From NCBI GenBank assembly GCA_963817955.1, contig CAWFQK010000004.1, forward strand, positions 544,001-608,000: 64,000 bases of DNA, given 5' to 3'. Shown here one piece after another: positions 1 to 64,000 of this stretch. The notes under the pieces are model-generated. The model was given only the letters and a program-made list of their open reading frames with translations, made no database searches and was not told the DNA's origin. The translations under genes and the position numbers were made by a program. This DNA comes from an uncultured Gemmatimonadaceae bacterium. GTDB taxonomy: Bacteria; Gemmatimonadota; Gemmatimonadetes; Gemmatimonadales; Gemmatimonadaceae. Every line of letters starts with the position of its first letter. Position 1 is the stretch's first letter.

Positions 1-646
1 TACGCGCCCCGGCGATGTCGAGCAGCTCGCTCATGAAACTGCCGCCACCAATGGCAATGACAGGCTTCTCCCATGTGGGAACGAACACCGACGGCCGCGG
101 CAAAGAGGCAGTCGCGCGGCGGACGCGCTCCAGTGTGGCAGAAACTGTATCGACGAGTGTCGCCGCCGCGACGGAGTCGCCGCTCAGTCGACCAAGCATC
201 CTCGCATCACGCCGGAATTGTTCGATGCTATCGATCTTGAACGCGACGGTGCGGATACCGGCCTGGCGCAAACGGTCATACGCCGTGCGGTTGTCATCGC
301 TTGCGTACAGGATGACGAGGTCGGGCCTGGTGCCGAGCACCGCCTCGACGTTCGGCCGCAGCGCGGGTCCCAGGCTCGCAATGCGCTTTGCGGAATCCGG
401 GAACGTGTCGTAGTCCGAGCGACCGACGAGACGACCCATGGCGCCGATGGCGACGAGGATCTCCGTGGTCGTGGGGTTGAGCGACACGATCCGCCGCGCC
501 GGCGTGCCAACGGAAATCGGCGTGCCAAAGTCATCGCGCGGCACATTCGCGAGCGTGCTGCGAGGCGCGGAGGCGCGACAGCTTGCGAGTGCCGAGACGA
601 GCACGAGTACAGAACGACGGAAACGAAACACGGGCACCCTGGCCAT
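1..646 (-). CDS. Cobalamin/siderophore ABC transporter substrate-binding lipoprotein (BtuF-like), 3' end outside window
   Basis: My translation from ATG 646: MARVPVFRFRRSVLVLVSALASC (lipobox) ... RRIVSLNPTTTEILVAIG ... PNVEAVLGTRPDLVILY ... GGGSFMSELLDIAGA. These are helical-backbone periplasmic binding protein motifs. The gene lies downstream of a B12 riboswitch. Confidence 0.85.
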   Translation of the reverse strand, partial: MARVPVFRFRRSVLVLVSALASCRASAPRSTLANVPRDDFGTPISVGTPARRIVSLNPTTTEILVAIGAMGRLVGRSDYDTFPDSAKRIASLGPALRPNVEAVLGTRPDLVILYASDDNRTAYDRLRQAGIRTVAFKIDSIEQFRRDARMLGRLSGDSVAAATLVDTVSATLERVRRATASLPRPSVFVPTWEKPVIAIGGGSFMSELLDIAGAR

Positions 647-702
647 GGAGGAGGATGCCCGCAACCCGGAAACGCACCATGCGATGTCCGTGTCGCCACC
701 AG

Positions 703-910
703 TCCTCCCCCGAGGATCTGTAAATGCGTGGCGCGAACGTGGGTCGTCTCCTGGCTTCGGGCCGCGCTGCTCGCCTTCCCGACCCTTGGTACAAGGTCAG
801 TGGCAGTGCATGAGCAGGCGTTGATGCCCGTTACAGTGGCGGGGCCGCACCGGTATCACACCGGTTTCCGTGTCCCGCGTTCGCAATCAATTGTGAACGC
901 GAATCTATGA
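703..910 (-). ncRNA. Cobalamin (B12) riboswitch
   Basis: Minus strand reads GGGACACGGAAACCGGTGTGATACCGGTGCGGCCCCGCCACTGTAACGG...GCCACTG...GGGAAGG...AAGCCAGGAGAC (B12 box). There is a P2 hairpin at 877-900 and a P13-like hairpin TCCTC-GGGG-GAGGA at 703-716. Confidence 0.92.
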
Positions 911-2026
911 TGACCGGCGCTCCGCAGCAAGCACATCGCGCAATTCAGCCTTGAGCGCGGCACGTTTCGACTCGTAGTCGGCGCGCTGGACATCGTCGGC
1001 AGGCGACGACTGCTCGAATGCCTCGTCGAGCACGGCGATCTCCTGAAGCAGTACCCGGGAGCGCCCCCCGCCCGTCATGCGCGATGGGCGCGCGCCGCCT
1101 GGCATTGCCCGTCGCCAGGCAAACACGAGGGCGATGATCATGGCGAGCAGCAGCACACCAGCCACCCCAACGTAGATCTTCTCACGCTCAGCGCCGGCAA
1201 TACGCGGCACTTCGACACGAATCACCGCATTGGCTGGAACGTCCTGGCCGAGAAAGCGGCGAAAGGTGCGACCTTCGGTGCTCACCGGTGCCATTTCCCG
1301 CAGCTTGGGCCCCACAACGCGCGCAGTCGGCTCCTGCACCAACACCTCGAGCACGCCGATCGGACGCTCGGCGGGCAGACTGAGCGGAAATGCGCTCGCC
1401 GGCAATTCGTAGGTGAACGCAAACTGCCGAATACCCGGGCTCAGCGGGACATACAACCCGACAGTCGATCCGCTGCGTGAAACCGCGCCAGCTGCGATAT
1501 CCCCGTTCGTATTGAGCTGAAAGTTCACGGCTGCGTCAGGCAGATGCGCCCGCCAGACGGGCGTCGTGCTGTCGTGCGCAATGAGCGTCACGGTGGAATC
1601 GTTCTCGAGATCGTACACTTCCCCAATCGGGCGGCGGCCATTTGCGTTCGGCACACCGACGATCAAGTGTCGCCCGCCGAGCTTGATGGCGACCGGCCCC
1701 GACGTCGTATCGAAGACCGTAAGCGTCGCATCGCCGGTTCCGACGACGGGCGCCAGCAGCGGCGGCGTGAAATACGCGACACCGCCGTACGACGTGGACA
1801 CGAAGTAGATGGCGGTCGAGTCACCCGAGGACCGATAGCGAATCGTGAAGTGGCCGTCGCCGCCAGTACGTGTCGAATCGAGTGGGCCGGCGTGATCCGG
1901 CCCGACGCGATGCAATACGACCCAATGATTCGCAACCGGCTGCGTGCCGCCGCGAGTGCCGCGCAGGACGAGACCGTCCACGCGCCGCGGCGGGCCGGAC
2001 GGAGGACCTTGTTGGAACAGACTCAC
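905..2026 (-). CDS. Hypothetical membrane protein (beta-rich N-terminal region, one C-terminal TM helix, short helical tail)
   Basis: 3' part of ORF 905..2377. GTG at 2026 overlaps the upstream stop (GTGA). TM segment IYVGVAGVLLLAMIIALVFAW. Confidence 0.7.
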   Translation of the reverse strand: MSLFQQGPPSGPPRRVDGLVLRGTRGGTQPVANHWVVLHRVGPDHAGPLDSTRTGGDGHFTIRYRSSGDSTAIYFVSTSYGGVAYFTPPLLAPVVGTGDATLTVFDTTSGPVAIKLGGRHLIVGVPNANGRRPIGEVYDLENDSTVTLIAHDSTTPVWRAHLPDAAVNFQLNTNGDIAAGAVSRSGSTVGLYVPLSPGIRQFAFTYELPASAFPLSLPAERPIGVLEVLVQEPTARVVGPKLREMAPVSTEGRTFRRFLGQDVPANAVIRVEVPRIAGAEREKIYVGVAGVLLLAMIIALVFAWRRAMPGGARPSRMTGGGRSRVLLQEIAVLDEAFEQSSPADDVQRADYESKRAALKAELRDVLAAERRSS

Positions 2027-2556
2027 AAATTGAACTTTCCGAAATCCTCGGGACGCAGGTGCTCGAGAAACTCCTTGAGCTGCTCCGCCGTCAACTCGGA
2101 GCCTTCGCGCGGCGCGCTCGGCGTCTCGGGCGCGCTGAAACTGTCGCTGCTCCCTTCCTCTTCCTGTTCGTCGGGGACCATGAGGAGCGCTTCGGCGGCG
2201 AAGATGGGCGCGCCCAGGCGCAGGGCAATGGCGATGGCGTCTGACGGACGCGAGTCGATCTGCACGATCTTGGCGTCGCGTTCGATGTGCAGCTCGCCGT
2301 AATACGTGTTGTTCTCGACGCGCGTGATCTGCACGCGCCGCAGCGTGCCGCCCATGCCGACGATGATGCTCTTGCACAGGTCGTGCGTCAGCGGGCGCAT
2401 ACGTTTCATGTTGTGCATGTGCATGACGATCGACTCGGCTTCCGTCTGGCCGATCCAGATGGGGAGCAGCTGCGGCCCGTCCTTTTCCTGGAGCACGACG
2501 ACATACGTCTGTGATCCCGGATCCATGCCGAGGCGCGACACGACGACTTCAATCAT
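2023..2556 (-). CDS. Bifunctional nuclease family protein (DUF151)
   Basis: Motifs LPIWIGQTEAESI, RPLTHDL, IDSRPSDAIAIALR. Confidence 0.9.
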   Translation of the reverse strand: MIEVVVSRLGMDPGSQTYVVVLQEKDGPQLLPIWIGQTEAESIVMHMHNMKRMRPLTHDLCKSIIVGMGGTLRRVQITRVENNTYYGELHIERDAKIVQIDSRPSDAIAIALRLGAPIFAAEALLMVPDEQEEEGSSDSFSAPETPSAPREGSELTAEQLKEFLEHLRPEDFGKFNL

Positions 2557-2572
2557 TCCACATCACGCGGGT

Positions 2573-3745
2573 TCAGGGGACCGAACGCGCAAGGGCCGCG
2601 GCACGATCGGTCCGCTCCCAGGAAAACAGCGTCATGGCGTTCTTACCCCGTCCGATCTTCTTTGGCTCCCGGCCGAAGTGCCCGTAGGCCGATGTGGCGC
2701 TGTAGATCGGCTTGCGCAAATCGAGGGCCTCGATGATCCCACGCGGTGTAAGGTCGAATTCGTCTCGCACGGCACGCATGATACTCGCTTCCGGCACGGC
2801 GGACGTCCCGAACGTATCGACCATGACTGACACCGGCTCGGCGACTCCAATGGCATAGGCGAGCTGCACCTCGCAGCGACTCGCGAGCTTGGCGGCTACG
2901 ATGTTCTTTGCGACCCACCGAGCCGCGTAACAGGCCGAGCGATCGACCTTGGACGGATCCTTACCGCTGAACGCGCCGCCGCCGTGACGTCCCATGCCGC
3001 CATAGGTATCGACGATGATTTTGCGGCCCGTGAGGCCGGCATCGCCCTGCGGACCACCAATGACGAATCGTCCTGTGGGATTGATGTGATATCGCGCTTT
3101 CTTCTGCCGAAGCTCTTCGGGAATCGTGGGCTCGATGATGCTCTCGATGATCTCGCTGCGCATGCGACGCGACGAAACGCCGGGGTCGTGTTGGGCCGAA
3201 ACGACGACCGTATCGACCGCGATCGGTCGTCGGTCCTCGTACAACACGGTCACTTGCGCCTTGCCGTCGGGCCGCAGCCAATCGATGTCGCCGCTCTTTC
3301 GACGCGCCGCGAGAGTCGCAGTGAGCCGGTGGGCGAGCAGAATCGGCAGTGGCATCAACTCATCGGTCTCGTCCGTAGCGTAACCGAACATCATGCCCTG
3401 ATCACCAGCGCCCCCCGTGTCGACACCCATCGCGATGTCTGGCGACTGCCGATCGATCGTGCTCAGGACGGCGCATGTCGTGCCGTCGAATCCGTACTCT
3501 GGGTTCGTATAGCCGATGCGCTGGATAGTCGCACGTACGATGTCGGGCACATGCACGTAGGTCGTCGTCGTGATCTCACCCGCGACGCAAGCAAGGCCCG
3601 TCGTCACCAACGTCTCGCATGCGACGCGCGCACGGGGATCGTCCGTCAGAATCGCATCAAGAACGGCATCAGAGATGGCATCGGCGACTTTGTCGGGATG
3701 CCCCTCGGTCACGGACTCGGAGGTGAACAGGTGGCGATCGTACAC
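2573..3745 (-). CDS. metK: S-adenosylmethionine synthetase
   Basis: [35 protein letters not shown]. Start placed at GTG 3745. Confidence 0.97.
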
Positions 3746-3847
3746 GGTGCGTTGGACGATAGGCGATGAGAAACCCGGCAGCAGGCTTGAAAGCTCGCCC
3801 TGAGTCACGCCGCACTCAACCCTCAACCGCCGATCGCTCGCCTCGCA

Positions 3848-5618
3848 CTATCCGGCCGACAGGCGCTCGCCGAGAAAGGACTCGCTGCCCAGCACACCCA
3901 CCAAGTGACGACGAAGCACTGTTTCCGCGTCCGCTGCCGTATCAGTCCGCAGCGCCGCCTGCGCCGCCGCCTCGGCGACCGCCACGGAAATGCCGCGCAC
4001 GATCCGCTTGACGAGTGGCACGGAACGCGGCGAGACACTCAGCTGTCGCACGCCAAGTCCGATGAGCGCCGCAGCCATCAACGGCTGCGACGCCATTTCT
4101 CCGCAGACCGCCACGTCCAGTCCGTGCGCGTCTGCCGTGGCGATAGTGCGGCGGATGAGCTCGAGAACCGCGGGGTGCAGCGGAGTGAACCGCGACGCCA
4201 AATTGGCGTTGCCCCGGTCGACGGCAAGCGTGTACTGCACCAGGTCGTTGGTGCCAATGCTGAAGAACGCGACGTCGTTCACGAACGTCTCAGCCGCAAC
4301 CGCCGCAGCGGGCGTCTCGATCATCATGCCGAGGGGCACATCACGTCGAAACGCCACGCCGCGCGCGCGCAGCTCGCGCGCCGCCTGATCGAGCAGAGCG
4401 CGTGCGTGCCGCACTTCCTCCACCGTGACGATGAGGGGCAACATGATGCGGATATCGCCGTGTACCGCAGCGCGGAGGATGGCGCGCAACTGCACGCCGA
4501 AGAGGTCCGGCTGATCGAGGCACATTCGGATAGCGCGCCAACCGAGGAACGGGTTCGCCTCTGTTGGAAATCCGCCAACGGGCAGCTTGTCCCCGCCGAT
4601 GTCGAATGTGCGAATGATGACGGGGCGGCCGCCGAATGCCTGCGCCACGCGACTATAGGCGCGGTACTGCTCTTCCTCCTCGGGCATTGACGCGCGACCG
4701 ACGACGAGAAACTCCGTGCGCATCAGCCCCACACCTTCTGCGCCGCTGGTCGCCGCGAGTTCCGCCTCCTCGGGAAGATCAACGTTCGCGCGCAGCGTAA
4801 TGTGGACGCCGTCCGTGGTGCGCGCCTCGACGCCGGCTAACTGGCGCAGGTCCTCTTCGGCGATCTTCTCCTGCCGCGCGCGCTCGCGGTACGCCGCGAT
4901 GTCGTTGTGCGAGGGATTGATCGCCAGCAAGCCGGTCGAACCATCGAGAATGGCCGTCTCACGGCCACGGAGCTGCTGCGTGGCGTCGCGCAGTCCAACG
5001 ATAGCTGGCAGGCCGAGCGACCGCGCCAGGATGGCCACATGTGACGTGCGCGTGCCCGCATCGGTCGCGATGCCTGCGATAGCGTCGCGATCCAGCTGCA
5101 CCGTGAGACTCGGCGTCAGGTCATGGGTCACGAGAATGGCATTCGCACCCTTTGGCAGATCCACCGGGTCGTGATCCGGCAAATCGAGCAGGAGCAAGAG
5201 CACTCGGATCTGCAACGTCCTTGAGATCGCCAACGCGCTCGCGGAGCATCGGCTGCGCGGCGCGACCGAATTTCTGTCCCCATTCGAGCATCACGATCTC
5301 GAATGCCTTCTCTGCGCCGAGATTCTGGCGAATGAGATCTTCGACCGCGGAGATCAGCTCCGAATCCTCGAGAATCGATGCCTGGACATCGAAGATCGCC
5401 GCCTCCTCCGGACCCGCTGAATGTTCGACGCGACCGCGAATCTGGCGAAGACGCTCTTTGGCGCGGTCGAACGCCTGATGCAAGCGCCGCATCTCACCGG
5501 GAATGGCATCGTCGGGAATGATCCGATGGCGGACTTCGGGCAGCTCCCATCGCAGGAGATGCACCGTGCCGACAGCAATACCGGGTGAGGCGGGAACGCC
5601 GAGGAGCTTTCGATCCAC
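3848..5618 (-). pseudogene. ptsI: PTS enzyme I (PEP-protein phosphotransferase), frameshifted at about 5214-5215 (true lesion or sequencing error)
   Basis: The N-terminus (GVPASPGIAVG...RERVGDLKDV) is in ORF 5121..5618. The remainder (TSHVAIL phospho-His, GVGLMRTEFL, NPFLGWRAIR, SIGTNDLVQY, CGE) is in ORF 3848..5233. Removing one base joins them into 589 codons. Confidence 0.9.
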
Positions 5619-5885
5619 TCAGCTCTCTCCGAATTTATTTCGCACGAGTGTCGCGAGGGCATCGAGGGCCATCTCGGCATCGGGGCCCTCAGCCCGAAAG
5701 GTAATCGATGAGCCAGGCTCGGCCGCAAGCATCATCACCCCCATGATGCTCTTGCCGTTCACGTCGAGATCGTCTTTAAGAATCGTGATTTCGCACTGAA
5801 ACTTCGCTGCCAACTTCACAATTTCAGCTGCGGGCCGGGCGTGCAGGCCGTTTCGATTGACGATCTGAACGGTCCGTTCAGGCAT
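5619..5885 (-). CDS. ptsH: Phosphocarrier protein HPr
   Basis: GLHARPAA (His15) and NGKSIMGVM (Ser46). Confidence 0.97.
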   Translation of the reverse strand: MPERTVQIVNRNGLHARPAAEIVKLAAKFQCEITILKDDLDVNGKSIMGVMMLAAEPGSSITFRAEGPDAEMALDALATLVRNKFGES

Positions 5886-6666
5886 GAGCGATCACCGAGA
5901 GGAGGGCGAAGCCAGCAAGTACCACGAGCGAGAGCCGCCACCCTTCGACACGGCCCTGCAGGCGAACGATGAGAAATGCCGCGAGCGCGACGCCAAGGAG
6001 GACGCCACCCATGAGGCTGCGCCCGGGCCCGATGATCCGGCCGAGCGCGAGCGGAATTCCAATGCCGGCCGCGAGCGCCGCCATCCGGCCGATCTCTCTC
6101 GGGCCGCGTCGGAGCACGGGATTGCCGAGCGCCAACGCGACGCGCAACCCGTGGTTCCATCCGGTATTGAGCCCCCAGAGTCGCAACGCGAAATGTCCGG
6201 CGTTGTACACGATGAGGAAAGAGCCCACTACCGTCGCCGGGCCTGCACCGAGTCCAAACAACGCCAGGGCCGCAAGGGAGCAGAACGGCAGCCACCCCGC
6301 CCACACGAGCCGATCGCCGACGCTGCCGAGCGGTCCACAGAGGGCCGTTCGAAAACGCTCAATCCGCTCGGGCGGTTCGCCGTCCAGCTCCACACGGGCC
6401 AACGCACCGACGGCGACCGCAGCGAGATACGGATGGGCGTTGAAATATCGACTTTCGCGAGCCAGCGCGGCATGGAAGGCCGGCGAATGCATGCCACCCG
6501 GCAACCGGTGCAGCGCAGGTTCGATGCAGAACCCGATGCCGTTGCCGAGCATGGTTTCGTAATTCCAGGCGCCTTGAATGGCCAGCAACCGAATGAAGAT
6601 CGCGATCCGCGTCCGGAGCGGGAGTTCCGACGCACGCGCAATGGTGGGAGCGGTCATTTCGCTCAT
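5878..6666 (-). CDS. PTS mannose/fructose/sorbose family EIID component
   Basis: QGAWNYETMLGNG, YFNAHPY, GPLGSVGDRLVW. Start ATG 6666 overlaps the EIIC stop. Confidence 0.9.
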   Translation of the reverse strand: MSEMTAPTIARASELPLRTRIAIFIRLLAIQGAWNYETMLGNGIGFCIEPALHRLPGGMHSPAFHAALARESRYFNAHPYLAAVAVGALARVELDGEPPERIERFRTALCGPLGSVGDRLVWAGWLPFCSLAALALFGLGAGPATVVGSFLIVYNAGHFALRLWGLNTGWNHGLRVALALGNPVLRRGPREIGRMAALAAGIGIPLALGRIIGPGRSLMGGVLLGVALAAFLIVRLQGRVEGWRLSLVVLAGFALLSVIAHA

Positions 6667-7346
6667 TTCACGAAGAGCATGAACAGACCGAGCGCGAGGC
6701 CGCCGACGAAGAACCACCGGGCGCCCTTCGTGGAGTGAAACAGTTTCCACGCCGCGCCGGCGGCGACGCTCGCCGCTATGCCCACGACGGCGGCACGCGA
6801 CACTCTCGGGTCGAAGAACCAGAGTTGAATGCAGATCGCCGCCAGCGGAGCAAGCGCGGCGTATGCGACCGCCGTGAGCACCCCACCACGGAGGAGATCG
6901 GCGCTCATGCCCATGAGCTGTAATGACACGACAGATCCGCGGGCACCTGCTTCGAGCGCCTGGCGCTTCCGGCCGGCCCACACGGCGTTGCGCTGGCGCA
7001 GCTTCACCATCGTCCAGCCTCCAACCCACGCCGTAGCGAGCGCCGCAAGCACGGCAAGCGTCATCGCCCCTGCTGGATGCGCTGGGTTCGACGCGAAGAT
7101 CGCACCGCCAACGACCGACGCCGAACCCCATTCCGGATAGCGCGAGGCACCGAACGGCAGCGTCTCCAGAGCGATGAGCTCGAGCGCGGCGCCAATGAGC
7201 AATCCGCTGGAGCCCTGCCCGATCAATGCGCCAGCGAGCGTGGCGGCAACCAGCGGCCGCGAAATCATCGCCTGGGGGAAGCTGACGACGTCGAGCCCAA
7301 GCACGGCGCCCAGCAGCGCGAACGGCAGGATGTCGAGTATCATCAC
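6663..7346 (-). CDS. PTS mannose-family EIIC component
   Basis: Hydrophobic protein with ISRPLVAATLAG...GAALEL...PFGASRYPE. Confidence 0.9.
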   Translation of the reverse strand: MMILDILPFALLGAVLGLDVVSFPQAMISRPLVAATLAGALIGQGSSGLLIGAALELIALETLPFGASRYPEWGSASVVGGAIFASNPAHPAGAMTLAVLAALATAWVGGWTMVKLRQRNAVWAGRKRQALEAGARGSVVSLQLMGMSADLLRGGVLTAVAYAALAPLAAICIQLWFFDPRVSRAAVVGIAASVAAGAAWKLFHSTKGARWFFVGGLALGLFMLFVK

Positions 7347-7828
7347 GGCTCGCGGCCGGCAATGACATCGTCAAGCGACACAGGCCGTGCGCCTGGCACA
7401 TCCTGCGCCGTTACGGTCGCGCCGTGCGCCGCGAGCGCACGGAGCTGCTGCTCCTCGTCGGCGGACAGGAACACGTAACGCAAACGTTGCGTGCGGCCGG
7501 CCCGCGAATGGATTCCACCAATGTTGACCCGATCGACTCCCGCCGCATCGACCAGCCGCTGCATCGTGGCAATGTCACCGGTCAGCAGAATCCCGGGTCG
7601 CGGGTCGGCACGATACGCCGGAAGCGCATTGACGGCATCGGCGGCGGTGTGGAAGTGCACCTCCATCTCAGGCGGCACTCCCATGCGATAGAGTTCCTGC
7701 TCCCAATCGCTCGTGGCGACCACGTCATCGACGAGCACGATGAACGCCACGCCCAGAGGCTTTCCCCACCCCACAACGACCTGCCCATGGATGAGCCGAT
7801 CGTCGATGCGATAGAGCAGCAGCGTCAC
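7343..7828 (-). CDS. PTS mannose-family EIIB component
   Basis: RIDDRLIHGQVVVGW and VNIGGIH. Confidence 0.93.
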   Translation of the reverse strand: MTLLLYRIDDRLIHGQVVVGWGKPLGVAFIVLVDDVVATSDWEQELYRMGVPPEMEVHFHTAADAVNALPAYRADPRPGILLTGDIATMQRLVDAAGVDRVNIGGIHSRAGRTQRLRYVFLSADEEQQLRALAAHGATVTAQDVPGARPVSLDDVIAGREP

Positions 7829-8238
7829 GCGCCAGCTCCGTGTACGCTGATCGCTGCCCGCCCGCGCTCGGCGGCGTGCCGCGCCGCATCGGTGGGCGAC
7901 TGTGTTTCAGCGAACACGAAATCGAGCAGCGTCGGGAGATTGGCACCGGCAATGAGCACGGCGTCATCCATGCCACGTAGAATCCGTCGCGAAGCCATGG
8001 TGCAACTGCCGGCCTGTAGATCGGTGAAGATGACCCGTACGCTGTGCTCCAGCATCTGCGTGCGCAACAACGTTTCGATGTCTTCCACGTTGAGCTGCTG
8101 TACGGCGATGGGAATGAGTTGATGCCCGCGGCCGGTGATCGCTTCGACGGCCGAGATGAGGCCGGCAGCGAAGTTGCCGTGCCCAGCGACGATCGCGCGC
8201 GGCGCGGTGACGATGGACGAGGTGGGATCACTATTCAT
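7825..8238 (-). CDS. PTS mannose-family EIIA component
   Basis: IVAGHGNFAAGL, FTDLQAGS, AGANLPTLL. Start ATG 8238. Confidence 0.9.
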   Translation of the reverse strand: MNSDPTSSIVTAPRAIVAGHGNFAAGLISAVEAITGRGHQLIPIAVQQLNVEDIETLLRTQMLEHSVRVIFTDLQAGSCTMASRRILRGMDDAVLIAGANLPTLLDFVFAETQSPTDAARHAAERGRAAISVHGAGA

Positions 8239-9202
8239 TGTCGCCTTGCAAATATCGCAGCAAGTCACCGCGTCCACGCATCTGTCGCATCAAGCGTTCG
8301 TTGAATCGCTCGGCGGGATCGATGCCGCTGAACTTCAGCAGGTGATTCATGGCGATGACTTCGGCGATCACCGTGATGTTCTTTCCGGGATTGAGCGGAA
8401 CGCGAACCTTTGGCAGCTCGACATCGAGAATGGTCGCCAACTCACCATCGAGTCCCGTCCGGTCGATGGGCGCGTTCTGGTCCCACTCCTCAAGCTGTAC
8501 GACGACCTCGATGCGCTTCTGCTGACGTACTGCCCGAATGCCGAAAATGGACGGAATGTCCACGAGACCGACGCCGCGGATCTCCATATGGTGCCGCTGA
8601 AGCTCATGACCGCGCCCGATCAGCACATCGTTGCCTCGCCGCCGCACGATGACGAGATCGTCGGCAACGAGCCGGTGTCCGCGCTCGACGAGATCGAGAA
8701 CGCATTCGGACTTGCCGATGCCGCTCCGGCCGACGAAGAGGAGTCCCACGCCAAAGATGTCGGCCAGGGAGCCATGGAGGTTCGTGGTCGGCGCGAACTC
8801 ATCCTCGAGCCACGGCTTGATGCGCGTGTAAAACTCGTTGGTCTTGAGACCCGACGTGATCACGCCGACGCCAACGCGAGCAGCCAGCTCGGTCAGGTCG
8901 GGGCCCGGTCGCTGTCCTTTTGTGATGAAGAGACAGGGCATTGGGAAAGAGAAAAACGTCGTCAGCCGCGCCCGCCGCGTGTCGGAGTCGAGCGAGCGGA
9001 GATACAGCATCTCGGTTTCGCCAATTACCTGCAGGCGCGTGGAAGGAAAGCGGTCCACGAAACCCGCGAGGGCGAGTCCAGGACTGGAGACGTTCGGGTT
9101 CTCGATCGCCTTCTCGAGTCCGTCGGTGCCTTCGATGTGCTCGAGCTGAAGCGCATCTCGCGTACGCTCGATGAGCTGTGCGACCGTGAGCTTTGGCTTC
9201 AT
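8231..9202 (-). CDS. hprK: HPr(Ser) kinase/phosphorylase
   Basis: LHGSL, Walker A GRSGIGKSE, LVADD, MEIRGVGLVD. Start ATG 9202. Confidence 0.96.
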   Translation of the reverse strand: MKPKLTVAQLIERTRDALQLEHIEGTDGLEKAIENPNVSSPGLALAGFVDRFPSTRLQVIGETEMLYLRSLDSDTRRARLTTFFSFPMPCLFITKGQRPGPDLTELAARVGVGVITSGLKTNEFYTRIKPWLEDEFAPTTNLHGSLADIFGVGLLFVGRSGIGKSECVLDLVERGHRLVADDLVIVRRRGNDVLIGRGHELQRHHMEIRGVGLVDIPSIFGIRAVRQQKRIEVVVQLEEWDQNAPIDRTGLDGELATILDVELPKVRVPLNPGKNITVIAEVIAMNHLLKFSGIDPAERFNERLMRQMRGRGDLLRYLQGDNE

Positions 9203-10305
9203 GGGTGCGTACCTCTCACGATTCCGGCAAGATGTCGTTCGGTCTCGTCGGCGGCGCGTTCCCACGTGAAGCTTTCGGCGAACCCGCGGGCGGCAAAGCC
9301 GAGCGTATCGACGAGATCACGCGATTCAGCGAGCCGGCGCATGGCAGCACCCATGGCGACGGTGTCGCCGTGCGTGACGAGAAAACCGGTCTGGCCATCG
9401 CGGACTGATTCGCGAATGCCCGGTGAGTTGGAGGCAACGACTGGCGTGGCACAGGCGGCCGCTTCGAGATTGGTGATGCCCCACCCCTCTTTGGGAGACG
9501 CGAACACGAGCGCCCACGACCGCCGCAGCAGCGCGAGCTTTTCCGCTTCCGAGATGCGCCCAAGAAACCGCACGCGCGCGCCAAGGTCAAGCGACGCGGC
9601 AAGGGCCTCGAGCGCCGGCCGATAATCGCCGGCACCGGCGATCTCGAGCGTCGCGCTCGGTACACCCATCGCCGCAAAGGCGCGGATGACGAGCTGCACT
9701 CCCTTGTACTTCTTGAGCCGGCCGAGATAGGAGAATACGGGCGCCGCCGCGCGTTCGGCGGGATTCGGCGTGTATCCCACCGTATCGACCCCGGGATAGA
9801 TCACGGCCACGGATGCGCGCGGAATGCCGCGCCCGGCCAGGTCTTCCGCCGTACTCTCGCTGATCGCTTCGAAGGGCACATTTCGATAGACGCGGCCGAG
9901 CGGTCGCTCGGCAGTCCAAACGGCGGCAGCCAGTGGGGCCGGCAATTCCTGAAATGCAGTCGACCCGAAGAGGTGAGGAACGAGGGCGACGGACTTCGGC
10001 GCTCTCCAACGGGGCGTATAGAGGGGCACCTTGTTGATGTCCTCGACAAGGACATCTGGCCACTGACTGAGTCTGCTTGCGTAGAAGCGATGCGCGAACC
10101 AAGGGAAGGTGTGCCGCGTGCCGACCCGATAGACATCGATCCCGTCGAGCGCCGCCCGCGACTGGCAACCGGGCCAGCCGCCACAGAGCAGCCGGATCTC
10201 ATGCCCCTTGGCGGCGAGCCGACCGAAGATCTCGTGCAGATGAATCTCTGCTCCGCCCCCTTGTGGATTCTCGCGATCCTGCCAGTTCACGAGCTGGATG
10301 CGCAC
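9199..10305 (-). CDS. Glycosyltransferase family 4
   Basis: GGAEIHLHE, YLGRLKKYKG, KEGWGITNLEAAAC. Confidence 0.92.
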   Translation of the reverse strand: MRIQLVNWQDRENPQGGGAEIHLHEIFGRLAAKGHEIRLLCGGWPGCQSRAALDGIDVYRVGTRHTFPWFAHRFYASRLSQWPDVLVEDINKVPLYTPRWRAPKSVALVPHLFGSTAFQELPAPLAAAVWTAERPLGRVYRNVPFEAISESTAEDLAGRGIPRASVAVIYPGVDTVGYTPNPAERAAAPVFSYLGRLKKYKGVQLVIRAFAAMGVPSATLEIAGAGDYRPALEALAASLDLGARVRFLGRISEAEKLALLRRSWALVFASPKEGWGITNLEAAACATPVVASNSPGIRESVRDGQTGFLVTHGDTVAMGAAMRRLAESRDLVDTLGFAARGFAESFTWERAADETERHLAGIVRGTHP

Positions 10306-10724
10306 TACATTCGCCCCATGCGCCGCGCGAGAGCGTCGAGCACGCCGTTCACGAACTTCGCGCTCTTGACCGTGCCGTACCGCTCAGCGAGGCGTACCGC
10401 CTCCTGGAGAACGACGCGCGGCGGGGTCTCGGCCCGCTGCAACTCGGCCGCGGCCATGCGCAACACGCAGCGGTCGATCACGCCAAGACGCTCCAGACGC
10501 CAATTGGTCGTTACCTCGGCCAATTCCGCGTCCAGTTCGCCCCCGTGCGCGGCGAGGGTGCGCACGAGCAGTCCGGCGAGCTTGCGCTCGTCCGGCGGTA
10601 CGTCGAGATCGTCCCAAATCTGCGTCGCCACGCGCTCGAGTTGCTGCTCACCGCGCAGGTCCCACGCGTACAACGCTTGAATCACCCGCGCGCGGGCGCG
10701 CGTTTCAACTCTCGTCCGCGGCAT
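10305..10724 (-). CDS. nusB: Transcription antitermination factor NusB
   Basis: RARARVIQALYAWD, NWRLERLGVIDRCVLR, KFVNGVLD. Follows ribH. Confidence 0.95.
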   Translation of the reverse strand: MPRTRVETRARARVIQALYAWDLRGEQQLERVATQIWDDLDVPPDERKLAGLLVRTLAAHGGELDAELAEVTTNWRLERLGVIDRCVLRMAAAELQRAETPPRVVLQEAVRLAERYGTVKSAKFVNGVLDALARRMGRM

Positions 10725-11184
10725 CCATACGATCGAATAGGTCAGCCATCTCGAGCGCCGCGAGCGCGGCGTCCCATCCTTTGTTGCCGTGCACGCCACC
10801 GGCACGAGCCTCCGCCTGCTCGTCGTTGTCGCACGTGAGCACACCGAAGCCAATCGGCACATCGAAATCGGTGCTGGCCGTGGCCAGTCCGCGCGATGCC
10901 TCACCAGCAACAAAGTCGAAGTGCGGCGTATCGCCGCGGATCACGGCGCCGACGGCGACGATCGCGTCGTAGCGTTCCGTCGCCAGCAGCCGGCGCGCCG
11001 CGAGCGGCAGCTCCCACGCACCAGGCACCCACACGACGTCCACATCGTCGACCGCGGCGCCGTGCCGCACTAATGCGTCGAGCGCGCCATCCACCAGCTT
11101 CTCGACGACTTCATGATTGAACCGGCTTGCCACAACGGCGAACCGACGCTCAGTGCCACTGGGAGTACCTGAGAATTCGGCCAT
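10705..11184 (-). CDS. ribH: 6,7-dimethyl-8-ribityllumazine synthase
   Basis: VVASRFN, VPGAWELP, VIRGDTPHFDFV, GNKG. Confidence 0.96.
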   Translation of the reverse strand: MAEFSGTPSGTERRFAVVASRFNHEVVEKLVDGALDALVRHGAAVDDVDVVWVPGAWELPLAARRLLATERYDAIVAVGAVIRGDTPHFDFVAGEASRGLATASTDFDVPIGFGVLTCDNDEQAEARAGGVHGNKGWDAALAALEMADLFDRMDAADES

Positions 11185-12389
11185 CAGGACGCCAACAAGT
11201 GTCCGAGTTTGTCTCGCTTGGTGCGCATGTATTCCGCGTTTTCGTCCTGGGTGGGTTGCACGATCGGCACGCGCTCGCCGAGATGGATGCCATAGCCCTC
11301 GAGTCCGACCATCTTGCGTGGGTTGTTCGTGATCGGACGGATGGATTTTACGCCGAGGTCGAGCAGGATCTGCGCGCCGATGCCGTAGTTGCGGAGATCC
11401 GGCTTGAACCCGAGTTGCTCGTTCGCCTCGACGGTGTCCGCGCCACGATCCTGCAGCTCGTACGCCTTGAGCTTGTTGAGCAGACCAATGCCGCGCCCTT
11501 CCTGATCGAGATAGACGATGACGCCGCGCCCGTCGGTGGAGATCATCTCCATCGCCTTGTCGAGCTGCCACCCGCAGTCGCATCGTAACGAGTGGAAGAC
11601 GTCGCCGGTAAGACACCGGGAGTGGATGCGAACCAGTAGGTCCTCGCCGTCCTCGATGTCTCCGTAGACCAGCGCGACGTGTTCGTGCGGGTCGACGTCG
11701 TTCCGATAACCGACGACGCGCCAGGCGCCGAAACTCGTCGGCAGCCGTGCCTCGGCCACGCGATGCACGAGCCGCTCGTTCTTCAAGCGATGCGCCACGA
11801 GTTGCGCCACCGTGACGAACGTGATGCCTTGCTCCGCCGCGAAGGCCTCCAACTGCGGGCGATGTGCCGATGTCCCGTCTTCGCTGAGGATCTCGCAGAT
11901 GACGCCTGCGGGCAACAGCCCGGCGAGGCGCGCCAGATCGATCGCCGCCTCGGTGTGTCCAACCCGCTGCAGCACGCCACCTTCGCGCCCGCGCAGCGGA
12001 AAGACATGACCGCCGTGCCGCAGATCAGATGGCACCGCCGCCGGATCGACGGCCACGCGAATGGTCGTCGCGCGATCGTGCGCGCTGATGCCGGTCGTGA
12101 CGCCGTACCGCGGCGAGGCGTCCACGCTGACCGTGTATGCTGTGCGGTACTCGTCGATGTTCGTTTCGGCCATTGGGGCGAGACGGAGCGCATCCACGCG
12201 ATCGCCGCTCAGGGCCAGGCAAACGAGCCCACCCGCTTTCTTGATCATGAAGTTGATCATCTCCGGCGTCACGAGCTGCGCCGCACACACCAGATCTCCT
12301 TCATTCTCGCGATCCTCGTCATCCGCGACGATGACAAACTTGCCGTCGCGGATGTCCTGGATCGCCTGCTCTATCGTTCCGAAACCCAT
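11184..12389 (-). CDS. ribBA: Bifunctional DHBP synthase / GTP cyclohydrolase II
   Basis: DDEDRENEGD, GHTEA, RIHSRCLTGDVFHSLRCDCG, QEGRGIGL. Confidence 0.96.
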   Translation of the reverse strand: MGFGTIEQAIQDIRDGKFVIVADDEDRENEGDLVCAAQLVTPEMINFMIKKAGGLVCLALSGDRVDALRLAPMAETNIDEYRTAYTVSVDASPRYGVTTGISAHDRATTIRVAVDPAAVPSDLRHGGHVFPLRGREGGVLQRVGHTEAAIDLARLAGLLPAGVICEILSEDGTSAHRPQLEAFAAEQGITFVTVAQLVAHRLKNERLVHRVAEARLPTSFGAWRVVGYRNDVDPHEHVALVYGDIEDGEDLLVRIHSRCLTGDVFHSLRCDCGWQLDKAMEMISTDGRGVIVYLDQEGRGIGLLNKLKAYELQDRGADTVEANEQLGFKPDLRNYGIGAQILLDLGVKSIRPITNNPRKMVGLEGYGIHLGERVPIVQPTQDENAEYMRTKRDKLGHLLAS

Positions 12390-12976
12390 GTTGATTCCTT
12401 GAGCAAGCGCTGAACGTACTTCCCCAGCATGTCGGCTTCGACGTGGACCCGGTCGCCGGCCGACAGCCCCGAAAAAGTCGTATGACGCAACGTGTAGTCA
12501 ATCAGCGATAGCTGCAGCGCATCGGGCGCAGGCAGCGCATTCACGGTAAGGCTGACACCGTCGATGGTGACGGAGCCGTGCGGTACCATAAGCTCGGCGA
12601 GCCCCGCTGGCAGAGCAAGGTCGACGAGCCGCGCGTCACCTTCCTGCCGGACATTCTGGACCGTGGCAACACCGTCTACGTGACCTTGCACGAAATGACC
12701 ACCCAGCCGATCACCAAGGCGCAACGCTCGCTCGATATTCACGCGCCGGCCAACGGTCCAATTACCGACGGTCGTGCGGCCGAGCGTCGTGACGACCGCC
12801 GCCACGGTGAACCAGCCACTGCCATGTTCGCGCACGGTGAGGCACGCACCGTTCACGGCAATGCTCTCGCCCTCGGCGAGCCCCGCATACCGGCATTCGA
12901 TCCGGAATTCGCGTCCAGCGCCGGTCTCGGCGACAAGGACGATTGTTCCAACGTCGTCGATCAATCCGGTGAACAC
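12371..12976 (-). CDS. ribE: Riboflavin synthase (alpha chain)
   Basis: MFTGLI N-terminus, SIAVNGACLTV, GGHFVQGHVDG. Confidence 0.96.
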   Translation of the reverse strand: MFTGLIDDVGTIVLVAETGAGREFRIECRYAGLAEGESIAVNGACLTVREHGSGWFTVAAVVTTLGRTTVGNWTVGRRVNIERALRLGDRLGGHFVQGHVDGVATVQNVRQEGDARLVDLALPAGLAELMVPHGSVTIDGVSLTVNALPAPDALQLSLIDYTLRHTTFSGLSAGDRVHVEADMLGKYVQRLLKESTWVSER

Positions 12977-14079
12977 GGCACGTCCCGCAGTGCGTAGGTG
13001 GTCATGACGTCATCGCCACAAGCCCGTTGCGCAACGATTGGCAGCGCACCAAGCGACGACTCGAATCCAGCTGGCGCGAACGCGAAGGCCTGGAGGGCGC
13101 CCGCACCGAGCATGAGGGGTGATCGAAAGATAATGAGGCGGTCCACCAACTTCTCGCGGAGCATCGATCCCGCGATTGCGGCTCCCCCTTCCACGAGGAG
13201 TGAGCGGACTCCCTGCTTGCGCAGCCATTGCAACGAAGCATGGAGCGACGGCATCATGCCTACCTGCACGCCGGCGCTCGCCAGCACGGCCAAGCGGTCG
13301 GGAGGAACATCATGCTGCCCGGCGACAATCAGCGTTTCGACGTCATGCGCTGTGCGCACGAGTACCGAGTCAGCCGGTGTCCGAAGGTGTGAGTCGAAGA
13401 CTATGCGCTTCGGCGCAATGCGCGGCGGCGGGACATCGCGCACCGTCAACGTCGGATCGTCGGCCAACACCGTGCCGATCCCGACGGCAATCGCGTCGCT
13501 GTTGGCGCGCAACCGGTGCACCTCGCGACGAGACTCGGGACCGGAGATCCAACGCAGTTTTCCGGCAGGATCGGCAATGGCGCCGTCAGAGGAGAGTGCA
13601 AGCTTGAGCGTTACCCACGGTCGATCGCTCACCTGCGCATTGAAGAACGGCGCATTGAGCTCGAGCGCGGCATCGCGCTCAATGCCGACAGTGACCTCCA
13701 CGCCTGTATCACGCAGTTGCTCGACGCCGCCACGCGCCAGGTCGCTCGGGTCGCGCACGGCAGCAACGACCCGGGCGATGCCAGCCGCCAGGACAGCGTC
13801 CACGCAGGGCGGCGTCTTCCCCGAATGCGCGCACGGCTCGAGGGTCACGTATAATGTCGCGCCGGGCGTGCGCGCGCCGGCATTGGCCAGCGCAACGGGC
13901 TCGGCGTGTGCCTCGCCGTAGCGGGCATGGTAGCCCTCGCCGACAATCGCATCGCCAGCAACGACGACGGCGCCGACCATTGGGTTCGGCGCCGTTTCTC
14001 CCCACCCGAGTTGAGCGAGCGCAAGGGCCCGCCGCATGTAGACCGAGTCCTGCTCAGCCGACGCTGCGACGGGCCGCAT
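12961..14079 (-). CDS. ribD: Riboflavin biosynthesis deaminase/reductase
   Basis: PNPMVGAV, HAE, TLEPCAHSGKTPPC, LLVEGG. Start placed at ATG 14079. Confidence 0.95.
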   Translation of the reverse strand: MRPVAASAEQDSVYMRRALALAQLGWGETAPNPMVGAVVVAGDAIVGEGYHARYGEAHAEPVALANAGARTPGATLYVTLEPCAHSGKTPPCVDAVLAAGIARVVAAVRDPSDLARGGVEQLRDTGVEVTVGIERDAALELNAPFFNAQVSDRPWVTLKLALSSDGAIADPAGKLRWISGPESRREVHRLRANSDAIAVGIGTVLADDPTLTVRDVPPPRIAPKRIVFDSHLRTPADSVLVRTAHDVETLIVAGQHDVPPDRLAVLASAGVQVGMMPSLHASLQWLRKQGVRSLLVEGGAAIAGSMLREKLVDRLIIFRSPLMLGAGALQAFAFAPAGFESSLGALPIVAQRACGDDVMTTYALRDVPCSPD

Positions 14080-14084
14080 TCCAG

Positions 14085-15104
14085 TTAGAAGCTGAGGCGA
14101 AGGCCCGCCGAGCCGTAGACCTGCGAACGATCGGCCCGACCACCCGCGAACGAGTTGAACGTGTTCACCGTACCGCCACTCGCCTGGCCAACCTCGCCGG
14201 TGATCTTGAAGAGCGGCAGGTTGAGCGAGAGATCGGCGAATAGGTTGGTGCGCGTCATCGTCTGGCTCGTCCCTGGCACGCTCGCGTCGCCGCTGAATGC
14301 GCCCTGTGAGACGTGCGCCGAGATGTCCGCCGACTGTTCGTACTTGTCCTGGCCCGCGCCCGCAGCGAGGCCGAAGAAGATGAAGCTCTTGCTCGCGACC
14401 ACACGCCAAGCGGAGGTGTTCACCTTGGCATTCGCCACCGACAGCGTGTCACCACCCGATGTACCCGTCAGCGTCGTCGTCGGCAGATCACGCTTGATCC
14501 ACGTCACGGACACGCCCGGCACCACGATGGATTCCGACAGGAGACCAACGCGCGCGCCGTAGCCGAACTGCCAATTGTTCTGCGGCGTGATCGAGAACGA
14601 GCCAGAGCCCGACGTGATCGTCGGGACATACGACGCGCTCACCAGCGCGTCGACTCCGCCGATATTCGTCAGCCCGAGCGGCAGGCCCTTGAAGATGCCA
14701 ATCGCCCCGTCCGCAGTCGGCAAGCCGAGAATCTGATTCTTGGTCGGCAGCACGCGCTGCTGCGCGCCAGTCGTGCTCTGCTGGAAGTTGGTCACATCCG
14801 GCAGCACGCCTCTGAAGACGTTGCCGCGCAATCCGACCGAGAAATGTCCGATCCCACCGAGCACGCTACCCTGGCCGAGCGTTGCATTACCACCGGCGAG
14901 CGCAAGGCCGAGTTGCGGCGACATGAACTGGTAGAGATCGAATGCCTGCGTGCAGGCATCCTGCGCCACCCGCTGCGAACTGGGGATGCCGCCGGTAAGC
15001 GTCCCGGGGGGACAGGGCGAATTCGTCAAGCCGCCACCCTGGGCCGAAGCAACGCTCGCCGTGAGCGCGAGACCGGCGCCGGCTATCACGAGATGTATTC
15101 TCAT
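14085..15104 (-). CDS. Hypothetical secreted protein, probable outer-membrane beta-barrel
   Basis: Signal peptide MRIHLVIAGAGLALTASVASA-Q, amphipathic strands, C-terminal AGLRLSF. Confidence 0.7.
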   Translation of the reverse strand: MRIHLVIAGAGLALTASVASAQGGGLTNSPCPPGTLTGGIPSSQRVAQDACTQAFDLYQFMSPQLGLALAGGNATLGQGSVLGGIGHFSVGLRGNVFRGVLPDVTNFQQSTTGAQQRVLPTKNQILGLPTADGAIGIFKGLPLGLTNIGGVDALVSASYVPTITSGSGSFSITPQNNWQFGYGARVGLLSESIVVPGVSVTWIKRDLPTTTLTGTSGGDTLSVANAKVNTSAWRVVASKSFIFFGLAAGAGQDKYEQSADISAHVSQGAFSGDASVPGTSQTMTRTNLFADLSLNLPLFKITGEVGQASGGTVNTFNSFAGGRADRSQVYGSAGLRLSF

Positions 15105-15115
15105 TGCTGCTTCTC

Positions 15116-16141
15116 CTAGTTGAGGATGACTTGACCCGTTCCTGTTCGGACCTCTCCGATCCGCCACGCGCGAACACTGCTCCGGTTGGCGACTGCTATG
15201 ACCTCTGCCACGTCGGATTGCGCGGCGATGACGACCATTCCAACGCCCATGTTGAACGTTCTGAACATCTCGCCACGCTCCACGCCGCCGGCCTGCTGCA
15301 ACTGCTGGAACAAGTTGGGAACTGTCCAGCTCTTCGTATCGACGCTCGCGTCGAGGTTGGGAGGGAGCGCCCGGTTCAAGTTCCCGGGGATTCCGCCGCC
15401 GGTAATGTGGGCCATTGCATGCACTTTGGACAGCACCGGCCTCAACGCGGACAGATAGGATCGATGAATGGTCAACAACTCGTCACCAACCGTCGCCGTT
15501 GATCCCGGATACCGATCCGTGACCGCTAACATCATGCGATCATTGACGATGCGCCGTGCGAGCGAGAATCCGTTCGTGTGCAATCCGCTGCTCTCGAGCC
15601 CGATGAGCGCATCGCCCTCTCGAACGCGGTGCACGCCGAGGATCGCGTCCTCATCGACATATCCGACAATAAATCCGGCGAGATCGTAGTCGGGCGGCGT
15701 GTAGACGCCCGGCATCTCCGCGGTCTCGCCGCCGAGCAGTGCACAGCCGTTCTCGCGACAGCCGGCCGCAACGCCGGCCACGACACCCTCGACCGCCCGC
15801 GTGTCCAAGGCACCAAATGCCACGTAATCAAGAAAGAAGAGTGGGGTGGCGCCCTGCACGAGAATGTCATTGACGCAGTGGTTCACGAGATCGTGCCCGA
15901 CGGTGTCGTACGTTCCGGCCTCGATCGCGACTTTGAGCTTGGTGCCGACTCCGTCGGCGCTCGCCACGAGCACCGGTTTCGGCACGTCGGTTGGCACCCG
16001 AAACATGCCACCAAACCCACCGAACTCGCCACGCGTTCCTGACGTGAGCGTGGAGAGAACATGCGCCTTGATTCGATGCTTCGCCTTGTCCGCCGCATCG
16101 ATGTCGACTCCGGCCATGCGGTAGTCGAGCGGCTCGGTCAC
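15116..16141 (-). CDS. purM: Phosphoribosylformylglycinamidine cyclo-ligase
   Basis: YRMAGVDI, DGVGTKL, GGETAEMPG, SSGLHTNG, TFNMGVG. Confidence 0.97.
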   Translation of the reverse strand: MTEPLDYRMAGVDIDAADKAKHRIKAHVLSTLTSGTRGEFGGFGGMFRVPTDVPKPVLVASADGVGTKLKVAIEAGTYDTVGHDLVNHCVNDILVQGATPLFFLDYVAFGALDTRAVEGVVAGVAAGCRENGCALLGGETAEMPGVYTPPDYDLAGFIVGYVDEDAILGVHRVREGDALIGLESSGLHTNGFSLARRIVNDRMMLAVTDRYPGSTATVGDELLTIHRSYLSALRPVLSKVHAMAHITGGGIPGNLNRALPPNLDASVDTKSWTVPNLFQQLQQAGGVERGEMFRTFNMGVGMVVIAAQSDVAEVIAVANRSSVRAWRIGEVRTGTGQVILN

Positions 16142-17055
16142 AAGACGTCCTGCTCGAACGTGACCAGCCGATGGAACTCGCCGACCCGCCGACGAATGTC
16201 GTCTGACGTGATCTCCAGCAGCCGCTCGACAGAGAACTTTTCGACGGCAAAGGAGCCCATCGCCGATCCATAGATCACGGCGCGGCGCAAGTTTCCTTCC
16301 GAGGTATCGCCGGTGCGCGCGAGATAGCCCATGAAGCCGCCGGCAAACGAATCGCCGGCGCCGGTTGGATCGAACACCGACTCGAGCGGATAGGCCGGCG
16401 CGAAGAAGATCGTCGATTCGGTGAACATGAACGCGCCGTGCTCACCCTTCTTGATCACGACATGCTTTGGCCCACGCTTCATGATCCACCGTGCCGCCCG
16501 CACGAGATTGAACTCGTCAGTGAGCTGCCGCGCTTCGGCATCGTTCAGCGTGATCAGGTCCACATGTTCGAGCAACTTGAGGAGATCGGGCCGGCGGCTC
16601 TCGATCCAGAAATTCATCGTGTCGCAGGCGACCAGCTTGGGCTTCGCGACCTGCGTGAGGACGTCGAGCTGGAGCCTGGGATCGATGTTGCCGAGGAAGA
16701 CGAACGGTGCGTTGCGGAACTTTTCGGGAATCTTCGGCCGGAAATTCGAGAACACCCCGAGGTGCGTCTCGAGGGTTTCGGCCAGATTCAGATCGTGGTG
16801 GTATCGGCCCCGCCACCGAAACGACGCACCATCGGCGTGCTCGACTCCCTCGAGATCGATCGGACGCGATGCGAATTTCTGTCGCAGATCATCGATGGGA
16901 AAGTCGTTGCCGATGATCCCGACGAGCTGCACCGGCGACAGATGACTGGCGGACGCGGAGAAGAAGGTGCCGGACCCGCCGAGCACATTATCCGCCTTCC
17001 CGAATGGCGTCTCGACCGAGTCGAGGGCGACGGATCCAACGACAAGAACGGTCAT
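16138..17055 (-). CDS. PfkB family carbohydrate/nucleoside kinase
   Basis: VVGSVALD, LGGSG, DPTGAGDSFAGGF. Start ATG 17055. Confidence 0.92.
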   Translation of the reverse strand: MTVLVVGSVALDSVETPFGKADNVLGGSGTFFSASASHLSPVQLVGIIGNDFPIDDLRQKFASRPIDLEGVEHADGASFRWRGRYHHDLNLAETLETHLGVFSNFRPKIPEKFRNAPFVFLGNIDPRLQLDVLTQVAKPKLVACDTMNFWIESRRPDLLKLLEHVDLITLNDAEARQLTDEFNLVRAARWIMKRGPKHVVIKKGEHGAFMFTESTIFFAPAYPLESVFDPTGAGDSFAGGFMGYLARTGDTSEGNLRRAVIYGSAMGSFAVEKFSVERLLEITSDDIRRRVGEFHRLVTFEQDVL

Positions 17056-17062
17056 TTGATTG

Positions 17063-17092
17063 CTGGTGACTGGTGGCTGGTAACTGGGGACT
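17063..17092. repeat. Degenerate heptamer tandem (CTGGTGA-like x4)
   Basis: ctggtga ctggtgg ctggtaa ctgggga ct in the argS-pfkB spacer. Confidence 0.75.
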
Positions 17093-17102
17093 CGCAGCGA
17101 TT

Positions 17103-18755
17103 TCACATCCTGTCCGGCGCCGTGATGCCCAACAACGCCAGGCCATTGCGCAGGACGAGCTGCGCGGCGCGCGCCAACACGAGACGGGCGCCCATGATCG
17201 GCTCTGGCTCGTTGAGGACGTGAGCTTTGTGGTACCACACGTGGATCTTGCCGGCGGTGTCGTGCAGGTAGGTCGCGATACGATGCGGCTCGAGCGATTC
17301 GGCGGCACCAGCGACGAGCGACGGGTAGTCGAGCAGGGCCTTGATCAGCTCCTGCTCGTCGGAGAGCGTGAGCACCGACAGGTCGGCGGAATCGCCCGTA
17401 ATCGAGGCTGGGTCGATCTCGCCGACGCGGAAGATGCCGGACAAGCGCGCATGGGCCATCTGGATGTAGTACACCGGGTTCTCATCCGACTGCGAGCGTG
17501 CGACGTCGATATCGAAGACCAACTGCGAGTCGCCCTTGCGCATGAGGAAGAAGTAACGCACCGCATCGCGCCCAACTTCGTCGACGAGATCGCGCACCGT
17601 CACGTAGCTCCCGGCGCGCTTGGAGATCTTCACCTCCTCGCCACCACGCATCACCGTCACCATCTGATGCAGCACGTACTCGGGATAGCCATGGGGAATC
17701 CCCATATCGAGCGCCTGCAGCCCCGCGCGCACTCGTGTCACCGTGCTGTGGTGATCGGCGCCTTGCACATTGATGGCGCGCGTGAACCCGCGTTCCCACT
17801 TGGTGATGTGGTACGCCACGTCGGGAACGAAGTACGTCGGCTCGCCGCCCTTCTCCGCGCTGCGCCGCATGACGCGGTCCTTGTCGTCGCCAAAGTCGGT
17901 CGTCTTCAGCCAGAGCGCACCGTCCTTCTCGTACGTGTGCCCGGCGGCGATGAGGCGCGCGATCGCGTCTTCCACGCGGCCGTCGCTGTACAGCGACGAC
18001 TCGAGGAAATACCTGTCGAACTTGACCCCGAACGCCTGGAGGTCGCGATCCTGTTCTTTGCGCAACTCGTGCACCGCGAAGCTGCGGATCGCGTCGAGTG
18101 CGTCGGCGTTCGGATCGGACGAATGCTCGTCGATGTAGCGCTGCGCGAGATCGCGGATATACTCGCCGTGATACCCGCCGTCGGGAAGCGGGACGTCCTG
18201 ACCGCCGAGCTGCCGCACGCGTGCTTGGACGCTGAGCGCGAGGTTGATGATCTGCGCGCCAGCATCGTTATAATAAAACTCTCGAGTCACCATCCAGCCG
18301 GTGGCGGCCAGTAACGAGGCGATCGCGTCGCCGAGCGCGGCCTGCCGTCCGTGACCGACGTGCAACGGTCCCGTCGGATTCGCCGAGACGAACTCCACGT
18401 TCACCGGGCACTGTTGGCCGGTGTTGGACGCACCGTACTGCGTTCCCGCGGCGATCAGGGCCCGCAGGCCCTCGGCCGACACGTCGGCGGCAACGCGAAA
18501 GTTGATGAAACCCGGTCCGGCGATCTCCGCGGCACTGATGCCCGCACGCCGAAAATCGAGCCGTTCAACGAGGGCCGCGGCCAGCTCCCGCGGCTTCTGG
18601 CCCAATGGCTTGGCCAGGACCATCGCCAGGTTCGTCGCCCAATCGCCAAACGATGGATCGCGTGGACGCTCGATTGCCGCCTCGACGCTGTCGGGCGCGC
18701 CGAGCGATACCGCGGCGCGACGCAACTCCGCGCGGAGCAGATCCGTGCCGTTCAT
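17103..18755 (-). CDS. argS: Arginine--tRNA ligase
   Basis: EFVSANPTGPLHVGHGR (HIGH), GADHH, KISKRAG, YYIQMAHAR. Confidence 0.97.
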   Translation of the reverse strand: MNGTDLLRAELRRAAVSLGAPDSVEAAIERPRDPSFGDWATNLAMVLAKPLGQKPRELAAALVERLDFRRAGISAAEIAGPGFINFRVAADVSAEGLRALIAAGTQYGASNTGQQCPVNVEFVSANPTGPLHVGHGRQAALGDAIASLLAATGWMVTREFYYNDAGAQIINLALSVQARVRQLGGQDVPLPDGGYHGEYIRDLAQRYIDEHSSDPNADALDAIRSFAVHELRKEQDRDLQAFGVKFDRYFLESSLYSDGRVEDAIARLIAAGHTYEKDGALWLKTTDFGDDKDRVMRRSAEKGGEPTYFVPDVAYHITKWERGFTRAINVQGADHHSTVTRVRAGLQALDMGIPHGYPEYVLHQMVTVMRGGEEVKISKRAGSYVTVRDLVDEVGRDAVRYFFLMRKGDSQLVFDIDVARSQSDENPVYYIQMAHARLSGIFRVGEIDPASITGDSADLSVLTLSDEQELIKALLDYPSLVAGAAESLEPHRIATYLHDTAGKIHVWYHKAHVLNEPEPIMGARLVLARAAQLVLRNGLALLGITAPDRM

Positions 18756-19219
18756 TATTTCTCGGACTTTGGGCTGGTGGAACTCGACGTCGTGGATGTG
18801 CCGCCCGACTTGCGGTCCGTCGCCTTCGCTTCAGCCGGCTTCGAGTCCCCGGCCTTACTCTCGCGTTTCGAGTCGCCCGACTTCGCATCACTCGGCTTCG
18901 TTTCACTCGATTTCGACTCACCAGCCTTCGAGTCGCCCGACTTCGATTCAGTCGACTTCGAATCACCGGAATTCGCCGCCGCCGCGGCCGACTCACCCTT
19001 ATTCGGCGGCGCGTCGCCGGATGTTCGGTGCGCATTCTTGCCGTAGTCGGTCAGATAGAAGCCTGAGCCCTTGAACAGCAAGCCAGCGCCGGCGGACAGC
19101 TGTCGTTCAGCGATCTTCCCGCATATCGGGCACGTCACGTCTGTGACGGCGTCGCTCATCTTGCGATAGAAGCGCTCGAACTCGTGACCGTCGGGACAGC
19201 GATACTCGTAAGTCGGCAT
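18755..19219 (-). CDS. FmdB-family zinc-ribbon protein with S/K/E/D-rich repetitive tail
   Basis: MPTYEYRCPDGH...CPICG...FKGSGFYLTDY. Confidence 0.9.
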   Translation of the reverse strand: MPTYEYRCPDGHEFERFYRKMSDAVTDVTCPICGKIAERQLSAGAGLLFKGSGFYLTDYGKNAHRTSGDAPPNKGESAAAAANSGDSKSTESKSGDSKAGESKSSETKPSDAKSGDSKRESKAGDSKPAEAKATDRKSGGTSTTSSSTSPKSEK

Positions 19220-19352
19220 TCGGCTAAGACTTAGGCGGGAGGACTGAACATCCAAAGCTAGCCGCCGCTCGGAGCTCGTTCAAGTGACGCACTCGGCATC
19301 CCGGCGCCCCGAGCGCGCCGTGGTTGGCCCGAGCCATCGCCGTACATCGGTC

Positions 19353-20928
<1,576 letters not shown>

Positions 20929-20942
<14 letters not shown>

Positions 20943-21966
20943 GCTCCGTCTGGCCGGCGAGCATCTGATGTGCGAGCTCGACTTCGTTCTTGCTGCCGAT
21001 GTAGAGCGGCGTGCGCTGATGCAGTTCCGTGGGTGGGATATCGAGGATGCGTTGCGTCCCGTCGGATGCCGCGCCGCCGGCCTGCTCGACGATGAACGCG
21101 AGCGGATTCGCCTCGTACAGCAGCCGCAGTTTGCCCTTCGGCGATTTCTTGTTCGACGGATAGGCGAAGATGCCGCCGCCCAACAGATTGCGGTGGAAGT
21201 CGGCAACCAGCGATCCCACATAGCGCGTACTCAACGACTTGCGGTCGCCGTCCAACCCCTTGTACTTGCGCATGAGACCGCGAACGTTGTCGTCCCACAC
21301 CTGTTCGTACGAATCGTTCACCGACAGATAGCGGCCCTCTTTCGGGATCCGAATGGTGGGATGCGAGAGCAGGAACTCGCCGATCGATGGATCGAGCGTG
21401 AAGCCATGCACGCCCTGCCCGGTCGTATAGACCATCATCGTGCTCGAGCCATAGATCACGTAGCCTGCCGCCACCTGTCGGCGGCCTGGCTGCAAAATGT
21501 CCTCGAGTTCCCCGTGCCGTCCGCGCGTGATCTTGCGGACGACGGAGAAGATCGTGCCAACGGGCACGTTCACATCGATGTTCGACGATCCGTCGAGCGG
21601 ATCGAACATCAAGCAATACTTGCCGCACTTGAAGTGATCGGGAATCTGAATGATGCCCGGCTCCTCTTCCGACGCCATGGCGCACAGCCGGCCGCCATGG
21701 TCCATGGCTTTGATGATGATTTCATTCGCCAGGACGTCGAGCTTCTGCTGCACCTCGCCCTGGACGTTTTCGTTCTCAGTGGCACCAAGAATGTCGGCCA
21801 GACCGGCGCTGCGCACCTTGTTGGCGATCATCTTAGCCGCGAGCGCGAGATCGTAGAGGACACCGGACAACTCACCCGTGGCTTCGGGGTGATTCCGCTC
21901 TTCCTCGATGATGAAACGCTCGATCGTCACGACCGACGTTGCGGTATGTTTGACCACGCTGATCAT
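20929..21966 (-). CDS. fbp: Fructose-1,6-bisphosphatase class 1
   Basis: [43 protein letters not shown]. Confidence 0.97.
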
Positions 21967-21969
21967 CCT

Positions 21970-22368
21970 CTACGAGTGAATCGTCTGCGCTTCGCGCAGA
22001 CGGGACGCCGCGTACTGGCGCGCCTCGACTTCGAAGCGATTCCTAACATAGCCGTGCCGCAACGACTCCCACAGGTACAGGAGAGGAAACGCTGCGCTTG
22101 CCTCAAACTGATGGGTATGCCGAAGTTCATGCAAGAGTAATTCGGCCGACGGCGCAATCTCTGGTGCCAACCAGATCGTTCGCCAGAGGGTAATCGCCGA
22201 CACAGTGTGCCGTCCGAGGCACCATCCCCCGACGCGCACCGGCAAACCGCCACGACGCCACCGGGCGCACGCCAGCTCGGGATACCGAGAGAGGAGATGC
22301 GTTGGCAACTCAGTCGGACGCCCGATCACGGCGCGCGCGGCGGCGGTGATGACGCTGGCAATTCCCAT
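21970..22368 (-). CDS. Small HEXXH protein (DUF4157-like putative metallopeptidase)
   Basis: AITLWRTI...LLLHELRHTHQF...GYVRNRFEVEAR. Confidence 0.7.
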   Translation of the reverse strand: MGIASVITAAARAVIGRPTELPTHLLSRYPELACARWRRGGLPVRVGGWCLGRHTVSAITLWRTIWLAPEIAPSAELLLHELRHTHQFEASAAFPLLYLWESLRHGYVRNRFEVEARQYAASRLREAQTIHS

Positions 22369-24548
22369 GTGTCTCCTGCCGCATCGACGAACAGCCGATG
22401 GCCATCGGTTCGCACGACGATGGTACCCAGGCGGTCGGTTCGCAATACCTGCGCCCGTCGCGCCGCCAGCGCCCGCAGAACGGCGGGGGTCGGAAGGTCA
22501 TAGGTGTTCCCCGCCCCGACGGACACGAGCGCCACACGCGGTTGCACCGCGTCGAGAAAAGCCGCGCTGCTGCTCGTGCCACTCCCATGGTGCCCCACTT
22601 TCAATACGTCGGCGGTCAGGCGACTTCGGTCGTGTGCCAATAACCACTCTTCTTCCGGGCGCTCGGCGTCGCCCATGAGCAACAAGCGGACGTCGCCCAC
22701 GCGCACCAACGAAACGACGCTCGCCAGATTCGGATCGGCGAGCGATGCAGTCCACGCAGAGTCAGGGGCCAAAAATGTGATCGTGATGCCGTCAACCGAC
22801 AGGCTGTCTCCCGGATGTGCGCGCCTCCATTCCACGCCTTCCTCGCGTGCCGCGAGGAGGGATGCTTGATACGCCTCGGCCGGTCCGGGAAACGCCGCGT
22901 CGATGTACGCCTGAGGATGGAACGCCCGCAGCACAGTCGCCGCGCCGCCCACGTGATCGGTGTGCGGGTGCGATAGGACGAAGAAGTCGAGCCGCCCGCC
23001 CCGCCGGCCGATGTATGGCACAATCGTCGAGCGACCAGCGTCACCGCCGAGCCAGGCACGCCCTGCATCGAACAGGATCCAGTGTCCATGCGCGGTACGC
23101 AACGCGACGGCATCGCCCTGGCCAACATCGATCATGTGCAGCTCGACGTATCCGGACCGCTCGGGCACGAGCGGGAGCCAGAGCATTCCTGCACAGGCAG
23201 CGGCGGCTATTGTTGCCGGCCGAATCCAGTCGCGCGACGCACATGCCACGACGACGCCAACCGACATGATGCCGGCGATCACGGCGCAGGCCAGCGTCGG
23301 TGCCACGATGACCGACGCGTGCGGCAGAGATGACGCCGTCGCCGCGACGTCATTCAGTGCGAATAGAAGCGGATGCACGGCGTCGCCGATCAGCTTGGCC
23401 ACGACGGGGAATGGCGACAGGACGAATCCCGCGAACACCATTGGCTGCACGACCGCCATCAGGGGACCAGCCGCGAGATTGCTCAGCGGTGCAACGACAC
23501 TCACACGTCCGAACACCCACGCCACGATCGGCGCCGAGGCAATCGTCGCGACCGTCGTACCGATCAACGTCACGACAATCACGTGCAGCAGCCAGTGCAG
23601 CCGGTGAGCACCAATGCGCTTCGCGAGCATGCCCGCGGAAATCATTGCTGCCACGCCAATGACGCTCAGTTGATATCCGACGTCGAGCACGACCCGTGGA
23701 TCGATCACTGGATGCGCCGCACCGAGCGAGACAATCGCCCAGCGCGAGGTTGGCCGCTGCGCCATCCGGCAGGTGAGGGCAACGACGAGCATCACCGCCG
23801 CGCGAACGGCAGGAATTGGCGCGCCGATCAAGGCCACGTACAGCACGATGACTCCGATCGTCGCGGTCGACGCCCGCTGTCGCGGAAGGCCGCACAGCTC
23901 GAGTGCGAGCTCGATGGCCCCCGCGATTATACCGATGTGCAGGCCGGCGATGGCCAGAATGTGCGCCAGTCCAGCGGCCGCGAATCGATCGCGAATCTCC
24001 GGCGACAGTTCGTGGCGATCGGCAATGAGCAGGGCGCGTACGAGCGGTGCATCGGCGTCGAATGTGCGGTCGATCGCGCGGCCAGCCGCAGCACGCCAGC
24101 GGCGTACTCCCGACGGCGCCCGCACGACCACGATTCTCGCATGCTGCACAAGCACCCCGCGCGCGGCACGCACGATATTTCCACGCGCACGGACGGTGGC
24201 GCCCGCTGAGGCGCTTCCTCTGTCGACCGACACCGCCACCGACGCGTTGCAGTGCTCGAGTTCACCGCGCACGTACGCACCGGGCGCCGCGCTATCGCCG
24301 AGGACGAGCGTCAGCACGGGCGCACGTAGCGCGCGCTCGAGACAGGTCGCCGCGGCGCGATCGCTCGCGCGGGCGATGACGATCCCGGCCAGCGCCAACG
24401 CGGCGCATACCCCCATCGGCGTGTGCCCCCGCCGACGCGCCGTGACCGCCGCGGCGGCACACGCAAGAATGCCGAGCGATGGCGATCCGGAATATCCAGC
24501 CATGAGGCCGGCGAGGTAGGCAACGAGCGCGAATGCAACGAGAGGCAT
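22326..24548 (-). CDS. comEC: DNA internalization competence protein ComEC/Rec2
   Basis: GLAHILAIAGLHIG competence domain, then a metallo-beta-lactamase domain (DVGQGD, SHPHTDH, KVGHHGS). Confidence 0.93.
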   Translation of the reverse strand: MPLVAFALVAYLAGLMAGYSGSPSLGILACAAAAVTARRRGHTPMGVCAALALAGIVIARASDRAAATCLERALRAPVLTLVLGDSAAPGAYVRGELEHCNASVAVSVDRGSASAGATVRARGNIVRAARGVLVQHARIVVVRAPSGVRRWRAAAGRAIDRTFDADAPLVRALLIADRHELSPEIRDRFAAAGLAHILAIAGLHIGIIAGAIELALELCGLPRQRASTATIGVIVLYVALIGAPIPAVRAAVMLVVALTCRMAQRPTSRWAIVSLGAAHPVIDPRVVLDVGYQLSVIGVAAMISAGMLAKRIGAHRLHWLLHVIVVTLIGTTVATIASAPIVAWVFGRVSVVAPLSNLAAGPLMAVVQPMVFAGFVLSPFPVVAKLIGDAVHPLLFALNDVAATASSLPHASVIVAPTLACAVIAGIMSVGVVVACASRDWIRPATIAAAACAGMLWLPLVPERSGYVELHMIDVGQGDAVALRTAHGHWILFDAGRAWLGGDAGRSTIVPYIGRRGGRLDFFVLSHPHTDHVGGAATVLRAFHPQAYIDAAFPGPAEAYQASLLAAREEGVEWRRAHPGDSLSVDGITITFLAPDSAWTASLADPNLASVVSLVRVGDVRLLLMGDAERPEEEWLLAHDRSRLTADVLKVGHHGSGTSSSAAFLDAVQPRVALVSVGAGNTYDLPTPAVLRALAARRAQVLRTDRLGTIVVRTDGHRLFVDAAGDTWELPASSPPPRAP

Positions 24549-24624
24549 GTCGGGGGAGTGTTCGCTCCGCGCCAGACATGCCTCGCATCATTGTACCGCG
24601 ACCAGGATCACGATCGTGCCGCGG

Positions 24625-25965
24625 TCACCCCGCCAGCGGGAGCGGTCGGCGGTCGCGAACGATCTGACCGGTGAAGGTCGATCCCGTAGTCCCCGTGAAC
24701 TCCACGGGCAGATACTGCCCGACCATGCGTTCATCGCCCGGCACGAGCACCGTCTTGAAATCGCGTGTACGCGTTTGCAGCAGTTCGCCGCCGCGGCGGG
24801 CAACCTTCTCCACCAGCACTTCGGCACGCACGCCAAGCTGCTGGAGGTTCGACGCGCGTGCGATGCCGCGCAGCGTTTCGACGAGGCGCGCCAGACGCTC
24901 GCTCGCGACCTCGTCCGGCACAGTCAGCTCGGCCGGCATGCGGGTAGCCGGGGTGCCGTCACGCGGCGAAAACTTGAAGGTGAAACCGTCGGCGAACCCA
25001 ACTTCGCGCACGGCGGCGAGCGTCTCCTCGAAGTCCTCGTCCGTCTCGCCCGGAAAGCCGACGATCACGTCCGTGGTGACCGACAATCCCGGGATAGCCG
25101 AGCGCAGCCGAGCCACGCAGTCGAGATAACTCTCGCGCGTATAGCGGCGCAGCATGCGTTTGAGAATCCGAGACGACCCGGACTGCATGGGCAGGTGCAC
25201 GTGCTCGCATACGGCCTCCACCTCGGCCATCGCCTCGATCACCGGATCCGTGAAGTCGTTCGGATGTGGGCTCGTGAAGCGGAGTCGCCGAACGCCGTCC
25301 ACGCGGCCCACGGCACGCAGCAGATCGGCAAACCCAGACTTGCCATCGAAGTACGAATTCACCGTCTGGCCGAGCAACACCACTTCAGTCATCCCCTCGG
25401 CGACCACCGCTTCGACTTCGCGAACGACATCGGCGAGCGCTCGACTGCGCTCCGGTCCACGCGTGGTCGGCACGATGCAGTAGGTGCATTTATAGTCGCA
25501 GCCGCGCTGCACCGGGATCCACGCCTTGACCTTGTCGAAGCGTCGCGGCTGGAAATCCTCGTAGTGTTCCTCGAGGTCGAACGTGGTCGCGACGTTCCGT
25601 TCGCCGTGGCGCGCACCGTCGATGAGCGCCGGAAGTGCACGATAGCTGTCGGGTCCGATCACGAGACTGACGTGCTTTGCCTTCGCGAGAATCTGCGGGC
25701 CGAGCCGCTGAGCCATGCAGCCGGTAATCCCCATGATTGCGCCGGGCTTCATATTCCGCTTGAGCTCGCCGAGGCGCCCGATAACGCGCTGCTCGGCGTG
25801 GTCGCGGATGGCGCAGGTGTTGAGGAGGATGACGTCGGCGCCGTCGGCCTGATCGACAGCGTCATACCCATGCGCCGCGAGCTTGCCGAGCATCAGCTCG
25901 GAATCGCTCACGTTCATCTGGCAGCCGTACGTCTCGACGTACACGGTGGGGCGCGGATCGGTCAT
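24625..25965 (-). CDS. miaB: tRNA-2-methylthio-N6-dimethylallyladenosine synthase
   Basis: TYGCQMNVSDSE, NTCAIR, GCDYKCTYCIVP radical-SAM motif, C-terminal TRAM domain. Confidence 0.95.
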   Translation of the reverse strand: MTDPRPTVYVETYGCQMNVSDSELMLGKLAAHGYDAVDQADGADVILLNTCAIRDHAEQRVIGRLGELKRNMKPGAIMGITGCMAQRLGPQILAKAKHVSLVIGPDSYRALPALIDGARHGERNVATTFDLEEHYEDFQPRRFDKVKAWIPVQRGCDYKCTYCIVPTTRGPERSRALADVVREVEAVVAEGMTEVVLLGQTVNSYFDGKSGFADLLRAVGRVDGVRRLRFTSPHPNDFTDPVIEAMAEVEAVCEHVHLPMQSGSSRILKRMLRRYTRESYLDCVARLRSAIPGLSVTTDVIVGFPGETDEDFEETLAAVREVGFADGFTFKFSPRDGTPATRMPAELTVPDEVASERLARLVETLRGIARASNLQQLGVRAEVLVEKVARRGGELLQTRTRDFKTVLVPGDERMVGQYLPVEFTGTTGSTFTGQIVRDRRPLPLAG

Positions 25966-27215
25966 CAGTCAGCGGGATAGGCGAGCACGCGATTGCCCTG
26001 TGAGACGAGCCGCGCGGCGTAGCGGTCTCCACGCGGGCGGGCCGGGTCGGCGAGCAACACCGAAAGGTAGTCGCCGGTCAGCCCTTCGCGCGCGCCGGCC
26101 CCGCCGATCACGATGACGTCAGCCTGACCACCGATGCGACCGGTCAGATACGCCGAGGCCTTGTCGCGGGCGAGCGCGCGGATCTCGGCTGCCCGCGCGC
26201 CCGCCACCGACGGTGTGACCTGGTCCGGAAGCCGTTCGGACGGCGTGCCCGGCCGAACGGAGTATGGAAAGACATGCAAGTACGTGAACGGCAAGCGATC
26301 CACGAGGCGCATCGTCGCCGCGTGATCCTCGTCGCGTTCGCCCGGGAATCCGGTGATGACGTCCGCGCCCAATCCAAGAACGCTCATGGTTGCGGCGAGC
26401 CGCTCGATCGCGTCGGCATAGGTGGCGCTCGTATACCAGTGTCGGCCCATGCGTCGCAGCACCCGGTCGGATCCCGACTGGAGGGGCGCATGGACGTGCG
26501 GCACAAGCCGCTCTGGCATGCCTGCGAACAGGGCCAGGAGCACGTCGTCGACCTCCGTGGCTTCGATCGACGACAGACGGAAGCGGACCGCGGCGACGTC
26601 GCGCACGAGACGCGTCATCAGTGCGGCGAGCGAGGTGCCGATGTCCGCGCCATATGTGCCGATGTGAATGCCAGTGATGACGATCTCCGGATGATGTTCG
26701 GCGAGCACCGACGCCTCATGCACCAGCTCGTCCACCGGGCGGCTCCGATTCGCGCCGCGCGCCATGGTCGTCGCGCAGAACGTGCAATGTTCGTCGCAGC
26801 CATCCTGGATGCGGAGCAGCGCGCGCGTCGAGCGCTGGCGTTCGGTGAGCACCGCGCTGACGGCGACGGGCAGATCGAGCGCCTTGGCGATCGCCGGGAG
26901 ATCTGCGCCGGCAATGACGTGATCCACCGTGGGCAGTGTCCCGAGCCGGCGCTCGATGGGACGATCGCGCTCCAGCGCCGACGCGCATCCCATGACGATG
27001 CTGCGCAACTCCGGCCGCCGACGTGCCGCCTGGCGCACCACCTTGCGCAACTCGGCTTCAGCGCTCGCTGTGACGGCGCAGGTATTGAAGACCGCGGCGT
27101 CGGCCTCCTGCACGGATTCGACGACCTCGTAGCCGCCCGATGCAAGCATCGTGCGGACCGCTTCGGTGTCGTACTGATTGGCGCGACACCCGAAGGTGCG
27201 CAGGTACACCCTCAC
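25965..27215 (-). CDS. mtaB: MtaB-type tRNA methylthiotransferase
   Basis: TFGCRANQYDTE, NTCAVT, IQDGCDEHCTFC, TGIHIGTYG, HVFPYSVRPGT. Confidence 0.85.
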   Translation of the reverse strand: MRVYLRTFGCRANQYDTEAVRTMLASGGYEVVESVQEADAAVFNTCAVTASAEAELRKVVRQAARRRPELRSIVMGCASALERDRPIERRLGTLPTVDHVIAGADLPAIAKALDLPVAVSAVLTERQRSTRALLRIQDGCDEHCTFCATTMARGANRSRPVDELVHEASVLAEHHPEIVITGIHIGTYGADIGTSLAALMTRLVRDVAAVRFRLSSIEATEVDDVLLALFAGMPERLVPHVHAPLQSGSDRVLRRMGRHWYTSATYADAIERLAATMSVLGLGADVITGFPGERDEDHAATMRLVDRLPFTYLHVFPYSVRPGTPSERLPDQVTPSVAGARAAEIRALARDKASAYLTGRIGGQADVIVIGGAGAREGLTGDYLSVLLADPARPRGDRYAARLVSQGNRVLAYPAD

Positions 27216-28414
27216 GCCGGCGCGGTGCCCGTCGAAATACCGCGCGCTTCACGATGCGGCGGCTTCGTGGGCAAGACAAAATGGAACGAGCTGCCCTTTC
27301 CCTCGCCCGGACTCTGCACCCAGATCCGGCCGCCGTGCGCGTCGATGACGAGCTTACAGAACGCCAACCCGAGTCCGGAACTGCGTGTGCGCGGGATGTT
27401 CGGATTCTTCACGCGTTCAAACTTGCGGAAGATCACTTCATGATACTCCGGCGGAATGCCGGGACCATTGTCAGTCACGGTGAAGAGGATGCCGTCATCC
27501 TCGCGGCGGGCAGACAACTGCAGCTTGATGGCGCTCGCCGTGTGCGTCAGCGCGTTCTGCACGAGGTTCCCGAGCACCCGCTTGAGCAGCGGCTTGTCGG
27601 CGTCGAAGACCGGCGCGTCGTCGGCCACCTCCACCGTCGCCGCCGCGTGTTCCTGCTGAAAGCGGATTGCCCATTCGTGCAGGATCTCGTTGAGCAGCGC
27701 CGCCGGCGCGATCGGCTGCAGATCGAGCGCCACGTTCGCTTCCTCGAGGCGCGACACCTCGAGCAAGTCGCCGATGAGCGCCAAGAGATCCTCGGCCTTG
27801 CCCTCGGCGTCCGAGAGCATCGACCGCTGCTCGGCATTGAGCGCGCCCAGATCGCCGTCGATCAGCATCTCCATACTCGCCAACACCGACGTGAGCGGCG
27901 TCTTGAGATCGTGCACGATCATCTTCATCAGATCGTCGCGCATCTTCTCGACTTCGCGCAGCTTACGCAGCGTGTCCTCGAGTGAGTCGGTCGCGGCTTT
28001 CAGCTTGAGGAGGCTGCGCACGCGCGCTCCGAGCACCAGCCGGTTGTGCGGTTTGGTCAGGAAGTCGTCGCCACCAGCTTCGATCGCCTTCACACGATCC
28101 GTGGTGTCGTTGAGCGCCGTCACGAAGATGACAGGAATGCTCTTCGTGCGCGGATCGCGCTTGATGCGCCGGCAGACCTCGAAGCCAGTCGACCGGTCGT
28201 CGACGCCAAGCGTCCCTGCCGGCATGGAGACATCGAGAATACAGAGGTCCGGCCGATGCTCGAAGCACCCGGCGAGCGCGCTCGGACCGTCGAAGGCGGC
28301 GACCGCGCGGAAGCCGAGGACGTGGAGTTGATCGAACAACAGCTCCACGTTCGCCGCGACGTCGTCGGCGACGAGAATCAGCGGTGCATGTTCGGAGGGA
28401 GCGTTGATCTCCAC
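27212..28414 (-). CDS. Hybrid response regulator receiver / histidine kinase
   Basis: Receiver (LVADD, ILDVSMP, FLTKP), H-box VHDLKTPL, N-box NLVQNA, DNGPGIP, GLGLAFC. Start uncertain (GTG 28414). Confidence 0.9.
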   Translation of the reverse strand: MEINAPSEHAPLILVADDVAANVELLFDQLHVLGFRAVAAFDGPSALAGCFEHRPDLCILDVSMPAGTLGVDDRSTGFEVCRRIKRDPRTKSIPVIFVTALNDTTDRVKAIEAGGDDFLTKPHNRLVLGARVRSLLKLKAATDSLEDTLRKLREVEKMRDDLMKMIVHDLKTPLTSVLASMEMLIDGDLGALNAEQRSMLSDAEGKAEDLLALIGDLLEVSRLEEANVALDLQPIAPAALLNEILHEWAIRFQQEHAAATVEVADDAPVFDADKPLLKRVLGNLVQNALTHTASAIKLQLSARREDDGILFTVTDNGPGIPPEYHEVIFRKFERVKNPNIPRTRSSGLGLAFCKLVIDAHGGRIWVQSPGEGKGSSFHFVLPTKPPHREARGISTGTAPA

Positions 28415-28421
28415 GAACGGC

Positions 28422-29594
28422 TCACGGCCGAACGCTGAGACCGAGACTGATGATCCACGCCTTCTCGCTGGCGGCGATCGCGGCAGTCCGGTCTGCGTGT
28501 ATGAGGGCAAGGTCTGCGAGCACGTGTCCATTGGCGAGGCTGGTCCCCACGCCGCCGGAAATACTCTTCTCCGTGACCGTGTGGCCCGAGGTCTGGAAGG
28601 GCAACGTGCGATCTCGGAAGCCACCGCGCAGAGAGATGCTCCGTTCGCCCCACCGTGGCCCGGCGATGTCGGCCCCAATGCTCGTGTCCCAGGCGTCCAC
28701 GCCGACCAGTCCTTTGGACCCGAGGCTGCCCAGCGACGACCAGTTCTCCCGGGAGGTGCGCACCGCGATCGCCGAATTCGCGATTCCCGTATATGCGATC
28801 GACGCGCCGTAGCGGTTCGGGACGTTGGCCGACGTCAGTGCCGTGTCCGACGCCGACAGATTCAACGTTCCGCCGGCACGCCCGGAGAATGCCACTTCGA
28901 CGCTGTTCGACATCAGTTGCACGCCACCCGATACAGCCTTGCCGCTGAAACCCAGCACGCGTTGCTGTGTGAACGACGAGAACTCGGTGGTATCGCTGGG
29001 GAACGCTTGCGTCAGCGTAATCAGATTGCGTCCGGTGATCGCATGCACGCCCAACCCAAGATGGAGCCACGACGTTGGCAAGAACGCCGACGCGAGACGA
29101 ACGTCGTTCATCGCCCCGTCGATCTTGTACGTCGTGGTCATCGGGATACTGTCCGTTCCATTCAACACCTGGATCGTGTTGAATGATGTGCTCGACGTCC
29201 GGTCCAGCAACGTCGACGACCCGATACTGAACACCCAGCGGGAGCCGATCGGTATGGCGCCGAACACAATGGGATATCTAGCAGTAGTCGTGCGTTCCGG
29301 GCCGGCCGACGTGGTGACGGTCCGGTACTCCGGTTCGATCTGAAAGTATACAAGACGTGACCCGAGCTGCCCGATGGCCGCGGGGTTGATCGGCGACAGC
29401 GGATCCATTTCGCCGAGCGATCCGCCGGCGCCGGACGCGCGGGTGCTGAACTGGCCCGTGGGATAGCCGAAGCCTTGGCTACTCAGATTAGACTGTGCTC
29501 GCAGCACGACCGGCGTTGCAAGCAGGAGCGCGGCCAGGAGCAGCGCCCCGCCGTGGATGGTGCGTATGACGCGCATCGTGAAGGACATCATCAT
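28422..29594 (-). CDS. Hypothetical outer-membrane protein (probable beta-barrel, FadL/OmpP1-like N-terminus)
   Basis: Signal peptide, SSQGFG...GAGG...INPAAI segment, terminal amphipathic strand WIISLGLSVRP. Confidence 0.65.
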   Translation of the reverse strand: MMMSFTMRVIRTIHGGALLLAALLLATPVVLRAQSNLSSQGFGYPTGQFSTRASGAGGSLGEMDPLSPINPAAIGQLGSRLVYFQIEPEYRTVTTSAGPERTTTARYPIVFGAIPIGSRWVFSIGSSTLLDRTSSTSFNTIQVLNGTDSIPMTTTYKIDGAMNDVRLASAFLPTSWLHLGLGVHAITGRNLITLTQAFPSDTTEFSSFTQQRVLGFSGKAVSGGVQLMSNSVEVAFSGRAGGTLNLSASDTALTSANVPNRYGASIAYTGIANSAIAVRTSRENWSSLGSLGSKGLVGVDAWDTSIGADIAGPRWGERSISLRGGFRDRTLPFQTSGHTVTEKSISGGVGTSLANGHVLADLALIHADRTAAIAASEKAWIISLGLSVRP

Positions 29595-30859
29595 GGCAAT
29601 CCGAAGCTCGTCTGCGGTACGTATGTGATGCGAAGCCGCGGCCGGAGGGCGGCGATCGCCGCCTTCGTGGAGAAGAAGTCGATCTCCACGGGCAACTGCC
29701 CTTCCGCTCCGCTCCGCAGCGCGATACTCCGCGGGCTGACCGTCGATGCGTTATTCCGCCAGGTGCGCACGAGTCCGACGATCTCGAACGAGCGCACGCC
29801 GGTGTCGCTCGGCGCGAGGAGCAACGAATCCATGCCGAATTGCCCCGTGGCACCGAGGAATTGCAGCGCGCTGGCGACGTCGGTCACCAACGGGCCAGCG
29901 AGCACGGCGACTGGATACACGAAGACGGAATCGTGGGGATCGAGCCGGAGATTGGGGAGCTGCGTCAACTGGAGCGTCGCGCGCACGATCGTCGTGGAGT
30001 CGACGATCCGCGAGGGAACGTCAAAGTGCATGAACACGCGCCGCGAGGGCAGTCCACCCACGGAGAGCAAGGTGCCCGGCGTGGTGGTCTGTCCCTTAAG
30101 CACAATTGTATAGTCGGCGAGCGGGCCGGACAGGAATGGTTCGTTCAGCGGCGTCGCCGAGAGCGGCGTGACCGTCACCGGCGAGGCCGTCGTGTCGAGT
30201 GACGCCTTGAATACCAGATTCACCGGTTGGCTCGACTGCGTGGTGCCGATGCGCAAGTCGTATCCCAGTGCACTGACCAAGCGAAAGCCGACGCGCAGGC
30301 GTTTGCCGTTCAGCACCCGATCGAGGACTGAATCGGTGGAGATGGGGATGCGGAGCGAGTCCAGCAGCGATTCCGGCGCAAATGTCTTGGACCCGAGAAA
30401 CCGGTCGGGTCGAAACAGCGATCCGAGAATCGACGCGACGGTATCGGTCGCCGTGGTGTCGACATCGTACGCCTCGATCGTCACCGGCGCCTTCGGGAGA
30501 TGCAACGAGTCGGGCTTCACGATGGGCACGACGAGCGTGGCCGTATCGATGTGCACGATGGTGCTGTCGACCGAGTTCTTGGTGTACGATTGCGGCAGCG
30601 TATCGAATCGGACGATCGCGCGTGTCTCCGCCGTATCCCCGTGCGACGCAAGCAGCAGGTACGTCTCGGCGCCGATCGGTGGAAGGCCGAGCACGGTCGT
30701 GTCGCTGATCACCGCGTCGATGGTGGTGTCGTGGAGCGAGATCGATTGCTGGGGACAGAGGAGCGGGCAGGAACGTCCCGCCTCCAGCTTCTCGCTGCAG
30801 GCAGCGATCGACAGGATCGCCGCGGCGGTCGTCGCGAGCATCAGAAACTTCTTAAACAA
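29591..30859 (-). CDS. Hypothetical lipoprotein
   Basis: Lipobox LSIAAC. Beta-rich 422-aa ORF coupled to the downstream gene. Confidence 0.7.
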   Translation of the reverse strand: MFKKFLMLATTAAAILSIAACSEKLEAGRSCPLLCPQQSISLHDTTIDAVISDTTVLGLPPIGAETYLLLASHGDTAETRAIVRFDTLPQSYTKNSVDSTIVHIDTATLVVPIVKPDSLHLPKAPVTIEAYDVDTTATDTVASILGSLFRPDRFLGSKTFAPESLLDSLRIPISTDSVLDRVLNGKRLRVGFRLVSALGYDLRIGTTQSSQPVNLVFKASLDTTASPVTVTPLSATPLNEPFLSGPLADYTIVLKGQTTTPGTLLSVGGLPSRRVFMHFDVPSRIVDSTTIVRATLQLTQLPNLRLDPHDSVFVYPVAVLAGPLVTDVASALQFLGATGQFGMDSLLLAPSDTGVRSFEIVGLVRTWRNNASTVSPRSIALRSGAEGQLPVEIDFFSTKAAIAALRPRLRITYVPQTSFGLP

Positions 30860-30874
30860 AACGAGCTCTCCGGT

Positions 30875-31318
30875 TCATCGCCGGTCCATTGAGTGCGGGG
30901 TGAATGCATGTGGCAGAAGTTCATCCAGCGTCCAGCGGGCTTCCCGGCCGGCGCGCGTCACGGCGATGACGACGAGCTGCGGCGCAAATTCCATGAGCGC
31001 CTGTCGGCATACGCCGCATGGGGGCGTGGGCTCCTCGGCCTCGGTCGCTACGACCACCGCCTCGAAGCCGCGGTTCCCGCGCGCGACGGCCGCAGCGAGC
31101 GCTCCGCGCTCCGCGCAGAGCCCCGCGGGAAAGGACGCGCTCTCCACGTTGCAGCCTTCTGTGATGCTGCCGTCCGACGCGAGCAGTGCCGCGCCAACAC
31201 GAAATTTTGAATACGGTGCGTACGCGCGCTCCATGGCGGCCGTCGCGCGCTCGCGCAAGACGGTTACGGTGCGCTCATCGGCGGCAGGATTCACTCCCAT
31301 GCGCACGTCAGCCGCCAT
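30875..31318 (-). CDS. cdd: Cytidine deaminase
   Basis: AYAPYSKFRVGAA, GCNVE, CAER, PCGVCRQ. Confidence 0.95.
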   Translation of the reverse strand: MAADVRMGVNPAADERTVTVLRERATAAMERAYAPYSKFRVGAALLASDGSITEGCNVESASFPAGLCAERGALAAAVARGNRGFEAVVVATEAEEPTPPCGVCRQALMEFAPQLVVIAVTRAGREARWTLDELLPHAFTPHSMDRR

Positions 31319-32485
31319 CTACCGAGCAACCAATTGCGAAAGGAAGGACGTACCGCGCCCGCGGAAAGAGACTCCAAGCCAATCCGCCACCGTGGCGCCC
31401 AGATCCGAGAACGTCGAGCGCCGTCCCAGTACCGTCGACCGTGCCTGCGGGCCGAGCGCCAGAAGCGGCACGCATTCGCGAGCGTGGTCGGTGGACGAGG
31501 TCGTCGGGTCGTTCCCGTGATCGGCGGTGATAAACAGCAGGTCGTCCTCGTGGAGGTGAGTCAGGAGCTCGGGCAGGGCCGCGTCGAACTCGCGTAACGC
31601 TCCATAGAACCCCGGAACGTCGTTGCGGTGCCCAAATGCCTGGTCGAAATCTACTAGATTGGCAAACAGGAACGCCCCACTTCCTTTCTTGAGCCAGGTA
31701 TCGATGGCCGCGATACCCTCGGCATTACTCGCCGTATGGGTGGAGGCGATGCCTCGGCCGGCAAACAAATCGTCCACTTTCCCCACGCCAGCGCGGGCGA
31801 TGCCTGCCGATTCCAGGGCATCGAGCAGGGTCTCCGCTGGCGGAGCAATGGAGAAATCGCGCCGATTCGTCGTGCGGGCATAGGTGCCCGGTTCTCCGAC
31901 GAAGGGCCTGGCTATGACGCGCGAAACGTCGTATGGCGCCACCAGCATGCTGCGCGCGGTCTCGCACCCGCTATACAACTCGTTCAGCGGGATCACCCCC
32001 TCGTGCGACGCGATCTGAAAGACGGAATCCGCCGACGTGTAGAGAATCCACGCACCCGCTAATTGGTGCTCCGGACCAAACCGGTCGATGATCGCGGTGC
32101 CGCTCCCCACCACGTTGCCAATCACCGCACGGCCCGTGCGTTGCTCGAACTCTCGGACGACCTCGGGCGGAAAGCCCATCGGGAACGTGGGAAAGGGGCG
32201 AACCAGATGCAGGCCGGCGATCTCCCAATGGCCGCTGGTGCTATCCTTCCCCGCCGACTGCGGGATCATCAAGCCCCAACCGCCGAGCGGCACCGGTACG
32301 GGTCCCACGCCATTCAGCGGTGCAATGTTGCCGAGCCCGGCGCTCGCCAGGTTCGGCAGGTCGAGGGGGCCGAGGGCGCGTGAGATGTTGCCGAGAGTGT
32401 CGCTCTCGGTGTCACCATAACACTCGGCATCGGGCGCCGCGCCAATGCCGACGCCGTCCAGAACGATCACTGCCGCACGACGCAT
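31319..32485 (-). CDS. deoB: Phosphopentomutase
   Basis: IVLDGVGIG, GKDSTSGHWE, YTSADSVFQI, NLVDFD...GHRND, TADHGNDP, DHARE. Confidence 0.96.
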   Translation of the reverse strand: MRRAAVIVLDGVGIGAAPDAECYGDTESDTLGNISRALGPLDLPNLASAGLGNIAPLNGVGPVPVPLGGWGLMIPQSAGKDSTSGHWEIAGLHLVRPFPTFPMGFPPEVVREFEQRTGRAVIGNVVGSGTAIIDRFGPEHQLAGAWILYTSADSVFQIASHEGVIPLNELYSGCETARSMLVAPYDVSRVIARPFVGEPGTYARTTNRRDFSIAPPAETLLDALESAGIARAGVGKVDDLFAGRGIASTHTASNAEGIAAIDTWLKKGSGAFLFANLVDFDQAFGHRNDVPGFYGALREFDAALPELLTHLHEDDLLFITADHGNDPTTSSTDHARECVPLLALGPQARSTVLGRRSTFSDLGATVADWLGVSFRGRGTSFLSQLVAR

Positions 32486-33564
32486 CAGGTTTCTCCGCCG
32501 AAGTAACGGCGCGCCAAACGTCCGCGCAGCCCGGTCAGAATCTCGTAGGGACTCATTTCGGCGAACTCGGCGAGCTCGGCGACATCGATTCGATCATCGA
32601 CATCGGTTCCCATGAGCGTCGCGGCATCCCCGATCTCACACGGCACCATCGTCACGTCGACCATGGTCATGTCCATGGTCACTACGCCCGCGATGGGTGC
32701 GCGACGCCCGTGCAACAACACACTGGCGCGATTCCCGAGGATACGACGATATCCGTCGGCGTATCCGATCGCCAGCGTCGCGATGCGCCGGTCGCCCGTC
32801 GCACGCCACGTTCCGCCATAGCTCACCGTTTCGCCTGCGGCGACGGTTCGGATCTCGATCACCCTGGCGCGCAATGAGACGACCTGCTCGGTTTGGATCT
32901 GCGGCGCATTGCCGCTGCTTATGCCGTACAGGAAGGCCCCAGGCCGAATGACACTCCATGGCGATGGGCTGCGATGTTCGACCGCGGGACTGTTTTCCGC
33001 GTGGATCATGGCGGGGCGCACTGGCAGCTGTGCCAGCGCGGCAGCGAAACGCTGTTCCTGCACATCGCGGGTCGCATCGTTCCGATCGGCAGAATGGAAA
33101 TGGGTGAACACTCCCTGCGGTGCGCCCTCGGCGATGATGTCGTGCAACGTTTGCACCGCGTCCCATGGAATGCCGGCACGGTTCATTCCGCTGTCGATCT
33201 CGAGCTGCCAGGGACGCCGGGTCTCCTGCCACCGCTGGATGGCATTGTGAGTTCCGAGCGTCGGCGTGAGATCCGCGCGGATAGCGGCATCGAAATCGCC
33301 GACCAGCAGCGGCGTAAAGACGATAATCGGGCGCTCGATACCGGCGCGCCGCAACTCCTCACCTTCGGGGATCGTAGCGACGCCATAGCCCCACGGCTCG
33401 AGCCGCTCGAGCGCGCGCACGACCGGCACGGCACCGAGCCCGTACGCGTCGGCCTTGACCATAGGCAAGAGCGGTACGCGGGCTTGCGCGGCAATAGCGG
33501 ATCCATTTCGTAACAACGCGCCAAGGTCGATATCGACCCAGGCGCGTCTCATCAAGCTATGCAT
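32485..33564 (-). CDS. alr: Alanine racemase
   Basis: MVKADAYGLG (PLP Lys), DSGMNRAG, VSYGG, GYADG, VTMDM. Confidence 0.95.
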   Translation of the reverse strand: MHSLMRRAWVDIDLGALLRNGSAIAAQARVPLLPMVKADAYGLGAVPVVRALERLEPWGYGVATIPEGEELRRAGIERPIIVFTPLLVGDFDAAIRADLTPTLGTHNAIQRWQETRRPWQLEIDSGMNRAGIPWDAVQTLHDIIAEGAPQGVFTHFHSADRNDATRDVQEQRFAAALAQLPVRPAMIHAENSPAVEHRSPSPWSVIRPGAFLYGISSGNAPQIQTEQVVSLRARVIEIRTVAAGETVSYGGTWRATGDRRIATLAIGYADGYRRILGNRASVLLHGRRAPIAGVVTMDMTMVDVTMVPCEIGDAATLMGTDVDDRIDVAELAEFAEMSPYEILTGLRGRLARRYFGGET

Positions 33565-33611
33565 TGACCGATCGATCGGAGGGCGGGTAGTATACCGGAC
33601 CCGAGGAGGCT

Positions 33612-34394
33612 ATGCAAGCGAAATCATCACTTGAAGATACGCTCACGCTGATGCGCGATCTGCGCGCCCGGTGCGAGTGGGATGCGGCGCAAACTCATGA
33701 GTCACTGCGTCCGTATCTGGTGGAGGAAGCATACGAGGTGGATGACGCCATACGCGGTGGTAATGATACCCGCCTCCGCGAAGAGCTCGGCGACCTGCTT
33801 CTGCAGGTTCTCTTCCACTCGGTATTGGCGGAGGAGCGTGGCGCGTTCACAATGCAGGACGTGGCGGACGGGTTTATCACCAAGATGAAAGGCCGCCATC
33901 CGCACCTGTACGACGAAGGCGCGAAGCAGCCATGGGAGCAGATGAAGGCCAAGAAACGGGACAGCATCGTTGATGGCCTGCCGGCAGACCTTCCCGCGCT
34001 GCACCGTGCGTTTCGACTGCAGGATCGCGCCGCCGGCGTCGGCTTTGACTGGCCGGATGTCGAGGGGCCGATGGAAAAGGTGGAGGAGGAGCTACAGGAG
34101 GTGCGCGATGAGATGGCCGCCGATCCGCTCCCGCCGCCCGGATCTCCACCGAAATTCGATGCGCGCCACGCACGGCTCGAGGGTGAGCTTGGCGATCTCT
34201 TGTTCGCGGTGGTGAATCTCTGCCGCAAAGCAGGGGTGCATCCGGCGCTGGCGCTCGATACCACGAACGTGAAATTCGCGCGTCGGTTCGGTGCCGTTGA
34301 GCGTTTGGCGAGCGAACGTGGTCTCGCGATTGGCCAGGCATCGCTGCAGGAGCTGGATGCGCTGTGGGACGAGGTCAAGGGGGGCGAACTGTAG
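33612..34394 (+). CDS. mazG: Nucleoside triphosphate pyrophosphohydrolase MazG
   Basis: CEWDAAQTHESLRPYLVEEAYE, EELGDLLLQ, GFDW, ELGDLLF. SD GAGGAGG upstream. Confidence 0.95.
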   Translation: MQAKSSLEDTLTLMRDLRARCEWDAAQTHESLRPYLVEEAYEVDDAIRGGNDTRLREELGDLLLQVLFHSVLAEERGAFTMQDVADGFITKMKGRHPHLYDEGAKQPWEQMKAKKRDSIVDGLPADLPALHRAFRLQDRAAGVGFDWPDVEGPMEKVEEELQEVRDEMAADPLPPPGSPPKFDARHARLEGELGDLLFAVVNLCRKAGVHPALALDTTNVKFARRFGAVERLASERGLAIGQASLQELDALWDEVKGGEL

Positions 34395-34400
34395 GCGAAG

Positions 34401-34694
34401 CGCGGGTGCTGTGATCAGTGGTGAGTGGTCAGTGGTGAGTGGTGAGTGGTGAGTGGTGAGTGGTCAGTGGTCAGTTGTCAGTATACGGGTCATGTGCACC
34501 AGGGCGCCTGGATTGCAGGTCACTATCGCCGGTCGGCGAGGTTCGGGTGTCCAGTTGTGAGTCGTGAGTTGTGAGTTTTTAAAAACGCGCAACGCATCAC
34601 TCATCACTGGCAACTCGAAACTCGCCGACCGGTGGGCCGACCGCTACGGAGCAGCCAGCGACATCCAGCCAGAATTGGGCCCGGAGTCCAATCC
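34401..34694. repeat. Intergenic modular repeat, copy 1 (heptamer tract + module A + module B, forming a 104-bp imperfect hairpin)
   Basis: 34401-34601 matches 43365-43523, and 34601-34694 matches 43236-43328. Inverted arms span 34529-34632 around TTTTTAAAAA. Confidence 0.9.
34417..34482. repeat. Heptamer tandem (AGTGGTS) x9
   Basis: Nine consecutive 7-mers AGTGGTG/AGTGGTC/AGTTGTC. Confidence 0.95.
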
Positions 34695-34745
34695 ACGCTG
34701 CGCCAACCGGTGCGAGAAGGCGCGCATGCTCGACAACCCGAAGCC

Positions 34746-34773
34746 GTGTCCCGTGTCCCGTGTCCCCCGTCCC
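34746..34773 (-). repeat. (GGGACAC)n heptamer tract immediately after the asnS stop
   Basis: Minus strand: TAA GGGACGG GGGACAC GGGACAC GGGACAC. Confidence 0.85.
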
Positions 34774-36075
34774 TTACGGCCTCAACCGGTGCATCATCCG
34801 TGGGAACGCGGCCGCCTCGCGGATATGCTGTAGCCCGCAGACCCACGCCACCATGCGCTCGAGACCGAGTCCAAACCCGGCGTGCACAAAGGTGCCGTAC
34901 TTCCGCAGATCGAGGTACCAGCCATAGGCGTCGACCGGCAGGCCTTCCTCGTTGATACGATGCAGCAGCTTGTCGTAGTCGTCCTCGCGCTGTGATCCAC
35001 CGATGATCTCGCCGTACCCTTCCGGGGCCAGGCAGTCGTCACACAACACCGTGCGTGGGTCCTCGGGATTCTCCTTCATGTAGAAGGCCTTGGCACCCTT
35101 CGGGTAATTCATCACAAAGACAGGGCGATCGTAATCCGCAACGAGCAGCGATTCGTCTTCCGCACCGAGATCGTCGCCCCACTTGATCTCGCTGCCTTTC
35201 TTCTGGAGGATCTCCACTGCGTCGGTGTAGTTCACGCGATGGAAAGGCGTGGCGACGCGCTCGAGCGGCGCCGTGTCGCGCTCGAGTTCCTTGAGCTCCG
35301 CCGCGCAGCGCGCCAGACAGCGTTGCACGATGAATGACACGAAGTCTTCCTGCAGACGCATGTTGTCCACCGAGTCATTCCACGCGACTTCCGGCTCGAT
35401 CATCCAGAACTCCGTGAGATGCCGGCGTGTCTTCGACTTCTCGGCGCGGAAGGTCGGGCCGAACGTGTAGATCTTCCCGAACGCAGCGGCCGCAGCCTCT
35501 CCGTACAACTGCCCCGTCTGCGCGAGGTAGGCGTTCCCTTCCTCGAAGTACTCCGTGGAGAAGAGGCCGCTACGCTCGCCGATGGCCGCGGTCAGGATGG
35601 GCGTGTCGACCCGCAGGAATCCGCGCTCATAAAAGAAGTCGTGAATCGCCTGCTCGATCTCGTTGCGAATGACGAAGATGGCCCGCTGGCGGTTGCTGCG
35701 GAGCCAGAAGTGTCGATGGTCGAGCAGGAAGTCGATGCCATGTTCCTTAGGCTGGATGGGATAGTCGATCGGGCTCCGACCGATGATGGTGAGCCCAACC
35801 GCACCCATCTCGTACCCTCCCGGTGCCCGTGGCTCAGCCCGAACCTCGCCGGTCACGTGGACGGACGTCTCGAGCGTCAACTCCTGGAAACGCTCCCATA
35901 TCTCGGGCGGGAGTTGGGTCTTCACGAACACCGCTTGCATGATCCCCGTTCCGTCACGAATGACAGCGAACGCGACTTTGCCGGACGACCGGACGTGGGT
36001 GATCCATCCACGAACTGTGACGGTCTGTGCTACATGATACGGAAGTTCGGCGATACGCGGCGTAGTGTCAGGCAT
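34774..36075 (-). CDS. asnS: Asparagine--tRNA ligase
   Basis: OB-fold (VRGW...RDGTG), YLAQTGQLY, GPTFRAEKSKTRRHLTEFWMIEPE, EIIGGSQRE, GFGLGLER. Start ATG 36075. Confidence 0.96.
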   Translation of the reverse strand: MPDTTPRIAELPYHVAQTVTVRGWITHVRSSGKVAFAVIRDGTGIMQAVFVKTQLPPEIWERFQELTLETSVHVTGEVRAEPRAPGGYEMGAVGLTIIGRSPIDYPIQPKEHGIDFLLDHRHFWLRSNRQRAIFVIRNEIEQAIHDFFYERGFLRVDTPILTAAIGERSGLFSTEYFEEGNAYLAQTGQLYGEAAAAAFGKIYTFGPTFRAEKSKTRRHLTEFWMIEPEVAWNDSVDNMRLQEDFVSFIVQRCLARCAAELKELERDTAPLERVATPFHRVNYTDAVEILQKKGSEIKWGDDLGAEDESLLVADYDRPVFVMNYPKGAKAFYMKENPEDPRTVLCDDCLAPEGYGEIIGGSQREDDYDKLLHRINEEGLPVDAYGWYLDLRKYGTFVHAGFGLGLERMVAWVCGLQHIREAAAFPRMMHRLRP

Positions 36076-36228
36076 TGAGAGACTGGCGAAGTTGCTGGTG
36101 AGGCGGGTTAGAAGGCTACTCACGCCCAGGAACCGATGGTACCCCTTTCCGCGGCTGGAAAGCGGCGTCGTCCTTGCGGCGTTTTCCTTGCAATGCTCCA
36201 TCGTCACTAGAACGCCCCGCAAACCGAC

Positions 36229-37719
36229 ATGACCATCCGTTCGAGGCTGGCCGCCGGCCTCGTCACGATCGCGATCATCCTGATTGGCCCGCTTGTGTTC
36301 GCCATCCAGTCGCTGCAGAGACTGCATGGGGACGCCGTGGCCTTACGGGACAGGGAGTTCGCTGCCTCGCTCCTCGTTGGCCGATTGCGCGAGGGGCTGA
36401 ACGATCTGAGGCGCCAGGAGTTGGCCCTGTTGTTCTCAAAAGACGCCGCCACCCGCGACGCCATGGACCGGCAAGTCCTGCACGTCGCAGCCCTTGCCGA
36501 CTCGCTGAGTCACTTTCAGCTGCCGGCGTACGCGCGCGACATCCGCACCTCGGTGCAGACGATCGCCATCGTAGCCCCCTTCGAGTATCGTGCGGCGCTC
36601 GCCGACGACACGACGGTCGCCGATTCGTTGTCCAGCAAAGTGTTCGTGCCGGCGATGACTCACGCCGACTCGACGGTGGCGCGCGCCGAAGACGAGCTCC
36701 GCAGTCGCGCGTCGGAGCGCGTGGCCGACCAAGCACGGCGCATCATGCAAACCACGACCGCGTCGATCGTGGCGCTGTTCATGGCATTGCTGATCGCGGC
36801 CGCGATCGCGATCTGGCTCACCCGTTCCATCAGCCACCCTGTGCTCGATTTGCAGGCGGGCATGCGCGCGGTGGCTGACGGCGACCTCGAATACCGCGTG
36901 CGAGTCGCCCGCAACAACGCTGACGAGTTTGAGCAACTCGCCGACAGCTTCGAAGAAATGACCCGACAGCTCAGAGAGCTCGACAAGCTCAAGGCCGAGT
37001 TCGTCTCGGTTGCGTCACACGAGCTCAAGACGCCGATCAACGTCATCATCGGCTATCTCCAACTGCTCGAAGAGAACGTGTACGGTCCGCTGACGGCCAA
37101 GCAGCTCGACGTCCACAGGACGCTCATCGTGCAGGCCGACACCCTGTTGCGGTTGGTGAATCACCTCCTCGACGTCAGCCGGTTCGAGGCGGGGGGCGGG
37201 CGGATCGAGCCACGCACGGTCGTGCTCGACGACATGCTGTCCGAGCTCGAGAGCGCCTTCCACGTGCTGGCCGTGCAGCGCGAAATCAAGTTTCATGTCG
37301 AGCGGCGCGCCGGGCTGCCCGACCAGGTCTATTGGGACCTGGACCGGATGAACGAAATGCTGGGCAACCTGCTCTCCAACGCCTTCAAGTTCACGACGCG
37401 GAACGGTTCCATCGACCTGGTGTTCGAACCGGCGGACGACGGCGTGCACATTATCGTGCGCGACACGGGCGCGGGCATTCCGCCGGACCAGGTGGCGCGC
37501 GTGTTCGATAAATTCTATCAGGCAGACAATCAGTCGTCGGCACGTGCCGCCGGAACGGGCTTGGGATTGGCCATCGTGAAACAGATTGTGGACGCGCACG
37601 CAGGCACGATCACGTGCGAAAGCACGCAAGGAGTCGGGACGACATTCTCCATCACGCTTCCCACGCGCGTCACGCGGCGCTCCTCGCTGCAGCGCGCCAT
37701 TCCAGCGCACAGCGCGTGA
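36229..37719 (+). CDS. Membrane sensor histidine kinase (2 TM, HAMP)
   Basis: Two TM helices, HAMP, SHELKTP, NLLSNAFKF, DTGAGIP, GTGLGL. Confidence 0.93.
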   Translation: MTIRSRLAAGLVTIAIILIGPLVFAIQSLQRLHGDAVALRDREFAASLLVGRLREGLNDLRRQELALLFSKDAATRDAMDRQVLHVAALADSLSHFQLPAYARDIRTSVQTIAIVAPFEYRAALADDTTVADSLSSKVFVPAMTHADSTVARAEDELRSRASERVADQARRIMQTTTASIVALFMALLIAAAIAIWLTRSISHPVLDLQAGMRAVADGDLEYRVRVARNNADEFEQLADSFEEMTRQLRELDKLKAEFVSVASHELKTPINVIIGYLQLLEENVYGPLTAKQLDVHRTLIVQADTLLRLVNHLLDVSRFEAGGGRIEPRTVVLDDMLSELESAFHVLAVQREIKFHVERRAGLPDQVYWDLDRMNEMLGNLLSNAFKFTTRNGSIDLVFEPADDGVHIIVRDTGAGIPPDQVARVFDKFYQADNQSSARAAGTGLGLAIVKQIVDAHAGTITCESTQGVGTTFSITLPTRVTRRSSLQRAIPAHSA

Positions 37720-38342
37720 GTCGACTGAGTCGGGTGGCGAGCGCGGTGCTGGTGCTCGCGTCTGCGGGCTGCATCACCATTCAGACGCCCGCCTTCGTGG
37801 CGCCTGCCCCGGCACGCACCTGGCCGTCGACGCTCGCCGCCGCTCAAGGGCAGGCGACCGCTGGCAAGTTCGACGCGGCCGACAGCCTGCTGGCCAGCTT
37901 TGCCACACGCTACCCGGGCACCGGCGAAGCACTCGAGACCGCCTACTGGCGCGCGATGTTCAAGATGGATCCATCCAATCCACATGCATCGCTCGTCACA
38001 TCCATGGCACTGCTCGATGGGTACCTGGCCGATCCGCGGCAGCGTGCGCACGTGGCCGAGGCCACCACGGTGCGTCGTGCCGTAGCGCAGCTCGACGGGT
38101 TGACCAAGCTCGCGGCCAATGCGATGTCACAGGCGAGGAATGCGACCACAAGCGCCGTCGCGACTGCGGCCAAGCTGCAGCTGCTCGATGCGAAGGCTCA
38201 GACAGGGGACACGAAATCCGCAGCCGACGTGTCGGCCTCAGCGGACGCCGAGATCAAGCGGTTGAAGGACGAGCTCGCCAAGGCGAACGCCGAGCTCGAG
38301 CGGATTCGCAAGCGACTCGCGCAGCCGCCAGCCCGACCGTAG
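37716..38342 (+). CDS. Hypothetical lipoprotein with TPR-like helices and C-terminal coiled coil
   Basis: GTG overlaps the kinase stop. Lipobox LASAGC. C-terminus EIKRLKDELAKANAELERIRKRL. Confidence 0.75.
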   Translation: MSRLSRVASAVLVLASAGCITIQTPAFVAPAPARTWPSTLAAAQGQATAGKFDAADSLLASFATRYPGTGEALETAYWRAMFKMDPSNPHASLVTSMALLDGYLADPRQRAHVAEATTVRRAVAQLDGLTKLAANAMSQARNATTSAVATAAKLQLLDAKAQTGDTKSAADVSASADAEIKRLKDELAKANAELERIRKRLAQPPARP

Positions 38343-38348
38343 CGGTAG

Positions 38349-40436
38349 TCACCCAACCCGAAACAACTCCAGCGATCGTGCGTATCGCTGGCCGAGCACA
38401 CGACGCAAGCCGGCGTGCTCGGGTCGCTCGAGCCCAGGGTCCCGCCCGAGCAACGCCGCCGCTGCAGCCTGTGCGTGTTCGTTGAGCACCTCGTCACGCA
38501 TCGGGTCCGCGATCCTGAACGTCGGCACGCCACTCTGCCGCTCCCCGAACAGATCGCCCATGCCACGCAAGCGCAGATCTGCACGCGCGATCTCGAACCC
38601 GTCTTCCGTGCTCGTAAATATTCGCAGGCGGTCCGCCGCCTCGGGGCTGACGTCGCCGAGCAGAATGCAGAATGCCTCATCGGCGCCGCGCCCGACGCGG
38701 CCGCGCAGTTGGTGCAGTTGCGAGAGGCCGAACCGCTCCGGGTGCTCGATGAGCATGACCGTGGCGTTCGGTACGTCGATGCCCACTTCGATGACGGTCG
38801 TCGCGACGAGCAGGTCTATGGTTCCGTCGCGAAACCGTCGCATGATATCATCGCGCTCGTCGCTCGGGATACGACCATGGAGCAACGCCACGCGTCGTGC
38901 GGTGAATGGCCCGGCCGCGAGCATCTCGTGCATGGTCGTCGCCGCCTTGAGGTCGGTCTTCTCCGACTCCTCGATCACGGGATAGACGATGTACGCCTGC
39001 CGTCCCAGCTCGAGCTGCCGATCGACGAACTGCAGCACGCGCGCCCGCGCCGATTCACGACGCAGGGCCGTGGTGATCGGCAGGCGCCCCGGCGGCCGCT
39101 CATCGAGGATGCTCAGATCGAGATCGCCGTAGAGCGTCAACGCGAGTGAGCGCGGGATGGGCGTCGCGGACATGAGCAGCACATCGGGTGCTTCGCCCTT
39201 GGCGCCGAGGGCCTTTCGCTGTTCGACACCAAAGCGATGTTGCTCGTCGATGGCGGCAAAGCCGAGCCGTCCGAAGACCGTTGCCTGCTGCACCAACGCG
39301 TGCGTGCCGACGACGAGGACGGGTTCACCACTCTCCAGGCGCGCGGCAACCGCCTTCCGCTCACGTGCCGGCAGACTACCGGTGAGCAGGATGGGCGTGA
39401 GCCCGAGCGGCTCCAGCAGCGCCGTCATGGTACGCGCGTGCTGTTCGGCGAGGAGCTCCGTCGGTGCCATGATGGCGGCCTGATACCCGTTCTCGATCGC
39501 CAGGAGCGCCGCAAACAACGCGACGATCGTCTTGCCCGAGCCAACATCGCCTTGCAGCAGGCGCTGCATGCGCCGGTTGCTGCACATGTCGACGAAGATC
39601 TCGCGGATCGAGCGCGCCTGCGCACCGGTGAGCTGGTACGGGAGACGCTCGCGCAGCGTGGACGTCAGCTCGCGTTTGTTGACGAACGTGATACCGGCGC
39701 GCTGATCGCGCGCCAACGTCCTGGCGCGCTGGTGCAGCAACTGCACGAAGAACAGCTCTTCGAACGCCAGCCGCGACCGCCCCGCCATTGCCTCGGCGAT
39801 CGACTCCGGGCGATGCACCATGCGGAGCGCGGCGCCCAACGGCGGCGTACCGGACCCGGCGAGCACATCGGGCGGCAGATACTCCGTGACGAGCGGCAGC
39901 AGCGCGTCGAGGTGGGCCTCGATGATCGAGCGAATGAGCTTGAACGAGAGTCCCTCAGTGGCGGGATACACCGACAAGACCCGTCCATGCGTCGTGGCGC
40001 TGTCGTCGTCGCCAAGATTGACGAACTCACGCGGCTGGAGCTGCCGGCCGTGGAAGAACCGGACGTTGCCGGTCACGAGCAGGACGTCCCCCGTCTTGAT
40101 GGTCCGGTCGAGGAAGGGCTGGCCGGGCCATGATACTTCCATCATTCCCGTTTCATCACGGAGCACAGCCTGGAAGATCCGGAGGCCCTTGCGGGTCGGC
40201 AGGACCCCTTTGGAGATGACCGTACCGATCACCGTGCCCTGCATGCCTGGCTCGAGTGTGTTGATCGGCGTGACCGTGCTCGCGTCCTCGTACCGGTGCG
40301 GGACGTGATAGAGCAGGTCACCAGCGGTCAGGATCCCGAGGCGTCGCAGCGCATCGGCACGGACCGGCCCGACGCCCTTGAGGTAGGTGGCTGGCGTGTC
40401 GAGGAACAGGCGCTGCGCCGACGCACGATCCGTCAC
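38349..40436 (-). CDS. recG: ATP-dependent DNA helicase RecG
   Basis: LKGVGP, LLQGDVGSGKT, DEQHRFG, MSATPIPR, QLRGRVGR. Confidence 0.97.
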   Translation of the reverse strand: MTDRASAQRLFLDTPATYLKGVGPVRADALRRLGILTAGDLLYHVPHRYEDASTVTPINTLEPGMQGTVIGTVISKGVLPTRKGLRIFQAVLRDETGMMEVSWPGQPFLDRTIKTGDVLLVTGNVRFFHGRQLQPREFVNLGDDDSATTHGRVLSVYPATEGLSFKLIRSIIEAHLDALLPLVTEYLPPDVLAGSGTPPLGAALRMVHRPESIAEAMAGRSRLAFEELFFVQLLHQRARTLARDQRAGITFVNKRELTSTLRERLPYQLTGAQARSIREIFVDMCSNRRMQRLLQGDVGSGKTIVALFAALLAIENGYQAAIMAPTELLAEQHARTMTALLEPLGLTPILLTGSLPARERKAVAARLESGEPVLVVGTHALVQQATVFGRLGFAAIDEQHRFGVEQRKALGAKGEAPDVLLMSATPIPRSLALTLYGDLDLSILDERPPGRLPITTALRRESARARVLQFVDRQLELGRQAYIVYPVIEESEKTDLKAATTMHEMLAAGPFTARRVALLHGRIPSDERDDIMRRFRDGTIDLLVATTVIEVGIDVPNATVMLIEHPERFGLSQLHQLRGRVGRGADEAFCILLGDVSPEAADRLRIFTSTEDGFEIARADLRLRGMGDLFGERQSGVPTFRIADPMRDEVLNEHAQAAAAALLGRDPGLERPEHAGLRRVLGQRYARSLELFRVG

Positions 40437-41365
40437 GCTTCGCTCAACAGCTCCCGCGCGAACGCCATCGGGTCGAAGGAAACGAGATCGGCGGCGGATT
40501 CTCCCACGCCAAGGAGCTTCACGGGCACATCGATCGCCTCGTGGACGGCCACCACCACACCGCCACGCGCTGTGCCGTCGAGCTTCGTGACGACGAGCCC
40601 CGACACCGGCACCGCCGCGGCGAAGATCTTGGCCTGCTGCACGGCGTTCTGCCCGATGGTGCCGTCGAGCACGAGCAGTGTCTCGTGCGGCGCGCCCGGC
40701 AGTCGCTTGGCGATGACGCGCGCGACCTTCTTCAGTTCCTCCATCAGTCCTTCGCTGGTATGCAGCCGGCCAGCCGTGTCGACGATCAATACGTTCACGC
40801 CCCGGGCGATCGCGGTGTCGATGGCGTCGAACGCCACCGCCGCGGGATCGGTGCCGGCCTTGGCTCCCACGAACTCGGCACCCGTGCGCTCCGACCAGAC
40901 GCGGAGTTGATCGATGGCGCCCGCACGAAACGTGTCGCCGGCAACCACCATCACGCGCTGCTTCTCAGCGCGAAAACGCTCGCTCAGTTTGCCGATCAAC
41001 GTCGTCTTCCCGGCGCCGTTCACGCCAACGACGAGAATGACGGTCGGCGCTCTAGCCGCGACCGCCAGCGCGGGATCGCTCTTGCCAGCTCGTAACGCCG
41101 ACTCGATCCCCTCGGCCAACGCCGCGTGGAACTCCTGTTGGGTCTTGACGAGACCGCGCTTGGCGCGGCGCTCCACCTCTTCGATCAAACGCAAGGTCAC
41201 AGGCACGCCGAAGTCGGCTTCGAGCAGCACTTGCTCGAGCTGTTCCAGCGAACCAGGGGACACTCCGCCGCGTGCCAACACCGCGACGTCCATCAACGCG
41301 ACGTCTTTGATGCGCTGCCAGAGAGAGCGCTTGGGAACGTCGCCGGTCTTACGCAGTAACCGCAT
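40433..41365 (-). CDS. ftsY: Signal recognition particle receptor FtsY
   Basis: GVNGAGKTT, DTFRAGA, DTAGR, TKLDGTARGG. SD GAGGA before ATG 41365. Confidence 0.96.
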   Translation of the reverse strand: MRLLRKTGDVPKRSLWQRIKDVALMDVAVLARGGVSPGSLEQLEQVLLEADFGVPVTLRLIEEVERRAKRGLVKTQQEFHAALAEGIESALRAGKSDPALAVAARAPTVILVVGVNGAGKTTLIGKLSERFRAEKQRVMVVAGDTFRAGAIDQLRVWSERTGAEFVGAKAGTDPAAVAFDAIDTAIARGVNVLIVDTAGRLHTSEGLMEELKKVARVIAKRLPGAPHETLLVLDGTIGQNAVQQAKIFAAAVPVSGLVVTKLDGTARGGVVVAVHEAIDVPVKLLGVGESAADLVSFDPMAFARELLSEA

Positions 41366-41380
41366 GATCCTCACGTTGGT

Positions 41381-43177
41381 TCATCTCATTCCCCGCCGCC
41401 GCCGCAGCAGCCACTCGGCGCACAACAGCATGATGGCGAGCGCATAGGCCCATCCGGCCTGCCGCAACCGCGGTGCCGCATCCGCCGCCACATTGCCGCG
41501 CACGGTAACGCTCGTCAGCCTCGGCGCGCGCGGCAGCCACTCCCGCGAGGCATTCACCGCGAGCACCGCACTCCCACCCCGTGTCACGACGTCGTAGATA
41601 CCCGGTAGCAGCGGCGGAGTCTCGATTACACTGGTGCCGCTGGGGAACCGCAGTGTCAGCGAATCTACGCGTGCACCACCGCGTTGCCGCACGCTCAGGC
41701 CGACCACGGAGTCGGCGGCCGAGCCGCGACGCCATCGCACGGGCTCGCCGGCGCGTACCAGGCGCTCGTCCGGAACTGCCGCGCGCCGATCGGCGTGCTC
41801 GGCGGCCAGCCAGTCAAATATACTACCCCATAGCGCCGTGAACGCGTCAGACGACGAGCCCCCGCGAAAGCGCCAGCGCCACAAACCGGACGCAGCAACG
41901 ATCGCGACGCGGCGCGGCTCGTCCATTCCAACGATGAGCGGTTTCCGCTCCTCGCCCCGACCACGCCGCGCCTCCAATCCAACCCAGGTGCCCGCCGGGA
42001 CCTGCGTGGCGATACCCACCGGCGGCAGACTGTCCCATGAGATGCCCGACAGCGCGGGCGCAAGGGGAGATGCCGGTGCCGACGATGGATACCACTCTCC
42101 GTCAGTTCCCGATGTGACGATCAGCGCCAACGGCCCGAGCGTGACCGAGCGCGGCGCGCCGAACGCCGCCGTATCGCCGTGGATGATCGCAACCGGCGCG
42201 TCGCGCAGCGCCTGCCGCACCTCGATCTCGCTGACGGGTGTCAGCGCACCCTCCACCCGCCACGCACCCGGCGCGACGCGAAAAAAACCTCGCGTGGGAA
42301 TGCCGAGTGCACCGCGCAACACCGTCAGCGCGTACCGTGCATCGAAGTCCGGCGACGTCGACACGAATACGGCGCTCGCGGCGCGCGACAGGCCGATGGC
42401 CGTCACGAGCGTGTCGTTGCGCGGCTCGGCATCGCCGGGCGACGAGACGACGGCACGCAACACGGCCGGTCCCGCGGCGCCCTCGAGACGCATCTTCACC
42501 GGGACGATCCGCTCACCGAACGCCGGCAACGAGTTGACGGTCGTTCTGGCGACCAGTTTGTTCTCCAGCGTGATCGATAGCGTTCCACCGCGCGCGCCGC
42601 CTCGCCCGGCGGTGAGGCCGACACGCGCTTCGACCGTGTCGCCGCTCACGACCGCGCGCGGCATCTCGATCGATTCCACGGCGAGATCAGGGCGCGCCAG
42701 GTGTGGCAGAACGATTATGCGCGAGCCGCCCGGCAAACTCCGCGCGGCATCGGGGTCGTCGAGCTCACCATCGGTGACCACGGTGAGCGGATGCCCAGCG
42801 CCGAGCGCGCGCTCGACAGCAGGTCGCAGCAGCGAAGCGAGGTCGCGCGGTGCCGACATCGCACCTGCACGCCGGACAGAGTCGCCGAAGACGAACACAG
42901 ACTCCGCATGGAGCCGCGCGATCGTGTCGCGCGCCGCACGCCAGAGCGCGCTATCGCCGCGCGCCATGCTGAGCGATGCATCGAGCGCAGCCCAGCGCCC
43001 CACCGGCCGTGCCGGGGCCGCCGGCGCATCGAGCAGCAGCGCTACAAGGAGGGTGACCGCCCCCACACGTAACGCGGCGGCAACCACGACGCCCCACCCG
43101 GAGCGCAGATCGCGCCATCCATACTGGATGAGCGCGAGCACGACTCCGGAAATGATTGCGACGAGCCAGGGCGACAT
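41381..43177 (-). CDS. Hypothetical membrane-anchored protein (vWA-like and Ig-like segments)
   Basis: Two N-terminal TMs, LDASLSM and VVTDG (MIDAS-like), EPRND, GLWRW, C-terminal TM ending AEWLLRRRRG. Confidence 0.7.
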   Translation of the reverse strand: MSPWLVAIISGVVLALIQYGWRDLRSGWGVVVAAALRVGAVTLLVALLLDAPAAPARPVGRWAALDASLSMARGDSALWRAARDTIARLHAESVFVFGDSVRRAGAMSAPRDLASLLRPAVERALGAGHPLTVVTDGELDDPDAARSLPGGSRIIVLPHLARPDLAVESIEMPRAVVSGDTVEARVGLTAGRGGARGGTLSITLENKLVARTTVNSLPAFGERIVPVKMRLEGAAGPAVLRAVVSSPGDAEPRNDTLVTAIGLSRAASAVFVSTSPDFDARYALTVLRGALGIPTRGFFRVAPGAWRVEGALTPVSEIEVRQALRDAPVAIIHGDTAAFGAPRSVTLGPLALIVTSGTDGEWYPSSAPASPLAPALSGISWDSLPPVGIATQVPAGTWVGLEARRGRGEERKPLIVGMDEPRRVAIVAASGLWRWRFRGGSSSDAFTALWGSIFDWLAAEHADRRAAVPDERLVRAGEPVRWRRGSAADSVVGLSVRQRGGARVDSLTLRFPSGTSVIETPPLLPGIYDVVTRGGSAVLAVNASREWLPRAPRLTSVTVRGNVAADAAPRLRQAGWAYALAIMLLCAEWLLRRRRGMR

Positions 43178-43216
43178 GCGCGAAAGCTAGTTACTCTTGC
43201 GGGACACGGGACACGA

Positions 43217-43523
43217 GAAACTCACAACGCACATCTCATCACTGGCAACTCGAAACTCGCCGACCGGTGGGCCGACCGGTACGGAGCAGCCAGCGACATC
43301 CAGCCGGCCAATACCTGGAGTCCAATCCGATCTCCCAGGTCCTTCGCTCAGGAGGACAGGCCGTCGCGGGTACAGTGATCAGTTGTAAGTGGTCAGTGGT
43401 GAGTATACGGGTCATGCGCACCAGGGCGCCTGGCTCGCAGGCCACTATCGCCGGTCGGCGAGGTTCGGGTGTCCAGTTGTGAGTCGTGAGTTGTGAATTT
43501 CTAATAACGCACCACGCATCACT
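43217..43523. repeat. Intergenic modular repeat, copy 2 (B then A; about 51-bp terminal inverted repeats, MITE-like)
   Basis: 43217-43267 is the imperfect reverse complement of 43451-43501. Modules are shared with 34401-34694. Confidence 0.85.
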
Positions 43524-43540
43524 ATGAAGGGTAGGAACGA

Positions 43541-43566
43541 GAACGGTCGCCCGAGGGCGGCCGTTC
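43541..43566 (-). terminator. GC-rich hairpin, possible terminator of the decayed minus-strand gene
   Basis: GAACGGTCGCC-CGAG-GGCGGCCGTTC, followed on the minus strand by a pyrimidine-rich (not poly-U) tail. Confidence 0.45.
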
Positions 43567-43569
43567 GCG

Positions 43570-44113
43570 CATATTGCGGAGTGTGAACTACCGGTGCGGC
43601 GTGTGACACCGCCGGCACCTGCGGTGCGGAAGGGGGTGATGCTGCAGGCGGTGTTGCGGGCGCCGCCGTACTGCCTTGCGGAGTGCCTTTGCGTGGCGCC
43701 CTGCATGATGGCGTCCGCTTGTACCGCGCTCGCGCGAGCGCCGATCTTGACGCCCGGCTTATGAGCGACGCGCTTCGCGGCAGTCCAGGTCGCCTGCAGG
43801 CTGGCATCGCCGGATCAACGGCAGCAGCAAGTCGTTGAGCACCGTGATGATGGTGCGACCACGCCACTGCTCGGCTGCCAGGGATGCCGTCGCCCCGCTT
43901 CGGACCACGGTTTGCCCCGATCGCCCATCTATGGCGGCCTGAAGCGCCTGCGGGGACGCCTGCAACCGCGCGATGAAGTCCGCCGGGAGCCCGTTGGCCG
44001 TGAACACCGCCGCGTGGCTCGCCGCGGCCTCGCCCATCGCCGCCGCCGCCGCGAGCAGTCGCGTCGTCGATGCGGCGGAGCGCTTCCAGCATACTGCCTT
44101 CGTTGTATTTCAT
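43570..44113 (-). pseudogene. Decayed gene for an Ala-rich helical protein (GLPADF motif)
   Basis: SD GGAAGG + ATG 44113 MKYNEGSMLEALRRI / TTRLLAAAAAMGEAAASHAAVFTANGLPADFIARLQ...VLNDLLLPLI / GDASLQATWTAAKRV... / Pro-Ala tail. Needs about three frame changes; the 3' end is uncertain. Confidence 0.6.
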
Positions 44114-44201
44114 GTGGCCTTCCGGCCAACGGGGGCGCCGCAATGGACCTGCACCGCGATGGGCGCTCGACGCGCCGGGGTCGAAATACGGGAGCAACCG
44201 C

Positions 44202-45295
44202 CTCGAGCGGTTGCGGTGTGGTCTTGGGGAGTTGCGCTGTGGTGAGGAGTTGCGCTGTGGTCTTGAGGAGTTGCGATATCGTCTCGGAGAATTGGGGTGT
44301 CGTCTCAGAGAGTTGGGGTGCCGCCTCAGCGAGGTGAGGTGTCGTCTCGGAGAGTTGGGGGCGCGCCTCAGCGAGGTGGCGTGGCAGCTCGAGGCGTTGG
44401 GATCCCGTCTCAAGGCGTTGGGGTGCCCGCTCGACGAGTTACGACCCTAGCTCGACGAGTTGGAGTGCTCTCTCGCCGCACTCCGATTGCGTCTCGGCGA
44501 GTTCGGATTCCAGCTCGACGCGCCGGGGTGCCGTCTCGCCGCGCTCCGATTGTGTCTCGACGAGTTGGAGTGCCGTCTCGCCGCGCTCCGATTGTGTCTC
44601 GACGCGTTGGGATCTCAGCTCGATGCGCTCCGATTGTGTCTCGGCGAGTTGGGGTGCCGTCTCTGCACGCAAGAGAGCCGTCTCGCGGCGATGCGATGCA
44701 ATCTCGACGCGATCGCATCCCTCCTCGGCAAGTTGCAATGCCTGCTCGGCACGCGAGGATCCTGGCTCACCGCGTTGGGATCCTTGCTCGCCGCGTTACG
44801 ATTCCGTCTCGACGCGCAACGATCCCGGCTTGATCCGTTGCGATTCCGTCTCGACGCGCAACGATCCTTGCTTGATCTGTTGGGATTCCGTCTGGGCAGG
44901 CGACGATCCCTGCTTGGCGCGTTGCGATCCTATCTTGGCGCGCGACGATCCCTGCTTGACGCGTTGCGATGCCATCTCGGCGCGTTCGCATTCCATCTCG
45001 GCGCGTTCGCATTCCATCTCGGCGCGTTCGCATTCCATCTCGGCGCGTTCGCATTCCATCTCGGCGCGATCGCATTCCATCTCGCCACGATCGACTTCGA
45101 TCTCGCCACGATCGATCCCGCCTCGCCACGATCGATCCCGCCTCGCCACGATCGCATTCCCTCTCGCCGCGATCACATTCGATCTTGGCGCGATCGCATT
45201 CCATCTCGCCACATTCGCATTCCATCTTGGCGCGATCGATCCCGTCTCGCCACGATCGCATTCCCTCTCCACACGATCGATTCCGTCTCGCCACC
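44202..45295. repeat. Degenerate 21-bp tandem array, 52 units
   Basis: Units start CTC/CTT/CTG every 21 bp. Four identical copies of CTCGGCGCGTTCGCATTCCAT lie at 44976-45059. One 18-bp and four 20-bp units. Confidence 0.95.
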
Positions 45296-45357
45296 CGCGC
45301 ATCGTGCGATGAGTGCGGTCCTATATATTAGTTCCGAAATTGGGGGGTCAGCGCAAG

Positions 45358-45378
45358 GGTCAATATAACCGATTGACC
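45358..45378. promoter_or_regulatory. Perfect 7-7-7 palindrome GGTCAAT-N7-ATTGACC in an AT-rich patch (candidate operator)
   Basis: Directly visible in the sequence; function is inferred. Confidence 0.45.
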
Positions 45379-45441
45379 AAAACCGACATGTTTTGAGCGT
45401 TTCAGCGTTAGTACTCGTAAAGAGGTACGTCAGTCCCGTGT

Positions 45442-45706
45442 CTTTTTCACCGCTGAGTTCGCAGAGAATCGCGGAGGCGCAGAGAACTGCAAGAGAACTG
45501 CAAGAGAACTGCAGAGGGAAGCGCGTAGAGGTGGAACGCGAGAGGCGATTCACCATTCGGATGATCCCATCTCTTGGCCCCATCACGCAGATGACCCCAG
45601 CTCTCAGCTGCGCGACTCCGAGCGTCACGACGGTGTCAGCCAAGACGCTCGGATGAGATTTTCTCGGTGTTCCTCCGCAGTTCTCTGCGCCCTCTGCGGT
45701 AAAAAG
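45442..45706. mobile_element. 265-bp inverted-repeat-bounded non-autonomous element (MITE-like)
   Basis: Left arm ctttttcaccgctgagttcgcagagaatcgcggagg versus reverse complement of right arm ctttttaccgcagagggcgcagagaactgcggagg. Internal (AGAGAACTGCA)x3 at 45481-45513. Confidence 0.6.
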
Positions 45707-45723
45707 CTGTTCTACCGGTCACA

Positions 45724-45770
45724 GAGATCCTTCGCTTCGCTCAGGATGACAGGACTTCGCTCAGGATGAC
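45724..45770. repeat. REP-like repeat doublet CTTCGCTCAGGATGAC x2
   Basis: Copies at 45735-45750 and 45755-45770, plus a degenerate copy at 43338-43360. Confidence 0.75.
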
Positions 45771-45783
45771 GGGCATGGGGCAT

Positions 45784-45807
45784 CCCGTGTCCCGTGTCCC
45801 GTGTCCC
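45784..45807 (-). repeat. (GGGACAC)n heptamer tract immediately after the M23 peptidase stop
   Basis: Minus strand: TGA GGGACAC GGGACAC GGGACAC GGG. Confidence 0.9.
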
Positions 45808-47073
45808 TCAGTGCAGCGCGAGCTTCACGACGCCGGTGACGGGTGCGTCGAGCGTTGCCAGCAGACGGTTGCGCAACTCAGCGAAGGCGCCGCGTTCGGA
45901 GGCCGGCAGCGGCTCACCGCCCGTCGCCTTCAATGCCGTGCGCGGATCCCGCTGCTCGCCGTTCACGATCACCTCGAAGTGCAGATGCGGACCCGTGCTC
46001 AACCCGGTACTGCCGACGTATGCCACCGTCTGGCCGATCGTCACATGCGTGCCAACGCGAATGCCCGAGGCGTACCGGCTCAAGTGCCCGTAGCGGGTCA
46101 CGAAGCCGTTCCGATGCCTGATCTCGAGCACGTTGCCATATCCGTTGCCCCAATTCGCGCGAACGATCACGCCGTCACCGATCGCGCGCACCGCGGTGCC
46201 CATCGCGGCCGCGTAGTCGGTGCCCTTGTGCATACGCCAGCCGCCGAGGATGGGGTGCTCGCGTCCACCAAACACACTCGAGATGCGGCGGAATTCGAGC
46301 GGCGCGCGCAGGAAGGCGGCGCGCATCGATTTGCCGTTCTGATCAAAGTACTGGCCGCTCACGGCTTGGCTGGCATAGCGCACCGCGCCGATGATACTTC
46401 CAGACAACTTGAATGTCGCGGCGATGACCTTGCCGATCCGCACCGCGCCCGTGGGCGCAATCGATCGCTCGGCAATGACCTTGAATTGATCGCCGGCCTG
46501 GAGGTCGCGGCTCATGTCCACGCGATACTCGTAGACGTCGGCCAGCGACCATGCAAGTTGCTGGCGCGCTCCCATCGGGAGATCGCTCTTCGCGCTCGCA
46601 TCCATGGCGTCATACAGGTTGGACCCGATCGTGCCGCCGACGACGATGGTGTCTGTCGTCCACGGCAGATGCTCCTCCGTGCCCTGCCAGGTATCGCCCG
46701 TTCGATGCAAGTGCAGCAACCGATCGATCGATAGTTGGAGCGTCACGTCCGATGGTATCGAGTCGGCGGCTTCGGACTTGACCGTCACCGGCATGCCAGC
46801 CGGAATCCGGCGCTCATCCAGCGAGGTCGCGGCTTGCAGTGCGCGCGCCGCAGCTCCGTCAGTGAGGCCGTCTCGGCGCAGGAGCGCCTGGAGGGATTCA
46901 CCGCTGCCGAGCGTATCGAAGCGGAGCTTCGATTGCGGGGCACCCTCTGGTGTGATGAGCACGTCCGCTGCCTTCGCGCCCGGATCGGGAAGCTGGGGCG
47001 TGAAGCGAAGCGCGCCGGCGAGCGCCAGCACGACAAGGCCGTACAATACGATGCGTACGGCGCCCAGCTTCAA
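45808..47073 (-). CDS. M23 family peptidoglycan endopeptidase (MepM-like)
   Basis: [16 protein letters not shown] (HxxxD), [15 protein letters not shown] (HxH). N-terminal TM. Confidence 0.93.
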
Positions 47074-48257
47074 TCCATTTGCCTCCGAATAAAGGTCGGG
47101 ATCTCCATGTCGCTGAGGTCCTGCGAACCCTTCTCGGTGGACGGACGTGGCGCGCGTGGCGATTCGCCGGTGCGGATACCGTTAGCAGTGACGCGGGCCG
47201 GACGATTGGCAGGGAACGGAATGACCGGCGAGCCTTTGTTGGGTTGGACGGAGGACGCGGACGCCTGTTGTACCGGCGCGATCGGCGCAACGTTGAGCGC
47301 ACGATCGAACCCGGTCGCAATGACGGTCACGCGAATCTCGCCCTGCATCGCCGGCTCGTGCACGGCACCAAAGATGATCTCGGCGTCGTCTCCAACCGCG
47401 TCGTGAATGATCTCATTGATCTGATGCACTTCACCGAGCGTGAGGTCGGCACCGCCGGTGATGTTCACCAGCACGCCACTCGCGCCCGATATACTGACGT
47501 TATCGAGCAGTGGCGACGCAATGGCCTGCTGCGCCGCTTCCAGGGCGCGATTCTCACCGCGTCCGATTCCCGTGCCCATCAGCGCCGATCCGCCAGCCTG
47601 CATCACGGTGCGCACGTCAGCGAAGTCCACGTTGACGAGCCCCGTGACGCTGATCAGCGACGAGATGCCCTGCGTAGCGTGCAACAGCACTTCGTCGGCC
47701 TTCTTGAGCGCATCCTGAAACGGAATGCCTTTGCCGACGACGGCAAGCAGGCGCTCGTTCGGAACGACGATCATGGTGTCGACGTTCTTGCGCATGGCAG
47801 CGATGCCCTCCTCTGCCTGTCGCATGCGCTTGCGTCCCTCGAAGAGGAACGGCTTCGTCACGATGCCTACCGTGAGCGAGCCAGCCTCCCTCGCGAGCTC
47901 AGCGACGACGGGAGCGGCGCCGGTGCCCGTGCCGCCGCCCATGCCGCACGTGATGAACACGAGGTCGGCGTTCGCGAGCGCGCTACCGACTTCGTCGCGG
48001 TTCTCTTCGATGGCTTGACGGCCGATCTCAGGCCTCGCTCCCGCACCAAGACCGCGTGTGAGCTTCTTGCCTATTTGCACCTTGAGATCGGACTTCGACG
48101 TCAACAACGCTTGCGCGTCGGTGTTGATCGAAATGAACTCCACTCCCTCGAGGTGCTCGTCGATCATGCGGTTGACGGCGTTTCCGCCGCCCCCACCGAT
48201 GCCCACGACTTTCATGCGGGCGTTTTGGGTCGCGCTCTCTTCGAACTCGAAGATCAT
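47070..48257 (-). CDS. ftsZ: Cell division protein FtsZ
   Basis: [27 protein letters not shown]-terminal [11 protein letters not shown]. Start ATG 48257. Confidence 0.98.
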
Positions 48258-48513
48258 TGAGAACGGTCCGTACTTCGAAGTGTGGTGATCGGAACAGCGG
48301 GAAGGAATACTGCTGCGACAGATCGGACAGCGGATTGGCCAGCGCATGCCGCCGGGTTCGCTCGGGCAATATAACGCTTTCCGGCGTTCCGACTACTCTT
48401 TTTTTGGACGACGCAGCACCGGAAGAATCACGGATCTACGCTCCGGGGTTTTCCACACAAACGAATCACGCTGACACGTTTTTGATACCGGCCGCGGTCC
48501 CGGCCTTGTCATC

Positions 48514-49773
48514 TCAGAAGAAGTCCTGCAGCCAGAACTTGATCCGGGCCGCGATCTTCTCCATCCCGCCCCCGCCCATGTTCAGCCGCCGGGATCCCGC
48601 TGCGGCTCCGCCCAGCGCGATGCGATGCGCCCCGTAGTGAGCCAGGCCGGTCACCGTCGCGAACCGAGGCGCCTCGACCGAGTCAACGAGTCCACCGATG
48701 TTCTCCGACGGAATCCCCACGCGGACTCCGGTTCCGTACACGTCACTCGCCAATTCGGCCGCACCCTGCATTGCCGCGGCGCCACCGGTGAGCACCACGC
48801 CAGCACTGAGCTTGCCCGCGAATCCTGCCGAGGAGATGTCACGCTGCACGAGATCAAAGATCTCATCCATTCGCTGATGGATGATGTGCGCGAGGAGCTC
48901 GCGCGGAATCTGCCGGTCGCCCTGCGCCACCGTGCTCGGTAGCTGAATGATTTCCGACGGGTCGATCAGCGGCTCGTACGCGCAGCCGAACCGCTCCTTC
49001 AACCGCTCGGCGTCAGCCTGCGTCACGCCAAGGCCGTGCACGATGTCGCTCGTCACATTGTTGCCGCCGAAAGCGACCGTACCGAGGTGGCGAATCTTGC
49101 CTTCGTAAAAGACGGCGAGATCGGTCGTGCCCGCACCCATCTCCACGAGCGCAACGCCCAGTTCCTTCTCGTCTTCCGTCAACACGGCGAGTGAGCTGGC
49201 GAGGGGTTCGAGCACGAGTTCCCGTACCTTGTAACCGGCACGTTCCACCGACTTGCGGAGATTGATCGCCGGCGAACTGCCGATCGTGACCAGATACATC
49301 TCCGTCTCCAGGCGGGTGCCGCTCATGCCGATGGGATCGCGAATCCCGACGTTCTTGTCCACCGTGTATTCCTGCGGGATGGCGTGCAAGAGTTCACGGT
49401 CCTGCGGAATCGCCTGCGCGCGCGCCACTTCGTTGGCCCGATCGACATCGGACTTATTGATCTCGTCATGACTCACGGCGACGATGCCTTGGCTCGTCAT
49501 GGCCTGAACGTGCTCGCCCGCGATGCCGGCATACACCTCCTGCACCTGCGCGCCGGCCATGCGTTCGGCGTCCTGCATTGCCTTGCGAATGGAGCGTGTC
49601 GTCTCCTCGATATCTGACACGACACCGCGGCGCATGCCAGTCGTACGCGCCTGGCCGACGCCCAGGACCTTGATGATTGGATGCTTTGGCAGATCGCCCT
49701 CGACTTCGGCGATGATGGCGGTCGTCTTCGCGGAGCCGATATCGAGTCCTGCGACGAGGCGTTCCGGATTCAT
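48514..49773 (-). CDS. ftsA: Cell division protein FtsA
   Basis: AGLDIGSAK, EMGAGTTD, AERLK, VLTGG, amphipathic C-terminal helix WLQDFF. Confidence 0.97.
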   Translation of the reverse strand: MNPERLVAGLDIGSAKTTAIIAEVEGDLPKHPIIKVLGVGQARTTGMRRGVVSDIEETTRSIRKAMQDAERMAGAQVQEVYAGIAGEHVQAMTSQGIVAVSHDEINKSDVDRANEVARAQAIPQDRELLHAIPQEYTVDKNVGIRDPIGMSGTRLETEMYLVTIGSSPAINLRKSVERAGYKVRELVLEPLASSLAVLTEDEKELGVALVEMGAGTTDLAVFYEGKIRHLGTVAFGGNNVTSDIVHGLGVTQADAERLKERFGCAYEPLIDPSEIIQLPSTVAQGDRQIPRELLAHIIHQRMDEIFDLVQRDISSAGFAGKLSAGVVLTGGAAAMQGAAELASDVYGTGVRVGIPSENIGGLVDSVEAPRFATVTGLAHYGAHRIALGGAAAGSRRLNMGGGGMEKIAARIKFWLQDFF

Positions 49774-50447
49774 GGGAGTCTGGCGATCACTTGGTCACGG
49801 TAGCGAAGGTCTATCTCGGCCGGGCGAATCTGCTTGCGGCTGAGATCTGCTTCGACTGGCTCGATATCGGCAAGGCGGTCCAACGTCACATCCTGCATGG
49901 CACGCACCGGCTCCGTCGCGAGCTCGAACAGCAGCTCGTCCCGCCCCACGCGTCGTACGGCGCTCACGCGGGCATACAACGTTGGTCTGCCGACGCGTAA
50001 TTCGCCCAGGAGCCGAAGCAGGGCGGTATCGCGCTGCATCAACACCGGTGCATCGACAGTAACACGCGCCGGGTCGATTGGAAGCGCGACCCCACGCCCA
50101 TCATACACGCGTAGCCCGCCAGCAGACGGCACGAGCGCCACCGGCGTGCGCTCCGTCACCTCGACGACGAGCGTTCCCGGCAGCTTGCGGTGGATCACGA
50201 CGCGTTCGACGGCCGGATGGCTGGCGACGCGGGCCTCGATCGGCCCTATCGGATCCCAGACGGACGACATCGTATCGACGTGCAAGCGCCCCAGAATGTC
50301 ACTGGGGGGAAGGTAACGCGCGCCCAGGATCTCGATCCGGTGCACGTGAAAGAAGGCCATGCGCCGCATGATCAGCGGCATCCAGAGCGGCGCAGCGAGG
50401 ACAAGCAACGCGCAGATTCCGAAGAGCGCGAGCTTGTAACGCCTCAT
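49770..50447 (-). CDS. ftsQ: Cell division protein FtsQ/DivIB
   Basis: N-terminal TM, POTRA domain (FHVHRIEILG...RKLPGTLVVEVTER), C-terminal IDLRY. Sits between murC and ftsA. Confidence 0.9.
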   Translation of the reverse strand: MRRYKLALFGICALLVLAAPLWMPLIMRRMAFFHVHRIEILGARYLPPSDILGRLHVDTMSSVWDPIGPIEARVASHPAVERVVIHRKLPGTLVVEVTERTPVALVPSAGGLRVYDGRGVALPIDPARVTVDAPVLMQRDTALLRLLGELRVGRPTLYARVSAVRRVGRDELLFELATEPVRAMQDVTLDRLADIEPVEADLSRKQIRPAEIDLRYRDQVIARLP

Positions 50448-51814
50448 CGTGTCAACCTGGCGAGCAGTTCCGGGCCACACTTCGTGATGTCGCCCGCGCC
50501 GATCGTCAACACCACATCACCGGCACGCAGGAAGTCGGCGAGGGCACCGGCCAATGCCGCGCAGTCACCCCGCCACACGAGCGTCCCCCCGGCGCGAGCG
50601 AGTGCGTCAGCGACGAGCGTCGACGTCACGCCGGCGATTGGCTGTTCGCGCGCCGGGTAGATCTCTGTGAGAAACACGGCATCGGCAATGGCCAATGACG
50701 CACCGAACTCGCGCGCGAAATCCCGGGTGCGGGTGAAGAGGTGGGGCTGGAACGCAGCCACCAGACGCCGATCGGGGTACGCGATGCGCGCCGTTGCCAG
50801 CGCGGCGGCAACCTTGGCTGGATTATGGGCGTAGTCGTCCACGACGACGATATCCCGCGCTTCGCCGATCACCTGGAATCGGCGTTCAACGCCAGCGTAG
50901 GACGCCAGACCAGCGGCCATGTCCACAACATTGGCGCCGAGGACCAGTCCCGTGGCGATGGCAGCGAGGGCGTTGAGAACATTGTGACGCCCGGGAATAT
51001 TCAGCTCGACGGCGCCGAGGTCTTCGTCATCGAAGCGCACGCGAAAGTTGCCCCCCCCACGCTGCAATACAAGATCACATGCACGGACGCGCGCGTCAGG
51101 CGAATCAATGCCATACCGCACCACCTCGGTGCTGCTCGGCGTCGGCAGCGCATTCGACCCGGCGTCGTCGGCGCAGAGCACGATGTGGCGTGCGCCACGA
51201 ACGAACTGCGTGAACGCGCGTTTGATGTCGGCGAGATCGGCGTAGATATCGAGGTGATCCGCCTCGACATTGGTGACGACGGCGACCGTCGGCGACAGCG
51301 CGAGGAAGGATCGATCGTATTCGTCCGCCTCGACGACGTAGAGGCGATCGCTGCCATGGAGCAGGTTTCCTTGCCACGTCCCCACGCGGCCGCCAACGAT
51401 GGCGGTCGGATGGCGTCCCGCCGCGGCGAGCGCCGTCGCTGTCATCACGGTCGTCGTGGTCTTGCCGTGGGTGCCAGCGATGCCGACGAGCTCGCGGCCG
51501 GCGGTCACTTCCCCCAGCGCTTCCGCGCGTCGAATGACGGGCACGTTCAATTCGCGCGCGCGAACGAGCTCCGGGTGATCCTTCGGCATGGCCGACGTCA
51601 CGACGAGCGCACGTGCGTGCTCGACGTGCGCGGGATCATGTGTCGTAACGTCGACGCCGAGTCGGCGGAGATCGTCGGCGGATGCGGGATTGGCGTCGCA
51701 TCCGGTGATCGGCACACCGCGTTGGAGAAACAGTTCGGCCAACGCGCTCATCCCGGCGCCGGCAATACCTACGAAGTGGATTGGGCGAGGATCGGATGAG
51801 TCAACGAGTGCCAT
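50444..51814 (-). CDS. murC: UDP-N-acetylmuramate--L-alanine ligase
   Basis: HFVGIAGAGMSALA, GTHGKTTTT, EADEYD, DDYAHNP, FQPH. Confidence 0.97.
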   Translation of the reverse strand: MALVDSSDPRPIHFVGIAGAGMSALAELFLQRGVPITGCDANPASADDLRRLGVDVTTHDPAHVEHARALVVTSAMPKDHPELVRARELNVPVIRRAEALGEVTAGRELVGIAGTHGKTTTTVMTATALAAAGRHPTAIVGGRVGTWQGNLLHGSDRLYVVEADEYDRSFLALSPTVAVVTNVEADHLDIYADLADIKRAFTQFVRGARHIVLCADDAGSNALPTPSSTEVVRYGIDSPDARVRACDLVLQRGGGNFRVRFDDEDLGAVELNIPGRHNVLNALAAIATGLVLGANVVDMAAGLASYAGVERRFQVIGEARDIVVVDDYAHNPAKVAAALATARIAYPDRRLVAAFQPHLFTRTRDFAREFGASLAIADAVFLTEIYPAREQPIAGVTSTLVADALARAGGTLVWRGDCAALAGALADFLRAGDVVLTIGAGDITKCGPELLARLTR

Positions 51815-51899
51815 ACGGGGAAGATAGTTGGAACGGCGGAGCGGTGCGGCTCATCGCGCAGAACTCATAACGGGAATGTGGATCGCGTTTGGCACGGCT

Positions 51900-53012
51900 C
51901 TACCGTTCCACGGCTCTCCCGTCAACAAGGTCCAGTATCCGCGCTGCGATCTCGTCCGCCGCATGCGGCCGGGCCCGCGCGTCGGCACCGGCGGCGAGGC
52001 GAGCCAGTTCGGCGGGCGTTTCGAGGAGCCGGCGGACGGTTCCGTCCAAGCGTTCGACGGTGAACTGCGTCTGCGGAATGTGAATCGCCGCACCGGCCCG
52101 CTCGAGCGTGACGGCGTTCGTCGTCTGGTGATCTGCCGCGGCGGTCGGGAGGGGTATGAGAATGCCAGGGATTCCCCAAGCGAACAGCTCGGCCGTCGTC
52201 ATCGCGCCGGCGCGGGAAACGGCGAGGTCTGCCGCCGCGTACGCGTCGCCGATCGGGGCGAGATAGTCCCGCACGCGCACCTGCGGGCTCTCGCAGCGAG
52301 TGAACTCGGCATGCGTGCCGCGACCGGTGCCCCAAATGACGTACAGGTTGTCGGGTAGGCCCTGGGCCACCCACTCCGCAACGACCCGATTGATCGCCAG
52401 GGATCCCTGGCTGCCTCCGTACACGAGCAGCACGTGCCCGCCCGAGCGCGGAAACCCCCACCGCTCGCGCGCAGCCGCGTGATCGGGACGGACGGCGGGT
52501 GGCGCCTCGATCGGCGCGCCCGTGTCGATGAGTGAACCCTCATGGTGCGCGCGTAGCGCGCCGGCGGCTTCGGGAAAGTTCAGGTAGATCTCTCGCGACC
52601 AGCGACTGAACGCCCGCGCCGTGAGTCCAGGCAGGCTATCCCCCACTTGTTGCACGATGGGAAGACGATGGACGACACTGTACGCGAGCATGAGACCCGC
52701 GGCGTAGCCGCCGGTGCCCACCACGACCGCCGGCGGCTCGGCATCGATCAGTCGGCCGATGTGTCGCCAGGCGCCGACGGCGCCGGCGATCGTCTTCGCA
52801 TTCTTCCAGACCGCCGTGCGATACAGCGGATGCAGGTCGAGCAGCGCGTGCGGGAATTCCGTTTTTGGCAATACCTCACGCTCGATACCGCGCTGCGCGC
52901 CCACGAAGAACGGCGTCACGCTCGGACGAGCGCGCACGAGCGCGCGCGCAATGGCGATCCCTGGGTAGAGGTGGCCGCCAGTGCCTCCCCCTGCGAAGAT
53001 GATGCGCGTCAT
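51900..53012 (-). CDS. murG: Lipid II GlcNAc transferase
   Basis: GGGTGGH, GTGGY, GGSQGS, SRAGA, HQTTNA. Confidence 0.97.
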   Translation of the reverse strand: MTRIIFAGGGTGGHLYPGIAIARALVRARPSVTPFFVGAQRGIEREVLPKTEFPHALLDLHPLYRTAVWKNAKTIAGAVGAWRHIGRLIDAEPPAVVVGTGGYAAGLMLAYSVVHRLPIVQQVGDSLPGLTARAFSRWSREIYLNFPEAAGALRAHHEGSLIDTGAPIEAPPAVRPDHAAARERWGFPRSGGHVLLVYGGSQGSLAINRVVAEWVAQGLPDNLYVIWGTGRGTHAEFTRCESPQVRVRDYLAPIGDAYAAADLAVSRAGAMTTAELFAWGIPGILIPLPTAAADHQTTNAVTLERAGAAIHIPQTQFTVERLDGTVRRLLETPAELARLAAGADARARPHAADEIAARILDLVDGRAVER

Positions 53013-53031
53013 GGGACCATCGGCTGCATCG

Positions 53032-54243
53032 TCACCCGGTGGAGACGGCCAACGGATCAGTCGCTTTGCTGCCGATCACTCGCTCCTTCATGCTGCCGAT
53101 GTTCACGAGAATCCCGGTGAAGAGCATGGTCAGCACGAGGTTCGAGCGGCCGTATGATACGAATGGCAACGTGAGGCCGGTGGTCGGGAGCAGACCAATC
53201 ACGACGCCAATGTGCAGAAAGGCCGTCAATACGGTCGTGAACGTCAGCCCCACCGCCACGAGTTGCAGAAACGGGGTCCGCGCCTGGCGGGCGATACGAA
53301 AACCGAACAACGCGTACATCGCGAAGGCGACGGTGATTCCAACGATGCCGATGAACCCCCACTCCTCGCCCACATTACTCGCCACGAAATCGCTGTACGG
53401 AAAGGGGACGAACATCGCCTGTTGCATCCCTTCCCCGAAGCCGCGTCCCACGAGCCGGCCAGATCCAACGGCGATGAGCGATTGCTGAAGCTGGAAACTC
53501 ACGGCCTCGGGTGCGTTACCCGGGTGCATGAACGCCGTGATGCGCGACAAGGCGTAGCGCCATTTCTCGATCTTCGTCAGCGCCACGGGCAGGCACATCG
53601 CGCCGAGGGCAATGAAGTGGCTCATCCGCGCGCCGCCCACGAAGAGCAGCAGGGCCATGAGCAACGTGAAGAGCATGGCGACCGACAGATCCGGTTCGAG
53701 CGCGGCGAGCAGATCGAGGAGACCGATGATCACGAGAAATGGTACGAGCCCTTTCGTCAGACGCCGCAGGCTGTCGCCCTTCTTCACGACGAGCATCGAA
53801 ACCCAGACGACCACGGTCAGCTTTCCGAACTCCGATGGCTGAAAGGACGCGCCCACCAGAAAGCGACGCGAGCCGTGGATCGTCGGCGCAATCGACGCCG
53901 GCAGCACGAGCACGGCCACCATGGTCGCAACGGTAAACCAGAGAATGGGCCATGCCCACGCGTGCAAACGCTCGGCGTCGAATTTGGCGGCGATCGCGAA
54001 CACGACCACGCCCCCGCAGACGCCGCCAATCTGCTTGGTGAGGAAATACGTGCTCGACCCATGCTCGTTGATCGCGACGAAGGCGCTGGCGCTGTACAGG
54101 ACCGCCAGCCCGAACGCCGTCAGGACGGCGCTGATGAGCACGAGACCGCGCGCCTCCGGTCCCATCCGCCACCGCTCACGTATGTCGGCGACGGACGCCG
54201 CCGCAGCCCGATTCCGTTCCTTGCGTCTTGGGCCTTCCATCAC
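53032..54243 (-). CDS. ftsW: SEDS peptidoglycan polymerase FtsW
   Basis: FQPSEFGK, EPD, QSLIAVGSG, SDF...GEEWG, PTTGLTLPFVSYG. Confidence 0.95.
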   Translation of the reverse strand: MMEGPRRKERNRAAAASVADIRERWRMGPEARGLVLISAVLTAFGLAVLYSASAFVAINEHGSSTYFLTKQIGGVCGGVVVFAIAAKFDAERLHAWAWPILWFTVATMVAVLVLPASIAPTIHGSRRFLVGASFQPSEFGKLTVVVWVSMLVVKKGDSLRRLTKGLVPFLVIIGLLDLLAALEPDLSVAMLFTLLMALLLFVGGARMSHFIALGAMCLPVALTKIEKWRYALSRITAFMHPGNAPEAVSFQLQQSLIAVGSGRLVGRGFGEGMQQAMFVPFPYSDFVASNVGEEWGFIGIVGITVAFAMYALFGFRIARQARTPFLQLVAVGLTFTTVLTAFLHIGVVIGLLPTTGLTLPFVSYGRSNLVLTMLFTGILVNIGSMKERVIGSKATDPLAVSTG

Positions 54244-55643
54244 CCCCGCTCTGCCGAAGCGCCGGCGGCAAGGTGCTTGAACACCGTTCCCCGCTGCTCA
54301 TAGTTGTCGAACATGTCGTAGCTCGAGCAGGCCGGAGACAACAGCACCACATCGCCCCGCTGCGCCAGCCGCCGCGCCGTCGCGACCACCTCGTCGAACG
54401 ACGATCCCACGCGCGTCAACGGCACGGCACCGGCCAGATCTTTTTCGACCAGAGGCGCCGCCTCGCCGTACGCGATCACCGCGCGAGCCGTCCGCTTGAG
54501 CTCGGGAATGAGACCGGTGTACGGCTCGCCCTTGTGCTTGCCACCCAGGAGCAGCACGGTGGGGTTGGCCATGCCGCGCATGGCGACCAGGGTGGACGCG
54601 ACGTTGGTCGATTTGGAATCGTTGATCCAGGTGACGCCATCAAACTTCCCCACGGTCTCGATCCGGTGCTCGAGCGCGTTGAAGCTCTTGAGCCCTCGAG
54701 CGATCGCGGACATCGAGGTCGCGCTGCGATGCGCTTGATCGGCGACCATGACCGCGAGTGACGCCGCGAGCGCGTTGGCCACGTTGTGGTCACCGAGCAG
54801 GGAAAACTCGCCGCGGTGAATGAGTGGGTACCCCAGCACGACGAGCATGCCCGACGTGCGGTCATAGTACGCATCGCTTCGACGCTCGACCGAAAAGCGG
54901 CCCTGCATGCCTGGCACGTCCTCAGTCATCGACTGCACATCGGCATCGTCGGCATTCGTCACCCAGTGCGACGCCGGCGTCGCGTTTCGAAACATCATCG
55001 CCTTGTCGGCAAAATACCCGGCAACGCTGTCGTACCGGTCGAGATGATTCGCGGCGAGATTCGTCAGTACGCCGACGCGCGGGTTGATGCTCGGCGTGTC
55101 GTGGAGTTGGAACGACGAAACCTCGAGCGCCACCCATTCGGGGGGGGTCTGCGACAGAGCAAGCTCAGTGAGTGGCGTACCGATATTGCCCGCCGCTTGC
55201 GCCCGACGCCCGAGCGCCTTGAGCAGGTGTCCCGTCAACGCCGTGGTCGTGGTCTTTCCGTTCGTGCCGGTGATGGCGATGTACTCGAGGTTCGGCAAGA
55301 ACCGGAGCCCCATCTCGATCTCGCTGACGATGGCAATGCCCGCCTGGCGAGCCGCGACGAACGGCGGCGCGGTGGGCGGCACACCAGGGCTGGCGACGAC
55401 GAGCGACGCTCGGGCGATGCGTTCCAGGTCGTGCCCTCCGAGCTGGACGTCGATCTGGTCACGATGGAGCTCCAGCGCGCTCGCCTCCAGCGCCGGCGAC
55501 CGGCTGGCATCAGATGCGTAGACATTCGCTCCCGCCTGAGCGAGCAAATGGGCGGCCGCGCGGCCGCTGCGCGCCAGCCCCACGACGGCGATCTCGCCGC
55601 GCAACCACTCCGGTCGCATTGCCGGATCCGCATTTCGTTCCAT
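54240..55643 (-). CDS. murD: UDP-MurNAc-L-Ala--D-glutamate ligase
   Basis: GLARSG, SPG, TGTNGKTTT, EVSSFQL, NDSKSTN, SPACSSYDMF. Confidence 0.97.
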   Translation of the reverse strand: MERNADPAMRPEWLRGEIAVVGLARSGRAAAHLLAQAGANVYASDASRSPALEASALELHRDQIDVQLGGHDLERIARASLVVASPGVPPTAPPFVAARQAGIAIVSEIEMGLRFLPNLEYIAITGTNGKTTTTALTGHLLKALGRRAQAAGNIGTPLTELALSQTPPEWVALEVSSFQLHDTPSINPRVGVLTNLAANHLDRYDSVAGYFADKAMMFRNATPASHWVTNADDADVQSMTEDVPGMQGRFSVERRSDAYYDRTSGMLVVLGYPLIHRGEFSLLGDHNVANALAASLAVMVADQAHRSATSMSAIARGLKSFNALEHRIETVGKFDGVTWINDSKSTNVASTLVAMRGMANPTVLLLGGKHKGEPYTGLIPELKRTARAVIAYGEAAPLVEKDLAGAVPLTRVGSSFDEVVATARRLAQRGDVVLLSPACSSYDMFDNYEQRGTVFKHLAAGASAERG

Positions 55644-55648
55644 GGCGC

Positions 55649-56797
55649 TCAGCGAAGCTTGAGGGTGCTCAGCGCAAAGAAAGCGCAGAGAATGCCGATG
55701 ATCCAGAATCGAACGACAACCTGCGTTTCCTGCCAGCCCAACTCCTCGAAATGATGATGCATGGGCGCTCGCCGAAAGACGCGATGTCCCTGCGCGTACG
55801 CCAAGCCGTACCGCCGGCGACGATACTTGAACACGAAACGCTGCAAGATCACCGATACCATCTCAGCGACAAACACCGCGCCGACGAAGGCGAGCACGAA
55901 TTCGGATTTGAGCAGAATCGCCACCGCGCCGAGCGCACCGCCCAGCGCCAACGAACCGGTGTCCCCCATGAATACATCCGCCGGATGCGTATTGTACCAG
56001 AGGAATCCGATCAACGCACCGACCATCGCCAGACAGAACACGGTGAGCTCGCCCGACCCCTCGAGGTAGAACACGTTCAGATACCGGCTGATGTCCACCC
56101 GGCCAATGATGTACGAAAAGATGGCGAACGTGCCGAAGGCGATCGCCGACAAACCAGCCGCCAGGCCGTCGAGGCCGTCGGTGATGTTCACGGCGTTACT
56201 GGTGCCCGTCAATATGAATGTCGTGAACAATACGTACAGCCAGGCGAAGCCTGCCAGCGGCGTCACGAGGTAGTACTTGAAGAACGGCAGCGTGGTGGAC
56301 GCGCCTGGCAGGTCGGGCGCCAGAGGGTAGTGCCAGAGATACCAACCGAGCGCCAGTCCAGCCGTCACCTGACCCATCAGCTTGTACCGTTCGACGAGGC
56401 CGCGATTCTTCTCGCCGCGTCGTTTCTGCCGCAGCTTGAGATAATCGTCAAGCAACCCGATCACACCCATCCAGAGGGTGAGAAATATGGCAATGAGGAG
56501 ATAGGGCCTCGACAGGCTGAAACGTCCCCACAGCAGGATCGACAGGATCGCGCTGTTGAGAATGATCAGGCCGCCCATTGTTGGCGTCTTGCCTTTGCCG
56601 GCGTGCGAATCCGGCGTGCCTTCGCGCACCCCCTGCTCCACCGACTGGCGTTTCAGCGCGCGCAGAATGATCGGACCACCAATGAACGACAACAGCAAGG
56701 CTGTCACGGCCGCGCCAACGGCGCGGAACGAGATGTACGTGAAGACGTTGAGGATCTTGAAGTGCTTCGCCAGTGGAAGCAAGAAGTGATAGAGCAA
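55649..56797 (-). CDS. mraY: Phospho-MurNAc-pentapeptide transferase
   Basis: TPTMGG, DDYLK, NAVNITDGLDGL, FMGDTGS, APMHHHFE. Confidence 0.97.
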   Translation of the reverse strand: MLYHFLLPLAKHFKILNVFTYISFRAVGAAVTALLLSFIGGPIILRALKRQSVEQGVREGTPDSHAGKGKTPTMGGLIILNSAILSILLWGRFSLSRPYLLIAIFLTLWMGVIGLLDDYLKLRQKRRGEKNRGLVERYKLMGQVTAGLALGWYLWHYPLAPDLPGASTTLPFFKYYLVTPLAGFAWLYVLFTTFILTGTSNAVNITDGLDGLAAGLSAIAFGTFAIFSYIIGRVDISRYLNVFYLEGSGELTVFCLAMVGALIGFLWYNTHPADVFMGDTGSLALGGALGAVAILLKSEFVLAFVGAVFVAEMVSVILQRFVFKYRRRRYGLAYAQGHRVFRRAPMHHHFEELGWQETQVVVRFWIIGILCAFFALSTLKLR

Positions 56798-56807
56798 CAG
56801 GCTTGGA

Positions 56808-58205
56808 TTAGGGGGTGTGAGAGCGTGCAGCCCAGCTTACGATCGGCTCGACCAGCCGTTCGAGGCGCATGCCGCGAGAGCCTTTGAGGAGAATAACGGC
56901 GTCCGGCGCCAGTCGCGATGCGAGCGACGACCAGAGTTCGGTGACGTCACTCGCCGTGATGACGCGCGAATCGTGAGGCGCGATACGCCGGAGTGCCAAC
57001 GCGAACTCTCCGATGCCGGCCACAATCTCGATGCCGGCGTCGAGCGCCTCGCGCACCACTTCATCGTGCAGCCGCGGCGTCTCGGGACCAAGCTCGAGCA
57101 TCGTGGCGAGAACCGCCACGCGCTGGCGCCCGGTACCAGCGTGTTGCAGCAATTCGATCGCCGCGCGTGCTGAACCAGGATTCGAATTATAGGCGTCGTT
57201 GATCAACGTCGCCGTCCCATGCTGCACCCAATTCACGCGCATGGGAGGCGCCACGATGCCAGCAATGCCGCGACCCGCGTCAGCGATCGAGACGCCGAGC
57301 TCGCGCGCCACCGCCAAGGCCAGGATTGCGTTCCGCAGGTTGTGCACGCCGCGCAGCGGCACGTCGATCGTGACGCCCGAGACCGTCAAGGACCCGTGGC
57401 CGTCCGCGTGCAACCGCCACGCGCTGGCGTGATAGTCTCCGGCGTCCAGGCCGGCGGTCACGACGCGCTGACAGCGCGCGCGCGCCGCGTCGACCACCTC
57501 CGGCTGTGATGCCGGAACGACGGCCATGTCCACCCCCTCGACTGCCGCCAATTCCTCGCGCAGCACACCGTCGAGATCACCGAGCCCCTCGAGGTGCTCC
57601 TCGGCGACAGAGGTTACCACGGTCACGGTCGGCTCGACGATGGCACGCAGCCGAGGCACCTCGCCGGGCTGGTTCGTGCCCATCTCGACCACGGCAACGT
57701 CCGCCGCGTCTGGAATCGCAAGCAGCGTCAGCGGCACGCCGATCAGGTTATTCAGATTCCCCGCCGTCGCATGTACCGTGAGCGTGCTCCCGAGCGCCGC
57801 GCGGATCAACTCTTTCGTGCTGGTCTTTCCATTCGTGCCCACGACGCCAACGACTGGCTTGTTCCAGGCGCGGCGCCGGTAGGCGCCCAGCGCACCAAGG
57901 GCGACGAGTGTATCAGGAACTTCATACACGGGCACAGCGAGGTCGTGCGCAGCGCTGGCGCGTGACACGACGACACCGGCAGCGCCCTTCGCAACGGCAT
58001 CCTTCAGAAAATCATGCGCGTCGAAGCGTTCGCCGATGAGCGCAACGAAGAGATCGCCAGCCTCGACGGTGCGTGTGTCGGTCCACACCCGTCCGTACGC
58101 GGCCGAGCGCGGCAGATCGTCCGTCGCGGAAAGCGGAGCCAACGCGTCGGCGACGCGATCGGCGGTCCAGAAGTGCGTCGTGGAAATTGTGGCCGGCATG
58201 CTCAT
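56808..58205 (-). CDS. murF: UDP-MurNAc-tripeptide--D-Ala-D-Ala ligase
   Basis: DTR, GTNGKTSTKE, NNLIGVP, EMG, INDAYNSNP, LKGSRG. Confidence 0.96.
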   Translation of the reverse strand: MSMPATISTTHFWTADRVADALAPLSATDDLPRSAAYGRVWTDTRTVEAGDLFVALIGERFDAHDFLKDAVAKGAAGVVVSRASAAHDLAVPVYEVPDTLVALGALGAYRRRAWNKPVVGVVGTNGKTSTKELIRAALGSTLTVHATAGNLNNLIGVPLTLLAIPDAADVAVVEMGTNQPGEVPRLRAIVEPTVTVVTSVAEEHLEGLGDLDGVLREELAAVEGVDMAVVPASQPEVVDAARARCQRVVTAGLDAGDYHASAWRLHADGHGSLTVSGVTIDVPLRGVHNLRNAILALAVARELGVSIADAGRGIAGIVAPPMRVNWVQHGTATLINDAYNSNPGSARAAIELLQHAGTGRQRVAVLATMLELGPETPRLHDEVVREALDAGIEIVAGIGEFALALRRIAPHDSRVITASDVTELWSSLASRLAPDAVILLKGSRGMRLERLVEPIVSWAARSHTP

Positions 58206-59686
58206 CGAGCACTGGAGGTTGCTGTCGCCGTGGACAGCTCGGCGACGATCTGCTTCTCGTCGAAGGGCACTTTCGTGGTGCCGCGGACCTGGTACGTCTC
58301 GTGTCCCTTCCCCGCCAATATGATGACGTCCCGCGGCGACGCCACCTCGAGCGCGCGCGCGATTGCGGCGCGCCGATCTTCCGTGCGCTCGTGGTTGTCC
58401 TTGGTCATTCCGCTCTCGATCTCATCGAGGATATCGTTCGGATCTTCGGTGCGCGGATTGTCACTCGTGACGATCGCCAGGTCCGCTTTGGCTTCGGCGA
58501 TGGCGCCCATGACCGCGCGCTTGCCGCGATCGCGATCGCCTCCGCAGCCAAAAACAACGATCAGGCGCTCCGGGGCAAACGGACGCACGGCGTCGAGCGC
58601 GCGCGCGAGCGCGTCGGGTGTGTGCGCGTAATCGCGCAGAACCGTGGGCGCATCGCGCAGCACCTCGAGGCGGCCCGGCACCTGTGGCATGGATGACAAC
58701 CGCTCACCGATGCGCTCGCGCGGTGCGCCGAGCGCATAGGCGGTTGCCGCCGCACCAAGCGCATTGATCACGTTGAAGTCACCGATCAAGGGGAGACGCA
58801 CGGGCGTACCGGCTCCATCCAGCACCAGTGTCCATTCGCTTCCGCGCGGGCCGTAGCACACGTTCGCGGCATGGGCCTCGGCGGCCGGCACACGTTGGCT
58901 GAAGGCAACGCGACGACGGTCCGTCTTCAGCTCACGCCATGCGGGGTCGTCCAGGTTGAACACGACGGTGCCGTGCGGCAGGAGATAATCGATCAACTTC
59001 GCCTTGGCGGCGAAGTACTGCTCCATTGTTCCGTGATAATCGAGATGGTCGCGTGTGAAGTTCGTGAAGGTCACCACGTCGAACGACATGCCGTCGATGC
59101 GGTGCTGATCGAGCGAATGCGACGACACTTCCACGGCTACGGTCCGTACGCCGGCGTCGTGGAGTGCGCGGAGCACGCGCTGCAGCTCGATGGGACCGGG
59201 CGTCGTGAGGCCGCCACCGCCTTCGAGCGGAATGCCATCACTGCCGATCAGGATCCCGAGCGTGCCGATGGATGCGCTGCGCGCCGCCGCGTCGTCGAGC
59301 AGGTGGCGCAGCATGTTGACCGTCGTCGTCTTGCCATTCGTACCAGTGACGCCAATGAGCTGCAGCTCACGCGCTGGCCAGCCGTAGGCGGCCGCGGCAG
59401 CGACCGCGGCGGCACGGCGGCCGTCGTTCACGACGAGCGATGGGAGCGACGTGCGAGTCGGGTCTTCGACGATTGCTACCGTCGCGCCGGCACTGGCCGC
59501 CGGGCCGAGATAGTCGTGGCCATCGCGCTCGGAACCGCAGACCGCCACGAACAGAAACCCCGTTCGCACGGCCCGGCTATCGTCGGCGATACCGGTGACC
59601 AAGCCAGAAGGCGGCGTGCCCCGCCGCTCGACGAGAAGACCGGCCTCGTCGAGCGCCTGCGCGATCGTAGCGATATCAGCGTGCAT
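58202..59686 (-). CDS. murE: UDP-MurNAc-dipeptide--meso-DAP ligase
   Basis: TGTNGKTT, EVSSH, DHLDYH, DYAHTPD, DNPR (meso-DAP specificity), AGKGHE. Confidence 0.97.
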   Translation of the reverse strand: MHADIATIAQALDEAGLLVERRGTPPSGLVTGIADDSRAVRTGFLFVAVCGSERDGHDYLGPAASAGATVAIVEDPTRTSLPSLVVNDGRRAAAVAAAAAYGWPARELQLIGVTGTNGKTTTVNMLRHLLDDAAARSASIGTLGILIGSDGIPLEGGGGLTTPGPIELQRVLRALHDAGVRTVAVEVSSHSLDQHRIDGMSFDVVTFTNFTRDHLDYHGTMEQYFAAKAKLIDYLLPHGTVVFNLDDPAWRELKTDRRRVAFSQRVPAAEAHAANVCYGPRGSEWTLVLDGAGTPVRLPLIGDFNVINALGAAATAYALGAPRERIGERLSSMPQVPGRLEVLRDAPTVLRDYAHTPDALARALDAVRPFAPERLIVVFGCGGDRDRGKRAVMGAIAEAKADLAIVTSDNPRTEDPNDILDEIESGMTKDNHERTEDRRAAIARALEVASPRDVIILAGKGHETYQVRGTTKVPFDEKQIVAELSTATATSSAR

Positions 59687-61687
59687 TCAATAGTCGAAGA
59701 TCAGTCGGACGAGAGTTCCGGTGGGTACTATCTGCCCCGCCGCGGGGTTGGTCGTTCCCGAACCGCCGCCGGCCTGAGCGAGGTCTATGCGAAAGCCGGC
59801 ATTGTGCAACGAACGCACCGCATCGCGGAGTGTGAGCCCGCGCACATCGGGCACTGCGTGCAAGATACGAGGAGCCGGCTCGGGGCGAGACGCAGGCAAC
59901 GTCACCACGAACGGCACGTTGACGGCACTGTCCCGGGACGACTCCACGACCGCGGTGCGGACGGGGACCGTTGACGCCGGTGTTGCCGCGTGCCCAGCCG
60001 AAGCGTTCCGCGCCGTATCCGTGCGCAATGGCATGACGCTCGACGCCAGCTTGGCGCGGTCGAGCGCGGCGTCGCGCGCGGCGACCGCCGCTTGGAGAAT
60101 GGCCTTGGTGACCGGAGCAGCTGTTTGCGCCGCGAAGATGGAGCTCTGTGGGGCTGTCATTTTCACGACGATCACATACTGCGGCGCGTCCCCCGGGAAC
60201 AACCCAACGAAGTTCGGATTGTACCGGCCGGCGACGTACCGACCGTGAACCGTGCTACGCGGCGTTCCCGTCTTTCCTGCGAGCTTGTAATTGTCGAGTG
60301 CAGCCTCGAGCGCCGTGCCTTCATCGACCACGTCGAGGAGCATATGACGCACCTTGTCAGCCACGGGTTTTGACGTCACCCGCCTGACCACGCGCCGCTC
60401 GTGCTTGTACCGGACGGAGCCGTCGGGCGCGATGATCTCCTTGACCAGCGCCGGCTCGATGAGCTCTCCCCCGTTGGCGAAGACTGCATATGCAGCGGCA
60501 AGTTGCAAGGGCGTAACCGAGACCTCATACCCCATTGCCATGGAGTTGGCCGACTGCAGTGACCAGCTCTTCGGAGCGCGCAGGACACCGCCGGATTCGG
60601 TGGGATACGGCAGCCCCGTCGGCGTACCGAACCCGAAATCGCGCAGTGTCTCGAATTCCTCGCGAGGGGTGAGCCGCTGGGCGAACTTCACGATCCCGAT
60701 GTTGCTCGACCAACGCAGTACGTCGGCCAGCGACGCTCGACCGATATGATGCTCATCACGGATCGAGCGGCCGTTGATCTCATATACTCCGTTTCCCGTG
60801 TCCACGGAATCGGCGTCCGAAACGCGACCACGGTCGAGCAGTCCGGCGGCGAGAAAGGGCTTCATCGTCGAGCCGGGTTCGAACGGATCGGTAATCACGG
60901 TAGCCGATGTCTGCCGCGGATCCAGCCGGCGGCTGGCCATGGCAAGGATGTCACCCTCATGCGGATCGAGGATGACGATGTCGCCCCCCTCGGCACCCAT
61001 GCGCACGACCGCATCGCCAAGTGCTTTCTCGGCGATCTCCTGGAGGTCGGCATTGATCGTGAGAACGACGGTGTTGCCCTTCACTGGCGCGGTGCCTGGC
61101 GCGATGGGCGACTCGCGGCTCTGGCCTTTCGAGTCCTTGAATATCGTGGCGTTGCCGGGCGTGCCCCGCAGGATGGAGTCGAGCGACAGCTCGAGACCAT
61201 CGACCGGCTTGTCGTCCGCGTCCACGTGTCCCACGATCCCCTGCGCGCCCTGCGAGGCAGCGTACGCGCGCGCGATCATGTTGTACGAGTGCACGCCGCG
61301 GAGCATCGTGGCCGGCGCGGCATCCACGGCCAGGAACCGGCCGGGAACGGTGAGATACCGCACCGATGGATTCAGTGCTCTGGCGATCAGGGAACGATCG
61401 ACGGGTAGGCTGGCCAGTGCCGAACGCAGTTTGCCCGGTTCATTCACCTCGCGCGGCGCTATCTCCAGCCGTACCATTTCCCGGCTCTGCGCCAACACGC
61501 GGTGCGTGGCATCGAGAATCTCGCCACGCGGAGCGGGCACCGTTCGCGCCGAGGTCTGTTGCCGCTCCGCGCGCGCCAGCCAGACATTGCCGTGCACGAG
61601 CTGCACGCTCGCCGCCTTGATCACGATGGCCAACGCGAACACCGCGAGAACGGCGTGCGCCAGGCCGATCCGGCTAGGGCGAATCAT
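59687..61687 (-). CDS. ftsI: Class B penicillin-binding protein FtsI with C-terminal PASTA domain
   Basis: PRGEILD, EPGSTMK (SxxK), SSN, KTGT, VPDVRGLT. Confidence 0.93.
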   Translation of the reverse strand: MIRPSRIGLAHAVLAVFALAIVIKAASVQLVHGNVWLARAERQQTSARTVPAPRGEILDATHRVLAQSREMVRLEIAPREVNEPGKLRSALASLPVDRSLIARALNPSVRYLTVPGRFLAVDAAPATMLRGVHSYNMIARAYAASQGAQGIVGHVDADDKPVDGLELSLDSILRGTPGNATIFKDSKGQSRESPIAPGTAPVKGNTVVLTINADLQEIAEKALGDAVVRMGAEGGDIVILDPHEGDILAMASRRLDPRQTSATVITDPFEPGSTMKPFLAAGLLDRGRVSDADSVDTGNGVYEINGRSIRDEHHIGRASLADVLRWSSNIGIVKFAQRLTPREEFETLRDFGFGTPTGLPYPTESGGVLRAPKSWSLQSANSMAMGYEVSVTPLQLAAAYAVFANGGELIEPALVKEIIAPDGSVRYKHERRVVRRVTSKPVADKVRHMLLDVVDEGTALEAALDNYKLAGKTGTPRSTVHGRYVAGRYNPNFVGLFPGDAPQYVIVVKMTAPQSSIFAAQTAAPVTKAILQAAVAARDAALDRAKLASSVMPLRTDTARNASAGHAATPASTVPVRTAVVESSRDSAVNVPFVVTLPASRPEPAPRILHAVPDVRGLTLRDAVRSLHNAGFRIDLAQAGGGSGTTNPAAGQIVPTGTLVRLIFDY

Positions 61688-62000
61688 GTTTCGCGGACGG
61701 AACCGATGATGATGAGCGTTTCAGAAATACCTGCTGCTCAGGCTTCGGAATGTGCATGTGCAACTGCTGCTCGGCGATCGGCTGCAGCCGGGCACGGCTC
61801 GACGCATCGCGAATCTGGCCCTCGAGCCGGATGCGATCGGCCACGATCGCATCGCGCGTGCGTTGCAGATCACGAAGCTCGACCTGTTGCTTCACGCCAA
61901 GGACCCTCCGCCATATGACGCCCGTGGTGACCAGGACGAAACCAACGAGCACCAGCGCGATGAAGGATCGCTTGCCAGGGGCTACTCGGCGTTTTGCCAT
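61674..62000 (-). CDS. ftsL: Cell division protein FtsL-like
   Basis: Short protein with TM and coiled coil, between rsmH and ftsI. Start ATG 62000. Confidence 0.75.
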   Translation of the reverse strand: MAKRRVAPGKRSFIALVLVGFVLVTTGVIWRRVLGVKQQVELRDLQRTRDAIVADRIRLEGQIRDASSRARLQPIAEQQLHMHIPKPEQQVFLKRSSSSVPSAKHDSP

Positions 62001-62911
62001 GCACGCAGCTTCGCGCTTCGCGCGCGAGGATTTCGCAGAATTTCGTCCTGTGAGGCGATGAGCGCCCGGCGGGTGAGCGTGGTACCGAGGGCACGGCCGC
62101 GGCAGGTGCAGACCGGCATCTTCGGCGGACAGATACACGTGGCGCTCCAGTCGCGGAACGCGTTCTTCACGATGCGATCTTCCCCTGAATGATAAGCGAT
62201 CACCGCCAAGCGGCCACTCGGCGAAAGCCGGTCGCGCAACGCCGGGAGCGCCCGCGTGAGACCCGGGAGCTCGTCGTTCACGGCAATGCGCACCGCCTGG
62301 AAGAGCCGTGCGAAGTCACCCGCGCCGCTCCGCGCCCCGAGGACGGCGCGAATGGCTCCCACGAGGTCGTCACTCGTTTCGAACGGTTTGGTGGAGCGAC
62401 GACGCACGATCTCGCGCGCCAGACGGGCGGCGCGTGGTTCGTCGCCGAACTCCGAAAAGAGGCGGGTGAGCGTGGCCTCGTCTTCATCGTTGAGGATGTC
62501 GGCGGCACTCTGCGCCACGTCGTCACCCATGCGCATGTCGAGTCGGGCGCCCGGCCGAAAGCTGAATCCCCGATCGGTTTCGTCGATCTGGTGGGACGAT
62601 ATACCGAGGTCGAGCAGGATGCCATCGAACACCAGCCCATCGAGCGCGGGCAGGTCGTTGATGGTGGCGTAGTTCGATTGCACCGCGCTGAATTTCCCCG
62701 AGGCGGCAAAATCATGGAGTCGGAGCGCCGCCGCCGCGAGAGCGTCAGGGTCGCGATCGACGCCAACCACGGTCTGGACGCCAGCCTGGAGCATGGCGAG
62801 GCTGTGCCCGCCGCCGCCGAGCGTGCAATCGAGAACCCGACGACAGTCGCGGAAGATCTCGATGATCTCGGCAGCGAGCACAGGCGCGTGATATGCGCTA
62901 GCGAATGACAT
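61982..62911 (-). CDS. rsmH: 16S rRNA m4C1402 methyltransferase
   Basis: YHAPVL, DCTLGGGGHS, DLGISSHQID, RGFSF, LDMRM, YHSGEDR, NPRARSAKLR. Start ATG 62911. Confidence 0.97.
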   Translation of the reverse strand: MSFASAYHAPVLAAEIIEIFRDCRRVLDCTLGGGGHSLAMLQAGVQTVVGVDRDPDALAAAALRLHDFAASGKFSAVQSNYATINDLPALDGLVFDGILLDLGISSHQIDETDRGFSFRPGARLDMRMGDDVAQSAADILNDEDEATLTRLFSEFGDEPRAARLAREIVRRRSTKPFETSDDLVGAIRAVLGARSGAGDFARLFQAVRIAVNDELPGLTRALPALRDRLSPSGRLAVIAYHSGEDRIVKNAFRDWSATCICPPKMPVCTCRGRALGTTLTRRALIASQDEILRNPRARSAKLRAWQNAE

Positions 62912-63731
62912 GACTTCCAAGCATATCACCCTGATCGTCCCTTGTGCACGAGCCGGCCGCGCTGACGTTCGAAACCTCGTGTGCTGGGTACGGGAGAGGG
63001 GCCACCTCGTCGATGTCCATACCACGTTCGAGGCCGGGCAAGCCACCGCGATCGCCGCCGATGCCGCGCAGCAGGGTGTCGACGTCGTGGTCGCCGCAGG
63101 CGGCGACGGCACCATCAACGAAGTGGTCAATGGGCTGGACGGGTACGACGTGCCACTCGGAATCATCCCGCTGGGCACGACGAATGACTTTGCGCGTCAG
63201 GTTGGGGTCCCGGCAGATGCCGATCATGCGATGGATGTTATCCTCCACTCCAAGCCTAGACGACTCGATACGGCTTCGCTCAACGGCCGTCGTTTTCTCA
63301 ACGTGTCCGTCGGCGGCGTGGCATACGCGATCAGCGGCGTGCGCAAGCTAGCCGATTTTCGGGTCAGCGACGCACGCTTCCATGGCGTCGGATTTTGTTA
63401 TGAAGGCCCCTTTCTCATGTTCGCCGTCGGGCTCGTACGATCGACGGGCGGCGGCACGGTGCCTCCCAGGGCATTTGCTACCGACGGCCTGCTCGATCTC
63501 TGCATCGTAGAGCGCATGTCGCGTAGCGAGTTCGCGCGCACGATGTCCAAGGTGAAGCGTGGCGAACATGTTGGACATCCAGGGGTCCACTACGTCCAGC
63601 TCGGTTCCGTGACTATCGAGGCCGGCGAGGGCATCGCCGTGGACGTGGATGGCAAGATCTCGAATGCGCAACGGCTGACCTACCGGGCGCAGGCGCGCGA
63701 CCTCTGGGTCCACATGGCGCATCTGCCGTAA
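62910..63731 (+). CDS. YegS/Rv2252/BmrU-family lipid kinase homolog, apparently degenerate
   Basis: GGDGTINEV, PLGTTNDFAR, DGLLD. Shortened core and DGK in place of DGE. Confidence 0.8.
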   Translation: MTSKHITLIVPCARAGRADVRNLVCWVRERGHLVDVHTTFEAGQATAIAADAAQQGVDVVVAAGGDGTINEVVNGLDGYDVPLGIIPLGTTNDFARQVGVPADADHAMDVILHSKPRRLDTASLNGRRFLNVSVGGVAYAISGVRKLADFRVSDARFHGVGFCYEGPFLMFAVGLVRSTGGGTVPPRAFATDGLLDLCIVERMSRSEFARTMSKVKRGEHVGHPGVHYVQLGSVTIEAGEGIAVDVDGKISNAQRLTYRAQARDLWVHMAHLP

Positions 63732-63748
63732 GAGCCGGGACACGGGAC

Positions 63749-63785
63749 AAAACAAAAAGCGCCCGCGGGTCAATTCCGCGGGCGC
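63749..63785 (-). terminator. Rho-independent terminator
   Basis: Perfect 10-bp stem GCGCCCGCGG/CCGCGGGCGC with a 7-nt loop, followed on the minus strand by TTTTTGTTTT. Confidence 0.85.
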
Positions 63786-63812
63786 CCTCGTACGTGTGGC
63801 CAGCTGCAATGG

Positions 63813-64000
63813 CTACTTGCCGCAGTAGGCCTTCTTCATCTGCGGGATGTAATCCGCGTACTTTTGGATGTTGCCCATGATCGAGCCGGCCGCTTCCGTG
63901 TTGTACGAGCCGCCCGCAGGCATCGCCACTTGCGCCGTCGCCCACTGATCCTCGGCCACCTTGGCTTCGGCGCAAGCATTCGCCTTGGAATCCTTGGCCT
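63813..64000 (-). CDS. C-terminus of a hypothetical protein (5' part outside window)
   Basis: Open frame AKDSKANACAEAKVAEDQWATAQVAMPAGG...QMKKAYCGK* with biased codon usage, followed by the terminator. Confidence 0.7.
   Translation of the reverse strand, partial: AKDSKANACAEAKVAEDQWATAQVAMPAGGSYNTEAAGSIMGNIQKYADYIPQMKKAYCGK

Follow-up and report, generated by a model that had tools for sequence, protein, structure and literature searches.

A 21-bp-period tandem array directly upstream of an orphan basic helical-protein gene in Gemmatimonadales: a possible helically phased cis-element

The window, the whole stretch of 64,000 nucleotides from an uncultured Gemmatimonadaceae bacterium analysed here, carries at 44202-45295 a tandem array of about 52 units with a period of 21 bp, to which no strand is assigned and supported by register analysis, TRF and comparison with colinear paralogues. 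The array belongs to a chromosomal module lying between ftsY and ftsZ, the FtsZ of the window being 75-90% identical to Gemmatimonadaceae-labelled records. Comparison of the copies shows that the module, read on the minus strand, is ordered as distal motif, 21-bp-period array, structured leader, gene for a basic helical protein and hairpin. The conserved distal end (45296-45440, minus strand) contains a 26-nt core motif at 45320-45345 with an AT-rich stretch at its end; this core has 19 matches in the genome, each marking the far end of an array, and on the distal side the homology of the copies stops near 45440. Between the array and the start codon lies the leader (44114-44201, minus strand), with a GGAAGG ribosome-binding site and a hairpin-plus-pseudoknot that is, as judged by eye, degenerate relative to that of the intact copy C4:245083. 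Intact copies have a gene of approximately 240-276 codons in the minus-strand sense directly after the array with a conserved start, while the gene in the window (43588-44113, minus strand) is broken, retaining its first 16 codons, from the ATG at 44113, and having lost codons 17-100 or thereabouts (some 85 codons), with a resulting frameshift, in addition to a second gap of 2 nt opposite nt 574-575 of the intact copy. A terminator-like hairpin lacking a clear T run follows 3′ of the gene (43541-43566, minus strand), which was recognised by eye, is kept in other copies and is absent from the consensus scan.

The module is flanked on both sides by dispersed, short, MITE-like repeats lying outside it and assigned to neither strand, at 43200-43523 and at 45444-45810, the latter with 11-bp and 7-bp tandem repeats (an example being 45481-45513), and both kinds are present in very many copies on all nine contigs. 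Tandem runs of 7 bp resembling those of the dispersed repeats (AGTGGTG in 8-10 copies, and others) occur elsewhere in the window at 34411-34482, 34553-34577 and 34744-34773, and a 15/30-bp tandem repeat of 7.3 or 3.6 copies with about 70% matches lies at 18867-18975. Two long open frames beside the module, 41381-43177 on the minus strand and 45766-46734 on the plus strand, match no Pfam family, the former having a codon-position GC pattern like that of a real gene.

The regularity of the array described in the initial annotation was borne out when the units were cut from 44262, with 40 successive units of exactly 21 bp each extending to 45101 and, as had been stated, the register being lost from 45102 onward, where units of 19-20 bp occur. 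Over these 40 units C at column 1 and T at column 2 are invariant (100% each), with G at column 9 in 95%, T at column 16 in 93% and T at column 11 in 82%, in keeping with the earlier description of T as nearly fixed at position 2 and usual at position 11. Within this strict register the consensus does drift along the array, such that the first five and last five units are only 50% alike. The higher-order structure reported previously was recovered by TRF as 42-bp blocks at 44514-44663 and 44779-44984 and is also seen in the similarity between units two apart (0.71) vs. that between neighbours (0.64), and the four recent copies, identical in sequence, occupy 44976-45059. Autocorrelation, which had been proposed as a check, gave a lag-21 identity of 0.622 over 44202-45295, the other lags between 15 and 27 reaching 0.22-0.38 and the best lag in 200 mononucleotide shuffles of the array being at most 0.330. 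The 40 units abut head-to-tail without spacers, and the array was thus rightly distinguished from CRISPR. Read support had also been called for, and short contigs from soil metagenomes are identical to pieces of the array (X1 to 44460-44562; X2 to 44556-44865 and to 45006-45056) in a comparison of four runs, with parts of the array stretch lacking contig cover; as these contigs all derive from one study, perhaps of the source sample itself, they do not constitute independent support.

Two readings of the array had been offered at the outset, a phased element loaded by protein and a decaying or nascent coiled-coil gene, the latter read either in a plus frame of Leu-x-x-Leu heptads or in the mirror minus frame rich in Glu and Gln. 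The first of these has gained ground, in that the array appears non-coding, holds a fixed upstream place and keeps its period, while the second has lost it on codon positions, stops and the lack of a homologue. The stops noted earlier are all present, a TAG at 44448 in the plus frame and TTA, which is TAA on the minus strand, at 44439 and 44796 in the mirror frame, and with one stop in the one and two in the other the statement that neither frame is cleanly coding stands. Where the family gene is intact, the array next to it has stops in every one of the six frames (for example 3, 3, 5, 6, 6, 4 and 2, 3, 3, 5, 3, 10), and the arrays of other loci read differently from that of the window. When substitutions were counted by codon position of the Leu frame, with the Glu/Gln frame as its mirror, differences in 15 paralogue pairs were distributed about equally, the middle position being highest or tied in 14 pairs and the third position of the Leu frame highest in only one, so that the per-frame selection check suggested by the initial annotation returned no third-position excess in either frame. 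Among the paralogous arrays there is no conserved start codon for the Leu frame, and one contains a 1-nt shift.

What speaks for a coiled-coil gene is that the Leu-heptad frame is free of stops for 380 codons in one paralogue and open to codons 350 and 336 in two others, with the 380-codon frame giving weak compositional coiled-coil matches in Pfam, of which DUF7310 scores highest (43.3 bits; cut-off 40), and no individual stretch passes. Against this, Cys, Gly or Pro occurs in most heptads of that frame, and the intact ortholog that would have marked the array as an ordinary pseudogene did not appear, there being no homologue (209-665 aa) at E ≤ 1e-5 among the 8000 candidates scored. On these comparisons protein coding by the array is very unlikely, and a coiled-coil gene, whether in decay or newly arising, would be a most improbable origin for it. 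For annotation this means that such tracts should not be called coiled-coil ORFs even where one frame is open.

The array is one of many in the genome. Eight places match most of its 1,094 bases colinearly at 70-100% identity, and six paralogous arrays align colinearly with gaps that are multiples of 21 except for one of 18 and a few of 1-4 nt, the alignment showing that arrays gain and lose whole units. Those of the window subfamily are both colinear and mosaic, being near-identical on the gene-proximal side and different at the far end. Homology among close copies extends from 43523 to approximately 45440 in window coordinates, such that the copied unit is larger than the array. The same gene break is found in the window copy and in the copies at C2:122533-124244 and C5:100285-102138, and three copies with one common break indicate that inactivation of the gene preceded the copying of the module. 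The window copy is, on the aligned copies, a pseudogene copy that was duplicated after breaking, with turnover of the array occurring later.

A search for further period-21 tracts and their neighbouring genes, as recommended in the initial annotation, found many. A scan of lag-21 identity revealed about 44 tracts in the genome (merged from 65 overlapping stretches); of these, 19 immediately precede, on the 5′ side, a member of one orphan gene family or a fragment of such a gene, one is 3′ of a family gene and 24 have no family match within 700 bp. Ten genes scanned beside these orphan tracts belong to unrelated families, mostly housekeeping, and several tracts without a family gene still have the distal motif. 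Intergenic tracts without a family gene include C1:191775-192227, C5:176842-177171 and C2:413034-413502, the first two having similar units and lying beside an HDOD-domain gene and an acyl-CoA dehydrogenase gene, respectively. At C2:888443-889462 an open frame, possibly a fusion or an overlapping call, includes codons 1-107 of the family gene as an N-terminal fragment, and the database cluster to which this frame belongs has HsdM and RhuM Pfam domains.

The family protein is all-helical and approximately 240 aa in length, with a pI of 10.0-11.3 and a net charge of +5.9 to +10.9 in nine of nine members. An AlphaFold2 model made with nine paralogues is an all-helical bundle (mean pLDDT 80.2) comprising two helices, each about 55 residues long, and a disordered tail. 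Searches of Pfam, PHROGs, NCBIfam and PADLOC gave nothing above cut-offs, a profile search of the PDB nothing below E 0.84, Foldseek with the predicted fold no match at E ≤ 0.001 and the ESM Atlas unnamed clusters only, while the best Z of the VIA fold search, 9.5, does not exceed the noise given for helical bundles. The Pfam, PDB profile and fold searches recognised no DNA-binding fold or family, and among 72,556 records of plasmids and 50,697 of phages tblastn found no match to the protein. When 1.84 billion representatives were searched with a profile, 4,426 proteins (clusters at 50% identity) were found at E ≤ 0.001. The best 150 of the 4,426 are mostly of 230-260 aa, a few having N-terminal extensions of about 100-190 aa, and since most of those listed start at profile position 1 and at residue 1, the array is not part of the protein.

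A multicopy family with an array 5′ of each gene might suggest that the arrays are a substrate for recombination, supplying homology for gene conversion among family copies, and the colinear, mosaic arrays of the window subfamily speak in favour of such exchange. The weak matches in the VIA search include three-helix bundles of trypanosome surface proteins, at a Z of about 9 that lies within noise for helical bundles. Pairing would not be possible between the arrays of different subfamilies, which have no common sequence; neither an expression site nor a block of 3′ homology was seen and the family protein has, by eye, no signal peptide, such that recombination is an improbable role for the arrays.

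Members of the family were found in 19 of 31 genomes of the genus and in 45 of 201 genomes sampled across the order; in a sample of the phylum, two families carried them (in 6 of 69 genomes of the one and 48 of 125 of the other) and ten other families did not (0 of 106 genomes). The layout of the module recurs in the window's genome and in two families of the order. At the level of DNA, a search for the module in 40 relatives gave short GC-rich matches of a chance-like kind only, and a search for related loci with alignment A2 found no relative. The listings and abstract openings covered by a literature search contain nothing on such arrays.

The period was examined in the 1,000 bases upstream of 71 family genes, taking lags of 8-45 and the best identity in any 252-base window. 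The best lag was 21 or 42 at 60 of the 71 loci, comprising 12/13 in the window's own genome, 12/16 in the same genus, 6/7 in other genera of the family and 30/35 in the sister family. Identity at that lag was at least 0.45 in 48 of the 71 upstream regions, as against 0/71 gene bodies and 12/400 random 1-kb genome stretches. Four loci have a best period of 20, 22 or 43; at locus L068 (G089 C1) the best upstream period, approximately 430-680 nt before the gene, is 43 bp at an identity of 0.86. A period-21 TRF consensus was obtained in 30 of 40 arrays with all consensus units different, no 6-mer occurs in more than 3 of 38 arrays (equal to reversed-sequence controls), and a motif common to the arrays was rejected on both counts. 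The family proteins have diverged to about 25-30% identity among loci where the period holds. Taken across these loci, the comparison shows the 21-bp period being kept while the sequence of the unit changes freely. Other candidates for a shared signal were discarded, purine skew and 10.5-bp AT phasing because they are inconsistent among arrays (AT phasing being strong in 6 of 10 arrays and weak in the window's type), and a helical phasing between distal motif and ATG because the distances vary modulo 21 and 10.5 (4-15 modulo 21).

The retention of the period can be viewed in another way, with the array as a functionless satellite riding with a duplicating gene module. As turnover proceeds in whole units, the 21-bp period would simply be inherited and could persist without selection. 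The even spread of substitutions over codon positions, the continued copying of broken modules (three of them with the same gene break), the 24 of 44 tracts without a family gene nearby and the loci at periods of 20, 22 and 43 would all suit a satellite. It is less easily reconciled with a period held at 60 of 71 loci across proteins so far diverged, when all similarity between units has been lost, or with the constant place of the array directly upstream of the promoter or leader, and on balance a satellite without function is regarded as rather unlikely.

In the sister family the nature of that promoter can be proposed. Taking a sigma-54-type motif as GG-N10-GC plus at least five of seven further consensus positions on the sense strand, at 26 of 34 loci (9/14 and 17/20) a TGGCAC-N5-xTGCx motif was found between 95 and 179 nt upstream of the ATG, antisense controls giving 6 matches in 44 regions and 5 in 20, and the arrays lie upstream of it. 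The near-constant distance of the motif from the start at these loci (L066-L077 and L082-L101) suggests a regulon for an uncharacterised protein family. In the window's genome rpoN is represented by one Sigma54_DBD match, and there are 18 Sigma54_activat matches (14 at E < 1e-40); in two sister-family genomes no activator gene was seen within about 50 kb of family loci, the coordinates being read by eye. No sigma-54 motif was found near the start at any of 12 own-genome loci, and none scoring at least 5 in four further loci of the window's family, so in these the array could be transcribed from the distal motif.

In the window's family the leaders have a hairpin 40-100 nt before the ATG, then a U-rich run and, shortly after it, a segment that is complementary to the hairpin loop and would form a pseudoknot with it. 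Such leaders are seen at L037, L039, L022, L025, L026, L057, L059, L051, L023 and L029, and they match no Rfam family. In ten leaders 97.1% of 68 cells pair and two of the seven pairs change on both sides, as against 26-59% in slid controls, the pairing counts being inflated because the structure was derived from the same related sequences. The compensatory changes are A-U to G-C in three sequences and G-C to C-G in three.

These leaders and the distal motif bear on the possibility that the array is a transcribed leader or repeat RNA, with transcription starting at the distal motif and running through the array to the gene. An RNA-binding protein, perhaps the family protein, would then occupy the 21-nt units in many copies, or the units would govern read-through at the hairpin that precedes the gene. 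Conservation of the distal motif exceeds that of the array, and the motif includes an AT-rich, -10-like stretch with CTGACC 18 nt upstream (both by eye); the family protein is strongly basic, and with a hairpin and pseudoknot 40-100 nt before the ATG a proximal promoter would have little space. In the sister family, though, the sigma-54-type motif downstream of the array would place the array outside the mRNA. A sigma-70 consensus scan of 43400-45600 predicted no promoter, together with two terminator-like sites, no more than in shuffles. Neither the array nor any of 10 related loci gave an Rfam 15 match at E ≤ 1, there being one chance-level mgtE row at 47759, and a common RNA fold of the array was rejected for lack of a consistent excess over shuffles, with only 3 of 22 arrays folding better than shuffles at z ≤ -3 when read in the sense direction and none in the antisense direction. 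A repeat RNA is thus judged a fairly doubtful explanation.

The reading preferred here, if tentatively and with slightly less than even confidence, is that the array is a helically phased upstream cis-element, a platform for a protein oligomer that acts at the level of DNA. It draws on the position of the sister-family arrays upstream of a promoter, on the two-turn period kept without sequence conservation and on the basic protein encoded next door. The array would act as DNA and not as protein, and as 21 bp corresponds to two helical turns every unit would present the same face of the helix. A protein oligomer may assemble on this phased loading platform to control the adjacent promoter, the candidates being an activator or silencer acting in trans and the highly basic product of the adjacent gene. 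As the units of different arrays have no common motif, a single trans-acting, sequence-specific binder is unlikely. Counting against a phased platform are the absence of a sigma-54 motif at own-genome loci, the weak AT phasing of the window type, the 24 of 44 tracts with no family gene, the inconstant distance from distal motif to ATG and the few loci with periods of 20, 22 and 43.

In a more specific form of the phased platform, itself a speculative and rather improbable one, each paralogue would polymerise on its own 21-bp-phased array with one protomer per two turns, giving a self-addressed filament that switches its own promoter. If true, this would be a new class of bacterial cis-encoded enhancer or silencer array, with conservation limited to the helical period and a recognition code that co-evolves separately at each locus. 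More generally, if the arrays are functional, the property conserved would be geometry, at two turns per unit, and not sequence; cis-elements defined by geometry alone are hard for motif searches to find and have rarely been documented in bacteria. The arrays also mark a large unannotated family, the 4,426 clusters described above, with a fixed regulatory architecture, and a putative sigma-54 promoter in one lineage with a covarying 5′ pseudoknot in another make of the Gemmatimonadales a testable system.

Arrays of short direct or dyad repeats are known from several settings against which this one can be set. CRISPR likewise comprises a short-period array in a bacterial intergenic region, but here the units abut and drift, without spacers. 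In trypanosomes, VSG genes have upstream 70-bp repeats of one sequence genome-wide that serve recombination; the members of the multicopy family described here are each similarly preceded by a non-coding tandem array, although in a bacterium and with units unrelated between subfamilies. Sigma-54 enhancers consist of 2-5 dyad sites of one conserved sequence, with helical phasing being important for loops. The sister-family array resembles these in lying upstream of a -24/-12 promoter, in genomes with rpoN and about 15 activator genes, yet it differs in having tens of direct repeats whose sequence changes from locus to locus, with no motif common to the arrays such as conserved dyad sites for one activator would give, no sigma-54 motif in the own-genome copies and no activator adjoining the loci in two genomes.

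In parC-ParR of plasmid R1, the heptad arrays of the omega repressor of pSM19035 and plasmid iterons, repeats lie beside the gene for the protein that binds them, with arrays of some 7-12 units at a spacing of integral helical turns that differ between related systems. The Gemmatimonadales arrays are likewise head-to-tail repeats with integral-turn spacing directly upstream of a small-protein gene, in this case for a protein of pI 10.0-11.3. In contrast to those systems, they have 15-50 units and occupy some 20 loci on the chromosome of each genome, a gene for a partner NTPase was not seen and the plasmid and phage records gave no member of the family, while the array-adjacent protein is predicted to be a long helical bundle, unlike the ribbon-helix-helix binders. 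With these differences in the number of units, in units specific to each locus, in multicopy spread and in the lack of a recognised DNA-binding fold, parC, omega and iteron arrays together with sigma-54 enhancers offer the closest logic to that proposed for the 21-bp arrays.
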